From Candidatus Peregrinibacteria bacterium HGW-Peregrinibacteria-1 (GTDB lineage Bacteria; Patescibacteriota; Gracilibacteria; UBA1369; LOWO2-01-FULL-3), in assembly GCA_002839505.1 (NCBI GenBank), contig PGYE01000001.1, positions 230,459 to 294,458 on the forward strand: 64,000 nucleotides of DNA, written 5' to 3'. This document shows positions 1 to 64,000 of the stretch, in pieces. The position numbers and the translations under genes are program-made. Below the pieces are notes generated by a model that was not told the DNA's origin, did not search any database, and saw nothing but the letters and a program-made list of their open reading frames with translations. Position 1 is the stretch's first letter. Each line of letters opens with the position of its first letter.

Positions 1-1
1 A

Positions 2-472
2 GTCAAAATAATAGTCCCAGACAAAGGCTTCGCCACCCCAAAAATAATAGACCGTGAGGCGGTTTTTGAACGCTACCAGCTCACCCCTCATCAAATAGTT
101 GACCTCAAAGCCCTTCAAGGAGACACCTCCGACAACATCAAGGGCGTAGCCGGAATTGGCCCGAAAACCGCCACCAACCTACTTCAAGAATATCAATCTC
201 TAGAAAACATTTATCAAAATATCGACCGCATCCCCGGACGCATCAAAGAAAAGCTTCTACAAGACCAAGAAAGCGCCTTCCTAAGTAAAAGACTCGCCAC
301 CATCATTACCGACGCCCCCATCAAAATAAACTTCAGCGCCTGCACCTTCAATCCAAACCCCGACCTCATCCTCGGCATTCTCCAAGAATTTCAGTTCACC
401 AGCCTGATTCGCCGATTCAACGCCCTCCCCAAACACACCGTCGTTTCCGAAAATCAACAAACACTCTTTTAA
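2..472 (+). CDS. 5'-3' exonuclease (DNA polymerase I N-terminal / FEN-type domain), C-terminal part; 5' end lies outside the window
   Basis: Frame 2 is open from the window edge to TAA at 470-472. It is absent from the ORF track because there is no in-window start. The translation contains ...DLKALQGDTSDNIKGVAGIGPKTATNLLQEYQSLENIY..., the H3TH region typical of PolI-type 5'-3' exonucleases. The protein ends right after this domain. Confidence 0.8.
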   Translation, partial: VKIIVPDKGFATPKIIDREAVFERYQLTPHQIVDLKALQGDTSDNIKGVAGIGPKTATNLLQEYQSLENIYQNIDRIPGRIKEKLLQDQESAFLSKRLATIITDAPIKINFSACTFNPNPDLILGILQEFQFTSLIRRFNALPKHTVVSENQQTLF

Positions 473-581
473 ATCAAAAAGAGTCCCGATTCAAAGAATC
501 ATTTGTTAGCCCATTTTTTTTCTAGTAATATCTCTACACATGAGATAACATCCCATCTCTCGCAATATTTACAATTAAACT

Positions 582-1814
582 ATGGCAAGACCCAAATTAG
601 TCGCAAGCTTGGACATTGGAAGTTCTAAGATCAGAACGGTTGTTGGAACAGTTGATGAAAACGGCGTAGTAAACATAATCGGTGTTGGAATAGCACCATC
701 TACCGGACTTCGCAAAGGAGCCGTAATCGATGTAGAAGAAACAATAAATAGCATTGCCGCCTCACTTGAAGACGCCGAACGCATGTCAGGAGAGCCTATT
801 AACCATGTCTTTCTTGGTATCAGCGGTAATCACATTGAATCAATAAACAGCAAAGGCGTAATCGCAGTCGGGCAAGCCTCCAATGAAATAATAGAGGAAG
901 ATGTTGACCGTGTTCTTGAAGCTGCCCAAGCCGTTACCATCCCTAGCAACCGCCGTATCCTCAGCACAATCCCCAAGACTTTTACCGTAGACGAACAAAA
1001 AGGCATCAAATATCCGGTCGGCATGACTGGAATCCGCCTAGAAGTAGAAACGCACATAATTACCGGCTTCGAGCCAACCATCAAAAACCTTGAAAAATGC
1101 GTACTGCAAGCCGGAGTCGATATTGATGATATCATTCCCGGGACTATTGCACCCGCCAAATCCGTACTCTCCAAGCGTCAAAAAGAACTCGGAGTAGTGG
1201 TTGTTGACATCGGTTGTGGCGGCACATCTGTCAGCGTCTTTGAAGATGGATCCAATGTGCACACCGCCATGATACCTATCGGCGGAGAAAATGTTACCAA
1301 CGATGTTGCCATTGGCATAAAGACATCAATAGACACTGCTGAAAAAGTCAAAATCGAATACGGTTCGACAATTCCTGAAGATGTTAATGATCGTGAGACC
1401 ATCGACCTATCACTTGTCAGCAAACTAGACACACACCTTGTCTCCAAAAAACAAGTTGTTGAAATTATCCAGGCTCGTTATCAAGAAATATTACTCCTAG
1501 TCAAAGATGAGCTCGCTAAGATTCACCGAGACGGCATGTTGCCTGCCGGCGTAGTAATTACCGGAGGCGGATCCAAAATACCGGGACTAATCGACCTTGC
1601 CCGAGAAATACTCAACCTACCGGCACAGGTTGGCTTCCCCCAAAACTATGATGGCGTAGTCGACAAAATCGATGATCCTTCATATGCCACAGCCATCGGC
1701 CTTATTATTGGTGGCTCCAGAGTGGACAATCGAATTAGCGGCGGGATCAGAGGAATCAACTTTAAAAAAGGTATCGGATCAGTCAAAGGATGGTTTAAAA
1801 ACTTATTACCTTGA
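582..1814 (+). CDS. ftsA: Cell division protein FtsA
   Basis: 410 aa. Actin-like ATPase with N-terminal SLDIGSSKIRTVVG and VVDIGCGGTSVSVF and ITGGGSKIPGL motifs. It lies immediately upstream of ftsZ. Confidence 0.95.
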   Translation: MARPKLVASLDIGSSKIRTVVGTVDENGVVNIIGVGIAPSTGLRKGAVIDVEETINSIAASLEDAERMSGEPINHVFLGISGNHIESINSKGVIAVGQASNEIIEEDVDRVLEAAQAVTIPSNRRILSTIPKTFTVDEQKGIKYPVGMTGIRLEVETHIITGFEPTIKNLEKCVLQAGVDIDDIIPGTIAPAKSVLSKRQKELGVVVVDIGCGGTSVSVFEDGSNVHTAMIPIGGENVTNDVAIGIKTSIDTAEKVKIEYGSTIPEDVNDRETIDLSLVSKLDTHLVSKKQVVEIIQARYQEILLLVKDELAKIHRDGMLPAGVVITGGGSKIPGLIDLAREILNLPAQVGFPQNYDGVVDKIDDPSYATAIGLIIGGSRVDNRISGGIRGINFKKGIGSVKGWFKNLLP

Positions 1815-1877
1815 CACATCTGGTATATTAAGTTAATACTTGAACCTTGCAATTAAGACACATAATAATTACAAAGT

Positions 1878-3074
1878 ATGTCTACACAAAACCACGATGA
1901 TAACGACCTAAAACACCTGTTTTCATCAAGCAACTCAAGTGCCAACAAGCCTTATCAGCCAAAATCCATGGAAATCACACCCGATATTACTCCCGTGGCT
2001 AATATTAAAGTTGTCGGTGTCGGTGGTGGTGGAGGCAATGCGGTTAACCGCATGATCAAAGCCGGACTTAAAGGAATTGAATTTATTGCGGTAAATACCG
2101 ACGCACAAGCACTATACCACTCTGAAGCTCCAACCAAGATCAACATTGGTCAAGCTACAACTCGTGGACTTGGAGCCGGAAGTAACCCTGATATTGGTAG
2201 ACAAGCTGCTGAAGAAAGCATTGAGGAAATCAAAGAGGCCCTCGAAGGTGCCGACATGGTATTCATCACCTGTGGTTTAGGTGGAGGAACCGGTACTGGA
2301 GGATCACCTGTCATAGCAAATGCCGCTAAAGAAATGGGTATCTTGACCGTCGGAGTTGTCACTAGACCTTTCGGATTTGAAGGACACCGTCGCAAAAACC
2401 AATCTGACGAAGGACTTGAAAACCTCAAAAGCAAAGTTGACACACTTATTACAATCCCAAACGATCGCATACTCTCAATCATTGATAAAAAGACACCACT
2501 AAACGATGCCTTTGCCGTTGTCGATGATGTACTTCGCCAAGGTGTCCAAGGTATCGCCGATCTAATTACCGTTCACGGAATGATCAATGTCGACTTCGCC
2601 GATGTCAAAGCCGTCATGGAAAACACTGGATCAGCCCTTATGGGTATCGGATACGGAACTGGTGAAAACCGCGCTGCCGATGCTGCAAAACAAGCTATCG
2701 AAAGTCCTCTCCTCGAGCTATCAATCGACGGAGCCAAAGGAGTTCTCTTCAACATTACAGGAGGAAACGACCTTGGAATGTTCGAAGTTGACGAAGCCGC
2801 TAAAGTCATTACCGAGGCCGCTGACCCTGAAGCCAACATTATCTTTGGTGCCGTAATCAACGATTCATACACCGGAGAAGTAAAAATTACCGTTGTCGCA
2901 ACCGGCTTTGACTACAAACAAAACACTCCGTCAATTGTCCGCCCGACCTCTGTATTCAACACCAGCAACATCTCTCGAAGCGGAAGCACACCAGCCACAA
3001 GCAACACAACACCAATCAAACAAACCGAAAACGAACTCGACATCCCGGCCTTCATTCGTCAAAAAATGAAATAA
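1878..3074 (+). CDS. ftsZ: Cell division GTPase FtsZ
   Basis: 398 aa. Carries the tubulin signature [13 protein letters not shown], plus NTDAQAL and [13 protein letters not shown], and a C-terminal DIPAFIR peptide. Confidence 0.97.
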
Positions 3075-3124
3075 GAGTACAATTACGAGTTTCAACCAGC
3101 CCCCCCCAATTTCAAATAGACCTT

Positions 3125-3159
3125 AACCTCTCGCGGAAACTATCCCGAGAGGTTTTTTT
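3125..3159 (+). terminator. Rho-independent terminator after ftsZ
   Basis: aacctctcg (3125-3133) pairs with cgagaggtt (3146-3154) and is followed by a T7 run (3153-3159). Confidence 0.75.
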
Positions 3160-3242
3160 AAAACTCCACCCAATCCTTACACTTCCAATTTAATAAAAAT
3201 TCACCTATCCTTAACCGGTAAAAACCAAACCTGCCAACAAAA

Positions 3243-4274
3243 ATGAACTCACCACAAGCCAAAGACTGGGACCTATTCGTTGAAAATCACCCCCTCGGAA
3301 ACATCCACCAAACCGAAAAATTTAAAGAATTTTCATCGCAGCTACCCCAAAGAGGCAAAAGCTGGCTTATAACAACAGAAGACCACACCGCCGGCACCGT
3401 CCTCATTCGCTATCGCCTACCCCGCGGCCTCAGCTGGCTATACGCTCCGCGCGGCCCACTTCTGGACTATCAGAAATCTCCAGAAACCATTCAAAAACAA
3501 CTCACCGAGCTACACACCACAATAAAAAAAATAGCCAAACAAGAAAAGGCCATATTTTTGCGTATCGACCCGCCCATTTTGGAAAACACACAAGAGGCCG
3601 ATAACTTCCAAAAAACAGCCCACAGCCTCAAATTTAGGCCCGTAGGGCATGGATTCCAACCACAGCACACTCTTATCATTGACCTCACGCTAGAGCACGA
3701 CCAAATACTGTCACAGATGAAGCCCAAAGGACGCTATAACATCAAAGTCGCCACCAAAAATGGAGTAGTGATTCGCACCTCATCACCCGAAAACAAAGAA
3801 CAATTTCAAAAGGACCTCATCGCCTTTTACGACATCCTACAAGAAACCACCGGCCGCGACGGATTTAGCGGACACCCCCTGGACTACTATCAAAAGATGC
3901 TCACCACACTTTTTCCAAGCGCCACCCTCTACATTGCCGAAAATAACCAAGGCAAAATCATCTCCGCCGCAATAATCACATACTTCAAAACCACCGCGAC
4001 CTACTATTACGGCGTATCCTCAAACCAAGATCGTAACCTGATGTCACCATACCTCCTACACTGGCAAGTCATGAAGGATGCCAAAGAAGCGGGCTGTGAA
4101 AGCTACGACCTCTTCGGGATAGCCCCCCCCGCCAGCCCGCACCACCCCTGGCAAGGCGTCACCGAATTCAAAAAAAAGTTCGGCGGCACCGACCAACAAT
4201 ACATCCCCGCCTCCGAAAAACCCCTCAAACCGCTTCTATACTTCCTCTATCGCCTATACAAAAAATTCCGCTAG
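3243..4274 (+). CDS. FemAB-family peptidoglycan interpeptide-bridge aminoacyltransferase (FemX-like)
   Basis: 343 aa. Motifs KPKGRYNIKVATKNGV, YYYGVSS...MSPYLLHWQVMKDAKEAGCESYDLFGI and EFKKKFGG resemble the FemABX family. Confidence 0.8.
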   Translation: MNSPQAKDWDLFVENHPLGNIHQTEKFKEFSSQLPQRGKSWLITTEDHTAGTVLIRYRLPRGLSWLYAPRGPLLDYQKSPETIQKQLTELHTTIKKIAKQEKAIFLRIDPPILENTQEADNFQKTAHSLKFRPVGHGFQPQHTLIIDLTLEHDQILSQMKPKGRYNIKVATKNGVVIRTSSPENKEQFQKDLIAFYDILQETTGRDGFSGHPLDYYQKMLTTLFPSATLYIAENNQGKIISAAIITYFKTTATYYYGVSSNQDRNLMSPYLLHWQVMKDAKEAGCESYDLFGIAPPASPHHPWQGVTEFKKKFGGTDQQYIPASEKPLKPLLYFLYRLYKKFR

Positions 4275-4279
4275 CCCCT

Positions 4280-4741
4280 CTACCCACTTACCCGATCCAC
4301 AAACAGCACACCCTCAATGTGGTCGTATTCATGCTGCACTACCCTCGCATTCATCCCCTCCAGCTCCAATCTCTGCCTCATCCCATCCTCATTAAAAAAC
4401 TCCACCGCCACTTCCCTCCAACGCTTCACCCGTCCAAAAACCCCCGGAATACTCAAACACCCCTCCTCATCCTCCTCCATCTCATCACCGTGCCAAATAA
4501 TCACCGGATTCACAAACGCCAAAAACCGCTCCCCCTCCGTCCCCACATCCATCGTCGCCAAAAAAATCCGCTCACTTATCCCCACCTGCGGCGCCGCAAT
4601 CCCCACCCCATTCGCATCCAACATCGCCTTCTTCATATCCCTTACCAGCCTTTTCAACCTTCCATCAAACTTCTTCACCGGATCACTCACCTTACGAAGT
4701 ATCGGATTATCCACACCCTTTACGATTTTCAACTTTGCCAT
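4280..4741 (-). CDS. def: Peptide deformylase
   Basis: 153 aa with the three PDF motifs: GVGIAAPQVG, EGCLSIPG, HEYDHIEG. Confidence 0.95.
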   Translation of the reverse strand: MAKLKIVKGVDNPILRKVSDPVKKFDGRLKRLVRDMKKAMLDANGVGIAAPQVGISERIFLATMDVGTEGERFLAFVNPVIIWHGDEMEEDEEGCLSIPGVFGRVKRWREVAVEFFNEDGMRQRLELEGMNARVVQHEYDHIEGVLFVDRVSG

Positions 4742-4821
4742 AAAAATTTCTAAATAACCAAGACCACAATTTTAATATCAAGAACCACAAAAGTCCAATC
4801 CACTAAAACCACCATATAAAA

Positions 4822-4850
4822 TTGTTAAATCACAACAAATTTGGTATAAT
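4822..4850 (+). promoter_or_regulatory. Sigma70-like promoter upstream of the 4879 ORF
   Basis: TTGTTA (4822-4827), 17-nt spacer, then TGgTATAAT with TATAAT at 4845-4850. It sits 28 nt upstream of the ATG at 4879. Confidence 0.55.
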
Positions 4851-4878
4851 GCAAAGATTATTCAAATAAAAACAAAAA

Positions 4879-5226
4879 ATGTACACCACCAACCACATTC
4901 AAAACCCTCGTCTGCACGAGTTAGTCACCCAATCCGCCCGCTGGGCCATGCTCAAACCAGAGGATCAACAAGCCCAACTCACCAAAATGATCCACGCCTC
5001 CGACGAACTCATCAACACCAAGTACATTCCTTTTTTCGAAGAAGAAAACCAACGCGAACTCCAATACCTCGAAGCCAAAAAACCCGAAATCTACCAACTA
5101 ATCGAAAAAATCACCGAAATGAAGCGCTCCCTCAAAATCATCGCCCTTCGCGACCTCGAAAAACAACAAACCCAAATCGACCAAACCGAAGTCGACAAAC
5201 TATTAAATGACATCAACAAATCTTAA
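4879..5226 (+). CDS. Hypothetical hydrophilic coiled-coil protein
   Basis: 115-aa ORF preceded by a good promoter. Sequence is Gln/Glu/Lys-rich with no recognisable domain. Confidence 0.55.
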   Translation: MYTTNHIQNPRLHELVTQSARWAMLKPEDQQAQLTKMIHASDELINTKYIPFFEEENQRELQYLEAKKPEIYQLIEKITEMKRSLKIIALRDLEKQQTQIDQTEVDKLLNDINKS

Positions 5227-7339
5227 ACCAATCGCCATGAAAAACGCTCTAAAAAACTTACTCTTCGAAAAACGGTTCATCTACATGACCCCACCCGACA
5301 AAGCACCGCAAGAACAACCACCAGTTCCTGAGGCCCCAGCCACCTCCCCCGACGAACCCTCCGGCGAGCAACTCGCCACTACAGTAAGTGAGTTACTTTA
5401 TGGTGAAACTGAAAACCCCCTCGAGACCCTATTTACCCATATACAGACCGATATGCTCGCCAATAAAGTTTCGGATAAGGGCGTTGCTGCCTACCTGTAT
5501 GACACCTATCATTCCCTAAAGGATCCTGAGGCCAAAGCAAATTTCGAAAAGAAAGCTCTTGAGATTAGGGGGCTTCTGATAGAGCCCTTTGTCGATCTTA
5601 TTGCGCCAGACAGCAAGAGAAGCTCCAAGGAAAGCAGCACGGAGATCACACTTGATCAATTTCTAAAAAAGCTAGACAACCCCAGTGTTCGCGAATCTTT
5701 TGAACAACTCGAAGAAACTGCCCGTATCATAAATCCCGAATCCTCCCCCACACAAAGCCCCGATACCGCAAAATCTCCTGCCAACGCCCCCGATCAAGCC
5801 CCCGATCAAGCCCCCGATCAAGCCCCCGAGACAGAACCAAAACCACCCTTCACTATAGAAGGAAACGCCGATAAAGTCCCATTCAGAGGAATCAACCTCT
5901 CTTCCAGAAGGCACGGTGAATTTCAAGGCTACCTCAAAAACATCATCAAGCTTAAAGAAGAAGGTAAATTGAACGCCGTCGAAAATATGACTGACCCCGA
6001 AAACGCAGATACCTGGAAACTAATAGAAGAATATGCTAACAGTGACAACCCCGTAACAGTAGCTCAAACAAATCCCGAACTCTTCAAAACGACCATTTTC
6101 AACATCGCCATAGCTGCCGAAAGAGCCTTCAAAGCAATGGAAGGATCCAGCAAAAAACTCGAAGACATCACAGGCCTCACCATCAAACTCAACTCCACCC
6201 GAGAAGGAAAAGTCACAAGCAATGTGGGCGAAATACCTGTGGACACAGTAACAGCGGAAGCAACACCAGCCAGGCCAGGGCAACCAGACACACCTCCGGC
6301 TTCAGCTACGGCAAGGCCTGCTTCACGGAGGGCAACCGCACCTCGAATCACACCATCCCGCGGTCAACCAGAGGTTTCACCTGACAGAGTGGAAGAGGTT
6401 AATAATTTAGTCGTTCTAGATTATGCCAAGGCAATAGCCAGCGGGAGAGAATTCACCAGCAGCACAATAGACCCAGAGGTACAAGATTGGATACAGAATT
6501 TAAATGCAAATCAGGCTGCTTTAGATTTAATTCCTACTCAAATCACGCCTGAGCTTGCCCGCAAAATTATAGATATAATTATCCCAAAAGAAGGAGATAC
6601 TGATTCTGAATCAAAAACGGAGGTAAAAGACGATGACGTTGATATATTTGCCAATATACCTAAAGACACGATAAACGAATTTGCCCTGGCAATAGTAAAA
6701 ACCAAGGACCCTAATCGTACCGCACAGGTATTAAGACGGTTAGATTTATTAAGTAATCACAAGCAAATTATAGAAGCAATAATAGAGGGAAAAAACGCAG
6801 AATCCTTTGATCTACTACTTAGCCAATGGGATAAAGTTAAAGGGTTCGATGAAACCCAGCTTCCCAAAAAATTACAAGAGCACAAAATATATTCTCGTGA
6901 ACACTGGGATAGTATCTTTAGGCATATTGAAAAATTCCAAAATCCGTACGATATGGTACAGAAATTAGGATCAAATCGCAGAAACGAATATGACAGACAG
7001 CAACTAGAATCAGCACTGACGAACAATCCTAACAATAACTTCCTTTTTATTGTTACTCTAATTGCTAAACATAGAGATGACGAAGATGCTTTCAGGGATA
7101 TCATCATACCAGCAATGGTCAAACACTGGAAAAATATATCCACGGATTTGGGGCTTAAGTATATAGGTGCAGTTCGAAGAACAGATCTAATTCTCGATCT
7201 GGCAAAAAGTATTGGTCTTCAAAACATGAGATCTGCAGAACTTCGAGAAGTTAAAAAGAGAATTAGTAGTAGCGATTATGCACAGAGAGATATTCAAGAG
7301 ATCCTAGATAGTAGAGCAGATTCGGCAGCAGGAATATAA
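5207..7339 (+). CDS. Large hypothetical protein (710 aa) with Pro/Ala-rich low-complexity linkers
   Basis: Long uninterrupted ORF that overlaps the upstream ORF by 20 nt. Contains an APDQ x3 tandem repeat and a PARPGQPDTPPASATARPASRRATAP segment. No TM segment or recognisable domain. The start could be a downstream Met. Confidence 0.65.
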   Translation: MTSTNLKPIAMKNALKNLLFEKRFIYMTPPDKAPQEQPPVPEAPATSPDEPSGEQLATTVSELLYGETENPLETLFTHIQTDMLANKVSDKGVAAYLYDTYHSLKDPEAKANFEKKALEIRGLLIEPFVDLIAPDSKRSSKESSTEITLDQFLKKLDNPSVRESFEQLEETARIINPESSPTQSPDTAKSPANAPDQAPDQAPDQAPETEPKPPFTIEGNADKVPFRGINLSSRRHGEFQGYLKNIIKLKEEGKLNAVENMTDPENADTWKLIEEYANSDNPVTVAQTNPELFKTTIFNIAIAAERAFKAMEGSSKKLEDITGLTIKLNSTREGKVTSNVGEIPVDTVTAEATPARPGQPDTPPASATARPASRRATAPRITPSRGQPEVSPDRVEEVNNLVVLDYAKAIASGREFTSSTIDPEVQDWIQNLNANQAALDLIPTQITPELARKIIDIIIPKEGDTDSESKTEVKDDDVDIFANIPKDTINEFALAIVKTKDPNRTAQVLRRLDLLSNHKQIIEAIIEGKNAESFDLLLSQWDKVKGFDETQLPKKLQEHKIYSREHWDSIFRHIEKFQNPYDMVQKLGSNRRNEYDRQQLESALTNNPNNNFLFIVTLIAKHRDDEDAFRDIIIPAMVKHWKNISTDLGLKYIGAVRRTDLILDLAKSIGLQNMRSAELREVKKRISSSDYAQRDIQEILDSRADSAAGI
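5786..5829 (+). repeat. In-frame 12-bp tandem repeat (gcccccgatcaa x3.7)
   Basis: Exact copies at 5786-5797, 5798-5809 and 5810-5821, plus a partial copy at 5822-5829. It encodes (APDQ)n inside the 710-aa ORF. Confidence 0.9.
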
Positions 7340-7354
7340 GCTAAGAACACCCCC

Positions 7355-8440
7355 CTACCCCTTAAGCTTCGCCTCCACAAAGCCCTCAATCTCACCATCA
7401 AGCACCTTGTCCGGATTCGTCTCCTCCCATCCCGTCCGATGATCCTTGACCATTTTGTAAGGATGTAAAACATACGAACGGATCTGATTTCCCCAGCTCA
7501 TCTCTTTTTTGCCACCCTTCAGCTGATCCAATTTTTCAGCCTGCTCCTCCTCCATCAAAGTCAAAAGCTTCCCTTTCAGCAGCTTCATCGCCTGCTCCTT
7601 GTTTTGTAACTGACTGCGTTCATTCTGGCACTGCACCACCACACCCGTTGGCAAATGCGTAATTCTCACCGCCGAATCCGTCGTATTCACGCTCTGACCA
7701 CCGCTACCTCCCGACCTAAACACATCAATTCGCAGATCATCATCCTTAAACTTTATCTCAATATCATTATTAATCTCCGGCACCACCTCCACCAAAGCAA
7801 ATGAAGTCTCCCGCGTATGCTTGGAATTAAAAGGAGAAAGCCTCACCAGACGATGCACACCGGCCTCGTTTTTCAAATAACCGTAAGCAAAAGCGCCTTT
7901 AAGCGCCACCGTACAACTCTTTATTCCCGCCTCCTCCGCCATCGACTTATCAAGAATCTCCACTCCAAATCCGCTCCTCTCACCATAACGCAAATACATT
8001 CGCAGCAGCATCTCCGCAAAATCTGACGCATCAGTCCCGCCCGTCCCGGCATGAATCGACAAAATCGCATTACTTTTATCATACTTACCATTCAAAAATG
8101 TCAAAATTTCCAGCTTTCTCCAGCGAACCTCCAGCGCCGCCACCATCCCTCGAAACTCCTCCGCTCCCTCCGGATCACTCTCCGGCGAAATCTCCGGCAA
8201 AAGCCCCAAAAGCGAATTTACCTCCTCCAAAATCCCCTCCCAGCTCTCAATCTCCTTCGCCAAATCACTAGCTTGCTGACTCACCTCCTGCGCCTTCGTA
8301 CTATCATCCCAAAACCCCTCGCTCATCGTCTCCGCATTCAAATTTTTCCACTGATATTTTAGGTTTTCCAAATCCACCGTCGCCACACCCTGCTCAATAA
8401 ACTCCTTCAACTCTACCAACCTAGCTTTGATTTCATGCAT
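7355..8440 (-). CDS. prfB: Peptide chain release factor 2
   Basis: 361 aa. GGQ motif (SGGSGGQSVNTTDSAVRITHLPTG) and the RF2-specific SPF tripeptide (RLSPFNS). The frame is contiguous with no +1 frameshift site. Confidence 0.93.
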   Translation of the reverse strand: MHEIKARLVELKEFIEQGVATVDLENLKYQWKNLNAETMSEGFWDDSTKAQEVSQQASDLAKEIESWEGILEEVNSLLGLLPEISPESDPEGAEEFRGMVAALEVRWRKLEILTFLNGKYDKSNAILSIHAGTGGTDASDFAEMLLRMYLRYGERSGFGVEILDKSMAEEAGIKSCTVALKGAFAYGYLKNEAGVHRLVRLSPFNSKHTRETSFALVEVVPEINNDIEIKFKDDDLRIDVFRSGGSGGQSVNTTDSAVRITHLPTGVVVQCQNERSQLQNKEQAMKLLKGKLLTLMEEEQAEKLDQLKGGKKEMSWGNQIRSYVLHPYKMVKDHRTGWEETNPDKVLDGEIEGFVEAKLKG

Positions 8441-8585
8441 ACAAAAATTTAATATGCCCCCAATCTAACGAAATTTTACCAACAAGCCAAATTCTATAAT
8501 TATAAACACCTTTTAAAATCCCCTTAAAAAAATTATAACTTTCACAAAAACCTCTGTATTATCACAGCAAGTTTTTTACCCTCCC

Positions 8586-10067
8586 ATGTCACTCACAAGC
8601 AAAATCTTCTCAAATACAGTCTACCAACTCCTCTCCAAAGTTGTCATTGCCATACTCGGAATACTCGTCGTCAAAATCACCACAAACTATCTCGGCGTTG
8701 CCGGATACGGACAATACACCTTAGTTTATGAATTCCTCGCCTTCTTTGGTATCGCCGCCGACCTCGGACTATTCACCATCGCCGTCAAAGAAATGTCCGA
8801 AGACGAAGACAACATCCCCAAAATAATCGGCAACATCCTCTCCCTCAGAGCAATTCTCGTTACCCTCTCAATGCTCGCCGCCATCGTTGCCATCTTCCTG
8901 ATCCCTCAATATACAGACAGCCTCATCCCCCTCGGCGTCACCATCGCCTCCATCACCGTCTTTATCACCATAATTAACGGCACAATCACCAGCGTCCTCC
9001 AGACAAAACTCCAAATGGGACTCGCCTCCATCGCTTCAATTATGGGAAAAATAGTCTCCGTCGCCTTCATGGCCTATATAGTCTTCTACGGTTTTCCCGA
9101 AGACACCGAAACCGGATTCCTAATGCTCATCGTCGCCGGAATCATCGGCGCATTTGCCACCCTCCTCATCACCAACCACTATGTCCGCAAAATCACCCCG
9201 CTAAAATTCAGATTCGACCTCTCACTTTGGAAACAAGTCATCAAAAAATCCCTACCCTACGGACTCGCCCTCATTCTTAGCACCGTCTACTTCCGTATCG
9301 ACTCCATCATGATCTCTCTAATGCGCGGCGAAGCCGAGCTTGGAATCTACGGCGTTGCCATGAAAATGTTAGAACAAATTGCCATCATTCCCCTATATTT
9401 TATGAACTCCGTCCTCCCCGTCCTCACCAAATCCATCAAAGAAGGAACTCAACGCTACCAATCCATCATCTCAAGATCATTTGATTTCCTCACCGCCATA
9501 TCGTTACCCATGGTAGTCGGCGGATTCGTCCTCGCCTACCCGATAATATTCATCGTCGCCGACCACAACTTCCTCAGCCGCCTCTCCGAAGGCTTCTACG
9601 GCTCCGACATCGCCCTCCAAATAATCATCTTCGCCCTCATCTTCCAATTTCTCAATGTCCTCTGCGCCTTCATTCTCATCGCCCTCGACAAACAAACCAA
9701 ACTCCTCTACATCAACGCCGCCTGCGTCCTCATAAACCTCGTCTCAAACTTCATCGTCATTCCAAAATACGGCTTTGTTGGCGCCGCCTTTACCACCGTC
9801 ATGAGCGAAATATTCATCTTCATCGCCACATTCAGCGTCGCCCGACACTACCTCAAATTCAAAATCAACATCCGCAATGTCATCGCCATCGCCATATCAG
9901 CAATAGTAATGGGAATAGCCATCAAATACCTTCAACCGATCACCTATCAGTTCATTCAAAACTGGAACATCCTCTTGCTCATACCGATGGGTGGGCTCAT
10001 CTACCTAATAATGCTTTTCCTCACCCGTGCCGTCGACCTCAAGACCGTGAAATCACTCATACGCTAA
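8586..10067 (+). CDS. MOP-superfamily polysaccharide / lipid-linked oligosaccharide flippase (Wzx/MurJ-like)
   Basis: 493 aa, about 14 predicted TM helices, Polysacc_synt-like N-terminus. Lies next to murD. The substrate cannot be assigned from sequence. Confidence 0.75.
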   Translation: MSLTSKIFSNTVYQLLSKVVIAILGILVVKITTNYLGVAGYGQYTLVYEFLAFFGIAADLGLFTIAVKEMSEDEDNIPKIIGNILSLRAILVTLSMLAAIVAIFLIPQYTDSLIPLGVTIASITVFITIINGTITSVLQTKLQMGLASIASIMGKIVSVAFMAYIVFYGFPEDTETGFLMLIVAGIIGAFATLLITNHYVRKITPLKFRFDLSLWKQVIKKSLPYGLALILSTVYFRIDSIMISLMRGEAELGIYGVAMKMLEQIAIIPLYFMNSVLPVLTKSIKEGTQRYQSIISRSFDFLTAISLPMVVGGFVLAYPIIFIVADHNFLSRLSEGFYGSDIALQIIIFALIFQFLNVLCAFILIALDKQTKLLYINAACVLINLVSNFIVIPKYGFVGAAFTTVMSEIFIFIATFSVARHYLKFKINIRNVIAIAISAIVMGIAIKYLQPITYQFIQNWNILLLIPMGGLIYLIMLFLTRAVDLKTVKSLIR

Positions 10068-11437
10068 AGCCCCTTCACCACCTCCCTAAACCTCTCACCG
10101 CGCTCCTTATAACTCGAATACAGGTCAAAACTCGAACTACCGGGTGACATCACAATCACACCCTTTTTCAAAAACTCTCTCGCCTTATCAATCGCCTCCT
10201 TCAAATCATCCGCTGTCATCACTAAAGTCGCACTTCCCAGTGCATCCCCCAGACGCTCCTTGGCATCTTCAATTTCATTCTGCATCTTCTCCGTCGTATC
10301 CCCAACCAAAACCACCGCTCTCAAACTCTTGTCCAACAATATCTTCAACGCCCAATTCTTATAATCCAGCCCCTTGTCAAAACCGCCTGCAATTAGAACC
10401 ATATCCTCATCAAAAGCGTCCACCGCTGCAACTGAGGTCTCCGGCGTAGTCGAAAACGAATCATTAAAATACCGTACCCCGTCGACCTCCCTCACAAACT
10501 CCAACCTATGCGGAAGCCCTTTAAACGCCACCACCGCCTCATTTATCACACTATTCTCCACTCCCAGCTCCTTCGTAATAACCACCGCCGGCATCACATT
10601 TTCCAAATTATGCCTTCCTACCAAGCCAATATCGGCCACCTCCACCACTCTCTCCATCTCCCCATCCTTCGCATACCACACCGCCTCATCCCTCACAAAA
10701 GCCCCGTCCGCCACCTCATGCTCCATGCTCACCAACTTCAGCGCCCCCTTCACCAACTTCTTATAATAATTCACATACTCATAATCATCGTTCAGCACCG
10801 CCACTCCATTCTCATTCTGATGCATCAAAAGACTCTCCTTCGCCCTCAAATACTCACCCCGATCCTCATGATAGTCCAAATGATCCTCCGTCGTATTCAA
10901 AAACACCCCAAACTTCGGACTCTTCTTCATATCCTGCAACTGAAAACTCGAAAGCTCCAACACCACAAGATCATCACCCTTCAAATCATCCAAAAACTCA
11001 ATCGCCGGCAAACCGATATTTCCACCCAGATAAACCGATCGCCCCGCCTTCTTCAAAATCTCATAAATCAAAGTACTCGTCGTCCCCTTCCCCTTTGTCC
11101 CCGTCACACCAATTATCGGACACGGACAATGATCCACAAAAAACGCCGTCACACTCGTCACAACCACACCTCTATTCACAGCTTTCTGAATCTCCGGCTC
11201 CAAAAACTTCACCCCCGGACTCCTAAAAATCACATCAAAATCACCCAAATCCTTCAAATAATTCTCCCCCAGTCTCACCGAAACACCATTCGGCATCCGA
11301 TCCTCAATATCCACACTCGCATCACACACCGTCACATTCCCATAATGTTTACTCACCAGCCAATTCAACATCGCCACCCCCTCCAAACCATACCCCAAAA
11401 TCGCAATTTTACTTTCTTTTGTAAGCATAAAAAACAA
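10064..11437 (-). CDS. murD: UDP-N-acetylmuramoylalanine--D-glutamate ligase
   Basis: 457 aa. Mur ligase P-loop GVTGTKGKGTTSTL, a MurD-type Rossmann N-terminus (IAILGYGLEG) and a C-terminal SPGSSSFD. Confidence 0.9.
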   Translation of the reverse strand: MFFMLTKESKIAILGYGLEGVAMLNWLVSKHYGNVTVCDASVDIEDRMPNGVSVRLGENYLKDLGDFDVIFRSPGVKFLEPEIQKAVNRGVVVTSVTAFFVDHCPCPIIGVTGTKGKGTTSTLIYEILKKAGRSVYLGGNIGLPAIEFLDDLKGDDLVVLELSSFQLQDMKKSPKFGVFLNTTEDHLDYHEDRGEYLRAKESLLMHQNENGVAVLNDDYEYVNYYKKLVKGALKLVSMEHEVADGAFVRDEAVWYAKDGEMERVVEVADIGLVGRHNLENVMPAVVITKELGVENSVINEAVVAFKGLPHRLEFVREVDGVRYFNDSFSTTPETSVAAVDAFDEDMVLIAGGFDKGLDYKNWALKILLDKSLRAVVLVGDTTEKMQNEIEDAKERLGDALGSATLVMTADDLKEAIDKAREFLKKGVIVMSPGSSSFDLYSSYKERGERFREVVKGL

Positions 11438-11561
11438 CTTAAATTATCAACACCCCCACAATAACACAGCCCCACCCCCTCACCCCAACAAATTTGCTAT
11501 ATTATTCTAATGTAGAATGCGAGTACAATGGATCCCGTAAAAAACCCTCACAAACTACACA

Positions 11562-14500
11562 ATGATTAAAATAAAAAAAACTCCCATTATAGCGGGTATA
11601 GGCATCTCGATCGCGGTCTTTTTGGTATCAGTAATTTCCACAATTGCCCAACCAATGATAACTTCTGACAATTGGAGTGCGCTAGGAGAACCCGGAGATG
11701 GATTTGACCAGGGTGTTTTCGCCCTTGAGGTTGATAGCCAAGGCCTCTTATACGCCGGAGGCGCATTTGCAAATGTAGTTGGAGGTCCAGAAGCAAATAA
11801 TATCGCCATGTGGGACGGACAGACCTGGACTCCTCTCGGAAGCGGATTAAATAATACCGTAAACTCAATTGCCATTGACTCACAGGACAACATTTATGTA
11901 ACCGGTACTTTTACTGAAGCTGGAGGAGTTAGCGCAAATTTCATTGCCATGTGGGACGGACAGACTTGGTCTCCTCTCGGTAGCGGTCTTGGCAACCCAG
12001 GTAACACACTGACAATAGACGCTCAGGACAATCTTTATGTAGGAGGCACTTTCACCACAGCTGGTGGAGTTAACGCAAATTATATTGCCATGTGGGACGG
12101 ACAGACCTGGTCGTCCCTTGGAAGTGGCTTACAAAACACCGTAATGAAAATTGACATCGATTCTCAAGGAAGCGTTTACGCCACTGGACATTTCACGGCA
12201 GCCGGAGGAAATGCTGCAAATTATGTTGCAAAATGGGATGGCGTGTCATGGTCTTCACTGGGTGCCGGGCTTAGCGCTGGTGCCATTTCCTTGACTATCG
12301 ATTCACAAGACAATGTATATGTGGGCGGTTATTTTCAAAATGCCGGAGATCCGGCAGTGCTGGTTAACTTTATCGCCATGTGGGACGGACAAGAGTGGTT
12401 GCCACTGACCGAAGGCGCTTCAGTAGGAACAACCAGCCCCGTGCATGCTCTTAATATAGACAGCCAAGACAACCTCTATGTTGGAGGTGAATTTACCTTT
12501 GCTGGAGGCAAATCGTCAAAATACATTGCCGTGTGGGACGGCTTAGCATGGAGAACTTTTGACTCTGTTGTGGGCGTAAGTATTTACGATTTAGCCCTTG
12601 ATGGAGACAATCTCCTTTACGCTGGAGGAAGCTTTACTATGGCCGGGGGCCAATCCACGCCTAATATTGCACAATGTGTAGATTGTCTTAATCCGCCACC
12701 ATTACTGGACACACCTACCAATCTCATATTCACTACAGTTTCTTCTAAGACACTAGAGCTTTCGTGGGACACTGTCGCCAATGCTACACATTACACAATA
12801 GTAAATTCAGTCGGAGCTGATATCGAAACCGAGGAAACCACATATAATTTCACCGGACTTACCGCTAATACTGAATACACCTTTACCGTCAAAGCGCACG
12901 ATCAATACGACCAAGAAAGTGCCTTGTCGGCCCAAGCCGCCTTCACGACCACAGCCATATCAGCCGAAGACTTCATAGATAACCATAACGATGGTTTATT
13001 AACAGACTGGACAATACATGGGAATAGAACATGGAGCGAAGTGGGAAATAGGGCGGTATCAAATGTTGCAGGCTCATCTGGATTCCTGATAAGCAATATG
13101 GACATCGGGGGAAACGGAGTCTGGGAAGCATTGATCGCTAAAACTTTCCCTTGGAGCAACCCGACAGATGGGTCTATCACCGGAGGACTAATACTGAGGT
13201 TCACCGATCAGGACAATTATTATTTTGTGTCGCCTTATATTTCCAGCTTGTTCGGAGCCAGCCCTCAGAATGTACTGCAATTCTGTGTGAATTCACTAAT
13301 TAATCAGGCGCCCGCCCAATGCTCCAATGTTGCCTCCGACATCAATTTCAACGGAGACACATTTCTTTTAGGGATCAAGGCTGTGGATGATGAGTTTACA
13401 TTTTTTATCAACGGAGAAGAAGTCGGCACCCATATTGACGACACTCATCCTGCTGGAAAAGTTGGATATGGACAGTACGGAACATGGTCCGGCCCCACTC
13501 CCACATTTGGCACCGCCTCTTGGTACGAGATTAACACTATTGACTCGCCACCATCTCCGCCCGCCAATCTAATAGCCTCCAGTGTCACCTCAGCATCCAT
13601 GACCCTAAGCTGGGATTTGGTCGAAGGAGCTGTATCGTATGTCATTATCAACTCTGCCGGAGAAGACATCGAAACTCTCAACACTGAATATACCTTCGAA
13701 AACCTGACCCCAAATACTGAATATGATTTTCAGGTAAAGGCCATCGACGCCAATGAATTTGTAAGTGAATTAAGCGACACTATTAGTTCATACACCGCTC
13801 CTTCAATCCCCGGGATCCCAGACGCTGAACCAAACGGACAAACAAGCATGATAGTCTCATGGAGCAACAACGAAAACCCCGCGGAAACAGTCTACGAAAT
13901 ATACAGCGATTTAACCGAAGAAATTATTGGAAGTACTACGGCTACGACCTATCTCGCAACTGGCCTTACTCCAAACACATCATATCAGTTCACAATACGC
14001 GCCCAATCATTCGCCAATGAAGAAAACTGGTCGGAATATTCCGACGCTTCGGAAATAGTCGCTACCGAAGCCGTCAGCAATCAAGTTCAAGTCAAATTGA
14101 TACAAGGGGCCGCCCCAATTACCTACGCCCTCGCGGCAAGGCCTGAGCAAAGCCATACTGTAACCATAACCGCAATCAATGAGGGGGTAGCGACCTTAAC
14201 CATAGAGTCCGACCCAGTGACCGTCAACCTGGCAGCTGGAGAAAGCGAAAATATCGACACCGACGGTAATGGGATTAATGACACAACGGTACAAATGCAG
14301 GAAGTTGGCGAAGATTATGCCCTGTTCCAGCTATTAACCTATACCCCACCGACTATCAGCGCCGGAAGTGGTGGCGGACTACTCTTTCCCTTAGGGCAAG
14401 CTTCAATCGGCGATACTCAACAGCAGCCCTCCGAAACAACATCAGCCTTTCCTGACACGGCCGGCCATTGGGGAGAAATCTACATTCAGGAACTTAAAGA

Positions 14501-14987
14501 CAAAGGAATCATACAAGGAAGAGAAGACGGCAAATTCTATCCAGACGCACCTATAACCAGGGCCGAGCTATTAAAAATCATCTTGGAATCTGACGAAACT
14601 ACTCTCTTGGAAGTCACAGAAGCTTCATTTTCAGATGTCGAAAGTGATACATGGTACGCAACATATATCGAAACCGCACTTCACCTGCAATACATAGAAG
14701 GCTACGAAGATGGAACATTTAAACCAAACGATCCTATCAACCGCGCCGAATCTCTTGCCATGATCCTTAAGGCATCCCAAATTCCTCTCGAATTTGAGAC
14801 AAGCTTTACCTTTCACGACACGCTAAACACGGCTTGGTATGGGGATTTACTGTCATTTGCAGTCGAAAAAAAGATTATTAACGGGTACCAAAATGGCAAC
14901 TTTGGACCAAGCGACAGTCTCACCAGGGCCCAAGCAGCCAAAATCAAACATTATGTATCTCAAATAAAAGCAGGAATATCGCCATAG
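11562..14987 (+). CDS. Secreted giant surface protein: beta-propeller repeats, FN3 domains, lectin/glucanase-like module, 3 C-terminal SLH-type repeats
   Basis: 1141 aa with an N-terminal signal/TM (IIAGIGISIAVFLVSVI). About 6 repeats of ...GGxFTxAGGxxANYIAMWDGQTWSxLGSGL... Several FN3-like units (LTPNTEYxFxVKA). C-terminal FxDxxxHW...GYxDGxFxPxxxITRAE x3 (SLH). Confidence 0.85.
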   Translation: MIKIKKTPIIAGIGISIAVFLVSVISTIAQPMITSDNWSALGEPGDGFDQGVFALEVDSQGLLYAGGAFANVVGGPEANNIAMWDGQTWTPLGSGLNNTVNSIAIDSQDNIYVTGTFTEAGGVSANFIAMWDGQTWSPLGSGLGNPGNTLTIDAQDNLYVGGTFTTAGGVNANYIAMWDGQTWSSLGSGLQNTVMKIDIDSQGSVYATGHFTAAGGNAANYVAKWDGVSWSSLGAGLSAGAISLTIDSQDNVYVGGYFQNAGDPAVLVNFIAMWDGQEWLPLTEGASVGTTSPVHALNIDSQDNLYVGGEFTFAGGKSSKYIAVWDGLAWRTFDSVVGVSIYDLALDGDNLLYAGGSFTMAGGQSTPNIAQCVDCLNPPPLLDTPTNLIFTTVSSKTLELSWDTVANATHYTIVNSVGADIETEETTYNFTGLTANTEYTFTVKAHDQYDQESALSAQAAFTTTAISAEDFIDNHNDGLLTDWTIHGNRTWSEVGNRAVSNVAGSSGFLISNMDIGGNGVWEALIAKTFPWSNPTDGSITGGLILRFTDQDNYYFVSPYISSLFGASPQNVLQFCVNSLINQAPAQCSNVASDINFNGDTFLLGIKAVDDEFTFFINGEEVGTHIDDTHPAGKVGYGQYGTWSGPTPTFGTASWYEINTIDSPPSPPANLIASSVTSASMTLSWDLVEGAVSYVIINSAGEDIETLNTEYTFENLTPNTEYDFQVKAIDANEFVSELSDTISSYTAPSIPGIPDAEPNGQTSMIVSWSNNENPAETVYEIYSDLTEEIIGSTTATTYLATGLTPNTSYQFTIRAQSFANEENWSEYSDASEIVATEAVSNQVQVKLIQGAAPITYALAARPEQSHTVTITAINEGVATLTIESDPVTVNLAAGESENIDTDGNGINDTTVQMQEVGEDYALFQLLTYTPPTISAGSGGGLLFPLGQASIGDTQQQPSETTSAFPDTAGHWGEIYIQELKDKGIIQGREDGKFYPDAPITRAELLKIILESDETTLLEVTEASFSDVESDTWYATYIETALHLQYIEGYEDGTFKPNDPINRAESLAMILKASQIPLEFETSFTFHDTLNTAWYGDLLSFAVEKKIINGYQNGNFGPSDSLTRAQAAKIKHYVSQIKAGISP

Positions 14988-15078
14988 TACATTTCAACCC
15001 CACCTTTACATTTTGCCCAATTACTGATAGCATTAACTCATATTGTGGTCGGACACGAATATATTGTTAATAAAAAAT

Positions 15079-17106
15079 ATGGATAAGATCGAAGAATGGA
15101 TGAAGAGAACTCTTGGTGCACCCGCACAAAGCAAATCTCCCGAACAAAAATCCAACACGCCAGAACAAAACAAAAAGGCCCCTTTCAAAAAGAGGAAACC
15201 CCAAAGAAGCTGGTTCAAAAAGGACAAGCCCGCTGGTTCAACTACGCCTGCGAACAGCAATGCTCACAAAAGCGGTAATTCTGCAAACCCACGACCGCAA
15301 AACAGAAATAACCGCCACCGTAACAAAAAGACCAACAACTCTCAAGAAATCCTCACCGTTTCCAACGCCAAAACAGGACACAGGCGTATAATCGCCCCCA
15401 AAAAAGCTAAACAATACCCAATCCTCAAAGGTAAACTCAAGATTATTCCACTTGGTGGACTTAATGAAGTCGGTAAAAACATGACCGCCCTCGAATATGA
15501 AGATGACATCATAATCATCGACATGGGCTTCGAATTCCCAAAAGACGACCTGCTCGGAATTGACTATGTCATCCCCGATATCAGCTATCTCGAGGAAAAG
15601 AAAAACAACATTCGCGGCGTACTCCTGACCCACGCCCATCTTGACCACATCGGAGGAATCCCCTACATGCTGCCAAAACTCGACTTCCCGCCAGTTTTTG
15701 GAACCAAACTAACAATCGGTTTTGTAAAACACCGTCTCGAAGAATTCAAACAAGAAAAATTCGCTGATCTACGCGTAATCAACACTGACGACAAAGTCAA
15801 ACTCGGTAAATTCCTCGTCTCTTTCTTCCGTGTCATGCACTCCATCCCCGACTGTGTCGGAATGGTCTTTGACACACCGGTTGGAAAAGTTGTCACCCCT
15901 GGAGATTTCAAATTCGACGACTACCCAGCCCGCAACATGCTTCCCGCTGAAATGGACAAAATCACCGCTCTCGGTAATCAAAACATCTTGGCAATGCTCT
16001 GCGAATCCACCAATGCCACCAAGCCGGGACACACCATATCTGAAAAACAAATCGGCGAAGCCCTCGAACAAATTGTTGCCGACACCGACAAGCGTCTGAT
16101 TGTCGCCTCTTTCTCCAGTCAAGTCAGCCGTATCCAGCAAGTTATCGACGCCTGCGTCAAAAGCAATCGCAAAGTGTTTATTAGTGGTCGCAGCATGCGC
16201 AACAACATCGAAATCTGTGTTGATCTCGGCTATTTAATGATTCCAAATGGGCTAATTCAGGACATAAAGAAATATGACCCCAAGAAAAACCCCGACTCCC
16301 AAACGCTGATCCTCACAACCGGATCACAAGGAGAACCGGTCGCCGCTCTTGCCCGCATGGCCCGCAATGACCACCCCAACATTAAGATCAAAAAAGGTGA
16401 CACCATCGTACTCAGCTCATCTCCGATCATCGGAAACGAACTAAGTGTCAACACCGTCATCAATCAACTCTGCATCATGGGAGCCAAGGTTATCAACAAC
16501 CAGATGAAAGAAATTCACACCTCCGGCCACGCCAAACAAGACGAGCTCATCGAAATGCTCAAATACGTAAAACCTAAGTACCTCATCCCAATTCACGGCG
16601 AATACTACATGCGCCAGGCTCTAGCCACCCTTGCCACTGAATTCTGCGACATTCCCGAGGAAAACATCATCATGCTCCAAAACGGCGAAATCGTCGAAGC
16701 CGGCACTGATCGCAAACTCACAGTTTCCAAAGAAACCATCGAAACAAAATACATCCTTATTGATGGGAGCGGTGAAGGACAAATGGGTTCACCAGTTATC
16801 GTCGATCGCAAAATGATGTCGCAAAACGGAACCATTATCGCCCTGATAAAAGTGAACAAGAGCAGCGGTAAAATGCTCGGCGAAGCCAGCATAATCACAC
16901 GCGGATTCGTCTACATGCACGAAACCGACGAAGTCATCGGCGACATCAAAAAAATCGCCACCGACGCCTACCGCAACCTCCACCAAAAGAACCCCAAAGC
17001 CGACCGCTACGAAGTCAAACGATACCTCAAACAAAGCATCGACAAATACACCTACAAGCAGCTCTCCCGCTCCCCTCTGATTATTCCGATTATCATCGAC
17101 TGCTAA
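15079..17106 (+). CDS. rnj: Ribonuclease J with a ~118-aa basic N-terminal extension
   Basis: Metallo-beta-lactamase/beta-CASP fold with HAHLDHIGG, and HTSGHA near the C-terminal part. The ORF-track start (15043) is TTG; the first ATG is at 15079. Confidence 0.9.
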   Translation: MDKIEEWMKRTLGAPAQSKSPEQKSNTPEQNKKAPFKKRKPQRSWFKKDKPAGSTTPANSNAHKSGNSANPRPQNRNNRHRNKKTNNSQEILTVSNAKTGHRRIIAPKKAKQYPILKGKLKIIPLGGLNEVGKNMTALEYEDDIIIIDMGFEFPKDDLLGIDYVIPDISYLEEKKNNIRGVLLTHAHLDHIGGIPYMLPKLDFPPVFGTKLTIGFVKHRLEEFKQEKFADLRVINTDDKVKLGKFLVSFFRVMHSIPDCVGMVFDTPVGKVVTPGDFKFDDYPARNMLPAEMDKITALGNQNILAMLCESTNATKPGHTISEKQIGEALEQIVADTDKRLIVASFSSQVSRIQQVIDACVKSNRKVFISGRSMRNNIEICVDLGYLMIPNGLIQDIKKYDPKKNPDSQTLILTTGSQGEPVAALARMARNDHPNIKIKKGDTIVLSSSPIIGNELSVNTVINQLCIMGAKVINNQMKEIHTSGHAKQDELIEMLKYVKPKYLIPIHGEYYMRQALATLATEFCDIPEENIIMLQNGEIVEAGTDRKLTVSKETIETKYILIDGSGEGQMGSPVIVDRKMMSQNGTIIALIKVNKSSGKMLGEASIITRGFVYMHETDEVIGDIKKIATDAYRNLHQKNPKADRYEVKRYLKQSIDKYTYKQLSRSPLIIPIIIDC

Positions 17107-17141
17107 TCCCCCACGCATAGCCCTTAAAAGGCACACCTCCC

Positions 17142-17173
17142 AAAGAGACTCCTGCAAAGCGAGTCTCTTTTTT
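17142..17173 (+). terminator. Rho-independent terminator after rnj
   Basis: 10-bp stem aaagagactc (17142-17151) / gagtctcttt (17161-17170), 9-nt loop, T-run 17168-17173. Confidence 0.8.
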
Positions 17174-17287
17174 GTATCTACATATTCCGACTACACAAAA
17201 CCACGCAAACAATTTCATTTGGCGAAAAACCCCTTCAATGTTAAAATTGAAAACGATTTGTATCATTTTTTTAACCTCATTCCAAAA

Positions 17288-20200
17288 ATGAAAAACGCAA
17301 AGCTCTATTTAGTAGCTCTGGTGCTGGCACTAGCACCACTTTTTCCAATCACATCCAACGCAATCCTTGTCGACGGGTCCAACGCAGTCGACATGCTCGG
17401 ATTTTATGATGACAACCTTGAAAATCCTTCCCCTGCTTGGGACAAGGTCGACCCCAATGTGCGTAATGGCGGAACCAATCGCCTTGGTATAAGCATTAGC
17501 ACTTCACAGGCAGCCCTTGATTCGGTAAACAATCGATACTTTCTCTTAGACAATGGAAATAACCGTGTCCTTGTGTACAACCTTAATCCTGACAACACTT
17601 TTCCCGATAAAATCCCCGATAATGTAATAGGACAACCCAACTTCTACACAAACACCTCTGCGGTTACGCAGTCCGGACTTAACAGTCCTTCAGGATTAGC
17701 ATATGACGCCATAAATAACCGATTATTTGTCTCTGCTGGCTATGGTATGGCCGGAGGAGCTAGTAGGGTTATGGTATATGATGTCAGCACCATTGAAAAC
17801 GGGCAAGACGCTATCGCTGTACTTGGGCAAGCTAATTTTACCTCCACTGATTCAGCGGTAACAATATCGGGCTTACATGGACCACGCGGGCTTGCATATG
17901 ATGCTGTTAATGAGCGTTTATTTGTAGCACAACAACAGGGGCATAGAGTCAGCATATTTGATGTATCTGAAATAACCAATGGTGAGCCTGCCGTTAATGT
18001 CTTAGGCCAGGTAGATTTCACGTCCAGTACGGGGGCGACTACTGCCGCTGGTCTCAGCAACCCACTTGGCTTGGCATATGATTCTGGCAAAGGTCTTCTA
18101 TTTGTGTCTCAACACGGATTTGGGGGCGCGAGTGGTCCTGCCGCTAATAGAGTTAGTGTTTTTGATGTCAATGTCATAGCCAACGGCGAGGCCGCCGCTA
18201 ATGTTCTCGGGCAAACCCTCTTTACGACTGGTACAGGCGCTGTCACACAGGCTGGCATGTCTGGTCCCAGAGGAATTGCCCACGATCCTGTTAGAGACTA
18301 TCTGTTTGTCTCTAACAGCAGCAGGGTCACGGTCTATGATGTCGCAGCAATAACAAATGGAGAGAATGCCATTGCTGTACTAGGACAAGCGGATTTTACA
18401 TCAAGCACAGGGGGATCTACACAGACAGGCTTATACGGACCAAGTGGTCTAGTATATGATACCGAAAATGATCATTTATTAGTCCTTGACGATAGTAATA
18501 ACCGAGTCATGATCTTTGATGTTGCAACTATTGATAATGGGGAACCAGCTGTCGACCTTATAGGGCAATATGGTGATGACTTACTGAATCCAGAACCCGT
18601 CTACACAAAGAGTGGAGCTAATAATGCCCCCGGCAAGCTTGGATTCAATATTGATCCCTATTATTCCAGTGTTGTACTGGATGATGTCAACCACAGATTT
18701 TTTGTAACAGATACTCAAAATCACAGAGTGCTGGTATATGACCTAAATGAAGACAGCACCTTTCCCGATAGGATCCCCGATTATGTTCTCGGACAACCAA
18801 ACTTCTACTCCAATACTGCGGCCCTAACGCAAGAGGGAATGACCTATCCTCGTGGACTTGCCTATGACTCCGACAATAATCGCTTATTTGTCAGTGAAAG
18901 TACTGGCGCAAATAGAGTCAAAGTTTATGATGTCGCAGAAATAACTAATGGAGAGGCTGCAATTAATGTTCTTGGGCAGGCTGACTTTGTATCAGGAGTC
19001 GACGCTGTCACTCAGGACGGGATGCATAGCCCTATGGGTCTCGCCTATGATGCAACAAATCAAAGATTATTTGTCGCTCAAGACGAAGCCAGTAGGGTAA
19101 CTGTTTATGATGTTGCAGCAATAACTAATGGAGAGGCTGCAATTAATGTTCTTGGGCAGGCCGACTTTGAGACAGTAGATAATACAACCGCCATCAACAG
19201 AATGCGTGCCCCTAAAGGTCTCGCCTATGATGCCGAAAGCGACTTACTCTTTGTAACACAAGCTTCCAAACACCGAGTTACCGTCTATGATGTCGCAGAA
19301 ATAACCAATGGTGAAGATGCCATAGCTGTACTAGGACAACCCGATTTCACTTCTGCTGACGCTCTAACAACTCAGGATGGAATGTATGCTCCTGAAGGAA
19401 TAGCCTATGATCCTGACAACAAGAGATTATTTGTAGCCCAAACTGGATTCGGTGGAATTAGAATAACCGCATATAATGTTGCCGAAATTACCAATGGTGA
19501 AGCCGCTATCAATGTCCTTGGGCAGGCAGACTATGTTTCCGGTGACGACTCTTCGACACAATCCGGATTGAGATATCCGACCGGACTGGCTTACGATGCA
19601 ACCAACAACCGTCTATATGTAAATGATTCAGGCAATCACAGAGTCGTCGCATTTGATGTTGCCGTTGCAAACTCCCCCACCGAAGTAGCAGCCCAAGCAA
19701 ACGGCCCTAATGCCGCTAAGCTGACCTGGGACGCTAATGAAAACTTAGAAGAAACCGAATACCAGGTATACAACACCTCAACTTCCGAAGTAGTCGCCAC
19801 AACAACTAATACCAGCGCGGTAGTGGCAGGATTGACGCCAAGCACCGAATATACCTTCACAGTGAGAGCGATCTCACTTGCGGATGGAGAAAGTTATGTT
19901 GAATCCGAAGAGGTTTCAGTCACGACTGCTGCACTATCCACATCAATCACCATGACACTTGCGATTGGAGAATCAGCTGGATTCAGTTTTGCCGGAGTTG
20001 GAGAAGCACACACTGTTGCAATTGATGATATAGATGACAGTACACCGGAAGCACCAATCGCCGAAATGACAATCACATCAGAGCCTGTGACCGTAAATCT
20101 TGGAGTCGGATCCAGCGAGACAATCGACACCAACGGCGACGGACACAGCGAAACCACAGTACTAATCAACAGCGTTGACACCGGAAGCAACGAGGTAAAC

Positions 20201-20881
20201 TTCACTCTAAGCTATGTACCAATGCCATCAAGCGGAGGTAGTGGCTTGTTATCTTTACCACAGACCCAGACCTCAACCTCCTCACAAACCTCTCAAGAGT
20301 CTGCAACCGGCGAAACAACAGCCTCCCCTAGTGAAAGCGAAAGTGGCTTTAGTGACATGGGCGGACACTGGGCTGACGAATATGTCGTGAAACTTCAAGG
20401 AACAGGAGTAGTTGAAGGCTACCAAGACGGTAGTTTCAAGCCTGATGACTTCGTAACCCGTGCTGAGTTATTGAAAATGGTAGTCGAAGCCTTCGATATT
20501 GAAGAAGCCGACAGTTCAGACTATCCATTCACCGACATCGATTCCAGCGACTGGTTTAATTACTACGTCACGACCGCATATATGAAGGGTTTCATCAATG
20601 GCTACCCTGACCTGACATTCCGTCCATACGCCGAGATGAACCGCGCTGAAGCCCTTGCTATGATCTTGAAGGCATCTGAACTCAACATCGTCACTCAAGA
20701 TCTCGTGACAATGTTCCCCGACACACTCTCTACAGATTGGTATTTTGACTACATCATGTTTGCCGCAGAACATGAAATAGTTCATGGATACGAAGACGGA
20801 AACTTCGGACCACATGACAGAATAACACGAGGCCAAGCTGCCAAGATGATAGTGGTGGTGATGGACATACTGGGAAGATAA
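17288..20881 (+). CDS. Secreted giant surface protein: NHL-type beta-propeller repeats, FN3, 3 C-terminal SLH-type repeats
   Basis: The ORF track starts at TTG 17219. ATG 17288 gives a signal peptide, MKNAKLYLVALVLALAPLF. At least 12 repeats of ...GLAYDxxNxRLFVxxxxxxRVxVYDVxxITNGExAxxVLGQxDF... The C-terminal module is paralogous to that of the 11562 gene. Confidence 0.85.
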   Translation: MKNAKLYLVALVLALAPLFPITSNAILVDGSNAVDMLGFYDDNLENPSPAWDKVDPNVRNGGTNRLGISISTSQAALDSVNNRYFLLDNGNNRVLVYNLNPDNTFPDKIPDNVIGQPNFYTNTSAVTQSGLNSPSGLAYDAINNRLFVSAGYGMAGGASRVMVYDVSTIENGQDAIAVLGQANFTSTDSAVTISGLHGPRGLAYDAVNERLFVAQQQGHRVSIFDVSEITNGEPAVNVLGQVDFTSSTGATTAAGLSNPLGLAYDSGKGLLFVSQHGFGGASGPAANRVSVFDVNVIANGEAAANVLGQTLFTTGTGAVTQAGMSGPRGIAHDPVRDYLFVSNSSRVTVYDVAAITNGENAIAVLGQADFTSSTGGSTQTGLYGPSGLVYDTENDHLLVLDDSNNRVMIFDVATIDNGEPAVDLIGQYGDDLLNPEPVYTKSGANNAPGKLGFNIDPYYSSVVLDDVNHRFFVTDTQNHRVLVYDLNEDSTFPDRIPDYVLGQPNFYSNTAALTQEGMTYPRGLAYDSDNNRLFVSESTGANRVKVYDVAEITNGEAAINVLGQADFVSGVDAVTQDGMHSPMGLAYDATNQRLFVAQDEASRVTVYDVAAITNGEAAINVLGQADFETVDNTTAINRMRAPKGLAYDAESDLLFVTQASKHRVTVYDVAEITNGEDAIAVLGQPDFTSADALTTQDGMYAPEGIAYDPDNKRLFVAQTGFGGIRITAYNVAEITNGEAAINVLGQADYVSGDDSSTQSGLRYPTGLAYDATNNRLYVNDSGNHRVVAFDVAVANSPTEVAAQANGPNAAKLTWDANENLEETEYQVYNTSTSEVVATTTNTSAVVAGLTPSTEYTFTVRAISLADGESYVESEEVSVTTAALSTSITMTLAIGESAGFSFAGVGEAHTVAIDDIDDSTPEAPIAEMTITSEPVTVNLGVGSSETIDTNGDGHSETTVLINSVDTGSNEVNFTLSYVPMPSSGGSGLLSLPQTQTSTSSQTSQESATGETTASPSESESGFSDMGGHWADEYVVKLQGTGVVEGYQDGSFKPDDFVTRAELLKMVVEAFDIEEADSSDYPFTDIDSSDWFNYYVTTAYMKGFINGYPDLTFRPYAEMNRAEALAMILKASELNIVTQDLVTMFPDTLSTDWYFDYIMFAAEHEIVHGYEDGNFGPHDRITRGQAAKMIVVVMDILGR

Positions 20882-20891
20882 TATAAGAAAC

Positions 20892-20932
20892 TTGACACCG
20901 ACAAATTAGCACTCTAAAATACAGAGTGCTAA
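20892..20932 (+). promoter_or_regulatory. Consensus sigma70 promoter overlapped by a perfect CIRCE (HrcA) operator, upstream of clpB
   Basis: TTGACA (20892-20897), 17 nt, TAAAAT (20915-20920). TTAGCACTC-N9-GAGTGCTAA at 20906-20932 exactly matches the CIRCE consensus. Confidence 0.88.
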
Positions 20933-20951
20933 TTTTTTAAGTAAAATTACC

Positions 20952-23522
20952 ATGTTTCAAGTACCCCACAATTTCACGACCAAGGCTCAAGAACTAATTA
21001 ATAAAGCCGTCGTTCTTGCTGGTAATCGCCAACATCAGCAGATCGATCTCTCACATCTCTTCCATGAGATGCTCATTCAAGATGACACACTAATAAAGCC
21101 CCTTTTCCAGCAATTACAGACACCAATCGACCAAATCACCAAAGATTTCACCGACATATTAGAAGCTCTCCCCCAAGTTTCAGGCACCACCTCTCAATAC
21201 CCCTCCGAAGAATTAAAACAACTACTCACTCAAAGCTCCAAAGAATCACAATCCCTCGGCGACGAATACATCTCTGTCGAACACCTCCTTCTGGCCGCAC
21301 TCACCTCAAAAAACAGCGCCTCCAAAGTCTTTGAAAAATACGGACTAAAAAAGGAAGCGCTTCTTCAAATAATAAAAACATTACGCAACGACGAAACCGT
21401 CAGCGACCCCGATCCTGAAAGCAAATACCAAGCCCTCGAGAAATACACTCAGGACTTTACCGCGCTGGCAGCCTCCGGAAAAATAGATCCCGTAGTCGGG
21501 CGAAATGAAGAAATACGGCGTCTGATGCAAATCCTCGCCCGCCGCACCAAAAACAACCCCGTCCTCATCGGAGAACCAGGAACCGGAAAAACCGCCATCG
21601 TCGAAGGCCTCGCCAATCGTATTATCGCCGGCGATGTCCCCGAAACCCTCAAAAACAAAAAGCTCCTCTCCCTCGACCTAGGGGCCATGATCGCCGGAAC
21701 CAAATACCGCGGCGAATTTGAAGAACGCCTCAAAACCGTATTAAAACAAATCAAAAAAGCCGCCGGCAGTATAATATTATTCATCGACGAGCTCCACACC
21801 ATTGTCGGTGCCGGCGCTGCCGAAGGACAAATGGATGTATCAAACATGCTCAAGCCCGCCCTCGCCCGCGGTGAAATTCACATGATCGGTGCCACAACCC
21901 TCAAAGAATACCAGAAATACATTGAGAAAGATGCCGCCCTCGAACGCCGCTTTCAACCCATTGCCGTACAAGAACCAACCGTCGAACAAACCATCACAAT
22001 TCTCCGCGGAATCAAAGAAAAATACGAACTCTACCACGGAGTCCAAATCCTCGACGACGCCATCATCTCCGCCGCCACACTCTCCGACCGCTACATCACC
22101 GACCGTTTTCTGCCCGACAAAGCCGTCGACCTCATCGACGAAGCCACCGCCGTCCTCAAAATCGACCTGGAAAGCTCCCCGGGAGAAATTGACGAACTGG
22201 AGCGCCAAATCATGCAGCTTGAAATCGAAAAACAAGCCCTCAAAAAAGAAAAAACCGCATCTGCAAAAGTTGAAAAACTCGAACAAGACATCAACGAAAA
22301 AAAGGAGAAACTCAATCGCCTCAAAATAGTCTGGCAAAATGAAAAAGACCTTATCAATCAAATCCAAGATGCCAAAACCAAAATTGACGAGCTCAACATC
22401 CAAGCCAAAAACTTCGAACGCGAAGGCAACTTCGAAAAAATCGCCGAAATTCAATACGCTCGCATCCCCGAACTTCAAAAGAAAATCACCGAGCTTGAAG
22501 ACAAGCTCAAAAGCACCGACGACAGCGAACGAATGCTCAAACAACAAGTCACCTCAGAAGACATCGCCCAAGTAGTCAGCAAATGGACTGGCATCCCCGT
22601 AAACCGCCTCAAAACCTCAGAAACCGAACAACTCATCCATCTCGAAGACAACCTCTCCCAGGTCGTCATCGGTCAAGACGAAGCCATAAAAGCCGTCAGC
22701 AATGTCATCAGACGCTCCAAAGCCCAAATATCCGAAGAAAACCGCCCCATCGGATCATTCCTCTTCCTCGGACCCACCGGAGTCGGAAAAACCGAACTCT
22801 CCAAAGCCATTGCCGAATTCCTCTTCAACGATCGCAACGCCCTCATCCGCCTAGACATGAGTGAATACATGGAATCCCACAGTGTCTCAAAAATCATCGG
22901 CTCTCCACCGGGTTATGTCGGCTACGACGAAGGAGGCCAACTCACCGAACGCATCCGCAAACGCCCTTACAGCGTCATCCTCTTCGATGAAGTCGAAAAA
23001 GCCCACCCCCAAGTCTTCAACATCCTGCTTCAAATCCTTGACGAAGGCCACATCACCGACGCCAAAGGCCGCAAAGTAAACTTCAAAAACACCATCATCG
23101 TCCTCACCTCCAACATCGGAAGTCGCGAAATATTGGAATTTAAAGGCGAAAAAAGTGCCCTCGATCTAAAAATCGCCCAACTGCTCAAAGAATTCTTCAA
23201 ACCGGAATTTCTAAACCGCATCGACAACATCATCACCTTCGACAAACTCACCGAAAAACAGATAGTCAAAATCGCTGAAATCCAAGTAAAGCAACTCCAA
23301 AAACGCCTAAAAAAACAACAACTCCACCTCGAAATAACCCCAAACGCACTTCAATACCTCGCCGCCCAAGGATACAACCCCGAATTTGGAGCCCGCCCCC
23401 TCAAAAGACTGATCCAAAATGAAATCGAAAACCCCCTCGCCATCAAAATCCTATCCGGAAAACTCCCTGAAAACTCCAAAATAAAAATCGACGCCAACGA
23501 AAAAGGCCTTCAAATAAACTAA
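20952..23522 (+). CDS. clpB: AAA+ disaggregase ClpB
   Basis: 856 aa. Clp N domain, two Walker A sites ([16 protein letters not shown]), a long coiled-coil middle domain, and GARPLKR near the C-terminus. Confidence 0.96.
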
Positions 23523-23550
23523 GAGACCTCAACAAATTACAGATAATCAT

Positions 23551-23580
23551 AAAAGCCACCCATATTAAAGGGTGGCTTTT
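23551..23580. terminator. Hairpin terminator after clpB (symmetric A/T flanks, potentially bidirectional)
   Basis: aaaagccaccc (23551-23561) pairs with gggtggctttt (23570-23580). Confidence 0.8.
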
Positions 23581-23978
23581 AAACAATCGAAGAAGAAAGA
23601 AGATCAAAAGTCATCAAGACCGGGAGGAAAACTAACCGCTAACAGGTGTAATCAAACGCAACAGACAAGATAGAAACAGGAGATACAAATGCCTTCAAAG
23701 AAGGAAAGAGATCAACAGCTCTTCATGCCGCCCCGACATCGCAATGGGAAACCCAAAGAAATAAATCGGAAAACGCCGACAGAACCTGAACGGGATAAAG
23801 TAATCCCGACCCAAAGGTCAAGAAACTCAAACCGACTTCTTCAGAGATCGACTGAACCGGAACCGAAGTTCAAGATCCAGTCCGCTCGGAAGAAGGAAAT
23901 AATTTTTAAAGAACAACTTAACAACAAACATAGTATAACACAAAAATGACAAAAAACAAAATATATTTTATAAAAACT

Positions 23979-24629
23979 TTAAATCTTCGCCCTCAAATAC
24001 TTAATTTTCTCTCCCAAAGCCGAAAACTTCCCCTCATAATAAGTCTGCACAAGCTTCGCCTCGGCCAAATCCGCCCGATCTTCCGTACTATAAAGATCGT
24101 ACTCCACCACCTCCACCTCAAAATCTTTATCCGCCCCAACCACCTCCACGCCATAATCAAACAGCATCGTATTATCAGTTTTAAAGTGTAATTTTCCACC
24201 TTTTTTTAATAATTTTTTATACATCTCCAAATGTCGCGGCGAAATCAACCTCTTCATCGCCCGACAAGGCTTCGGCTGCGGATCCGGAAAAGTAACCCAA
24301 ATCTCACTAAGCTCCCCTTCCCCAAAAAAATCAAAAACATTCTTAACCATTGTATTGATAAAACTCACATTCTTCCTTTCCTCCGCCAACATCTTCTTCG
24401 CCCCAGGCCAAATTCGCGAACCCTTCATCTCCAACCCCACAAAATTCCTCTCTGGATAAACCTCACTCAACCCGATCACATATTCACCACGCCCACAGCC
24501 CACCTCCAAAACAATATCGTTATCATTCCCAAAAAACTCCTTCCACTTCCCAAAAATAACCGTCGGATCCCGAAACACATTCTCAAAAGTCAGCACCTCC
24601 GCCATTTTAAACAATTTTTTTCTCCTCAT
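23979..24629 (-). CDS. trmB: tRNA (guanine46-N7)-methyltransferase
   Basis: 216 aa. VLEVGCGRGEYVIGLSEVYPERNFVGLE SAM-binding region, FPDPQPK motif, typical TrmB length. Confidence 0.88.
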   Translation of the reverse strand: MRRKKLFKMAEVLTFENVFRDPTVIFGKWKEFFGNDNDIVLEVGCGRGEYVIGLSEVYPERNFVGLEMKGSRIWPGAKKMLAEERKNVSFINTMVKNVFDFFGEGELSEIWVTFPDPQPKPCRAMKRLISPRHLEMYKKLLKKGGKLHFKTDNTMLFDYGVEVVGADKDFEVEVVEYDLYSTEDRADLAEAKLVQTYYEGKFSALGEKIKYLRAKI

Positions 24630-24638
24630 AATAATAAA

Positions 24639-25031
24639 TTAACGATCATCACCATTATTCTTATTAATATACTTCGCCAATTCTCTATCAAATGTTGCCA
24701 AAGGAACAGCTCTTTCTTTACTTTGCAACAATAAAACAGTATCAACAAACGATAGATTGTTTTTCACATCTCTAAAAAACGAAACGGCCTTCGACAGCTG
24801 TATCTCATCAATCTGCTCAATAAAAATTTTCAGATTATTCGTCAGAAAATCCGCACACCTATCCGCCACATCATGACCTTCCCTTATCTTTAGCACCGTC
24901 AAAACCTCAGAGAGTACATAATCAAACAAAAGAAAATCACTACCTGATTTCCAGATTGCAACCGCATCCCCGTGATGTTTTTCATTATTGCGGAACATCG
25001 CAATTATAATTGAACTATCAAGGATAATCAT
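24639..25031 (-). CDS. vapC: PIN-domain toxin (VapC-like)
   Basis: 130 aa. N-terminal MIILDSSIII with the acidic PIN residue. 4-bp ATGA overlap with the upstream small antitoxin-like ORF. Confidence 0.8.
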   Translation of the reverse strand: MIILDSSIIIAMFRNNEKHHGDAVAIWKSGSDFLLFDYVLSEVLTVLKIREGHDVADRCADFLTNNLKIFIEQIDEIQLSKAVSFFRDVKNNLSFVDTVLLLQSKERAVPLATFDRELAKYINKNNGDDR

Positions 25032-25282
25032 ACCTGGTAAATATATTTCTTATAACTTATCGCCAAATCATTCTCCTTTGTATTCTTACTGGAAAACACA
25101 AATTCCTCCAAATCCTTCATGCCATATTTTTTATCACCACTTGAAATATCATCAAAAGGCACGATTTTATACGCTGGTTTAGAATATTTCAAAACTACAT
25201 AAGTGTTGCCATTCTTCATTACATCATCACTCACTTTTTTGAAATTACCATAAATTTCTTTTGTAGAAACAAACTTTTCCAT
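25028..25282 (-). CDS. Antitoxin (Phd/YefM-like) paired with the PIN toxin
   Basis: 84-aa ORF translationally coupled to vapC. The N-terminal ...NFKKVSDDVMKNGNTYVVLKYSKPAYKIVPF... resembles Phd/YefM antitoxin folds. Confidence 0.65.
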   Translation of the reverse strand: MEKFVSTKEIYGNFKKVSDDVMKNGNTYVVLKYSKPAYKIVPFDDISSGDKKYGMKDLEEFVFSSKNTKENDLAISYKKYIYQV

Positions 25283-25353
25283 ATGTGATAGTTTAAATTA
25301 AAGTTGCAACTATATTTTAAACTATCGCCCCAACTTTTACAATCGAATAAACC

Positions 25354-26439
25354 CTACGCCTCCTGTTCCAACAATGCTCTCAAATCGCCGCCCTCCAGAA
25401 AATAATCTGCATACCGCTCAGCATCTTTCCAATTCTCCGCCTTCATCATCAGCTTCCTAAGCTCCCTCGCACCATCAAAACCCTTGCAATACCAGGTCAA
25501 ATGCTTCCGCATATGATGAAAATTCCACCTTCTCTCAATCTCATCAAAATAACGACAATGCTCCACCGCAATTTTCAGCATCTCCGCAACACTTGGCTCT
25601 TTACCATCAAAAAACCACGGCGCCCCAAAAGTCGCCCTCCCTACCAAAACGCCATCCAAATCATATTTTGCCACCTTCTCTCTGGCATCTTCCATCGAAC
25701 TCACATCGCCATTCCCCAAATAGCTCACCCCCGCCTTCCGGCACACCACCCCAGCCCTGGCAATCTCATCCCAATCCGCACTTCCCATATACATCTGTTT
25801 CAAAGTACGACCATGCATCGTAATATTTGCCGGCTCCACTTCCAAAAGATGCTTCACCCACTCCTCCGCAATCGCCACATCATAACCAATTCTCGTCTTC
25901 ACCGAAACCGGCCTTAAAACCCGCGGCACATCTTCCGGCTTCTTCCCTCTTTTTTCCAACATCACCGCAACCTCATTAATAATTCTCGGATGCAAACCCG
26001 CCTCCTCCAAAGTAATCCCATTACTCCAATCCAAAGCCGCCCTCTTACAACTCCTCACAATATCTTTCGCCAAATCCGGAGTCCGAATCAGTCCAGCCCC
26101 CGAACCCCGCTTTGCCACCTTATTTGCCGGACAACCCATATTGATATCAACCCCATCAAACCCCAACGCGCACAGCATCACACTGGCCTTATAAAAAGAA
26201 TCCACCTCCACACCATAAATTTGCCCCACCACTGGGCGCTCAATTTCTGAATAGTCAAAAGCTATCATCATCGTCTTCGCGCCCCTCGCCAAACCCTCCA
26301 CATTCGTAAACTCCGTAATCGACACACTCGGACTACCATACTTCGCAAACATATAACGATACGAAGAATCCGTCACCCCATCCATCGGCGCCAACCCTAT
26401 TATCGGCCTCTTTAATGTCTTCCAAAAATTCATAAACAA
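25354..26439 (-). CDS. dus: tRNA-dihydrouridine synthase
   Basis: 361 aa. LAPMDGVTDSSYR, DINMGCP and TMHGRT motifs of the Dus family. Confidence 0.9.
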   Translation of the reverse strand: MFMNFWKTLKRPIIGLAPMDGVTDSSYRYMFAKYGSPSVSITEFTNVEGLARGAKTMMIAFDYSEIERPVVGQIYGVEVDSFYKASVMLCALGFDGVDINMGCPANKVAKRGSGAGLIRTPDLAKDIVRSCKRAALDWSNGITLEEAGLHPRIINEVAVMLEKRGKKPEDVPRVLRPVSVKTRIGYDVAIAEEWVKHLLEVEPANITMHGRTLKQMYMGSADWDEIARAGVVCRKAGVSYLGNGDVSSMEDAREKVAKYDLDGVLVGRATFGAPWFFDGKEPSVAEMLKIAVEHCRYFDEIERRWNFHHMRKHLTWYCKGFDGARELRKLMMKAENWKDAERYADYFLEGGDLRALLEQEA

Positions 26440-26495
26440 ACATTTATATCGGCGATATTTCTACCAGTAAAAAACAAAAATGGCAACTTGCTGTA

Positions 26496-26773
26496 GTGCA
26501 ATCTTATTCTATTTGGGCGTATCGGAGCCTTTGCGGGCCGGTGCCTTTCACAGGCTAATTAAAATAATCTTCGCCAAATACTTATTTTGCGTCATTGCGA
26601 TTAGGTCAAGTGATCATGTATCACGAGACCTGGGCAAGGCGTACATGTTAGCCGCAGCCCACTTAATCGCTGAGAGCAAAATAAGTATGGCGAAGATTAT
26701 CTAAAAGGCGAGATCTGAGGTGCAATTTCCCGCTGGGGAAATTGACACCGTCCCAAGAAGAATAAGATTGCAC
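26496..26773 (+). ncRNA. Candidate unclassified structured RNA (~278 nt); strand uncertain
   Basis: Nested helices. P1 is 26496-26517 / 26752-26773 (15+6 bp). P2 is 26564-26590 / 26676-26700 (25 bp with an AA bulge). P3 is 26597-26603 / 26664-26670, enclosing two hairpins. There is also a 13-bp hairpin at 26719-26749. One U-G pair (26512/26757) favours the + strand. No convincing ORF. Confidence 0.45.
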
Positions 26774-26850
26774 ACCTCCCTACCTTGACATAAAAAGAAC
26801 TTATCTTTATTTTTCAAAAGCCTAATTATTATCACCTAAAGCATCTACCA

Positions 26851-27444
26851 ATGACCAAAATTTCCCGAGCATCAATAGATGAATTTGACGCTCCCGAGCC
26901 ATTGGATCACTTTGATCAACTCAGCCATCTCACCGAAGGACATGAAAACACCGCCGAACTTACTGACCTTCAACTTATCGGTCTAATTGAAAGCAATTCG
27001 ACAATCCCCACAGCTGCTCGATTATCACAGCAGATTATTAGTGGACTCAAAGAACAATTCCGTCACATAACAATTGTTACTGAACAAAAAAAAGCCGATA
27101 ACCTGACCACAATTAATTTGATTAAAGCTGTTAGCAAAACAAAACACAGTGCCGACCTGCTAGAGCTTTACAGGTCAGAAGACGACTTGATTGCTCAAGA
27201 ACGCCTTCAAGCCGCACAAGCAGCGACAAATCATCAAATATTTCATACTTTCGATGCCGATTCAGAGCCTGCCACCTTTTACTCTCGTGATGCCAAAGAA
27301 GCCGCTCTCAAAGCCCGTCGTATTGATCGAACAGTTACTACTAAACTCCGAGAACTTCATGCTGCAATAAAGAGTTTGGACCATCAAGCTCTACAACAAA
27401 AGCTTCAACTTCTCAGGGGGGCGCGGGAAAGAAACACTCAATAA
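26851..27444 (+). CDS. Hypothetical hydrophilic protein (197 aa)
   Basis: Clean ORF in a gene-sized slot, preceded by TTGACA at 26784-26789. Helical, Gln/Ala/Leu-rich, no recognisable domain. Confidence 0.55.
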   Translation: MTKISRASIDEFDAPEPLDHFDQLSHLTEGHENTAELTDLQLIGLIESNSTIPTAARLSQQIISGLKEQFRHITIVTEQKKADNLTTINLIKAVSKTKHSADLLELYRSEDDLIAQERLQAAQAATNHQIFHTFDADSEPATFYSRDAKEAALKARRIDRTVTTKLRELHAAIKSLDHQALQQKLQLLRGARERNTQ

Positions 27445-27555
27445 AACACTCCGCCGATTAAGATTTTGAATTATCCGCCGAAATATACTAAGCTAAAACT
27501 AGGTTAGTATATTTCCATATACTTCCTCATCTCATTTCTCTTATTAAATCGGTTT

Positions 27556-29913
27556 ATGAAAATCACCTCTCAACATATCAATTGGTTAAAAGCCTATACC
27601 CGATTAACCGACTATCTTGGAGTTGCTCAGATCTACCTCAAAGACAACTTCTATCTCGAAGAACCACTTCATCTCAAGCACCTAAAAGAACGACCACTTG
27701 GCCACTGGGGCACCGTACCGGGACTAAACCTCATCTACGCCGCCCTCAACCTACTCGTCACCGAAACCAAATCCGAAGTCTTAATGGTAACCGGCCCTGG
27801 ACATGGCGCTCCCTCAACGCTCGCCAACCTCTACCTCGAAAAAACTCTCTACGAATTTTATCCTCAATATACCCTTGATCGCAAAGGAGCCGCCCACATC
27901 ATCAAAGATTTTTCGTGGCCCCACAGCCCTTTCCCCAGCCATGTCACCCCCAGCGTTCCCGGATCAATCCTAGAAGGAGGAGAACTTGGCTACAGTCTTG
28001 CCACCGCCTTCGGAGCCGTCCTCGACAATCCCGATCTTATCGCCGCCGTCGCCGTTGGCGATGGTGAAGCCGAGACTGGACCGATCGCCACCGCCTGGCA
28101 CACCAACAAATTCTTGAACCCGAGAACTTCCGGCGCTGTCCTACCGATAGTCCACATCAACGGCTACAAAATCTCCAACTCCACCATCTACTCTTCCATG
28201 GATGACACTGAATTAACCGACTTATTCCATGGCTACGGCTACGAACCTATAATCGTTTCCGCCCCCAAACTGGAAAGCAAAATGCTCGAAGCCACATTTA
28301 AGGCCTACGAAATGATCCGCGACATCCAAAAACGCGCCCGCACCGGCAAAACAATTCCTCAAAAACCCAAATGGCCGGTTATTCTTCTACGATCCCCAAA
28401 AGGCTGGAAAGGAATCACCACCTTCAAAGGTAAGCCCATCGAGGACTCCTTCCGTTCGCACGGAGTACCAATCGAAAATCTCGCTAAAGACCCCGATGCC
28501 TTTCCTGCAGTCAAGGAATGGCTGGAAAGTTATAATGTACACGAGCTTCTTGATAAAAAGGGAGTCCCCACCAGTGAAGTTCTCAAATATGTTCCCACCG
28601 GTAAACTCCGCATCGGAATGAACACCCACGCCATCGGAGGCAACCATCTCAAAGAACTCAAAATTCCACGACTATCCAATTACTCCATCAGCAAACCCGG
28701 AAAAGGCACCTCAATCGGCAGCAGCATGGAAGCCGGAGCGCTCCTCCTCCGCGACATCATCAAAGAAAACCCTGAAAACTTCCGCATCTTCTGCCCCGAC
28801 GAAGTCGAATCCAATAAACTCGGCGCCGTATTCCAAGAGACCAATAGAGAGTACCAATGGCCAATATCCGACAATGCCGAAAACACCGCTCAAGAAGGGC
28901 GAGTGATCGAAATGTTGAGCGAACACAATCTACAAGGACTTTACCAAGGATACCTTTTAACAGGCCGTCACGGACTTCTTGTAAGTTATGAAGCATTCAT
29001 TGCAATCATCTCTAGCATGGTTGACCAACACGCCAAATTCCTCAAACAAAGCCTTCGCGTACCATGGAGAAAACCTGTCCCCAGCGCCGTCTACCTCCTC
29101 ACTAGCGTCGGCTGGCGCCAAGAACACAACGGCTACTCACACCAAAACCCCAGCTTCGTAAGCAACATTTTACTTAAACACGGACAATTCTCTCAAGTCT
29201 ACTACCCCGCCGACGCCAACAGCTTGCTTGTAGCCCTTGAAGAAACACTCCAAAAGAAAGACTCCATCAGCGTTATTGTCTCCGATAAGCGCCCTATGCG
29301 CCAATGGCAGACTCTCTCACAAGCTCGCCGTCAAGCCAAGACCGGCTTTGGAGTTTGGGATTGGGTTGGTGGTGTTACCGCCTCCAAGAACCCCGATATC
29401 GTCGTTGCATCAGCCGGAGATCACATTACTCAAGAAGCGATCGACGCCGTAGTCATGGCCAAAAAACTCATCCCTGAAGTCAAAATCCGCTATGTCAATG
29501 TATCAGAACTCACCGCTCTCGGACTTGGAGACTACCTACCTAGCAAAAAAAACAAACTCACCCAGCAGCAATTTAATGAAGTATTTACCGATAAAAAGCC
29601 CATAGTATTCAACTACCATGGCTACACAAGCGATATCCAAAACATACTCTGGCCATACGTCAACTCCGATCGCCTCAGCCTCCACGGCTACTCCGAAGAA
29701 GGCTCGACTACCACCCCATTCGACATGAAACTCGTCAACGGAGTCAGCAGCTACCATCTACTCAAAGACATTATCAACTACGCATCCAAAACTCATAAAT
29801 CGGTATCTCGCAATCGCAGTAAACTGCTCACCCTAATCGACAACCGCATCGAAGACCACCAAAATAATATTATCCGCTATGGTACCGACCCCAACAACAT
29901 CGCCACTTTCTGA
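27556..29913 (+). CDS. xfp: Xylulose-5-phosphate / fructose-6-phosphate phosphoketolase
   Basis: 785 aa. N-terminal ...YLKDN..L...L...H.K.R.LGHWGT.PG... and the EGGELGY and GDGEAETG (TPP-binding) motifs typical of XFP. Confidence 0.93.
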   Translation: MKITSQHINWLKAYTRLTDYLGVAQIYLKDNFYLEEPLHLKHLKERPLGHWGTVPGLNLIYAALNLLVTETKSEVLMVTGPGHGAPSTLANLYLEKTLYEFYPQYTLDRKGAAHIIKDFSWPHSPFPSHVTPSVPGSILEGGELGYSLATAFGAVLDNPDLIAAVAVGDGEAETGPIATAWHTNKFLNPRTSGAVLPIVHINGYKISNSTIYSSMDDTELTDLFHGYGYEPIIVSAPKLESKMLEATFKAYEMIRDIQKRARTGKTIPQKPKWPVILLRSPKGWKGITTFKGKPIEDSFRSHGVPIENLAKDPDAFPAVKEWLESYNVHELLDKKGVPTSEVLKYVPTGKLRIGMNTHAIGGNHLKELKIPRLSNYSISKPGKGTSIGSSMEAGALLLRDIIKENPENFRIFCPDEVESNKLGAVFQETNREYQWPISDNAENTAQEGRVIEMLSEHNLQGLYQGYLLTGRHGLLVSYEAFIAIISSMVDQHAKFLKQSLRVPWRKPVPSAVYLLTSVGWRQEHNGYSHQNPSFVSNILLKHGQFSQVYYPADANSLLVALEETLQKKDSISVIVSDKRPMRQWQTLSQARRQAKTGFGVWDWVGGVTASKNPDIVVASAGDHITQEAIDAVVMAKKLIPEVKIRYVNVSELTALGLGDYLPSKKNKLTQQQFNEVFTDKKPIVFNYHGYTSDIQNILWPYVNSDRLSLHGYSEEGSTTTPFDMKLVNGVSSYHLLKDIINYASKTHKSVSRNRSKLLTLIDNRIEDHQNNIIRYGTDPNNIATF

Positions 29914-30766
29914 TAAAAACCGGCTAATAGGAGCGCATGTGTCCGCCTCCGGCGGACTCCACAACGCCTTTTCCAATGCCGAAAATATCGGAGCCAACGC
30001 CATGCAAATCTTTGGCGCCTCACCCCGTCAGTGGAGCGTAGCTTTTCCAAACTCTGATATTATCGACAAATTCAATCAAATAAGGCAAAAATCCCCAGTC
30101 AAGAAAATATTCCTCCATGCAAGCTATCTCGTCAATCTTGGCACGCCAAACGAGGAACTATACCAAAAATCAATTAAAAACCTCACAGCACACCTTAAAA
30201 TCGCCAATGCGCTTAATGCCGAGGGACTCATCTACCACATTGGATCCTACAAAGACACCACCCCACAGGAAAGTTATCACCGAATTGCCTCCGGAATGCT
30301 TCAAGTCCTCAAAGACGCCCCCGGGAAGGCTCATCTCATCATGGAAAACGCCTCCGGCGGGGGCTCCAAAATCGGCATCACCCCCGAAGAAATTGGCGAA
30401 ATATTCCACCTAGCCAACCACCCCCAAATAAAAGTCTGCATCGACACCGCCCATGCCTTCGCCGCCGGCCTACTCGAAACTTTCACCCCCGACGAACTCC
30501 AGCAGCTCACAAATCGCTGCCAACAATCATTTGGCCTCGAAAACCTCGCAGTCCTTCACATCAACGACTCCAAAGCCCCATACAACAGCGCCAAAGACCG
30601 CCACGAAAACCTCGGACAAGGACACATTGGCCTCCCCGCCTTTCGCAATCTTGCCTCCCACCCCTATCTCTCCTCTATTCCATGGATCCTCGAAGTACCA
30701 GGTTTCACCGGCAACGGCCCCGACCAAGAAAACATACAAATAGCTCAAAGCTTATTTGCTTATTAA
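29879..30766 (+). CDS. nfo: Endonuclease IV (AP endonuclease)
   Basis: 295 aa. IGAHVSASGG N-terminus, HASYLVNL, CIDTAHAFAAG, HINDSK motifs. The ATG overlaps the xfp 3' end by 35 nt. Confidence 0.88.
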   Translation: MVPTPTTSPLSDKNRLIGAHVSASGGLHNAFSNAENIGANAMQIFGASPRQWSVAFPNSDIIDKFNQIRQKSPVKKIFLHASYLVNLGTPNEELYQKSIKNLTAHLKIANALNAEGLIYHIGSYKDTTPQESYHRIASGMLQVLKDAPGKAHLIMENASGGGSKIGITPEEIGEIFHLANHPQIKVCIDTAHAFAAGLLETFTPDELQQLTNRCQQSFGLENLAVLHINDSKAPYNSAKDRHENLGQGHIGLPAFRNLASHPYLSSIPWILEVPGFTGNGPDQENIQIAQSLFAY

Positions 30767-31858
30767 ATACCTTCTTATACTATCTAACAGCTCCCTAAAG
30801 CATCGCGCTTGCAAGTCTGTCAGCTCTTTTGACTTTAAACGAAATTTCGCGGAGTCAGCCATGCATAGAACGATATTATTAAGAGTGGTATAAAATCTCT
30901 CAATTTCCGAATTAGTCTCCATAAGCAAAAGTTTTGTCCTGATAAATTCGCCCAGATTTTCAGTAAAAATAAGCACATCTTTCTCTTCTCGTATTTCTGA
31001 AATTTCCTCGTCCAAAAAGAACTGAACATCCGAATATTCTGGCTTAACAATTGTTAAAATCTCTTTATCATCAGCCATATCTTTAACCTCACAATGATCA
31101 CCCTGCAACTCCAACAATAATTTCAACTTATTCTCAAAAATTGCCATATGAATCGGAAAAGCACTATCCCTGCCATCACCAAAAATATTATACCAACACT
31201 CCATATACGCCCTTGTACAAGTACCGATATAGTCATCTACACTGAATGAATTCGAAAGCTTGGGATATTCCATCGCACATAAAGACGCTAATCCAGTACT
31301 ATCCTCTGCTTTGCGACTTATTATTTTCCTATAATCCTTGTTCAACCTTAATTGCACCTCATCCACTTCACTGAGCACATTAGGAAATAGAGCCAAAATA
31401 CCAAAAATATCGCGATTTTCTGCATCTAACACCACAGGACAATCCAATCTGTTCATCTTATCCAAAGGTGACACCGAGTAACCAAACTCTTTTTCATTGC
31501 TGCCTTCCTCCATCTCTATATCTACGCAATCACATTTGAAGAAGAATGCTTGCCCCCAATAATCAATATCATCTGGCCCCATCTCACTAAAATTATTCAA
31601 CAAATAGGTCTTCAATGCCTCCTCAGCACTCTCCATCAATTCATCAAAGTCAATCACCTTACTAAGTCCTTGATCATGATAAGCCCGTACGCATACCAAA
31701 GCGACATTAGAAATCTTCTCCTCGATCGATCCAAAAGAATTTATGTTCACATCCATAAATTCAGTACCACAAACATGTATCAATTGTTCACAAAAATATT
31801 TCACCCTCTCACTAACCTGTGAATCAAGGGATTTGTTGTCAGGTTTATTCATCGACAT
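30752..31858 (-). CDS. Hypothetical acidic cytoplasmic protein (368 aa)
   Basis: Long ORF with no TM and no recognisable domain. Its 3' end converges on nfo and overlaps it by 15 nt. Confidence 0.6.
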   Translation of the reverse strand: MSMNKPDNKSLDSQVSERVKYFCEQLIHVCGTEFMDVNINSFGSIEEKISNVALVCVRAYHDQGLSKVIDFDELMESAEEALKTYLLNNFSEMGPDDIDYWGQAFFFKCDCVDIEMEEGSNEKEFGYSVSPLDKMNRLDCPVVLDAENRDIFGILALFPNVLSEVDEVQLRLNKDYRKIISRKAEDSTGLASLCAMEYPKLSNSFSVDDYIGTCTRAYMECWYNIFGDGRDSAFPIHMAIFENKLKLLLELQGDHCEVKDMADDKEILTIVKPEYSDVQFFLDEEISEIREEKDVLIFTENLGEFIRTKLLLMETNSEIERFYTTLNNIVLCMADSAKFRLKSKELTDLQARCFRELLDSIRRYLISK

Positions 31859-31978
31859 TCTAAGTATTTTAGATTAATAGATTTATAAAAAAGTGCCTCA
31901 TTATAACTACGAAACCAAAACTGTCAAATTGCAAGATATTTTCATATGTGTTAAAATTAAAAATCTGTAAAGAAAAAT

Positions 31979-32779
31979 ATGTCACCAAATAATAAAGATG
32001 TTTCTCCAGACTTACCTCAATCCTCCCCTCAGGAAGATTTAGAAACTACAACCCCTGCCACCAAAAGAATTCGTCGCAACACCCCAGAGGCAAGAAAAAG
32101 CGTCCACACTGGCCGTCATACCAGCATTCAACAAATTACCGAGGAACTCGATCGATTATTAACTCTGGAAATTGGGGAGTCACCCATAAAGCCCAGAATA
32201 AACCTGGAATATTACCCATTAGATGATTTAAAGAATACCATTGCCGGTATTCAAGAGCGCTACCAACAGCGCAGAGATATTCAAAAACAAGTAAGAGACT
32301 CTATTGATAGATTAATTGAGCAAGTCACCAAATTGTCCCCCAAAGGAACCCCCGAAGAAAACCGTTCTCATGAGGTAAACAACCTGGCGTCAGAAATTTA
32401 CCGAGTTGAAAAAGTCGCTAAAATAATTTCTGAAAAGATAGCCGACCCCAAAATAAACGAAGGACAACTACACTTTGAACTTACTGAAGCGATTGCTCGA
32501 TTCTACCTTAATGACATCAAAGAACAATCCGGATCATTTAGTAAAGAAAAGCTTATTAGGGCTATATCAATGGTTCTTCCAAGGTACTCCTACCCCGACA
32601 TCAAGAAACTCAATCATCATGACATATCTGACCTTAGCCAAAGAATAGTACAGATTTTAAAAGTTGCCTATAGAATGGGCCGACTCGCTCATCGCAGCAC
32701 GCAAGATTCGATTTTATCGCCTACGCCCACGCCCACTGATTCTCTTCCGCCAACAGAAAATAAACGAAAAAAGCGCTGA
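31979..32779 (+). CDS. Hypothetical hydrophilic protein (266 aa)
   Basis: Clean ORF with basic, disordered N- and C-termini and no recognisable domain. Its stop codon (32777-32779) abuts the 3' end of tRNA-Pro. Confidence 0.55.
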   Translation: MSPNNKDVSPDLPQSSPQEDLETTTPATKRIRRNTPEARKSVHTGRHTSIQQITEELDRLLTLEIGESPIKPRINLEYYPLDDLKNTIAGIQERYQQRRDIQKQVRDSIDRLIEQVTKLSPKGTPEENRSHEVNNLASEIYRVEKVAKIISEKIADPKINEGQLHFELTEAIARFYLNDIKEQSGSFSKEKLIRAISMVLPRYSYPDIKKLNHHDISDLSQRIVQILKVAYRMGRLAHRSTQDSILSPTPTPTDSLPPTENKRKKR

Positions 32780-32856
32780 TGGTCGGGATGCTGGGACTCG
32801 AACCCAGGGCCTCATGGTCCCAAACCATGCACTCTAGCCAACTGAGCTACATCCCG
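32780..32856 (-). tRNA. tRNA-Pro (anticodon UGG)
   Basis: The reverse complement folds as a 77-nt cloverleaf: acceptor CGGGATG/CATCCCG, anticodon arm CATGG-TTTGGGA-CCATG, T-arm CTGGG-TTCGAGT-CCCAG, encoded CCA. Confidence 0.95.
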
Positions 32857-32951
32857 ATAAATCAACGCGAGCACAATTCTAATCAACTTTTCGGGAATTG
32901 CAAAGTAAAAATACGACGCACCTCACAATTCCCAAAACAGTTTCCACTCCC

Positions 32952-35627
32952 CTAGATACCTTTTAGCTTCATCACCAAAACAATTACCTTAGCCACTTGA
33001 GCTCTGGTCATACTGTCGCTTGGACCAAAATTACCGTTTTCGTATCCCGAAACCACTGCATTTTCAACAGCAAATGAAATCAAATCTACATACCAAGCAT
33101 CTGCGCTGACATCCGGAAAAGAATGAGAACCTCCCGTATTCAATGCCAACTCCGAAGCTTTCAATATTATTGCCAAGGCCTCAGCGCGATTCACAAACTC
33201 ATTAGGTCTGAATGTACCGTCCTCATAACCTGAAATATATTCAACCATTTTTGCGGTTTCCACATAATCGATAAACCAATCTTGCGCTGACACATCAGAG
33301 AATGAAGATGTGTCTCTAGTTTCAATGTCTACTCCATAAGCTTCCAACACCATCTTCAGAAGTTCCGCCCTTGTCACAGCATCCTCAGGTGCAAAAGAAT
33401 CCGCACTCTTACCTGCAACCACACCCTTCGCTCTCAGCTCTTCAACATAGGTACCGGCCCAATGTCCCCGAATATCTTCAAACGGACTACCACTAAAGTC
33501 AGTATTTCCATTTGAATTTGAAGAAGCTCCGCCACTGGCACTGCCAAGATTCGCATTCGTCACCGCAATTAATGGCACGCCACCTCCCGAAGCAGGACTA
33601 GCTGTCATTCTATCAACTCTCGTCGCGGCTGGGCTTAAATTATCAGCATCATCAACTTGATAAATCTGGAAATAATATCTCGTTCCTTGGGTCAAGCCAG
33701 TCACCACAGTTGAAGTAGTTCCTACCACAGACAGATCCGCATCATCACCGGAATCCCACAGTGTGCCGTTCGAATTTGAAACATTTTCATCTGTCGAATA
33801 GTAAATCACATATTCTGCAAAATCAGCTGTCACCGAAGCATCCCAGCTTAAAGAAATACTATCGAGAGTCGCAGCCGTAGTAGCAAAATTAGCGACCACA
33901 TCAGGTGCGATTGAATCAACCCCATCCAAATTATCCCTCACGCCATCACCAAATCTATTGCTAGAAACAGCTGTCTTCGGAGTTGTCTCATTTAAATCTG
34001 TCACCGTAGCAGTCACTGCCGACAGAGGATCATCCGCCCCGACATCAATACCATTTACCCCTGCATCGGCCACCTCAAAAGTAACAGTAAAGGTATTAGG
34101 CTGTCCACTATTATGTTCTGTACATTCCATGGCCTCATCAACCGCCCCGCCATAGGCACTCAAATCTACCGTTACTGTAGTAAGACCGGGAACCGACATA
34201 CAATGCTCTCCCGCCCCCGTATCGTAGTCAGAATTATATACATTCACAAAAACCCTAAAAGTATCCCCAATATTCAGAATGTTATTCGCATCCACATCAT
34301 TAATAAGCTCTAAATAAACACTGTCTATCACAATACTATTCTCAGGCGTCACCGGAGGAGTCCCTTCAAAATAATAAACCGCCCCACCGCTATTCACTGT
34401 CAGCGAATATCCATCAGCACCGACAAAGGCATCATACCCGTCCAGTACAACTTTAAACCCAAACCAATCATTGTCGGCACCATTACTCGCCGTTAAAATC
34501 TGGGACTGTCCCCAATTATCTATCCCACCTTCATCCTTCTTAAATACATAAGCCGCCCCAACATCGCCAGCCCCAACCAGGTGGGCTCCAACCAATACTA
34601 CATCATTTCTAATCGCTATGCTTTTACCAAACTGATCACTTGCCGCTCCATCCGAAGCATTTAGTTTCTTAATTTGCCCCCAATTATTAGCTCCACCAGA
34701 ATCCTTTTTGAAAACATAGGCCGCCCCTGAACCGGCACCCGCATCATCCTTCCCATATGCTCCAACTACCACATACTCACCATCCTCTGAAACACCTACT
34801 GAATTCCCAAACCATGCTTGAATTTCCGGATCAGAGGCATTCAGCTTTTTAATCTGCCCCCAATTATCCGCGCCACCTTGATCCACATGGTATATATACA
34901 CCGATCCCGCCGCATCAAAACCATCATCATCAGTATAAGCTCCTACTACCACATACTGATTATCATCCGACATCGCCAGCGATCTTCCAAACCAATCGCC
35001 TGCCGCTCCATCCGAAGCCGTTAGTTTTTTAATCTGCCCCCAGTTATCCACTCCACCTTGATCTTTATGAAAGATATATGCCGATCCTGCCGCACTACCA
35101 CCATCATCATCTCTATAAGCACCTACTACCAAGTAGTCCCCTTTAATTATAACTTCGTCACCGAAAAAATCAGAAGCTGCAATATCACTCGAAATCACCT
35201 TCTTCACAAAATTCCATGATGTGCCATCTCTCTTATATAAAAATACTGCCCCAGCCTGTCCTCCACCGGTCCCGTCATTGTTATCGGCCACCACCGCCCA
35301 ATCCCCGCTTATCGTCACATCATCGGCAAAATAAGAAGAAATACCAGCCTCCACAATTGAGTCCTGATGAGACCATACTCCCGCCACCTTATGGAAAATT
35401 TCCGCTCTATTGGAACCAGTAAGCCCCACAATCATATAGTCACCGCTGACATCAAGGGTGCTACCAAGGTAATCACTTGCCACCGGAGTGGGTCTTTCCA
35501 CCACCTGACTTTCCGTGAAATTTGCCGACACCATCGTCGGAAAAAGCCCCAAAGCAACAAAGGCTAAGACAAATCCCAGATGACGCCTGGTCGCCAAAAA
35601 CTGGAAGTTTTGATAAAACTTATTCAT
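32952..35627 (-). CDS. Secreted giant surface protein: FG-GAP-like beta-propeller repeats, FN3, 3 C-terminal SLH-type repeats
   Basis: 891 aa with a signal/TM (LGFVLAFVALGLFPTMVSA). About 7 repeats of ...DxFGxSVAxxxDxxVVGAYxDDxxGxxAGAAYVFxKDxGGxxNWGQxxKLxASD... C-terminal FEDIRGHWAGTYVEELRAKGVVAG... SLH repeats. Confidence 0.85.
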   Translation of the reverse strand: MNKFYQNFQFLATRRHLGFVLAFVALGLFPTMVSANFTESQVVERPTPVASDYLGSTLDVSGDYMIVGLTGSNRAEIFHKVAGVWSHQDSIVEAGISSYFADDVTISGDWAVVADNNDGTGGGQAGAVFLYKRDGTSWNFVKKVISSDIAASDFFGDEVIIKGDYLVVGAYRDDDGGSAAGSAYIFHKDQGGVDNWGQIKKLTASDGAAGDWFGRSLAMSDDNQYVVVGAYTDDDGFDAAGSVYIYHVDQGGADNWGQIKKLNASDPEIQAWFGNSVGVSEDGEYVVVGAYGKDDAGAGSGAAYVFKKDSGGANNWGQIKKLNASDGAASDQFGKSIAIRNDVVLVGAHLVGAGDVGAAYVFKKDEGGIDNWGQSQILTASNGADNDWFGFKVVLDGYDAFVGADGYSLTVNSGGAVYYFEGTPPVTPENSIVIDSVYLELINDVDANNILNIGDTFRVFVNVYNSDYDTGAGEHCMSVPGLTTVTVDLSAYGGAVDEAMECTEHNSGQPNTFTVTFEVADAGVNGIDVGADDPLSAVTATVTDLNETTPKTAVSSNRFGDGVRDNLDGVDSIAPDVVANFATTAATLDSISLSWDASVTADFAEYVIYYSTDENVSNSNGTLWDSGDDADLSVVGTTSTVVTGLTQGTRYYFQIYQVDDADNLSPAATRVDRMTASPASGGGVPLIAVTNANLGSASGGASSNSNGNTDFSGSPFEDIRGHWAGTYVEELRAKGVVAGKSADSFAPEDAVTRAELLKMVLEAYGVDIETRDTSSFSDVSAQDWFIDYVETAKMVEYISGYEDGTFRPNEFVNRAEALAIILKASELALNTGGSHSFPDVSADAWYVDLISFAVENAVVSGYENGNFGPSDSMTRAQVAKVIVLVMKLKGI

Positions 35628-35827
35628 ATTTTGTATGTTTTTAAAAATGATATTTTTTTAGGAATGAATACTAACAACGAAAATAATACGTTTTATTGGC
35701 ACTCCTATCAACACAAAATAAACCCAGATTTATTAATATCAATCCCCAGCACAACCCCTTTCAAACTACCAACAAAGAAACTATAATCCCCCTACACACC
35801 TAAAAAAGCCCGAATAACAAAACCACC

Positions 35828-36709
35828 GTGAACCTTGAAACCAACAAATCTTTAGCTCGCTATTCTACCTTTATGGTCGGTGGGCCTGCCGACTATTTTA
35901 TTTCTGCAACATCACAGGAGGAAATCATCGAAGCCATCAAATTTGCACACCAAAAAGCCATACCATTTATTTTAATCGGCGGCGGCAGCAACATTATCTT
36001 TGACGATCTCGGATTTCGCGGACTGGTCATATTGAACCAATCTCAAGACTTCAGCGTCTCAAACGACAGTATCACCGCCGACTCCGGCATGCGTGTCTCA
36101 AAACTCATTAAAATCGCACAAGAACACAACCTCAACGGCCTAGAACCATGGGTTGGACTCCCCGGCACTTTCGGTGGCGCAATACGGGGAAACGCCGGCT
36201 GCCACGGACTCGAAACCAAAGATATCCTTACCTCCGCCACCCTCCTTGACCCAAAAACACTTCAAGTAATTAAAATCACACCCCAAGAACTTCAATACAG
36301 TTACCGTGAAAGCAGCATCAAGCACAGTGATCATCTAGTATTAGACGGCACCATCAAATTGCAAAAAAACGCCCTCTCCAAAGAAGAAACACAAGCCCTG
36401 ATCAAAGAAAACAGCCTCAAACGCATCACCACTCAACCTCGCGGACTCACCTGCGGCTCATTTTTCAAAAACCCTCCCGATAATTCCGCCGGAAGATTGA
36501 TCCAAGAAGCCGGATTGAAAGGATTCATCCTCGACAAAGCTCAAATATCCGATAAGCACGCCAATTTTTTCCTCAATCTCGGTGGCGCCACCGCTGACAA
36601 CATCAAGACACTCGCCCGCACCGCCCGCCAAAAAGTACAAGCTTCATCCGGAATAACCCTCCTTGAAGAAGTCCAAATATATGATCAACACGGCAAAACT
36701 AAATTATAA
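35828..36709 (+). CDS. murB: UDP-N-acetylenolpyruvoylglucosamine reductase
   Basis: 293 aa with a GTG start. YSTFMVGGPADYF, ILIGGGSNI, PGTFGGAIRGNAGCHG and GSFFKNP motifs of MurB. Confidence 0.9.
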   Translation: MNLETNKSLARYSTFMVGGPADYFISATSQEEIIEAIKFAHQKAIPFILIGGGSNIIFDDLGFRGLVILNQSQDFSVSNDSITADSGMRVSKLIKIAQEHNLNGLEPWVGLPGTFGGAIRGNAGCHGLETKDILTSATLLDPKTLQVIKITPQELQYSYRESSIKHSDHLVLDGTIKLQKNALSKEETQALIKENSLKRITTQPRGLTCGSFFKNPPDNSAGRLIQEAGLKGFILDKAQISDKHANFFLNLGGATADNIKTLARTARQKVQASSGITLLEEVQIYDQHGKTKL

Positions 36710-36788
36710 CCAAAAATGCGTTAATAGCTTTTACTAAAAAACAAGCATGTGATATAATTTCGCCAGTTTTTTTAATAACAAAATTCCT

Positions 36789-37190
36789 ATGAAACTAAAC
36801 ACAAGCTCAATCAAACAGTTCCTGATGGTTTTTGCCATCATGGTTGGCGCTATCTCTTTATTTTCAGTTGCTCCCCTCGCGGAAGCGACACAGCTCACCA
36901 CCTCAAATGACAACATTCTTGGTGGAGAAACAAGTCTTCGTCAGGTTGTCCTCAACATCGTCAACTTTGCACTTGGATTCCTTGGGCTTCTTGCGGTAAT
37001 CATGATCATCTACGCTGGTTTCCTTTATGTTACAGCTGCCGGTAATCAAGAAAATGTTGATAACGCTAAAAAAATCATTATGTATGCCATCATCGGTATC
37101 ATTATCATCTTGATCTCATTTGCGATTGTTAACACCGTTCTTGTCGCTACAGAATCAACAGATACAGTAGGACCAGGTACAACTCTCTAA
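36789..37190 (+). CDS. Small secreted membrane protein, TrbC/VirB2-like (T4SS-pilin-like) topology
   Basis: 133 aa. Signal peptide ending ...APLAEA, then two long hydrophobic helices (FALGFLGLLAVIMIIYAGFLYV and IIMYAIIGIIIILISFAIVNTVLV) separated by a short polar loop. The assignment rests on architecture only. Confidence 0.5.
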   Translation: MKLNTSSIKQFLMVFAIMVGAISLFSVAPLAEATQLTTSNDNILGGETSLRQVVLNIVNFALGFLGLLAVIMIIYAGFLYVTAAGNQENVDNAKKIIMYAIIGIIIILISFAIVNTVLVATESTDTVGPGTTL

Positions 37191-37205
37191 GCTAAATTTT
37201 CCCAT

Positions 37206-37242
37206 AAAAATCCCACTTGGATCTGATCCGGTGGGATTTTTT
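37206..37242 (+). terminator. Rho-independent terminator
   Basis: aaaaatcccac (37206-37216) pairs with gtgggattttt (37231-37241). There is an inner stem and a T-run. Confidence 0.8.
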
Positions 37243-37301
37243 AAATACATTTGACTAGTAAAGCCAATTTACATAAACTAACGACCGCATGTTTATAATG
37301 C

Positions 37302-37377
37302 GCCACTTTAGCTCAGTTGGTAGAGCAACTGTCTTGTAAACAGTAGGTCGTCGGTTCGACTCCGACAAGTGGCTCCA
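37302..37377 (+). tRNA. tRNA-Thr (anticodon UGU)
   Basis: 76-nt cloverleaf: acceptor GCCACTT/AAGTGGC, anticodon arm ACTGT-CTTGTAA-ACAGT, T-arm GTCGG-TTCGACT-CCGAC, encoded CCA. Confidence 0.95.
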
Positions 37378-37387
37378 TCTCAAATGT

Positions 37388-37472
37388 GGGTAGGTACCGA
37401 AGCGGTCAAACGGGGCAGACTGTAAATCTGCTGGCTCAGCCTTCGGGGGTTCGAATCCCTCCCTGCCCACCA
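37388..37472 (+). tRNA. tRNA-Tyr (anticodon GUA), long variable arm
   Basis: 85 nt: acceptor GGGTAGG/CCTGCCC, anticodon arm GCAGA-CTGTAAA-TCTGC, 13-nt variable arm, T-arm GGGGG-TTCGAAT-CCCTC, encoded CCA. Confidence 0.93.
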
Positions 37473-37568
37473 TAAAAGCAATCTGGCGCTAGTCGCTCTG
37501 CTTTTTCATGTATTGAATAAAATACCAAGATTTGCTACAAATAGGTTTACATTATTAACCAAATTTCT

Positions 37569-38333
37569 ATGGACCAAAAAAAACTCGACCTATCAAATAG
37601 GTTATATATTTTAACAATTGTTCTGGTCGTTCTGATATTAGCATCAGTCAGCACACAGGTTGTCTCATCATGGAAGTCTTTTAGTGGAGACTATGTACGC
37701 GAATTATCGGTTGAGGGCACAGGTAAGGTCAGTGTGTCACCTGATTTAGCGACAGTCTCAGTCGGACTTGAGACCAAAGGCGATGTTTTATCCGATCTCT
37801 TAACTGAAAACAGCACCAAGACTAATGCCATCATCGCCGGAATCGTTGCTCTCGGAGTTGAAGAGAAGGACATTATGACACAAGAATATTATGTGAACCC
37901 AAACTATGACTACACTCCGGAAAGAGGAAGTTTTGAAGACGGCTACATAGTCCAACAAAACCTCGTTATCAAGGTGCGCGACTTTAGCTTGCTTGGACAG
38001 GTTACAGCGACAGCCACAGCAAACGGAGCGAATCGTATATCAGGATTAGGATTCACCGTTGAAAACCCTGAAGTTGCCAAAGCGGAGGCTCGTGAAAAAG
38101 CCATCGCCAATGCTAAAGAAAAGGCCGAAGAAATTGCCGAACAATCCGGAATTAGGCTTGGTAAAATCGTTAACTTCTGGGAAGTAAATGACGACTATTA
38201 CATGCCATATAAAGGATATGGAGGAGTATCTATGGACATGGCAGTATCCTCAGAAGGTAGCGTGGAAACACCAATTATGACCGGGACACAAGACATTACC
38301 GTTAGCGTCAGCCTTTCCTACAAGATCAAATAA
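37569..38333 (+). CDS. SIMPL-domain (DUF541) periplasmic/secreted protein
   Basis: 254 aa. N-terminal TM anchor, then ...GTGKVSVSPDLATVSVGLETKG... and ...AREKAIANAKEKAEEIAEQSGIRLGKIV..., typical of the SIMPL / 26-kDa immunogenic protein family. Confidence 0.75.
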   Translation: MDQKKLDLSNRLYILTIVLVVLILASVSTQVVSSWKSFSGDYVRELSVEGTGKVSVSPDLATVSVGLETKGDVLSDLLTENSTKTNAIIAGIVALGVEEKDIMTQEYYVNPNYDYTPERGSFEDGYIVQQNLVIKVRDFSLLGQVTATATANGANRISGLGFTVENPEVAKAEAREKAIANAKEKAEEIAEQSGIRLGKIVNFWEVNDDYYMPYKGYGGVSMDMAVSSEGSVETPIMTGTQDITVSVSLSYKIK

Positions 38334-38364
38334 GGATTGATAATAGCGACTTGATCATTCAACT

Positions 38365-38395
38365 AAAAAGCCCCCGTTGGAAACGGGGGCTTTTT
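38365..38395. terminator. Bidirectional hairpin terminator between convergent genes
   Basis: 13-bp stem aaaaagcccccgt / acgggggcttttt, with an A-run and a T-run on either side. Confidence 0.85.
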
Positions 38396-38428
38396 CAAAG
38401 GTCTCTTTTATAATCTAACTTAGTCAGA

Positions 38429-39415
38429 TTATTGTAAAGGCATTGCATCTTCCGGAACTTCTACCGTAACAACTTTATTGAAGTTACTGTAAGTCACATC
38501 AGCAGTCACCTTAACAGCATTTGGATCATCACTTGTTCTCTCCTCTTCAGGAATAGTTACAAGCGCATCAACCACAAATCTCTTAAGATCTCCGCTCTTA
38601 GAGTCAATCCATACTTGTACTGCGATATCAGAATTGGCCAAAACATTATCCATTTCAGTCAGCTCTTCTTGTGTTACGACCTCACCAACAAGCTCACCGT
38701 AGGCCACGATGAAAGATTTAAGTCCTTCTTGATCCAAATCACCAGTAAAGTGGTAAACACCCTTCTCAGTTGAAACATCTTCTACATTTGTGAATAAAGA
38801 AGCATCTCTGATCAACTGCTTCACTGCCTCCACTTGCTCAGTGTCAAGATCGGCAATATCATCATTAGCTTCAATCTCAACATCAGCAACAACATCATCG
38901 TCAACTTCAAGCTCAACATTAACATCTTCCATAACATCATCCAAAGCTATAGACCACCACTGATCGCTAAACATTGCCACCATTTCAGCAGGAACAACTG
39001 AATCCAGGTTCTCTAGGTTGCTCACCATTAGGTAAGCCGTGTTGTCAAGAAGACGAACATCCAACTGTCCTGTCATATCAGCATCACCACCCATTGAAAC
39101 TTTCCCGCCAATATTTAGGTTCAACTTTGGCATAACAGGGTTAGACACATCTCCCTCACCGGCCATAGTCAAAGACGCATTCAAAGGCACAAGACCTCCG
39201 ACCAATTCTAGAGCCAATAGACCATCAAATTCATATGAATTCAAATCTGCCATCTTGCTGAAAGAATCATTCAAAACTTGTTGAGCCGCCTCAGCTGTTA
39301 ATCGATCCGTAGAAGAGACATCTTGCGATCCATCTTCAGTATTACCGCTATTACAAGCGGAGAGAGCCATAATAGACATCATTGCCATTACAGCCAAAAA
39401 AGTTTTCTTAACCAT
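38429..39415 (-). CDS. Putative lipoprotein (acidic, 328 aa)
   Basis: Signal peptide with a lipobox-like ...MALSAC followed by NSGN. No recognisable domain. Confidence 0.65.
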   Translation of the reverse strand: MVKKTFLAVMAMMSIMALSACNSGNTEDGSQDVSSTDRLTAEAAQQVLNDSFSKMADLNSYEFDGLLALELVGGLVPLNASLTMAGEGDVSNPVMPKLNLNIGGKVSMGGDADMTGQLDVRLLDNTAYLMVSNLENLDSVVPAEMVAMFSDQWWSIALDDVMEDVNVELEVDDDVVADVEIEANDDIADLDTEQVEAVKQLIRDASLFTNVEDVSTEKGVYHFTGDLDQEGLKSFIVAYGELVGEVVTQEELTEMDNVLANSDIAVQVWIDSKSGDLKRFVVDALVTIPEEERTSDDPNAVKVTADVTYSNFNKVVTVEVPEDAMPLQ

Positions 39416-39485
39416 ATTGTTAATATTAAATTATTAAGATAAGTGTCAGGAGGATATTTGAAGGTCTTCAATTTGTCAATTTCGG

Positions 39486-40109
39486 CTACTTTCTCGCCTT
39501 TACAAGCTGATTAATCCATGTTCTGTCTTCTATCACCAACTCATCATTTTCAATCTTAAAAAACTCATACTCCAACTTTGAAATAACATCCTCCGGCCGA
39601 TGATAATACGACTCTATCACAATGGATTCCCCGCTCATCGTCTCCACCTTCGGTGGTTTTCTCTGATTCACATTAGACAGCAAAAAGACTCCCCCAGGCT
39701 TCAAGACGCGATAAACCTCCCGGAAAACATCCGCTGGATCCTTTAAATGAACAATTAAAAACATCGCCACAACTAAATCAAAACTATTATCCGCAAACGG
39801 CATATTAAGCCCGTCTGTCTTCACTTTCTCGATTCTTGGAAATTTCTTTCCTATAAATTTCAACATCGTCTCAGATATATCAGCTGCCACCACCTCACAA
39901 CCCAAATCTAGGATTTTCGGAATATTGCGACCGGTACCGCACCCCAAATCCAACGCCTTCCCGCCACTAACATCTCGAGTTAACTTCTCAAAAGCACCTT
40001 GTTCAAAGCCCTCCAAAAACTTGGAACTCTTATCATAATTAGCTCCATAGAGATCATAACCTTCCTCCACCTCATAAAAAATCCTGCCTATTTTTCCCTT
40101 AAAACTCAT
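39486..40109 (-). CDS. Class I SAM-dependent methyltransferase
   Basis: ALDLGCGTGRN motif I, DLVVAMFLIVHL and LKPGGVFLLS motifs. The ORF track extends to 40160; Met at 40109 (MSFKGKIG...) is the more plausible start. Confidence 0.8.
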   Translation of the reverse strand: MSFKGKIGRIFYEVEEGYDLYGANYDKSSKFLEGFEQGAFEKLTRDVSGGKALDLGCGTGRNIPKILDLGCEVVAADISETMLKFIGKKFPRIEKVKTDGLNMPFADNSFDLVVAMFLIVHLKDPADVFREVYRVLKPGGVFLLSNVNQRKPPKVETMSGESIVIESYYHRPEDVISKLEYEFFKIENDELVIEDRTWINQLVKARK

Positions 40110-40184
40110 ATAAATAATAAATACACCTTTAAAATTTACACCAGTTTTCCTATAATTCAAACAAACTTACATAATCACAACCAC

Positions 40185-40559
40185 ATGGGATCAGGCGGAT
40201 ACAAAGGAAACATGCGCGAAATAGACGATACTCGCGGTTCACTTCGAGATGATGCTTTTAATAATATCATTGAGCGAATAGTCTCAGCTGGAGGTAAAAT
40301 CGTTACCGACGAAGAATTTCCGCTATATAATGAGGTTGGACTTCAGGAGCTGGAAACCGGATCAATGCGTGAAATCGAATTTGATCTCAATAAGAAGGAG
40401 TTCAAACTAACTCGCAAAGTACAAACTGATATTATTCTCGGAGAAGGTAATCAAAAGCATCTGGAAGCATTAAAGACACCAAAAATTGAGTTAAAACTTC
40501 AATTAAAAAGCCCAAACGGCAACGACTGGGTCAACATAGACATAGACGAATTGATGTAG
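40185..40559 (+). CDS. Hypothetical protein (124 aa)
   Basis: The ORF-track ORF (39999-40559) overlaps the divergent methyltransferase gene. The first ATG outside that gene is at 40185 (MGSGGYKGNMREIDD...). No recognisable domain. Confidence 0.45.
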   Translation: MGSGGYKGNMREIDDTRGSLRDDAFNNIIERIVSAGGKIVTDEEFPLYNEVGLQELETGSMREIEFDLNKKEFKLTRKVQTDIILGEGNQKHLEALKTPKIELKLQLKSPNGNDWVNIDIDELM

Positions 40560-40633
40560 GAACACCACACTGGCATTTGACAAGTGGCCTGAAAGCAACT
40601 ATAGTCAAATACTTTTGTTGTCCACCTAACCAT

Positions 40634-41437
40634 ATGCCACAAGATTTATTGCGACAAATTGGTTTTTCAAGGGTTGAATCTAAAATCTACCTCTATCTTC
40701 TAAAAGTCGGACCACAGCCGACATCTGTTATTTCTACAAACCTCGGTATCAACCGGACAACTGCCTATCAAATCACCAAGCAGCTTGTTGAAAAAGGGAT
40801 TCTGCATACAACTCAGAAGCATGGTATCAACCACCTCAATCCTCTTAATCCCCACGAACTTATCTCATATATCGAACTGGAAGAAAAAGAAGTCTTGAAA
40901 ACATATGAAAAGACCAAACTCGAATTGATAAGAGCAATCGACAAACTAAAGGACATCTCGATTAAGCAAGATGTTTCGCCCAAAATAAGAGTTTATCAAG
41001 GAAAAGGTGGCTTAAAACAGGCCTACATTGACACCCTCAGTTCACAAGGGCCACTTTTGGCCTACTCAAATTTTCAATCTATGCACGCCGCCTTACCGGG
41101 GTTTTTTCCTGAATATTATACCCTTAGGGCCGGCAAAAAAATCCCCGCCTTCTGTTTATGCCCCGATAACCATGAATCCCGCGAGCGCAGCAAATCAAAC
41201 AAAAAAGAGCTTAGAGAAACAGTATTAGTGCCAGAAAAACAATTCACTTTTTCACCAGAGCTCATCATTTACAACGACAAAGTCATCATCATGTCCTGGG
41301 AAGAAAAAACCGCAACCATAATTGAATCCGAAGATATCGCCAATCTTCACCGAAGAATATTCCAGCTCACTTGGAATCATGCCAAATTGATCACCAATCA
41401 ACTCTTGGATACCACAACACTATTCGCCAAAAAGTAA
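40634..41437 (+). CDS. TrmB-family (winged-helix) transcriptional regulator
   Basis: N-terminal LLRQIGFSRVESKIYLYLLKVGPQPTSVISTNLGINRTTAYQITKQLVEKGIL matches the TrmB-type HTH. ATG at 40634; the ORF track starts at TTG 40577. Confidence 0.7.
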   Translation: MPQDLLRQIGFSRVESKIYLYLLKVGPQPTSVISTNLGINRTTAYQITKQLVEKGILHTTQKHGINHLNPLNPHELISYIELEEKEVLKTYEKTKLELIRAIDKLKDISIKQDVSPKIRVYQGKGGLKQAYIDTLSSQGPLLAYSNFQSMHAALPGFFPEYYTLRAGKKIPAFCLCPDNHESRERSKSNKKELRETVLVPEKQFTFSPELIIYNDKVIIMSWEEKTATIIESEDIANLHRRIFQLTWNHAKLITNQLLDTTTLFAKK

Positions 41438-41454
41438 TCAAAAAATATCTTCTC

Positions 41455-41483
41455 TTGCCAAAACGGAATATTTACCGTAAAAT
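41455..41483 (+). promoter_or_regulatory. Sigma70-like promoter of the RRM-protein gene
   Basis: TTGCCA (41455-41460), 17 nt, TAAAAT (41478-41483). Predicts a leader of about 118 nt. Confidence 0.55.
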
Positions 41484-41607
41484 CCACAGTGCAAGTTTGA
41501 AAGAAAGGCAAATATATACAATAGATACTATTTCTAAAGTTACGTTCGCATTCGTCAGCTGGCTGTGGATTACATTCACACTTTTTATTTCTTTTTTATT
41601 TCACACA

Positions 41608-41865
41608 ATGAGTAAAAAACTATTTATAGGTAACATCGCCTGGACTGCCAGTGATGAAGACCTAAAAGCCCTATTTTCCCAACACGGAGAAGTAGAAGAA
41701 GCCATTATCATTACCGACAGATTTTCTGGACGTTCTAAAGGATTTGGTTTTGTAACTTTCGTAAACGATGCTGATGCACTTAGTGCACTTGAAGCTCTAA
41801 ACGGACATGACCTTAATGGTCGTGAAATCAATGTTAGTGAAGCTCGTCCTCAAGAGGATCGCTAA
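41608..41865 (+). CDS. RRM-type RNA-binding protein
   Basis: 85 aa from ATG 41608. RNP2 LFIGNI and RNP1 KGFGFVTF motifs. Confidence 0.9.
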   Translation: MSKKLFIGNIAWTASDEDLKALFSQHGEVEEAIIITDRFSGRSKGFGFVTFVNDADALSALEALNGHDLNGREINVSEARPQEDR

Positions 41866-41886
41866 ATCACAACCTGATACTACAAC

Positions 41887-41918
41887 AAAAGAGATCCTAG
41901 GAAACTAGGATCTCTTTT
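41887..41918. terminator. Bidirectional hairpin terminator that overlaps the 3' end of ybeY
   Basis: 14-bp perfect stem aaaagagatcctag / ctaggatctctttt with a GAAA loop. The ybeY stop codon (41897-41899) lies inside the stem. Confidence 0.8.
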
Positions 41919-42352
41919 GCGTAGCCCTCCATTTCTTGCTCTTCTTCATCATCGTTGTGATCATAACCCAACACATGCAAGACACCATGAACAAACAAAA
42001 TCTCAAATTCCTTATCCAAAGTATGGTTTTTGTCTACAGACTGCCGCCTAGCAGTATCAATCGAGATAAAAATATCGCCTACCTCCAACTCATCAGACTC
42101 CTCTATCCAGTAATCACCATCACTAAAATATTCAAATGAAATAACATCAGTTGGCTTATCATAGCCCCTATAATCACGATTAATTTCTCTAATTTCATCA
42201 TCATCAACTATCATCAAATTAATTACACCTTCTCGTTCATCAGTCCGTTCATCAATATCCTCTTTCATTACATCATTAATTCTCGACATCAGATCTTCGA
42301 AAATATTTTTTTCAACCTCGGGAAACTTACTTGAAAAGAGGAGTTTTATCAT
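41897..42352 (-). CDS. ybeY: Endoribonuclease YbeY (rRNA maturation)
   Basis: 151 aa with the zinc motif HGVLHVLGYDH. Confidence 0.9.
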   Translation of the reverse strand: MIKLLFSSKFPEVEKNIFEDLMSRINDVMKEDIDERTDEREGVINLMIVDDDEIREINRDYRGYDKPTDVISFEYFSDGDYWIEESDELEVGDIFISIDTARRQSVDKNHTLDKEFEILFVHGVLHVLGYDHNDDEEEQEMEGYAKEILVS

Positions 42353-42396
42353 TTTGCATAAAAAATTTAGTACAATTAGTTAGCCTAATTTAACAC

Positions 42397-42924
42397 TTAA
42401 ATTCTTCTTTGACTATCATATAAAATTATTCCCGCACAAGTTGCGACATTCAGAGAGTTCGCCCGCCCTTTCATTGGCAAATATACCGCTCTATCACAGG
42501 CTTTAACCACCTCATCGTCAACCCCTTGAACCTCATGCCCTAAGACAAAACAAACCGGAAACTTATAATTTGCCTCACAATACAACTCTCCATCATCGGT
42601 AATTTCTACTGCCACCACCTCTACCCCTTCCTTTTTCATCCTTTTTACCGCATCCATTGTGTTTTCGTAGTATTCAAAAGGCACCAACTCCTCTGCTCCC
42701 AGAGCGGTTTTAGCTATTTCTCCACGCGGCGGAACCCCGGTCATTCCACAAAGAAATATCTTAGACACGCCCACCGCATCGGCACTGCGAAATATCGCAC
42801 CAACATTATGTAAGCTCCTCAAATTATCCAGTATCAAAAAAATTGGACTACGCGCCATATCCCTTACAGTTTCTACACTGGGCTTTCTATCTTGTATTTC
42901 TTCAAAGCTCAGTTTCCGTCTCAT
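42397..42924 (-). CDS. SpoU/TrmH-family RNA 2'-O-methyltransferase
   Basis: 175 aa. NVGAIFRSADAVG, GHEVQGV and ANSLNVATCAGIILY motifs of SPOUT methyltransferases. Confidence 0.85.
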   Translation of the reverse strand: MRRKLSFEEIQDRKPSVETVRDMARSPIFLILDNLRSLHNVGAIFRSADAVGVSKIFLCGMTGVPPRGEIAKTALGAEELVPFEYYENTMDAVKRMKKEGVEVVAVEITDDGELYCEANYKFPVCFVLGHEVQGVDDEVVKACDRAVYLPMKGRANSLNVATCAGIILYDSQRRI

Positions 42925-44980
42925 CTTCCTCTTGTGGTAATGTATTTAGATATTTAATAGTTTTTTCCAAAAGCGCCTCTGTCTCACGACTGGTAATCGG
43001 CTCATCTGGGCGGAAGTAATCATCTTGATTTATAATTTCAGCCTCGACAGCAAAATTCACATATCTAAAATACCAAGAAGTCTCATCAATATCTTCGCTA
43101 ATATCCTTAAAAATCGACTTTCTAACTTGATCCCGATACTCAACCTCATATTTAGGATAAACCAAATCAGCAGCCTCCAGCACAACCTTCAATGCTTGTA
43201 TTCTTGAAATCCTTTCTTGTGGCAAAAATGGAGTGTTATTTTGATATAAAAACCCATTAACGACGCCCAGTAGAGTAGCTAAATTGATGTCATCATAGTA
43301 AGGGTCGCCCATATTTACATCTGGATACAGCCTCAAGGTATCTCCCAGCTCCATCTCATCAAACCTCGAAACCGTCACGAAATTATACAAACAAAACTCT
43401 AAATAACCCATACATTGATCCAAGTACTCTTTCTTCTTTTCCTTTAATCCTAGATCTTGCACCACCTCTGAGACAAACGCACCTCTCTCGATATAGTCTA
43501 AGCTCGAATCAAATTCCTTGTATTCACCAATAAAACCTTCATCCCCATTAAGGAGATAAAATCGGCCATTATCTATCGAATCCGGACCATCATTATACCT
43601 TGCCCCAACCGCCAAATCATTATAACCGTCATTATTGAAATCCAGCACCTCTAAAGCCGATCCAAACCAATCTCCAGCGTCGTCACCATATAAAATTTCA
43701 TCCACCTCATAGTATTTCACCGTATAATGACTTTTAGTCCAAGCCTCATCTGACGGACCACCATATAGTACATATACATTTCCACTGGTAGCCTTCAGAT
43801 TTGCACTCACTCCTGGTGCCCCTAAAATAATATCCTTGTGCCCATCATTATTTAGATCCGCCACTTTTACATCATAAGCCATCATACGCCCGTTTAAAGG
43901 GCCGTTTATCTCTATTTTAGTCAAAATCTTGGCATTAATTGCTGTTTGCTTGTCAATTATAAACTGATGGCCGAGTATCACGCCCACCTTGCCGTCAAAG
44001 TCAGGATTCTTGTAAGGGAAATAGCTAGCTACAATGTCCCCGAACCCATCACCATTAATATCGCCGACATCAATATCCCAACCTAGCCAGCCATACTCAA
44101 TATCTCCATATATTTTTAAAATCTCCGTAGTTTGACCCACTGCCCGTGGATTAAAAGTATAAACATATAAACTTCCTTCTTCATTTATACCGTCCATATA
44201 TGCTCCTACAATCAGTTCTTTCGCTCCATCACCGTTGATATCTTCAAACTTTATCGCATTTCCAAATCTACTCTTCTCATTTTTGCCTTTTAAAACAAAA
44301 CTAAAATCATTCTTCACTCCGCGATTACTCCCAACATATCCAAAAACACGCCCCTCCGCCAACAATGGAGCGCCTACCACAAGATCATCGATACTATCAT
44401 TATTAAAATCTTCCACAGTAAGCTCCAAACCAAAACCATCTTCATAGTCGACACTATTATGCAACACAACCGCATCGCTTACCTCTTCCACTCTGGCCGC
44501 ATTATCAAACATGCTGTTTCCATATAGTATATGTACCATTCCTCTACGGGTCGCACTACCATCCTCCTTGATCTTATATGAACTTATCGCCAAATCATCT
44601 TTACCATCATTGTCAAAATCCCCACCCGCAAGCTCCAATCCGAATTGCTGGCGAGAAGTATTACCCAGGAAAACCTTAACGGGGGCCTTAACCGCATTTT
44701 CACCGCCTATAAAGACATAAACCGCACCAACCCACATCTTGTCCTCGGAAGAATGAAATGGAGCAGATATAGCCATATCATCGACGCCGTCACCATTGAA
44801 GTCGCCTTTTACCAAACTGGCACCAAATTGTTCACCCTCATACTCTCCAGCGTAAATCTCAGCTTTTTCTTGATCCCCCATGTATAATGAGTGATATGTC
44901 TCTAAACTCGCCCAAGCGGAACTAGTTGCAATCAACGCCAGAGCTGGCAAAGACACCAAGATTTTATTGAAATTAAGCAT
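42902..44980 (-). CDS. Secreted FG-GAP/VCBS-repeat beta-propeller protein with C-terminal SLH-like region
   Basis: 692 aa with a signal peptide (LPALALIATSSAWA). About 8 repeats of ...FGxxLxxGDFNGDGxDDLAIxAP... C-terminal ...FxDI...WYFRYVNFAVEAEII... resembles SLH. Confidence 0.8.
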   Translation of the reverse strand: MLNFNKILVSLPALALIATSSAWASLETYHSLYMGDQEKAEIYAGEYEGEQFGASLVKGDFNGDGVDDMAISAPFHSSEDKMWVGAVYVFIGGENAVKAPVKVFLGNTSRQQFGLELAGGDFDNDGKDDLAISSYKIKEDGSATRRGMVHILYGNSMFDNAARVEEVSDAVVLHNSVDYEDGFGLELTVEDFNNDSIDDLVVGAPLLAEGRVFGYVGSNRGVKNDFSFVLKGKNEKSRFGNAIKFEDINGDGAKELIVGAYMDGINEEGSLYVYTFNPRAVGQTTEILKIYGDIEYGWLGWDIDVGDINGDGFGDIVASYFPYKNPDFDGKVGVILGHQFIIDKQTAINAKILTKIEINGPLNGRMMAYDVKVADLNNDGHKDIILGAPGVSANLKATSGNVYVLYGGPSDEAWTKSHYTVKYYEVDEILYGDDAGDWFGSALEVLDFNNDGYNDLAVGARYNDGPDSIDNGRFYLLNGDEGFIGEYKEFDSSLDYIERGAFVSEVVQDLGLKEKKKEYLDQCMGYLEFCLYNFVTVSRFDEMELGDTLRLYPDVNMGDPYYDDINLATLLGVVNGFLYQNNTPFLPQERISRIQALKVVLEAADLVYPKYEVEYRDQVRKSIFKDISEDIDETSWYFRYVNFAVEAEIINQDDYFRPDEPITSRETEALLEKTIKYLNTLPQEEDETETEL

Positions 44981-45079
44981 AGAGGAGTGGTCGATATATA
45001 AATAAAAACAAGGATAAAAACATTATCCTTAACAGAAGCAACAAAATCAATCTTCTTGTACGAGCTATCACTGTTTATT

Positions 45080-45131
45080 CAAATCTTGCAATCAAATGTC
45101 TTGTGGTGTCGACATTTGATTGCAAGATTTG
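45080..45131. promoter_or_regulatory. Perfect 21-bp inverted repeat (10-nt spacer) upstream of the HTH gene
   Basis: caaatcttgcaatcaaatgtc (45080-45100) is the exact reverse complement of gacatttgattgcaagatttg (45111-45131). It lies in a divergent promoter region. TATAAT is at 45164-45169. Confidence 0.6.
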
Positions 45132-45175
45132 TCCACTTTGTCTATAGTTTGTCGTGTCGACAGTATAATATTTCT

Positions 45176-45844
45176 ATGTCTACTATGACAAACAATGAAA
45201 AATACAATTTAAGTAGAGCAAAAGCCGCAAAACTGCTTGGAGTCTCGGTTAGGACGGTAGACAGATATATAGCCGGCAAAAAACTGTCTATAGAGCGTAT
45301 TGATGGCAGAATATGGTTAAGCGAACACGAGGTTTTAGCTTTTAATAAGGGTTCAGGTGTAGTCGACAGCAGCGGCGGTAACAGCAAGGACAGAGTAGAC
45401 AAGCACATGCACGGAAGTAGACAATACGTCGACACTGTCCATGACAGTGTCGACGTCGTCAATATAGACACTGTCGACATTATGTCTAGACATGACAAGG
45501 GTAAAGAAAGGCCAACTACCAATTTTTATGAAAAGCTGTACCACAGTACAAAAAAGGAACTTAATCAGAAGCAAGAACGCTTAGAGATTGCTAATTACCG
45601 CGTTGGGCAACTTGAGGCCCAGATCAAAAATAGTATTTCAATGCTTGAATATCATCAGCAAAACAGCGAGGAGTTTCAGAAAATGAAACTCCTCGCTGCC
45701 AATATTACCGAAAACAAAGATAAATTTGATGCACTCAAAAGGGAAGTAAGATACGAAAGGCTCAACAAAAAAATTCTTGCCATTGTACTATTATTTTTGC
45801 TGGCATTACAGCCAATTTGGATCTTGTTAGTCTACAAAAGCTGA
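45176..45844 (+). CDS. Membrane-anchored DNA-binding protein (excisionase/MerR-type HTH + coiled coil + C-terminal TM)
   Basis: ATG 45176 lies 6 nt after TATAAT, so the transcript is probably leaderless. HTH is LSRAKAAKLLGVSVRTVDRYIAGKKLSIERIDGRIWL. Coiled coil (QERLEIANYRVGQLEAQIK). Terminal TM is ILAIVLLFLLALQPIWILLVY. The ORF-track start 45056 runs through the inverted repeat. Confidence 0.7.
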   Translation: MSTMTNNEKYNLSRAKAAKLLGVSVRTVDRYIAGKKLSIERIDGRIWLSEHEVLAFNKGSGVVDSSGGNSKDRVDKHMHGSRQYVDTVHDSVDVVNIDTVDIMSRHDKGKERPTTNFYEKLYHSTKKELNQKQERLEIANYRVGQLEAQIKNSISMLEYHQQNSEEFQKMKLLAANITENKDKFDALKREVRYERLNKKILAIVLLFLLALQPIWILLVYKS

Positions 45845-46477
45845 GTTTTGAGTAGTCGAGCCCATCTGTATAACCGACCTCGCCTCAACTTGAATAGCCA
45901 TATCCTTGTTTGAGTCCTTTATCCTGCTAATAATTCCACCTTGAGAATCAAGGATTTCCATTATTTTCTTTGAATCACCAATCCCCGCAAAAGTTATTGG
46001 GGGCGTGAGTATTTGACCGGCATAAAATATCTGACGATTTGGCAGTAAATCAAAGCCTGCTGTTGTTGTAGTGTGTCTTAAACCATTTATCGTCACTGAC
46101 TGAGCCCCAGCATTGAAAAGTTCATTTAGCATATCTGTCATCAATTCAGACCCGATATTTCCATCAAAAGTAATCACTACTCCTTCTCCAAATACGCCCA
46201 CTTGCCCTTCCAATTTCATCAGTTCATTAATTTCACTTTTCACTATTGCTAATGCTGATTCTTTATTAAAAAGTTGAGAGAGATTACTCTCAAGTTTACT
46301 TACTTCCTGCCTTAAAGCATCATTTTTACCTTTAAGGATCTTCAATTGTTGAAATATATTGTCAGTATTTTCCCGTGCCAATGTGCTATTTATCAGCTCA
46401 AAAGTCTTTACTTGGCTGACAATCAACATTCCCAGCAAAATCGATACTACCAGCATTGTTATCGTTCTTTGTGTCAT
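45827..46477 (-). CDS. DUF881-family division-associated membrane protein
   Basis: 216 aa. N-terminal TM, coiled coil, then ...GEGVVITFDG...LNELFNAGAQSVTINGLR..., the DUF881 (YlxW/YlxX-like) pattern. Confidence 0.75.
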   Translation of the reverse strand: MTQRTITMLVVSILLGMLIVSQVKTFELINSTLARENTDNIFQQLKILKGKNDALRQEVSKLESNLSQLFNKESALAIVKSEINELMKLEGQVGVFGEGVVITFDGNIGSELMTDMLNELFNAGAQSVTINGLRHTTTTAGFDLLPNRQIFYAGQILTPPITFAGIGDSKKIMEILDSQGGIISRIKDSNKDMAIQVEARSVIQMGSTTQNSAFVD

Positions 46478-46479
46478 TA

Positions 46480-47184
46480 TCAGTTAATTATATTGATCAA
46501 ATCAGACTTTAGCTCACCGTTATATTCGTTGATACTTATTCGATCGTGTATCTCCACCATCAATCTTATGTTTGCATTCAAAACTTTAGTATAAAAAGAA
46601 GCCAATAGCGTCCGATCCTCAATTCTGCTCAGCATAGTATCAATATTACCAATTGCCTCGACATTATATGGTGCTGAAATACCGACACCGTTTACTAAAA
46701 TATTGCTTCCTACTGAGTTAATAGTAGAGCTGGTAATCAACCGTCTTCCATTGATTGATATTGCCTCTGCTCCACCTGAATACAACGCATTAACAACATC
46801 TCTAAGATCAGATGCCTGTACCAGATTTACCGCCATTCCTTCACCACTTCTTCCAACATTACGACCATTATCTACCACTACCTCTATCCCGGCCCCAGAT
46901 ACCTTACCAAGACCAATATCCTTTCTAAGCTCTTCCAAAGTACTTAAGCTGACTTCATCCCCTTGTATCTCAATCTCATTTTCCGCATCCTCAATCTCGT
47001 CTCTTAAAATTTCAATTCTTGTTTGTAAATAGACCTGTTCACTTATATAGTCACTCAGTAATGTCTCCATCGCCTCCGCCTCATTACCAAGACTGTTGTG
47101 TGGCAGCTCCACACCCCAATTAAAGCTTATCAATAAGCCACATAGCACGCCTACCCCCAGATTTACAAGTTTAAACTTCTGCAT
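46480..47184 (-). CDS. DUF881-family division-associated membrane protein
   Basis: 234 aa. N-terminal TM, then ...GAGIEVVVDN...DLRDVVNALYSGGAEAISINGRRL...PYNVEAIGN..., the DUF881 pattern. In tandem with the preceding paralog. Confidence 0.8.
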   Translation of the reverse strand: MQKFKLVNLGVGVLCGLLISFNWGVELPHNSLGNEAEAMETLLSDYISEQVYLQTRIEILRDEIEDAENEIEIQGDEVSLSTLEELRKDIGLGKVSGAGIEVVVDNGRNVGRSGEGMAVNLVQASDLRDVVNALYSGGAEAISINGRRLITSSTINSVGSNILVNGVGISAPYNVEAIGNIDTMLSRIEDRTLLASFYTKVLNANIRLMVEIHDRISINEYNGELKSDLINIIN

Positions 47185-47239
47185 ATACTGATATTAGTAC
47201 ACCAAAATCATAACAGAAAATAATTAATTTAGAAAAAAC

Positions 47240-48022
47240 ATGATAGGAATTTTTGACTCCGGTTATGGAGGACTCACTGTATTGAAAGACATCATCCAGC
47301 TTTTACCTAATTGTTCATACCTTTATTTAGGCGACAATGCCCGCGCTCCATATGGCCCACAAAGCGTTGAAAGTATCACTCGTCACACCCTACAAGGGAC
47401 GCGATTCTTGGTCGAAAATGGCGCTAAAACAATAGTTATTGCCTGCAATACCGTTGCCAGCGTCGCCATGGATGAACTAAGAATACAATTTCCGGAAATC
47501 ACCTTTATCGATGTCATCACCCCCACCGTTAATGAAGCTTTACGATTAAGTAAAAAACAGCACATTGCCGTCATTGGAACCTCCACCACCATCGAAAGCG
47601 AAAGCTATCCCCACATAATCCAAAAAACCGCTCCTACGGCCAAAGTATTCACCAAGGCATGCCCTCTGTTGGTTCCCTTCATTGAAGAAAACTGGCACCA
47701 TAAACCCGAAGCCATCTCAATCACTAAAAAATATCTCCGCTACATCAAATCCACAAACAGCGATGTCCTCATCTTAGGCTGCACCCATTACCCCTTCATG
47801 AAGAAAGACATAAAGCGCATCATGGGCCGAAAAACAGCAGTCCTAACATCCGGAGAACCAACGGCCCAAGAGCTTCAAGCCAAGATAGATGCCAAAGAAA
47901 TCACTCACCTAAAAACAGGAGACATCCGAATTTTCACCACCGGCAACCCCGTGAAATTCAATAAATTCTCAAACCAGCACTTCCCGGAGCTCCCTCCTGC
48001 ACAAAAATGCACAATCAACTAA
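47240..48022 (+). CDS. murI: Glutamate racemase
   Basis: 260 aa. IGIFDSGYGGLTV, IACNTVAS and LGCTHYP motifs. Confidence 0.93.
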   Translation: MIGIFDSGYGGLTVLKDIIQLLPNCSYLYLGDNARAPYGPQSVESITRHTLQGTRFLVENGAKTIVIACNTVASVAMDELRIQFPEITFIDVITPTVNEALRLSKKQHIAVIGTSTTIESESYPHIIQKTAPTAKVFTKACPLLVPFIEENWHHKPEAISITKKYLRYIKSTNSDVLILGCTHYPFMKKDIKRIMGRKTAVLTSGEPTAQELQAKIDAKEITHLKTGDIRIFTTGNPVKFNKFSNQHFPELPPAQKCTIN

Positions 48023-48050
48023 TATTCGCATCATAAACTATTCCCTTCTC

Positions 48051-49853
48051 TTACTCCCATTCAATAGTTCCGGGGGGTTTGTTGGTCAAATCATAAAAAA
48101 CCGCACCAATCCCCGACAAACTCATCAGCCTCATTTGCAATTCATGGAGGTGATTGATATCCATCTGATAAAAGTTCGCCGTCATTGCATCAGTACTCGC
48201 CACCGGCCTCAACACAATAGATTCTTTCCCATCACTATCAAGGCTAACAGGCAGTAATACCGTCGCAAATTGCCATATCTCATCATAGATATTCACCTCT
48301 TTTATGAAATCCATCACAATACTATCCGCCTCCTGCAATAGACCGACACGCTCTCTTGTCATCGGTGTCTCTTTGATATTCACACTTTCAAAACTATCAG
48401 GCGCCACCCTCAACAAGACACGATTTATCGAATGAAAATTATTGATCAATTTAGTCGCCAATGTTCCATATTCATCCCAGCTCAAATTGCTATTTGATAA
48501 CAATAACGGATTTCTATAAGTCCGTTCATCACCTTGCACACCGACACTCTTGATCGGCAAAATATTTGCCGAAAGCCCATAATCCGCTAGGGAGATATTG
48601 ATGTTTTTTTCTATCACTTTGTGCCCCTCAGGATACCTACTTTTTTCCGCCGCTAAACATCGCACTGCCAAGCCCGGACCGGGGAAAGGATGGCGATTCA
48701 GCAAATGATGCCCAAGACCAAGCTTTTCTCCTACCAAGCGCACCTCATCTTTATAAAACTCCACCAGCGGCTCTATCACCTTTCCAGCCTCAATCAATTT
48801 CTGAATCTTCGGAACTCGGTTATGGTGAGTCTTAATCTTTTTCGCGTTGGCAGTCCCCCCAGTTTCGATCGTATCAGGATAAATCGTTCCCTGACCAATC
48901 AGCCATTCATCATCATTCAGCTTCAATTCCAAAGCCACATCATCTTTAATTTTCAAAAACAAATCTCCGATTATTTTTCGCTTTTCTTCCGGTTTAAAAA
49001 CGCCATCCAAAGCCTTGAAAAATTCCTCAGAAGCATCTTTAACATGCAAATTCTCAAAACCCAGCTCCACCATCGACTGCCTCACCTGTTCACCTTCACC
49101 CTTTCTCATAAAACCAGTATCCACAAACAGCCCATACACCCTATCCTGGCCCAAAGCCTTCGACAAAAGCAAGAATGCCACAGTACTATCAACGCCTCCA
49201 CTAACCAGCAAAAACACATTTTTATCTCCAGCCTTTTTCTTAATATCCTCCACCAAACCATCAACCATATTTTGAACATCCCACTCCCTTTTTACACCGG
49301 TTAAATCAACAAAATTTTCCAAAATCCGTGAACCGCAAACCGTATGAGTAACTTCCGGATGAAACTGTACCGTAAAGATATTCCTCGCCGGATTTGCCAT
49401 AGCGGCAATCGGACAATCATCAGTCTTTCCAATAATCTCAAAATCCGGCGGAATAGTAACCACCTGATCAAAATGACTCATCCATACTGGCTCAATATTC
49501 CTCACCTTACTAAAGATCCCCTTCTTCTTAAAAAAAGAAACCTTAGTCGGCCCATACTCGCTCACATTTCCCTTTCTCACTGTCCCCCCAAGCATATGAG
49601 CAACAACCTGATGACCATAGCAAATCCCCAACACCGGCACATTCATTTCAAAAATGCCCTTATTCGGAAGCACCGCCCGACTACTCAAAACGCTCGAAGG
49701 TCCACCTGAAAGAATTATCCCCTTCACATTTTCCATCTTTTCCGGATCAGCATCGCCAGGCATAATTTCACAAGCCGCCCCCATATTACGCACACGACTC
49801 GCAATCAAATGCGTGTACTGCCCACCAAAATCCAACACCACCAATTTATCCAT
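48051..49853 (-). CDS. guaA: GMP synthase (glutamine-hydrolysing), long form (600 aa)
   Basis: GATase (GICYGHQ, HPEV), PP-loop SGGVDSTV, C-terminal KPPGTIEWE. An additional ~80-aa dimerisation-like segment follows RHPFPGPGL. Confidence 0.93.
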   Translation of the reverse strand: MDKLVVLDFGGQYTHLIASRVRNMGAACEIMPGDADPEKMENVKGIILSGGPSSVLSSRAVLPNKGIFEMNVPVLGICYGHQVVAHMLGGTVRKGNVSEYGPTKVSFFKKKGIFSKVRNIEPVWMSHFDQVVTIPPDFEIIGKTDDCPIAAMANPARNIFTVQFHPEVTHTVCGSRILENFVDLTGVKREWDVQNMVDGLVEDIKKKAGDKNVFLLVSGGVDSTVAFLLLSKALGQDRVYGLFVDTGFMRKGEGEQVRQSMVELGFENLHVKDASEEFFKALDGVFKPEEKRKIIGDLFLKIKDDVALELKLNDDEWLIGQGTIYPDTIETGGTANAKKIKTHHNRVPKIQKLIEAGKVIEPLVEFYKDEVRLVGEKLGLGHHLLNRHPFPGPGLAVRCLAAEKSRYPEGHKVIEKNINISLADYGLSANILPIKSVGVQGDERTYRNPLLLSNSNLSWDEYGTLATKLINNFHSINRVLLRVAPDSFESVNIKETPMTRERVGLLQEADSIVMDFIKEVNIYDEIWQFATVLLPVSLDSDGKESIVLRPVASTDAMTANFYQMDINHLHELQMRLMSLSGIGAVFYDLTNKPPGTIEWE

Positions 49854-49855
49854 AT

Positions 49856-51436
49856 TTAAGATTTTTTTACTTTTTTAGCAACTTTATTCATTAACTTCTG
49901 TTCTTTCTTCGTATCTTCCTCCAACGGCCTCAACAAAGGAAACAAAACGACATCTTTCAAATTTTCCTGACCACTCAAAAGCGTAATAATCCGATCAATA
50001 CCCATTCCCCATCCCGACATACATGGCATCCCATGCTCCATAGCTCTTAAATAAGCCTCGTTCATCATCATCGCCTCCTCATCTCCATCCGCCTTAGCCA
50101 GCGCCTGATCTTCAAGCCTCTCTCTCTGATCAATCGGATCGACCAACTCGCTATAAGCATTCACCACCTCCCAAGTATTAACCAGCAATTGAAAAGTATC
50201 ACACAATCGCGGATCTTCATCATTTTTTCTCGCCAATGGCTTCGTACTCAAAGGATGCTTCGTCACAAAACAAGGCTGGATCAGCTTCGGCCGAGAAACC
50301 TTCTTATATAAATGATCCACCATATTCCCATACCCAAGCCCCTCCACACCTTCAATGCTTATTCCCTTATCCTTGATCGCTTTCAGCAGGCTATCACGAT
50401 CATGATCCAAAATATTAATACCACAATCTCCCTCAATCAAACCCACAAACTCATGCCTTGGCCACGGTGGCGTAAAATCAATCTCGACCTCCTCACCATC
50501 TCTACTTTTCACCTTAATTTTAGTAGTTCCCAGCAGCTTTTTCAGCACACTCTCAAACATCTTCTCAGTAAACCTCATATTATCCTCATAATCCCAATAA
50601 GCCCCATAGTGCTCAATCATCGTAAACTCCTGGAGATGACTCGGATCAATCCCCTCATTTCTAAAACATTTCCCTATCTCAAACACCTTCTCAAAACCAC
50701 CAACCACTGCCATTTTATGCCACAACTCCCCACCGGCAATACGCAAATAAACATCCATATCCAAAGCATTATGCTTCGTCACAAAAGGCTTTGCCGTAGT
50801 CCCGGACGATACATTCTCCAAAACCGGCGACTCAATCTCCATAAACCCCTCCTGCCAATAAAATTCCCGAATTGCCCTCACAAAATCACTCCTCAACACG
50901 AAACGATCATAACTATCACGATTCATAATCGTATCAAGATACCTCTGACGATAAATATTCTCTTGCCCCTTAATACCATGCCATTTCTCCGGCAACGGCC
51001 TCAAAGCTTTCGAAAGCATCTTAAAATCATACACCATCACCGTAATCTCATCATGTCTCGTCTTAAAAACCTCACCCTCCAATCCAATAAAATCCCCAAC
51101 ATCAAATTTTCTCAGCCTCTTATACTCATCTTTCCCCAATAAATCCTGCATAAAACAAATCTGCACTCTTCCTCCCGGATCTTGCACATGCCCAAATGTA
51201 ATCTTCCCATGACTTCGTATCGTCATCAAACGACCCGACAACTTCACCGTATCACCTGACCTTTTCTCCAAAATTGCATCCACCTCTCTAAGCCCCTTCC
51301 CCTCAAACTCCTCCAGCACCTCCTTACTCAAATGACTACGCTCAAAACTACCCGCAAACGGAATAACCCCCTGATCACGAAGATCATTGAGTTTTTGCAA
51401 CCTCACATGGCGCTCATTATTTAAATTTTCACTCAT
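49856..51436 (-). CDS. lysS: Lysyl-tRNA synthetase, class II
   Basis: OB-fold N-domain (VKLSGRLMTIRSHGKITFGHVQD). Class II motifs (FRNEGID..HLQEFTMIE, GWGMGIDR). Met at 51436 (MSENLN...) is preferred over the ORF-track start 51478. Confidence 0.93.
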   Translation of the reverse strand: MSENLNNERHVRLQKLNDLRDQGVIPFAGSFERSHLSKEVLEEFEGKGLREVDAILEKRSGDTVKLSGRLMTIRSHGKITFGHVQDPGGRVQICFMQDLLGKDEYKRLRKFDVGDFIGLEGEVFKTRHDEITVMVYDFKMLSKALRPLPEKWHGIKGQENIYRQRYLDTIMNRDSYDRFVLRSDFVRAIREFYWQEGFMEIESPVLENVSSGTTAKPFVTKHNALDMDVYLRIAGGELWHKMAVVGGFEKVFEIGKCFRNEGIDPSHLQEFTMIEHYGAYWDYEDNMRFTEKMFESVLKKLLGTTKIKVKSRDGEEVEIDFTPPWPRHEFVGLIEGDCGINILDHDRDSLLKAIKDKGISIEGVEGLGYGNMVDHLYKKVSRPKLIQPCFVTKHPLSTKPLARKNDEDPRLCDTFQLLVNTWEVVNAYSELVDPIDQRERLEDQALAKADGDEEAMMMNEAYLRAMEHGMPCMSGWGMGIDRIITLLSGQENLKDVVLFPLLRPLEEDTKKEQKLMNKVAKKVKKS

Positions 51437-51531
51437 ATAAAACAGCTTGAAGATGTGATGTTTATACCATAGCTTCAACTTTGCTCCAAGATCAAGTTTA
51501 TAGTTTCGGAATTAAGGACTCGCTCAAATCA

Positions 51532-52911
51532 TCAATCCACCATCCCATAATCTCCGGGCCGCCGACTGTGCTCCACATCGACAAATGTCAACTGCTCCTT
51601 GCGGAAAGCCAACTCCACACTTCCAATCGGACCATTTCTATGCTTCCTGATATACAAATCCGTTACACCCTTACGATCCGTATCCTCATCATAATAATCT
51701 TCACGATAAAGCATCATCACCACATCGGCATCTTGTTCAATCGCTCCCGACTCTCTCAAATCCGAAAGCTGAGGAATCTTTATCGGACGACTCTCAACCG
51801 CACGAGAAAGCTGTGACAGAGCCAAAATCGGTATATGCAAATCTCTCGCCAACGCCTTCAACGCTCGCGAAATCTCCGAAATCTCTCTTTCACGATTGCT
51901 ACCATAACCCGTCGTCGCCCCTCCACTCATCAACTGCAAGTAATCAATCATCAAAAAGTCCAAGCCCTGTTCCATCTTCAGCCTTCGCGCCTTCGCCTTC
52001 AACTCCGTAATCGAATTTCCCAACGAATCATCAATAAAAATCTTCATCGAATTCATCTCATCCATCACCGGACCAATTTTACTAAAATCATCGTCCGTCA
52101 TTTTTCCCGTTCTCATTTTCCATGAATCCACAGCTAACAAACTGCAAAACATTCTCTCAACCAGCTGCTCCTTTGACATTTCAAGCGACATAATCCCGAC
52201 GGACTTACCGGATTTCGCGATATTTTGCGCCATATTAAGCCCCAAAGCCGTCTTACCCATCGAAGGACGAGCCGCCAAAATCACAAGATCTGAAGGTTGC
52301 AAACCTGACAAAATATTATCCAACGCCTTAAAGCCTGTCGAAACACCACGATATTTTTCTCTCGCCTCCGGATCATGAAGATCAGAAATTTTTTCATAAG
52401 TCTGATTCAATACCTCCTTTACATGAACAAATCGATCACTCACAAATGTCTGCGAAACTGCAAACAACGATTTTTCCGCTTTCTCTAACAAAACTTCAAT
52501 ATCATCAGCTTCCTGATAACCCAGCCCCTTGATCATATCTCCCGCTGAAATCAACCGCCTAAGCACCGACTTTTCCTTTACTATCGATGCATACTGAAAA
52601 ATATGTGTCGCTGTCGGCACCTCCCCCGCCAAAGTAGTCAAATACACCGCCCCTCCGATACTTTGCAACTCGCCCCTATCTCCCAAAAGATTACTCAATG
52701 TCACAATATCCAAAGGCACCCTCTTATCATACAAATCCAAAATCGACTGGTAGATGATCCGATGGGCATCATGGTAAAAATCCTCACCTCTCAAAAAATC
52801 CGCCACCTTTACAATCGCATTTTTATCTATCATCAATGAACCTAGCACCGATTTTTCGGCTTCTATACTGTTTGGTGGTACGAATTTTATCTTTCCTTCT
52901 TCCATAGACAA
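51532..52911 (-). CDS. dnaB: Replicative DNA helicase DnaB
   Basis: 459 aa. N-terminal PPNSIEAEKSVLGS, Walker A ARPSMGKTA, and IDYLQLM and LSQLSR motifs. Confidence 0.95.
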   Translation of the reverse strand: MSMEEGKIKFVPPNSIEAEKSVLGSLMIDKNAIVKVADFLRGEDFYHDAHRIIYQSILDLYDKRVPLDIVTLSNLLGDRGELQSIGGAVYLTTLAGEVPTATHIFQYASIVKEKSVLRRLISAGDMIKGLGYQEADDIEVLLEKAEKSLFAVSQTFVSDRFVHVKEVLNQTYEKISDLHDPEAREKYRGVSTGFKALDNILSGLQPSDLVILAARPSMGKTALGLNMAQNIAKSGKSVGIMSLEMSKEQLVERMFCSLLAVDSWKMRTGKMTDDDFSKIGPVMDEMNSMKIFIDDSLGNSITELKAKARRLKMEQGLDFLMIDYLQLMSGGATTGYGSNREREISEISRALKALARDLHIPILALSQLSRAVESRPIKIPQLSDLRESGAIEQDADVVMMLYREDYYDEDTDRKGVTDLYIRKHRNGPIGSVELAFRKEQLTFVDVEHSRRPGDYGMVD

Positions 52912-53060
52912 AAAATATAACTTGATTAGTCATTGTTTTCAACAATCCCAGGTTGAATAGTCAGAGAGTAGAGGTTGTTATAACAAACTAACAACAGAAA
53001 TTTCAGGCAACTTTCAGTTTATGATGCTAGTATCACAGTTCTGAAATTAACTTGGTTTTT

Positions 53061-53429
53061 ATGACAGTTGGTACAACAGGAGAAAAAATTGCCGTTGATT
53101 TTCTAAGAGCGCAAAATCATTTGATAGTCAGCACCAATTATCGATCTTGTTATGGTGAAATTGATATCATCAGCATCGAGCAAGGCACGCCAAATACAGC
53201 CGTATTCACCGAAGTAAAAACCCGAAGCAACGATACCCACGGATCGCCCCAGTCATCATTCTCCCGGCAAAAGGCCTTCCGAATTATCAAAACCGCTCAA
53301 CATTTCATCGGTAATAACAAAACAAAACTCCCATTTGCTTGGCGCTTTGACCTAATTGGCATAAAATTAAACCACCATGGGCGGACTCAGGTCACACAAA
53401 TAAAAAATATTATTGATGGAAGCTTTTAA
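53061..53429 (+). CDS. yraN: YraN-family (UPF0102) endonuclease-like protein
   Basis: GEKIAVDFL...GEIDIIS....FTEVKTRS pattern of the YraN family. ATG at 53061. Confidence 0.8.
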   Translation: MTVGTTGEKIAVDFLRAQNHLIVSTNYRSCYGEIDIISIEQGTPNTAVFTEVKTRSNDTHGSPQSSFSRQKAFRIIKTAQHFIGNNKTKLPFAWRFDLIGIKLNHHGRTQVTQIKNIIDGSF

Positions 53430-54348
53430 AAATCTTGATACCAGCACCAAAACACGCATCTTTGTTTTTAGCTTTCTCATAACGGTCTTCATTATCTTCT
53501 TTATCTGGAACACCGTTATCTCTCGGGGAAAAATCATCTTCACCGGATCACCCCCCTATACAATTCAAGTAACCGGAAAATCCCCTCAACTCTGCACGGA
53601 AAACAGCTGCACAATCTCTACCTCCAGCGGTTTTATTACCTATTTAGCCACAAAACAGGATTTCGATTCCATAAATTCTTCAATTCGAGTTCCAAAATTA
53701 TCAAAGGTCGAAGTCAGCCTATCATTTCAAGCCATACCGAAACTAATTTCCTCAAGGAAAATCGATTTCAACTCTACCAAAAGCCAGTATAGCCTTACCT
53801 ATGAATCTGCCACCTCAAACTACAAACTCGTTGCCAACGATAATCCGACTCCCATTGTTTATTTTCCAAGAAACATCCCAAATCCGAAATTTTTTGATTT
53901 CAAAAACCACATCGTCATACTTGCTCAAAACTCCAATCACATAATAAACAAGACCCTCAAAACCCGAGGCAACTTCACCAACATTCCCCCCGAAATTGAA
54001 AACCTAGTGCTATCACCAAACGGAGCCGGCTTTATTTATACCATCACCAACAACAGCACCTATTTTTACCACGATATCGAACGCGACACCTCCCACATCC
54101 TGCCATACAGCAAAGAAAACGCGCTTTTAGCTTGGACGACCAGTGGCAATAGACTGGCTGTCACCCAAAAAGAAGAAACCATCAATAACACAATAATCAC
54201 CTTTGAAATCTATGATGTCAGCAACACGACCAGATACACAATTGGCAACTTTCCTGAAATAGAAACCTTTCCGACACGCCTCGAAGTTATAGGGGACAAC
54301 ATTATCTACATTGAAATTGGCGATCAGTATTACCGACTACAGATATAA
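53413..54348 (+). CDS. Hypothetical membrane-anchored protein (311 aa)
   Basis: N-terminal TM (IFVFSFLITVFIIFFIW), then a beta-rich extracytoplasmic domain. Overlaps yraN by 17 nt. No recognisable domain. Confidence 0.6.
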   Translation: MMEAFKNLDTSTKTRIFVFSFLITVFIIFFIWNTVISRGKIIFTGSPPYTIQVTGKSPQLCTENSCTISTSSGFITYLATKQDFDSINSSIRVPKLSKVEVSLSFQAIPKLISSRKIDFNSTKSQYSLTYESATSNYKLVANDNPTPIVYFPRNIPNPKFFDFKNHIVILAQNSNHIINKTLKTRGNFTNIPPEIENLVLSPNGAGFIYTITNNSTYFYHDIERDTSHILPYSKENALLAWTTSGNRLAVTQKEETINNTIITFEIYDVSNTTRYTIGNFPEIETFPTRLEVIGDNIIYIEIGDQYYRLQI

Positions 54349-54417
54349 AAATTTATCTTTAATTTATAAAAATTTCATTTTTAACCGGCAATATCAGAGT
54401 AGTTAAATACTCGAGAT

Positions 54418-55926
54418 ATGGTCAACAAAGTTTTATCGGCATCATTCAACGGTTTGGACTGTCAGGCGATTGAAGTTCAGGTCGATGTTTCCAATGGATT
54501 TCCTTCATTCAACATCGTAGGGCTCACCGACACCTCTATTCAGGAATCAAAAGAACGAGTTCGATCCAGTATCATCAACAGTGGATACAAGTTCCCAACC
54601 ACACGGAAAACAATAAACCTCGCCCCCGCACAGCTGAGAAAGCACGGTTCGATCTTTGACTTGGCGATCGCACTGGGTATCTTAATCTCCAGCAAACAAA
54701 TCCAAGTCCCATCAATTGAGGACTCCATCATTCTTGGAGAACTGTCCCTAAACGGCAACCTCAACAAAATTCCCGGAGTTTTACCAATCACTCAATATGC
54801 CAAACAACAAAATTACCAGAGAATAATCTTGCCCTCTGATAATGCCGATGAAGCCAGCTTTATTAAAGGCATCAATATCATCCCTGTAAAATCGCTTCTT
54901 GAAACCATAGACTTTCTTCAAAACGGAACGATTCCCAGCAACAAAAAAGCGCAAAAAACTTTTCATCTATCACCTCAAAAAACAGAAAAACCTTTCGAAG
55001 GAATAATCGGGCAACACCAAGCCAAGCGCGCCCTCAGTATCGCCGTTGCCGGCAGGCATAACATCCTGATCAAAGGCAGCCCAGGCTGTGGCAAAACACT
55101 ATTATCAAAGAGCGTCAAAAGTCTCCTACCCCCAATGTCAAAAGAGGAAATCCTTGATACCACAAAAATTTTTTCCGTAGTCGGAAATTTAAGTAAAGAC
55201 CAACCCCTCATAAATCGTCGTCCATTCCGCGAAGTCCACCACACCGCCTCCATCAGCTCGCTGATCGGCGGCGGCCGAAAGTTCCCCCAACCAGGAGAGA
55301 TATCACTGGCCCACAACGGAATACTATTTTTGGACGAAATCAGTGAATTCCAAAAACATAGCTTAGAAGCCCTAAGACAACCTATGGAAGACAAATTCAT
55401 CACTATCAACAGAGTGGAATTCACTGCCAAGTTTCCCTGCAACTTTATGCTCATAGCCACCACCAACCCTTGCCCCTGCGGATACTACCTCGATAAAAAA
55501 TACAGATGTAATTGCAGCCAGCGTCAAATAGACAACTACCAAAAAAAGATATCCGGACCCTTGATCGACCGTTTTGACCTTTTTCTTAATGTTCAGCGTA
55601 TTGATTTATCTGGAAACATTATAAATACCAATTCCGACAACGAAATCTACAAGGAAAAGATCCACCGTGCTCACAAAATGCAAGAAAACAGATACCGAGC
55701 CAGCAAAAGCATCAACCGCAACAAAGATATGGATTTACCTACCATCCGTGAGTTCTGCAAACTTGATAAAAAAAGTGAAGACACCTTAAAGAGCTTAACC
55801 AAAAGACTAAATCTCTCAAACCGCAGTTACCTCAAAGTATTGAGAGTCAGTCGCACCATCGCCGACCTAGAAGAATCTCCACAGATTCAATTACAGCACA
55901 TTTTAGAGGCCTCTCAATACCGATAA
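54418..55926 (+). CDS. comM: YifB/ComM-family Mg-chelatase-like AAA+ protein
   Basis: 502 aa. Lon-protease-like N-domain, Walker A GSPGCGKT, GILFLDEI, and a CPCG zinc motif, typical of ComM/YifB. Confidence 0.9.
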   Translation: MVNKVLSASFNGLDCQAIEVQVDVSNGFPSFNIVGLTDTSIQESKERVRSSIINSGYKFPTTRKTINLAPAQLRKHGSIFDLAIALGILISSKQIQVPSIEDSIILGELSLNGNLNKIPGVLPITQYAKQQNYQRIILPSDNADEASFIKGINIIPVKSLLETIDFLQNGTIPSNKKAQKTFHLSPQKTEKPFEGIIGQHQAKRALSIAVAGRHNILIKGSPGCGKTLLSKSVKSLLPPMSKEEILDTTKIFSVVGNLSKDQPLINRRPFREVHHTASISSLIGGGRKFPQPGEISLAHNGILFLDEISEFQKHSLEALRQPMEDKFITINRVEFTAKFPCNFMLIATTNPCPCGYYLDKKYRCNCSQRQIDNYQKKISGPLIDRFDLFLNVQRIDLSGNIINTNSDNEIYKEKIHRAHKMQENRYRASKSINRNKDMDLPTIREFCKLDKKSEDTLKSLTKRLNLSNRSYLKVLRVSRTIADLEESPQIQLQHILEASQYR

Positions 55927-55959
55927 CCGGCAAAGGAGGCCTCGAGGGGATGCCTAGAT

Positions 55960-57216
55960 TCAGGCAACTTTGGCCAAAGCGGCCACAATTTCTTCAGCAG
56001 CTTCCTCATCAATCCCATCTACATCCAAGAAGTCCTTAGAACCCAAGCCCTTGATTTGTTGTACAAGAGTTAGATTCGCATCTTCCAGCGCTTGAATTAC
56101 AGCTGGATCAAGATCTAGGTCGCTAATATTCTCCAATGTGGCCTTCGCCGCCTTTTCTTTACTTGCAGTATCCTTATCCACCAAATCACCTACATCCAAA
56201 ATATCCAACTCCCATCCGGTAAGAAGCGAAGCTAATCTCACATTTTGTCCCTGTTTACCAATTGCCAATGGTCTTTGATCCGGATCTACATAAATTTTTG
56301 CGCGTTTTTCATCTTCAAATAGTACTATTTTAGCTACCTTTGCCGGTGCCAAAGCAGTTTTTATGTGCGACTCGATAGACTCATTCCACTGAATGATATC
56401 AATTCTCTCACCGTTAAGCTCATCCATAATATTTTGAACACGCACACCCTTTTGTCCGACACATGATCCAATCGGATCGATCTTCTCATCACTTGAATAA
56501 ACAGACACCTTACATCTCACTCCCGGTTCTCGTGCAATAGCCTTTATCTCGACCAAACCAGATTTAATCTCAGGAATCTCCAATTCCAACAACTTTTTCA
56601 CAAGATTTGGATGCGTCCTCGAAATTATCAACTGTGGCCCCTTTGTAGTTTTCACAACCTTGTCCAAATAGAGTTTAATACGCTGCCCATTATAATATTT
56701 TTCTCCCGGAATCTGGTGCTCATAGGGGATATGAGTAGTAGTCTTATTATCAAGATTCACATACACATTACGCCCATCAACTCTCTGTACGATTGAGTTA
56801 ATCAATTCGTTTTCACGATCTTTGAAGACATCATACAAGACATCTCTTTCCGCATCCTGAATTTTTTGTATGATAACCTGCTTTGCCGCTTGTGCTGCAA
56901 TACGCCCATAATCTGTCGGAGTTACATCAATCTTCACAACTCCTCCAACTTTCGCCTTCTTATCATACTTGTTAGCCTCTTTTAGTGACATTTCCAAATC
57001 TTCATCTTCTACCTTATCCACAATATTCTTCACCAAATACACCGTTGCCAACCCAGACTCGTTGTCCAAGCTCACATCAATTTCCTGATTTTTATTTCCA
57101 TAATCCTTACGATAAGCCGCTCTTAAAGCCGCCTCAATCGTCTCGATCACCTTATCCCTAGGGATGTTTTTTTCGTCACATATCTGATTTATCGCCGCAA
57201 AAAATTGAGATTTCAT
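55960..57216 (-). CDS. nusA: Transcription termination/antitermination factor NusA
   Basis: 418 aa. NusA N-domain, S1, two KH domains (CVGQKGVRVQNI, AIGKQGQNVRLAS) and a C-terminal HhH-like acidic repeat. Confidence 0.95.
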   Translation of the reverse strand: MKSQFFAAINQICDEKNIPRDKVIETIEAALRAAYRKDYGNKNQEIDVSLDNESGLATVYLVKNIVDKVEDEDLEMSLKEANKYDKKAKVGGVVKIDVTPTDYGRIAAQAAKQVIIQKIQDAERDVLYDVFKDRENELINSIVQRVDGRNVYVNLDNKTTTHIPYEHQIPGEKYYNGQRIKLYLDKVVKTTKGPQLIISRTHPNLVKKLLELEIPEIKSGLVEIKAIAREPGVRCKVSVYSSDEKIDPIGSCVGQKGVRVQNIMDELNGERIDIIQWNESIESHIKTALAPAKVAKIVLFEDEKRAKIYVDPDQRPLAIGKQGQNVRLASLLTGWELDILDVGDLVDKDTASKEKAAKATLENISDLDLDPAVIQALEDANLTLVQQIKGLGSKDFLDVDGIDEEAAEEIVAALAKVA

Positions 57217-57281
57217 ATTTTATATTGTTTGTAATTATTCAACAGAAAGAGAGACCCTAAATTAATAGAACCTCTTACAAC

Positions 57282-57752
57282 CTAACGGTAACATCTTTCT
57301 AGCAAAGTGTAAATAGTTTCTCGCGTAAAACCCTTTGAGCTCAAATACCTCAGAGCTCGCTCCTTTTGTTTTATTTCTGGGTACTTTGTCCAATTCTGGG
57401 TGCGCTTATTCAGTAATTCTTCCCCCATTTCAACTTCATCGATCATGACATCATCCAAAACACCTTCCACTATATCAATATTTATCCCCTTACATAAAAG
57501 CTCCTGCCTTAGTAGTAGTTTCCCCCTGGGCTTAAATTTAACCCTGTCAGATATGAAGTCCTTACAATATTGATAATCATCAATATATGCTAACTCTTGG
57601 AGTCTTTTCATCAATTTATCAATCAATTCATAGTTGCCATCCAAGTTAAGGTCACAAAATTTCATCAACTTCTTTTCCATTTGTGCACAGCTATAGCGCT
57701 TCGCTGTAGCTAGTACCAGAGCATAATCCAACATTTTATTATAAGATTCCAT
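57282..57752 (-). CDS. recX: RecA regulator RecX
   Basis: 156 aa, helical-repeat protein immediately downstream of recA. ALRYLSSKGF-type C-terminal repeat. Confidence 0.75.
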   Translation of the reverse strand: MESYNKMLDYALVLATAKRYSCAQMEKKLMKFCDLNLDGNYELIDKLMKRLQELAYIDDYQYCKDFISDRVKFKPRGKLLLRQELLCKGINIDIVEGVLDDVMIDEVEMGEELLNKRTQNWTKYPEIKQKERALRYLSSKGFTRETIYTLLERCYR

Positions 57753-57803
57753 TATTAAAAGAATGATTAGAAAGTGTTAAAAAACAGGCGAGCTTGTCGA
57801 CGA

Positions 57804-58886
57804 TTATGCAACATCGACTTCGTCTAATGATTCCTCTTTATCGTTAGCAACAATATTCTTTACTAGTTTTTCAATATCCTCCGGTTTTCCAAAAGCTAAA
57901 GTACGAACTTCCTTTTCAATATTCTCGAGAACCTTGGGATTTTCACTAAGATAGGATTTAACTTTTTCCCTTCCTTGGCCGAGCTTATCATTTTTATAGC
58001 TATAGAATGAACCTGCTTTACGAGTAACATTATATTTTGTTGCAACATCCAATAAATCTCCCTCAAAGGAAATTCCCTTATTGTACATAATATCGAACTC
58101 AGCCGATTTAAATGGCGGTGCGATCTTATTTTTAACCACCTTAACTTTCACTCTATTACCTATTGCATCTTTATCCACAGAGCCCGCATCCTCAATCTTA
58201 GAGGCAGCCCTTATATCCATACGAACAGAGGCGTAAAACTTCAATGCTCGTCCTCCTGTGGTGGTTTCCGGATTACCAAAGACTACACCGATTTTCATTC
58301 TTAACTGATTCAAGAATATAACAGTAGTTTTTGTTTTACTTATTATTGCGGTTAATTTTCTCAAGGCCTGACTCATCAAGCGCGCCTGGAGTCCCATATG
58401 AGAATCACCCATATCGCCATCAATCTCAGCGCGTGGAGTCAAAGCGGCAACCGAGTCCACAACAATAACATCCAACGCATTACTTCTGACCAATGTTTCA
58501 ACTATCTCCAATGCTTGCTCTCCACTATCGGGCTGAGATATCAAAACATCTTCCACCTTTACACCGATTCGCTTCGCATACTGAGGATCTAATGCATGTT
58601 CAGCATCGATAAATGCCACCTGACCTCCCACCTTTTGCGCTTCTGCGAGAATATGCAAACTCAAAGTGGTTTTACCAGAACTTTCAGGCCCGTATATCTC
58701 AATTATCCTTCCTCGTGGAATCCCTCCACCCAATGCAATATCCAATGATAATGCTCCAGTTGAAATAGTCTCAACAGCCATTGAGTATTTATCGTCCATT
58801 TTCATAATTGAACCCTTGCCAAAGTTTTTTTCGATCTGGGCAATAGCCAGCTCAATTGCCTTTGATTTCTCTTTATTATCGTTCAT
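57804..58886 (-). CDS. recA: Recombinase RecA
   Basis: Walker [10 protein letters not shown], plus [10 protein letters not shown] and [10 protein letters not shown]-like motifs. Met at 58886 ([28 protein letters not shown]) is preferred to the ORF-track start 58976. Confidence 0.96.
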
Positions 58887-58986
58887 TTTTTTTGTGATTA
58901 AGTAAGTATCCCCAATATAGGTGAGGGTACACTCACCGTCAATAGTAAATTTAATAAACCACCAAAAAGGCGACAATCAAAAGGCT

Positions 58987-59253
58987 TTAAAGACTTTTAT
59001 CAGTTGTCTCAGATTTAGCAACAGATTCGCCATCATCCTTTTTTACTCTTTTTGCCGGCATCTCATCCATTCTAAAATAATTCACAATACTTCGATGCGT
59101 ACCGAAAGCCACATTCTTCGTTCCACATTTAGCACAGGTATATACATATTTTTTTCCTACTCTTGAAGTGTCGACAATTTCATTACAATCCTTGCAGTAA
59201 AAAACAATTTGTAAACTTTCCGGAGCCACCTCTTTGTTTGAATCTTCAGCCAT
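58987..59253 (-). CDS. Small zinc-ribbon protein (88 aa)
   Basis: CKDC...(17 aa)...CAKC four-cysteine ribbon. Located upstream of recA on the same strand. Confidence 0.55.
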   Translation of the reverse strand: MAEDSNKEVAPESLQIVFYCKDCNEIVDTSRVGKKYVYTCAKCGTKNVAFGTHRSIVNYFRMDEMPAKRVKKDDGESVAKSETTDKSL

Positions 59254-59258
59254 AATAG

Positions 59259-59876
59259 TTAATTAACATTCTCAATATTTTGTGTGCGATCCAGTGATTC
59301 TTCAAAGTTGCCTTCTTGCGCATTCTTCACCGCCATCGTTCCATGATCATAACTCGAAGTCACCGATTTTTGAACTCTTTCTTGCATCATTGCCTCAATA
59401 TCTGTTTCTCTATTTTTCAATTCACTATGTCTTGCCTCATCTTTCACCAGTAGAAAAGCACCAATGAATACCGACAGAGTACCTACAAGCGACAATATAC
59501 TTCCGATACCTACCGCCTTACTTGTTATATTTATCCCGAACTTAGGATGAAAAAATGCCGATAAAGCTATTACTAAAGCCGAAAAAGAAACCACGCTTAA
59601 AATTATAAACAACTTCGACCTTTCAATACCAAAAGCCCAATCTTTTCGCCCCATCATCTTCAAGCCAGACATTGTCACAATAGCAAATGCGCACACTCCG
59701 ACAATTACCCCAGTCAAATACAACGGCCCGGTAATCCCAAGAAACACCCCACTGGTTCTGAAAGTATCAAAGTCCTTGTACCACGGTAAAAAGATGCCCA
59801 AAAAAGCAATCACCCCACCAGTCACAATAAGCTTTTCGCTTAACAATAATCTTTTAAATCTTTCTTTGATCACCAT
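59259..59876 (-). CDS. Hypothetical integral membrane protein (205 aa)
   Basis: Four predicted TM helices followed by a hydrophilic C-terminal tail. 5-nt gap to the downstream zinc-ribbon ORF. Confidence 0.6.
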   Translation of the reverse strand: MVIKERFKRLLLSEKLIVTGGVIAFLGIFLPWYKDFDTFRTSGVFLGITGPLYLTGVIVGVCAFAIVTMSGLKMMGRKDWAFGIERSKLFIILSVVSFSALVIALSAFFHPKFGINITSKAVGIGSILSLVGTLSVFIGAFLLVKDEARHSELKNRETDIEAMMQERVQKSVTSSYDHGTMAVKNAQEGNFEESLDRTQNIENVN

Positions 59877-59989
59877 GATTGTTTATTATCTGAACCAAAG
59901 CATAATGAAAACTTCTAAAATGTAAAGACCACTGTGTCTGTAATCGAATTTTACATCTCACCAATCAAGATAAATTCAATAAGTAAAAA

Positions 59990-61114
59990 ATGACGAACCC
60001 CACCACCAAAAATAGTAGCTCACCCTTAAAAATCGCTATCGATGTTCGCACCGCACATGGCAATAAAGCAGGCAAGGGCTGGTATACACTAAATCTCGTC
60101 AACAGTTTATTGAAAATCGATAGTCAAAATCACTATATTCTTTATACACAAAGCTACATCCAAGAATTCGCCTCTTTTCGCAACGCAACGCAGGTAGTTA
60201 TCCCCACCAAAGGACTACGCTGGCACTTTAAAGTGTCCCACAATGCCAAAAAACAAAAAGTCGATTATTTCATTTCCCCAACCAGCTACATTATCCCCTC
60301 AATCATCACCTCCAAAATAAAAACCATCACCACTGTTCACGATCTTATCTCAATTTTATTCCCCGATAATCATGAAAAAAAAGCGGTATTTATCGAAAAA
60401 CTACTGCTAAACCGAACCCTTCGCCGCTCTCACCACATTATTCCAGTCTCTCACAGCACCCTTCAAGATCTCAAAAATCAATACAAGAAAGCCCCCATCA
60501 GTGCGACCGTCATTCCTAACGCCGCCAGCAACGACTATCGACCTTTAACCGGCACCCCCCTCCATGAGTTCAAAGAAGCGCACAACATCAACTCTCCATT
60601 CTTCCTTGCTGTCGGCACAATAATTCCCCGAAAAAACTACAGCACCTTAATCGACGCCTTCCGCGAATTTCAAAAATCCCATCCCGACCATAAGTTGATT
60701 ATCGTCGGTCAAGATGGCTGGGGAGCCCAAGAAATTCACCTAAAAGTAAAAGAACATGGCCTCGAAAACAATATCATTTTCTGGGGATACTGCTCCAACG
60801 AAGAGCTTGTATATCTATATAATCTCGCTGTTGCACTTATCTGCCCATCACTATACGAAGGATTTGGCATACCTCCCCTTGAAGCCATGCAATCCGGATG
60901 CCCGGTCATCGCATCCAATCGATCATCACTTCCAGAAGTAGTAGGGGATAGCGCTATTATGATCGACCCTAATAGCAGCAAAAGAATCACGCAAGCAATG
61001 GAAGAAATATTAAATCCAGACACCCGCCAAAAACTTATTTCCAGTGGACTTAACCGCTCCAAAGAGTTCTCATGGGAAAAATCTGCCGCTAAACTGCTCA
61101 AGATTCTCAAGTAA
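59990..61114 (+). CDS. Glycosyltransferase family 1 (GT4-type, GT-B fold)
   Basis: 374 aa. C-terminal ...[25 protein letters not shown]... is the EX7E-type motif of GT1/GT4 enzymes. Confidence 0.85.
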
Positions 61115-61120
61115 GACCAA

Positions 61121-63844
61121 TCAACTCAACTTTACCAAGTTTTGTTTTTCCCTGATTCGTGCCTGTGCTGCCGACAATATCGCTGTTGGAACTCTAAATG
61201 GACTGCAGCTTATATAATCCAGACCCAACTTGTGGCAAAAATCCACCGACTCCGGATCACCAGCCTGTTCACCACAAATCCCCACCTCTAACCCCGGCTT
61301 GCTCATTCTACCTTTAGCCACACATATTTTCATCAATTCACCGACACCATTTTGATCGATCTTTCCCATCGGATCACCTTTCAGAATACCCTTTTCAAAA
61401 TACTCCGGTAAAAATTTCCCACTATCATCACGAGAATAACCAAAAGTCATCTGAGTCAGATCATTTGTCCCAAACGAGAAAAAATCTGCAAACTCCGAAA
61501 TCTCATCTGCTGTCAGACACGCCCTCGGCACCTCTATCATCGTTCCGATCGTATAGTCAAAATTTATTTCTTTGAACCCATTGATTGTCTCTTCAATCAC
61601 CCCTCTAATAAATCTCAACTCATTAACATGGCTGATCAATGGCACCTCTATATGCACATTGATTCGTCTATAACTTTCATCAGTTTGATTATCGGACATA
61701 TCCCAGCTTCCATATGCCATCACCCTATTTGCCGCCGCACAAATCGCCCTCACCTGCATCTGATAAATTTCCGGAAAAGTCACACCTAATCGACACCCGC
61801 GATGCCCCATCATCGGATTCACCTCATGTAAGCTATTAGAAACCTTAATCACCTCATCGACAGTACAACCGATCTCTTGCGCCAATTTATTCATCTGAGC
61901 CCTTGTTCTTGGCAAAAACTCATGCAACGGAGGATCTAAAAGCCTTATCACCACCGGACGGTTTCTCATAACTTCCAAAATATCAGTAAAGTCTTTTGTC
62001 TGTATGCGCTCCAATTGCTTCAAAACTTCTCCTCGCACGGCATCATTTTGCGCCAAAATCAACCGTCTAACCAACGGAATTCTATCCTCATCAAAAAACA
62101 TATGTTCAGTCCGGCAAAGCCCAACACCTTCCGCCCCCAAAGACAAAGACTGTTTACAATCCTCCGGATTATCAGCATTTGCCCTCACCTCCATCCTTTT
62201 AATCTCTTTTGCCCACTCCAGTATCACCTTAAACTCCTCACTGATCTTCGCCTTTTCCATCTCAAGTTCCCCCAACATCACCTCACCAGTACCTCCATCC
62301 AATGTAATAGTCTCCCCCTCTTTCAAAACAATACCATCGACCCTCATCTCTCTTTTATCCTCATTAATATCAAGTTTTTCACAACCAGACACACAGCACT
62401 TTCCCATCCCTCGGCACACCACCGCCGCATGACTTGTCATACCGCCCCTTGCCGTCAAGATCCCTTCCGCAATATGCATTCCACTTATATCCTCAGGACT
62501 AGTCTCATTTCGCACCAGAATAACCTTTTCACCGTGATTCTTGACCAACTCCACAGCCTTTTCAGTATCAAAAACAATTTTCCCTGAAGCCGCACCAGGT
62601 GATGCCGCCAATCCCTTAGCCAAAATATCTCTCTCAACGCCACTTTTTATCTGAGGATGCAACATCTGCCCGATCTGATTTGGATCAATACTCATAATCG
62701 CCTCCTCCTTCGTAATGATTCCCTCCCCCACCATATCAATGGCAACCTTCAACGCCGCTCTCATAGTTCGCTTCCCGCTTCTTGTCTGCAACAAATAAAG
62801 CTTTCCTTTTTCAATCGTAAATTCGATATCTTGCAAATCACGATAATGAAGCTCCAACTTCTCTTTCACGCTCAAAAGCTGTCTATACAAATCAATATTC
62901 ACATTTTCCAACTCTTCTATATTCATTGGTGTCCTGATACCGGCAACCACATCTTCTCCTTGCGCATTAACTAGAAACTCTCCATATATTTTTCTTTCGC
63001 CTGTAGACGGATTTCTCGTAAACGCCACACCGGTACCGCTATCATTCCCAATATTCCCAAACACCATTGATTGAATTGTTACAGCCGTCCCTCCAGCATC
63101 ATCAATTCCATGAATTTTTCTATAGGTAATTGCTCGATCATTAGTCCAAGACTTAAAAACTGCCTCCACTGCCATCTTCAACTGCTCATATGGATTTTGT
63201 GGAAACTCTGCCCCCGACAACTCCGCAATCAGATTTTTATAATCACTAACTATATTTTGCAGATCATCGCTATCCAGCTCCATGTCCAACTCCACGCCCT
63301 TAGCGACCTTCACCGCCCCCAGAATCTTCTCAAATCTTTTATGGTCAATACCCAAAACGACCGCACCAAACATCTGTAAAAACCTACGATAACTATCAAA
63401 AGCAAATCTTTCATCTTTAGTCTTATCGATCAGACCTAAAACCGTCTCATCATTAAGACCTAAATTAAGAATAGTATCCATCATCCCAGGCATCGAAACC
63501 GCGGCACCACTTCTCACTGAAACCAACAGGGGATTATGACGATCCCCAAATCTTTTCACCATTTTTACCTCCAATAAACGCAGCTTTTCCTGCAGGTCTG
63601 AAGCAAACGCATCCGGATATCTTCCAGTCTGCAAAAAGTACTCACAAACCTGTGTCGTAATCACAAAACCGAACGGAACACTGATCCCGATCTTAGTCAT
63701 CTCCGACAGATTTGCCCCTTTCCCTCCCAAAATATCAACCATATCCTTATTACCCTCATCAAAAGAATACACCAATTTATACTCGACCTCACTACTGCGT
63801 TCTATCCTTTTCCTTGCTAAAAATGAAGCTCCTGAGTCTAACAT
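61121..63844 (-). CDS. ppdK: Pyruvate, phosphate dikinase
   Basis: 907 aa. N-terminal [11 protein letters not shown], phosphohistidine region [15 protein letters not shown], and a PEP-utiliser TIM barrel with GICGE. Confidence 0.95.
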
Positions 63845-63903
63845 ATGCTAACAATTAATTTTCAGAACTATAAGAATGCTCTCATAAAAACACAAGAACC
63901 ACC

Positions 63904-63939
63904 AAAACAAAAGACCTGCGCACGCAGGTCTTTTGTTTT
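63904..63939 (-). terminator. Hairpin terminator for a minus-strand gene that enters from beyond the window end
   Basis: aaaacaaaagacctg / caggtcttttgtttt arms around a cgcacg loop. It lies upstream of the ppdK start and downstream of an open minus-strand frame. Confidence 0.7.
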
Positions 63940-63952
63940 ATAGCGTTACAAC

Positions 63953-64000
63953 CTACTTCCAAAAACTAAACCATTTTTTAGATGTCGGCTCCTGCAATAA
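63953..64000 (-). CDS. Possible 3' end of a minus-strand CDS continuing beyond the window
   Basis: The minus-strand frame is open from the window edge to TAG (63955-63953). An alternative frame stops at 63948-63946. A strong terminator hairpin follows within 15 nt. The product is unknowable from 16 codons. Confidence 0.3.
   Translation of the reverse strand, partial: LLQEPTSKKWFSFWK

What the first reader, a model, noticed from the sequence alone, without database searches (positions are those of the whole stretch)
26496..26773. ~280-nt intergenic element with nested long-range helices: candidate unclassified structured RNA
The 411-nt gap between dus and the 26851 ORF has no credible coding potential, but it shows an elaborate set of mutually compatible pairings. 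P1: GTGCAATCTTATTCT-A-TTTGGG (26496-26517) pairs with CCCAAG-A-AGAATAAGATTGCAC (26752-26773). P2: ATAATCTTCGCCAAATACTTATTTTGC (26564-26590) pairs with GCAAAATAAGTATGGCGAAGATTAT (26676-26700), giving 25 bp with an AA bulge. P3: GCGATTA (26597-26603) pairs with TAATCGC (26664-26670) and encloses two hairpins (26604-26630 and 26632-26660). A small hairpin AGCCT/AGGCT sits in the 5' junction at about 26527-26556. A 13-bp hairpin GGTGCAATTTCCC/GGGAAATTG-ACACC sits in the 3' junction (26719-26749). This is a multi-branched architecture, not a simple palindrome. I looked for and did not find the SRP domain IV motif, the RNase P CR-I/CR-IV pairing, a tmRNA T-arm/CCA end, or riboswitch cores I know (TPP, FMN, cobalamin, lysine). 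The helices are unusually long and nearly perfect for a classical ncRNA, which is itself odd.
Basis: seen in the sequence. Interest (0 to 1): 0.72.

Follow-up and report, generated by a model that had tools for sequence, protein, structure and literature searches.

The report
Branched 278-nt foldback repeat beside dus
A 278-base stretch between two genes of a tiny groundwater bacterium (Peregrinibacteria) really does fold into an exceptionally stable branched hairpin. A second, diverged copy keeps that fold, so the structure matters, but it looks more like a rare palindromic repeat element than a classical RNA gene.

Summary
The nested pairings at 26496-26773 are real. This is the most stable 280-nt stretch in the 64-kb window (RNA z = -10.7, DNA z = -12.1) and is sharply bounded by unstructured, AT-rich flanks. 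It matches no Rfam family.

It is not a conserved dus leader. Relatives have 10-170 nt upstream of dus, and the closest one has xfp and dus only 64 nt apart. The element and the orphan ORF197 are therefore extra DNA in this lineage.

A called 74-aa ORF across the element served as a proxy for finding copies. It has exactly one relative among 5.8 billion proteins: PKL36634.1, from the 998,424-bp complete Horonobe Peregrinibacterium genome, which also encodes this window's exact Dus. That relative matches the element in two reading frames, so the DNA is conserved, not a protein.

Its amino-acid differences force 14 substitutions. Two are double, pair-preserving changes (P2 G-C to A-T; hairpin H1 G-C to T-A; chance about 0.004).

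The helices are almost purely Watson-Crick (3 G.U in 104 pairs). Both strands fold equally well. There is no target-site duplication, and no promoter or terminator that clearly belongs to the element.

Best reading: a low-copy, species-restricted foldback repeat whose fold is maintained and which probably acts in cis as RNA. A new stand-alone ncRNA remains possible.

The parts
26496..26773 (.). Whole element: a 278-nt branched quasi-palindrome. 46% GC and GC skew +0.07, inside a 31% GC intergenic region of a genome whose skew is -0.28.
26496..26517 (.). P1 5' arm. Pairs with 26752-26773 as 15 + 6 bp around a 1-nt offset, with one T.G at 26512/26757.
   Evidence: (I1)
26752..26773 (.). P1 3' arm.
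   Evidence: (I1)
26522..26532 (.). P1b 5' strand. Pairs with 26704-26718 (5 + 6 bp).
26704..26718 (.). P1b 3' strand.
26536..26556 (.). Side hairpin Hs (4 + 3 bp). Its 3' half falls in the indel-rich, poorly conserved stretch of the second copy.
26564..26590 (.). P2 5' arm (13 + 12 bp with an AA bulge). 26573 G>A in copy 2 is compensated by 26691 C>T.
   Evidence: (I2, I3)
26676..26700 (.). P2 3' arm.
26597..26603 (.). P3 5' strand (7 bp with 26664-26670).
   Evidence: (I6)
26664..26670 (.). P3 3' strand.
26604..26630 (.). Hairpin H1 (4 + 5 bp, loop CATGT). The closing pair 26604 G - 26630 C becomes T-A in copy 2 (compensatory).
26631..26661 (.). Hairpin H2 (5 + 3 bp, loop containing ACATGT). 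It lies in the stretch whose translation is identical in the two copies.
26719..26749 (.). Hairpin H3 (4 + 9 bp, loop GCTG).
   Evidence: (I9)
26480..26704 (+). 74-aa ORF (P0122) called by gene finders across the element. It was used as a proxy to find copies. Its only relative switches reading frame, so it is not conserved as a protein.
25354..26433 (-). dus (tRNA-dihydrouridine synthase), the left neighbour, transcribed away from the element. Alignment to relatives supports the 359-aa start at 26433.
26851..27444 (+). Orphan ORF197, the right neighbour. It has no homologue and no family match, and the structure model is low-confidence and all-helical. Together with the element it is extra DNA compared with the closest relative.
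26785..26813 (+). Best promoter-like site (TTGACA-17-TATTTT, 10 of 12). It lies downstream of the element and faces ORF197.
26828..26857 (-). Weaker promoter-like site (TGGTCA-18-GATAAT, 9 of 12). If used, it would transcribe the element's minus strand as a dus leader.

Best explanation
This is a species-restricted, low-copy foldback repeat: a 278-nt branched quasi-palindrome present in at least two diverged copies in the roughly 1-Mb genome of the Horonobe Peregrinibacterium. This copy lies in lineage-specific extra DNA (element plus orphan ORF197) between dus and xfp.

Its hairpin fold in single-stranded form is being maintained. Most likely it is read into a neighbour's transcript, with the dus leader from the minus-strand promoter-like site as the best candidate. 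There it would act in cis as a long double-stranded RNA module: an RNase III-type processing or stability determinant. It is probably not a trans-acting RNA gene.

Shown: the structure, its sharp boundaries, the absence of any Rfam family match, its absence from relatives, the existence of a diverged homologue, and two pair-preserving double substitutions.

Inferred: that the homologue is a second locus in the same genome, that the element is transcribed, on which strand, and the processing or stability role.
For: Structure:
- The structure is confirmed and is extreme on both strands and with DNA parameters.
- Only 3 of 104 pairs are G.U, and neither strand is preferred. That is typical of DNA-level palindromic repeats.
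- It is a GC-rich, zero-skew island in an AT-rich intergenic region.

Context:
- The closest relative, L004, has xfp and dus divergent with 64 nt between them. Other relatives have 10-170 nt upstream of dus. The element plus ORF197 are therefore extra DNA.
- ORF197 has no homologue anywhere.

Second copy:
- The only relative of the element-spanning ORF is PKL36634.1, on the 998,424-bp contig that also encodes the window's exact 359-aa Dus.
- That genome is the curated complete Horonobe genome, and its populations share 99.997% ANI.
- The dus-locus allele is identical in 9 assemblies.
- Logan contigs end inside the element at 26542 and 26727, as expected if its interior shares 31-mers with another locus.
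- 14 forced substitutions were inferred. They include 26573/26691 G-C>A-T and 26604/26630 G-C>T-A, and the remaining changes inside the fold, apart from two single-sided changes at helix ends, fall in a loop, a bulge or a junction. The chance of two or more compensatory pairs is 0.003-0.005.

Precedent: bacterial palindromic repeats are known to give long stem-loop transcripts that regulate adjacent mRNAs and bind or are cut by RNase III (PMC2229807, PMC2649163, PMC10969869).
Against: - There is no target-site duplication and no TA at both ends.
- The two outermost-but-one bases of the left arm differ in copy 2. A transposase-recognised end would be expected to be conserved.
- Only about two copies are known, and there is none other in 84 kb.
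- The architecture is branched rather than a simple stem-loop.
- Similarity to copy 2 seems to run a few bases beyond the left arm.
- No transcription data exist, and the minus-strand promoter match is weak.
- The DNA of copy 2 was never seen. Its sequence is inferred from a protein.
Confidence: 0.4

Rival explanations
1. A new stand-alone structured non-coding RNA of about 280 nt, with at least two paralogous genes, specific to this Peregrinibacteria lineage. It would act in trans, for example as a rod-like RNA that binds or sequesters a protein.
For: - The fold is branched and sharply bounded.
- Two compensatory double substitutions were found, and the other forced changes fall in a loop, a bulge, a junction or at helix ends.
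- It is a GC-rich island in an AT-rich intergenic region.
- There is no target-site duplication.
- CAUG is kept in the loops of both H1 and H2 in both copies.
- No Rfam family matches, so it would be new.
Against: - Helices of 22-25 near-perfect Watson-Crick pairs with 3% G.U are unusual for an old RNA family and would be RNase III substrates.
- Both strands fold equally well.
- The single-sided changes give conflicting strand signals. Copy 1 has three G.U pairs on the plus strand, while the two single-sided changes in copy 2 are wobble-compatible only on the minus strand.
- There is no promoter upstream on the plus strand and no terminator on either strand.
- No homologue exists outside this one species.
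Confidence: 0.3
2. A DNA-level site that belongs to a small integrated cassette (element plus ORF197). Examples are a recombination or attachment site, or a single-strand origin that folds as single-stranded DNA.
For: - The element and the orphan ORF197 together are the extra DNA compared with L004.
- The fold is just as extreme with DNA parameters.
- Pairing is almost purely Watson-Crick and strand-symmetric.
- The upstream side of dus is a synteny breakpoint in relatives.
Against: - ORF197 has no recombinase, replication or any other family signal.
- ORF197 has no paralogue that could accompany copy 2.
- No matches were found in plasmid, phage or viral collections.
- The spacers of 85-234 nt between arms make cruciform extrusion from duplex DNA unlikely (inference).
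Confidence: 0.12
3. A small-protein gene with a highly structured mRNA, resembling a type I toxin of the hok kind with 5'-3' end pairing.
For: - A 74-aa ORF is called in every assembly and a 72-aa ORF is called in copy 2.
- It contains a hydrophobic stretch, IIFAKYLFCVIAI.
- Low copy number, narrow distribution and long-range end pairing resemble type I toxin loci (my own knowledge).
Against: - The two ORFs share their N-terminal DNA in different reading frames.
- The shared frame has no start codon in copy 1 before 26645.
- The hydrophobic stretch is too short for a membrane helix and contains lysine.
- A 25-bp inverted repeat lies inside the supposed coding region.
- No family matched.
Confidence: 0.04

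Closest known systems
Bacterial intergenic palindromic repeats / MITE-like elements (Correia/CREE of Neisseria, ERIC, RUP, YPAL, Caulobacter CIR)
   Same: - Non-coding and intergenic.
- Terminal inverted repeats of 22 nt, similar to the 24 bp of Correia elements.
- The predicted transcript is a very stable stem-loop closed by 5'-3' end pairing.
- An open reading frame is called across it.
- More than one copy probably exists.
- Such elements are known to affect neighbouring mRNAs and to be RNase III targets (PMC2229807, PMC2649163, PMC10969869).
   Different: - 278 nt against about 100-200 nt.
- Branched, with three junction hairpins and a two-hairpin tip.
- No target-site duplication and no TA termini.
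- Not AT-rich.
- Only about two diverged copies.
- The terminal bases of the arm are not conserved between copies.
- No cognate IS element is known.
- CIR and YPAL also only partly fit the MITE definition, so the resemblance is to that looser group.
Long structured bacterial ncRNAs found as GC-rich intergenic islands (Rfam classes such as OLE, ROOL, GOLLD, HEARO and raiA; my own knowledge)
   Same: - A GC-rich island in an AT-rich intergenic region.
- A multi-helix fold.
- Pair-preserving substitutions between homologues.
   Different: - No covariance-model match to any of 4227 families.
- The helices are far longer and more perfect.
- Almost no G.U pairs.
- No strand asymmetry.
- Known from one species only.
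hok-type type I toxin mRNAs
   Same: - A transcript-sized unit of about 280 nt.
- The two ends pair with each other.
- Low copy number and narrow distribution.
- Overlaps a small ORF.
   Different: - The ORF is not conserved in frame between copies.
- It lacks a usable start codon.
- It is not convincingly hydrophobic.

Membership tests
Bacterial MITE (definition in PMC2229807 and PMC10969869) | Terminal inverted repeats | tested here: met
   22-nt arms at 26496-26517 / 26752-26773, 91% complementary.
Bacterial MITE | Target-site duplication (direct repeats) flanking the inverted repeats | tested here: not met
   The flanks are ...GCTGTA|GTGCAAT and ATTGCAC|ACCTCC. No shared word of 5 nt or more lies in the 15-nt flanks either side of the ends; the longest shared word is a 4-mer that does not abut either end.
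Bacterial MITE | 5'-TA-3' at both termini, and AT-rich composition | tested here: not met
   TA is present only on the left flank. The element is 46% GC, against 31% in the flanking intergenic DNA and 44% in the window.
Bacterial MITE | Multiple dispersed copies in the genome | tested here: inconclusive
   Only one copy was found in 84 kb. One diverged copy is inferred from PKL36634.1 on the same species' complete genome. The rest of the genome could not be read.
Bacterial MITE | A cognate IS element with matching terminal repeats | not testable with these tools
   No further match to the arm exists in the window. The whole genome and ISfinder were not available.
Bacterial MITE | The transcript folds into a long, stable stem-loop | tested here: met
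   MFE -132 kcal/mol, z = -10.7. This is a prediction only.
Any Rfam 15 family (including 6S, SRP, RNase P, tmRNA, riboswitches, ribozymes and Y RNA) | Covariance-model match | tested here: not met
   The only matches at gathering score are three tRNAs elsewhere in the window. At E<=10 there is nothing inside 26496-26773.
Structured ncRNA (general criteria) | Covariation that supports the helices | tested here: inconclusive
   Two compensatory pairs (P2 and H1) were found between two copies, with chance about 0.004. There are only two sequences and one is inferred from a protein. P1, P1b and H3 of copy 2 were not seen.
Structured ncRNA (general criteria) | Conservation in related genomes | tested here: not met
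   No BLAST or covariance-model hit in 84 loci (653 kb) around dus from relatives. Pattern and ORF-proxy scans were empty. Caveat: the nearest sampled relative has only 64-66% Dus identity.
Structured ncRNA (general criteria) | Defined transcript, strand and ends | not testable with these tools
   Only consensus scans were possible. They found no terminator and one weak minus-strand promoter-like site.
Type I toxin-antitoxin (hok-like) | A small hydrophobic ORF conserved in frame, with a start codon | tested here: not met
   The reading frame switches between copies. The shared frame has no start codon before 26645.
Retron msr-msd | An adjacent reverse-transcriptase gene | tested here: not met
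   The neighbours are Dus, a PIN protein, an 84-aa ORF, ORF197 and XFP. None has an RT domain.
Diversity-generating retroelement TR/VR pair | Differences between the two repeats confined to adenines of one copy | tested here: not met
   The forced changes include G>A, G>T, C>A, C>T and T>C as well as changes at A.

The most novel reading that the evidence does not exclude
The element is the founding member of a new class of large structured RNA confined to a Peregrinibacteria (CPR) lineage. It would be encoded by at least two paralogous genes. Its rod of long helices with conserved CAUG loops would serve a trans function, for example sequestering a double-strand-binding protein or dimerising through kissing loops, in an organism with a minimal, symbiont-like genome.
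Probability: 0.25. Interest if true: 0.6.

Novelty: new variant of a known kind. Interest (0 to 1): 0.4.

Why it matters
If the fold is truly under selection, it is a rare case of a maintained nucleic-acid structure in a 1-Mb CPR genome that has little room for non-functional DNA. It also persists in a genome with extreme strand compositional bias, which should erode palindromes. That makes it a concrete and cheap target. One BLAST against the published complete genome and one look at Horonobe metatranscriptomes would decide between a selfish repeat, a cis-acting RNA module and a new ncRNA.

If it is simply a low-copy foldback repeat, it is ordinary. Its main value is then practical: it breaks short-k assemblies and creates spurious ORF annotations.

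Tried and rejected
Searches that found nothing:
- Rfam at gathering score and at E<=10.
- Other copies in the window by mismatch search, BLAST with 9-nt words and a 278-position covariance model. Only the element itself was found.
- A copy within 10 kb beyond each end of the window.
- Exact-pattern scans: the outer arm in metagenome contigs and the inner arm in GTDB genome contigs. These collections evidently do not hold this genome, so the scans say nothing about copy number.
- ORF-proxy scans of metagenome and viral contigs, three conserved cores in viral contigs, and blastn against plasmids and phages.
- Retrieving the DNA of copy 2: PKL36634.1 is not in the contig index.

Hypotheses rejected:
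- Conserved dus leader or riboswitch. Relatives have short, unrelated upstream regions.
- Replication origin or terminus. GC skew is uniformly negative across the window.
- Nested insertion of one MITE into another. Copy 2 carries both the outer and the inner layers in the same arrangement. Any nesting therefore predates the duplication, and no duplications flank the inner arms.
- Simple inverted duplication. The side hairpins sit at non-mirror positions, as read directly from the coordinates of the fold.
- Retron, DGR, type III toxin-antitoxin and 6S RNA. See the membership tests for the first, second and last. There are no tandem direct repeats.

Leads that gave no information or rest on chance-level signals:
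- ORF197 function: no Pfam, PHROG, NCBIfam or PADLOC match, and the AlphaFold model has pLDDT 44.
- The 9-nt match between H3 and the start of ORF197 (D6/I4) is at the level expected by chance.
- Strand assignment from wobble pairs gave conflicting signals.

Full report
**1. Observation**

- P1: 26496-26517 / 26752-26773, 22 nt, 91% complementary.
- P2: 26564-26590 / 26676-26700, 13 + 12 bp with an AA bulge.
- P3: 26597-26603 / 26664-26670.
- Two tip hairpins, 26604-26630 and 26631-26661, and a 13-bp hairpin at 26719-26749.

It is called P1b here and pairs 26522-26532 with 26704-26718.

The fold is far beyond chance.
- RNA MFE is -132.4 kcal/mol against -77.6 +/- 5.1 for dinucleotide shuffles, z = -10.7.
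- With DNA parameters z = -12.1 and the topology is the same.
- It is the most stable of 1594 sliding 280-nt windows in the 64 kb.
- It holds the only long-range inverted repeats with arms of 18 nt or more in the window.
- The flanking 60-90 nt on each side are unstructured, so the element is sharply bounded.
- It is also a compositional island: 46% GC and GC skew +0.07, inside 31% GC intergenic DNA of a window whose overall skew is -0.28.

**2. What argues for DNA-like palindromy**

- Of the 104 predicted pairs only 3 are G.U.
- The minus strand folds almost as well as the plus strand: -128.9 kcal/mol, z = -10.6.
- A covariance model built on the plus strand still scores 67 bits on the minus strand.
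- There is no intrinsic terminator on either strand and no promoter-like site upstream on the plus strand.
- The best promoter-like site (TTGACA-17-TATTTT, 26785-26813) lies after the element and faces ORF197.
- A weaker site on the minus strand (26857-26828) would place the element in a dus leader of about 390 nt.

**3. Known families**

Rfam 15 gives only three tRNAs elsewhere in the window at gathering score. At E<=10 nothing falls inside the element.

**4. Genomic context and organism**

- The left neighbour is dus. Alignment with relatives supports the 359-aa start at 26433.
- The right neighbour is a 197-aa ORF. It has no homologue among 5.8 billion proteins, no family match, and only a low-confidence helical model.
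- xfp phosphoketolase follows ORF197.
- The best Dus relatives are Peregrinibacteria at no more than 66% identity.
- In the closest genome available (L004; Dus 64%, XFP 63%), xfp and dus are divergent neighbours separated by 64 nt.
- In four other relatives' loci (L085-L088) dus is followed directly by trmB. Its upstream region is variable and only 10-170 nt long.
- Neither BLAST nor the covariance model finds the element in 653 kb of relatives' dus neighbourhoods.

The element is therefore not a conserved dus leader. Together with ORF197 it is about 1.1 kb of lineage-specific extra DNA. The caveat is that no close relative has been sampled.

The window is identical to ENA and JGI contigs of 0.78-1.0 Mb. 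The species is the Horonobe underground-laboratory Peregrinibacterium. Its curated complete genome is 998,424 bp, and its populations share 99.997% ANI (PMC11657941). This explains why nine assemblies carry an identical element at this locus and why within-species variation cannot be used.

**5. A second copy**

Gene finders call a 74-aa ORF (26480-26704) across the element. I used its translation as a proxy to find copies.
- An exhaustive HMMER scan of 1.84 billion representatives found exactly one relative. A profile search of 5.8 billion proteins found the same one.
- That relative is P0123 = PKL36634.1 (CVV38_01890), a 72-aa hypothetical protein on a 998,424-bp NCBI contig.
- The same contig encodes the window's exact 359-aa Dus.

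P0123 matches the element in two different reading frames.
- NLILIGRIGAFAGRC corresponds to 26500-26544 in one frame.
- RIIFTYYLFCV...AESKISMVKIT corresponds to 26561-26701 in another frame.
- An indel-rich stretch of about 16 nt lies between them.

The DNA is therefore conserved, not a protein, and both the outer and the inner layers are present in the same arrangement.

Four points suggest P0123 is a second locus in the same genome rather than an allele.
- The dus-locus allele is invariant in nine assemblies of a nearly clonal population.
- P0122 itself is also in NCBI nr, most simply from the same annotated genome.
- Logan (k=31) contigs from Horonobe-type runs run smoothly from dus through the copy-1-specific bases and stop at 26542, which is 26512 + 30.
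- Another Logan contig starts at 26727, which is 26757 - 30.

That pattern is expected if the interior shares 31-mers with another locus while the flanks do not. The same contig's other end falls in a tRNA gene, another shared sequence. I put this reading at about 75-80%. The DNA of copy 2 could not be retrieved (and the empty scans).

**6. Structure is maintained between the copies**

The amino-acid differences force 14 nucleotide substitutions and one 3-nt insertion in 192 aligned nt. In the 26561-26701 part:

| Change in copy 2 | Location | Effect |
|---|---|---|
| 26573 G>A with 26691 C>T | partners in P2 | G-C becomes A-T (compensatory) |
| 26604 G>T with 26630 C>A | closing pair of H1 | G-C becomes T-A (compensatory) |
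| 26619 | loop | none on pairing |
| 26576 and 26578 | the P2 bulge | none on pairing |
| 26562 and the 3-nt insertion | junctions | none on pairing |
| 26597 G>A and 26700 T>C | ends of helices | single-sided |

A simulation placed 10 substitutions on the visible codon positions. It gives two or more compensatory pairs with probability 0.003-0.005.

In the outer arm, 26497, 26498 and 26512 differ, and their partners were not seen. The Logan contig ends point to 26757, the partner of 26512, as also variant.

Strand signals conflict. Copy 1 has three G.U pairs on the plus strand. The two single-sided changes in copy 2 would be wobbles only on the minus strand.

Selection on a single-stranded fold (RNA or ssDNA) explains the compensatory pairs. 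Template-switch correction within quasi-palindromes could mimic them (my own knowledge, not tested).

**7. Interpretation**

The facts fit best a low-copy, species-restricted foldback repeat whose fold is maintained. It is related in kind to the bacterial intergenic palindromic repeats (Correia/CREE, ERIC, YPAL, CIR). Their transcripts form long stem-loops, affect neighbouring mRNAs and interact with RNase III (PMC2229807, PMC2649163, PMC10969869).

It is not a canonical MITE.
- There is no target-site duplication and no TA at both ends, and it is not AT-rich.
- The terminal bases of the arm are not conserved between copies.
- Only about two copies are known.

I therefore describe it as working like such a repeat without filing it as a member.

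The most likely mode of action is cis, at the RNA level: a long double-stranded module in a neighbour's untranslated region, with the dus leader as the best candidate. This step is inferred.

A stand-alone new ncRNA is the main rival (0.3). A DNA-level site of a small cassette that includes ORF197 (0.12) and a small-protein or type I toxin gene (0.04) are less likely.

**8. Verdict**

Novelty: a new variant of a known kind, with roughly a one-in-four chance of being a genuinely new RNA class. Interest is moderate (0.4). The decisive test is trivial once the published complete genome and any transcript data can be read.

Noticed in passing
window 1-64000: GC skew is extreme and uniform: -0.278 overall, and -0.05 to -0.51 in all but one of the 2-kb windows (one is about 0). 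The plus strand is C-rich whatever the gene orientation (dus on the minus strand -0.54, xfp on the plus strand -0.27). Such strand disparity has been reported for another CPR genome (PMC7143001, title only).
   Followed up: partly
window 25287-25326 and 24639-25282: A 20 + 20 nt palindrome with no spacer lies directly upstream of an 84-aa ORF plus a PIN-domain gene (a vapBC-like pair). That pair is itself inserted between dus and trmB, which are adjacent in relatives. The palindrome is probably the operator of the toxin-antitoxin operon.
   Followed up: partly
window 45056-45844: A region called as a 262-aa ORF has weak excisionase/HTH matches. It contains three perfect hairpins (45080-45131, 21 bp; 45426-45456, 14 bp; 45664-45698, 15 bp) and many GTCGAC(A) motifs. 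These may be binding sites for an autoregulator. The region is unrelated in sequence to the element.
   Followed up: partly
window 27480-27515: A 16-bp hairpin (94% complementary, 4-nt loop) lies between the end of ORF197 and xfp. It has no U-tract.
   Followed up: no
window 18923-18989 and 19103-19169: A 67-nt direct repeat (95.5% identity) lies inside the 1220-aa gene for an SLH/fn3 surface protein.
   Followed up: no
window 26774-26782: Directly after the 3' arm of P1 the plus strand reads ACCTCCCTA. On the minus strand that is a GGGAGG Shine-Dalgarno-like motif abutting a GTG. The three neighbouring genes inspected (dus, ORF197, xfp) show no such motif upstream.
   Followed up: no
L092 6780-6860 (about 3 kb beyond the window end): The Logan contig that begins inside the element (26727) ends inside a tRNA gene. 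This shows that these contigs break at sequences shared with other DNA in the sample.
   Followed up: yes
window 26523-26548 and 26704-26709: The direct repeat CGGAGCCTTT / CGGTGCCTTT means that AAAGGC (26704-26709) could pair with either GCCTTT copy. AGCCT could instead pair with AGGCT (26552-26556). These are mutually exclusive alternative pairings inside the element.
   Followed up: no
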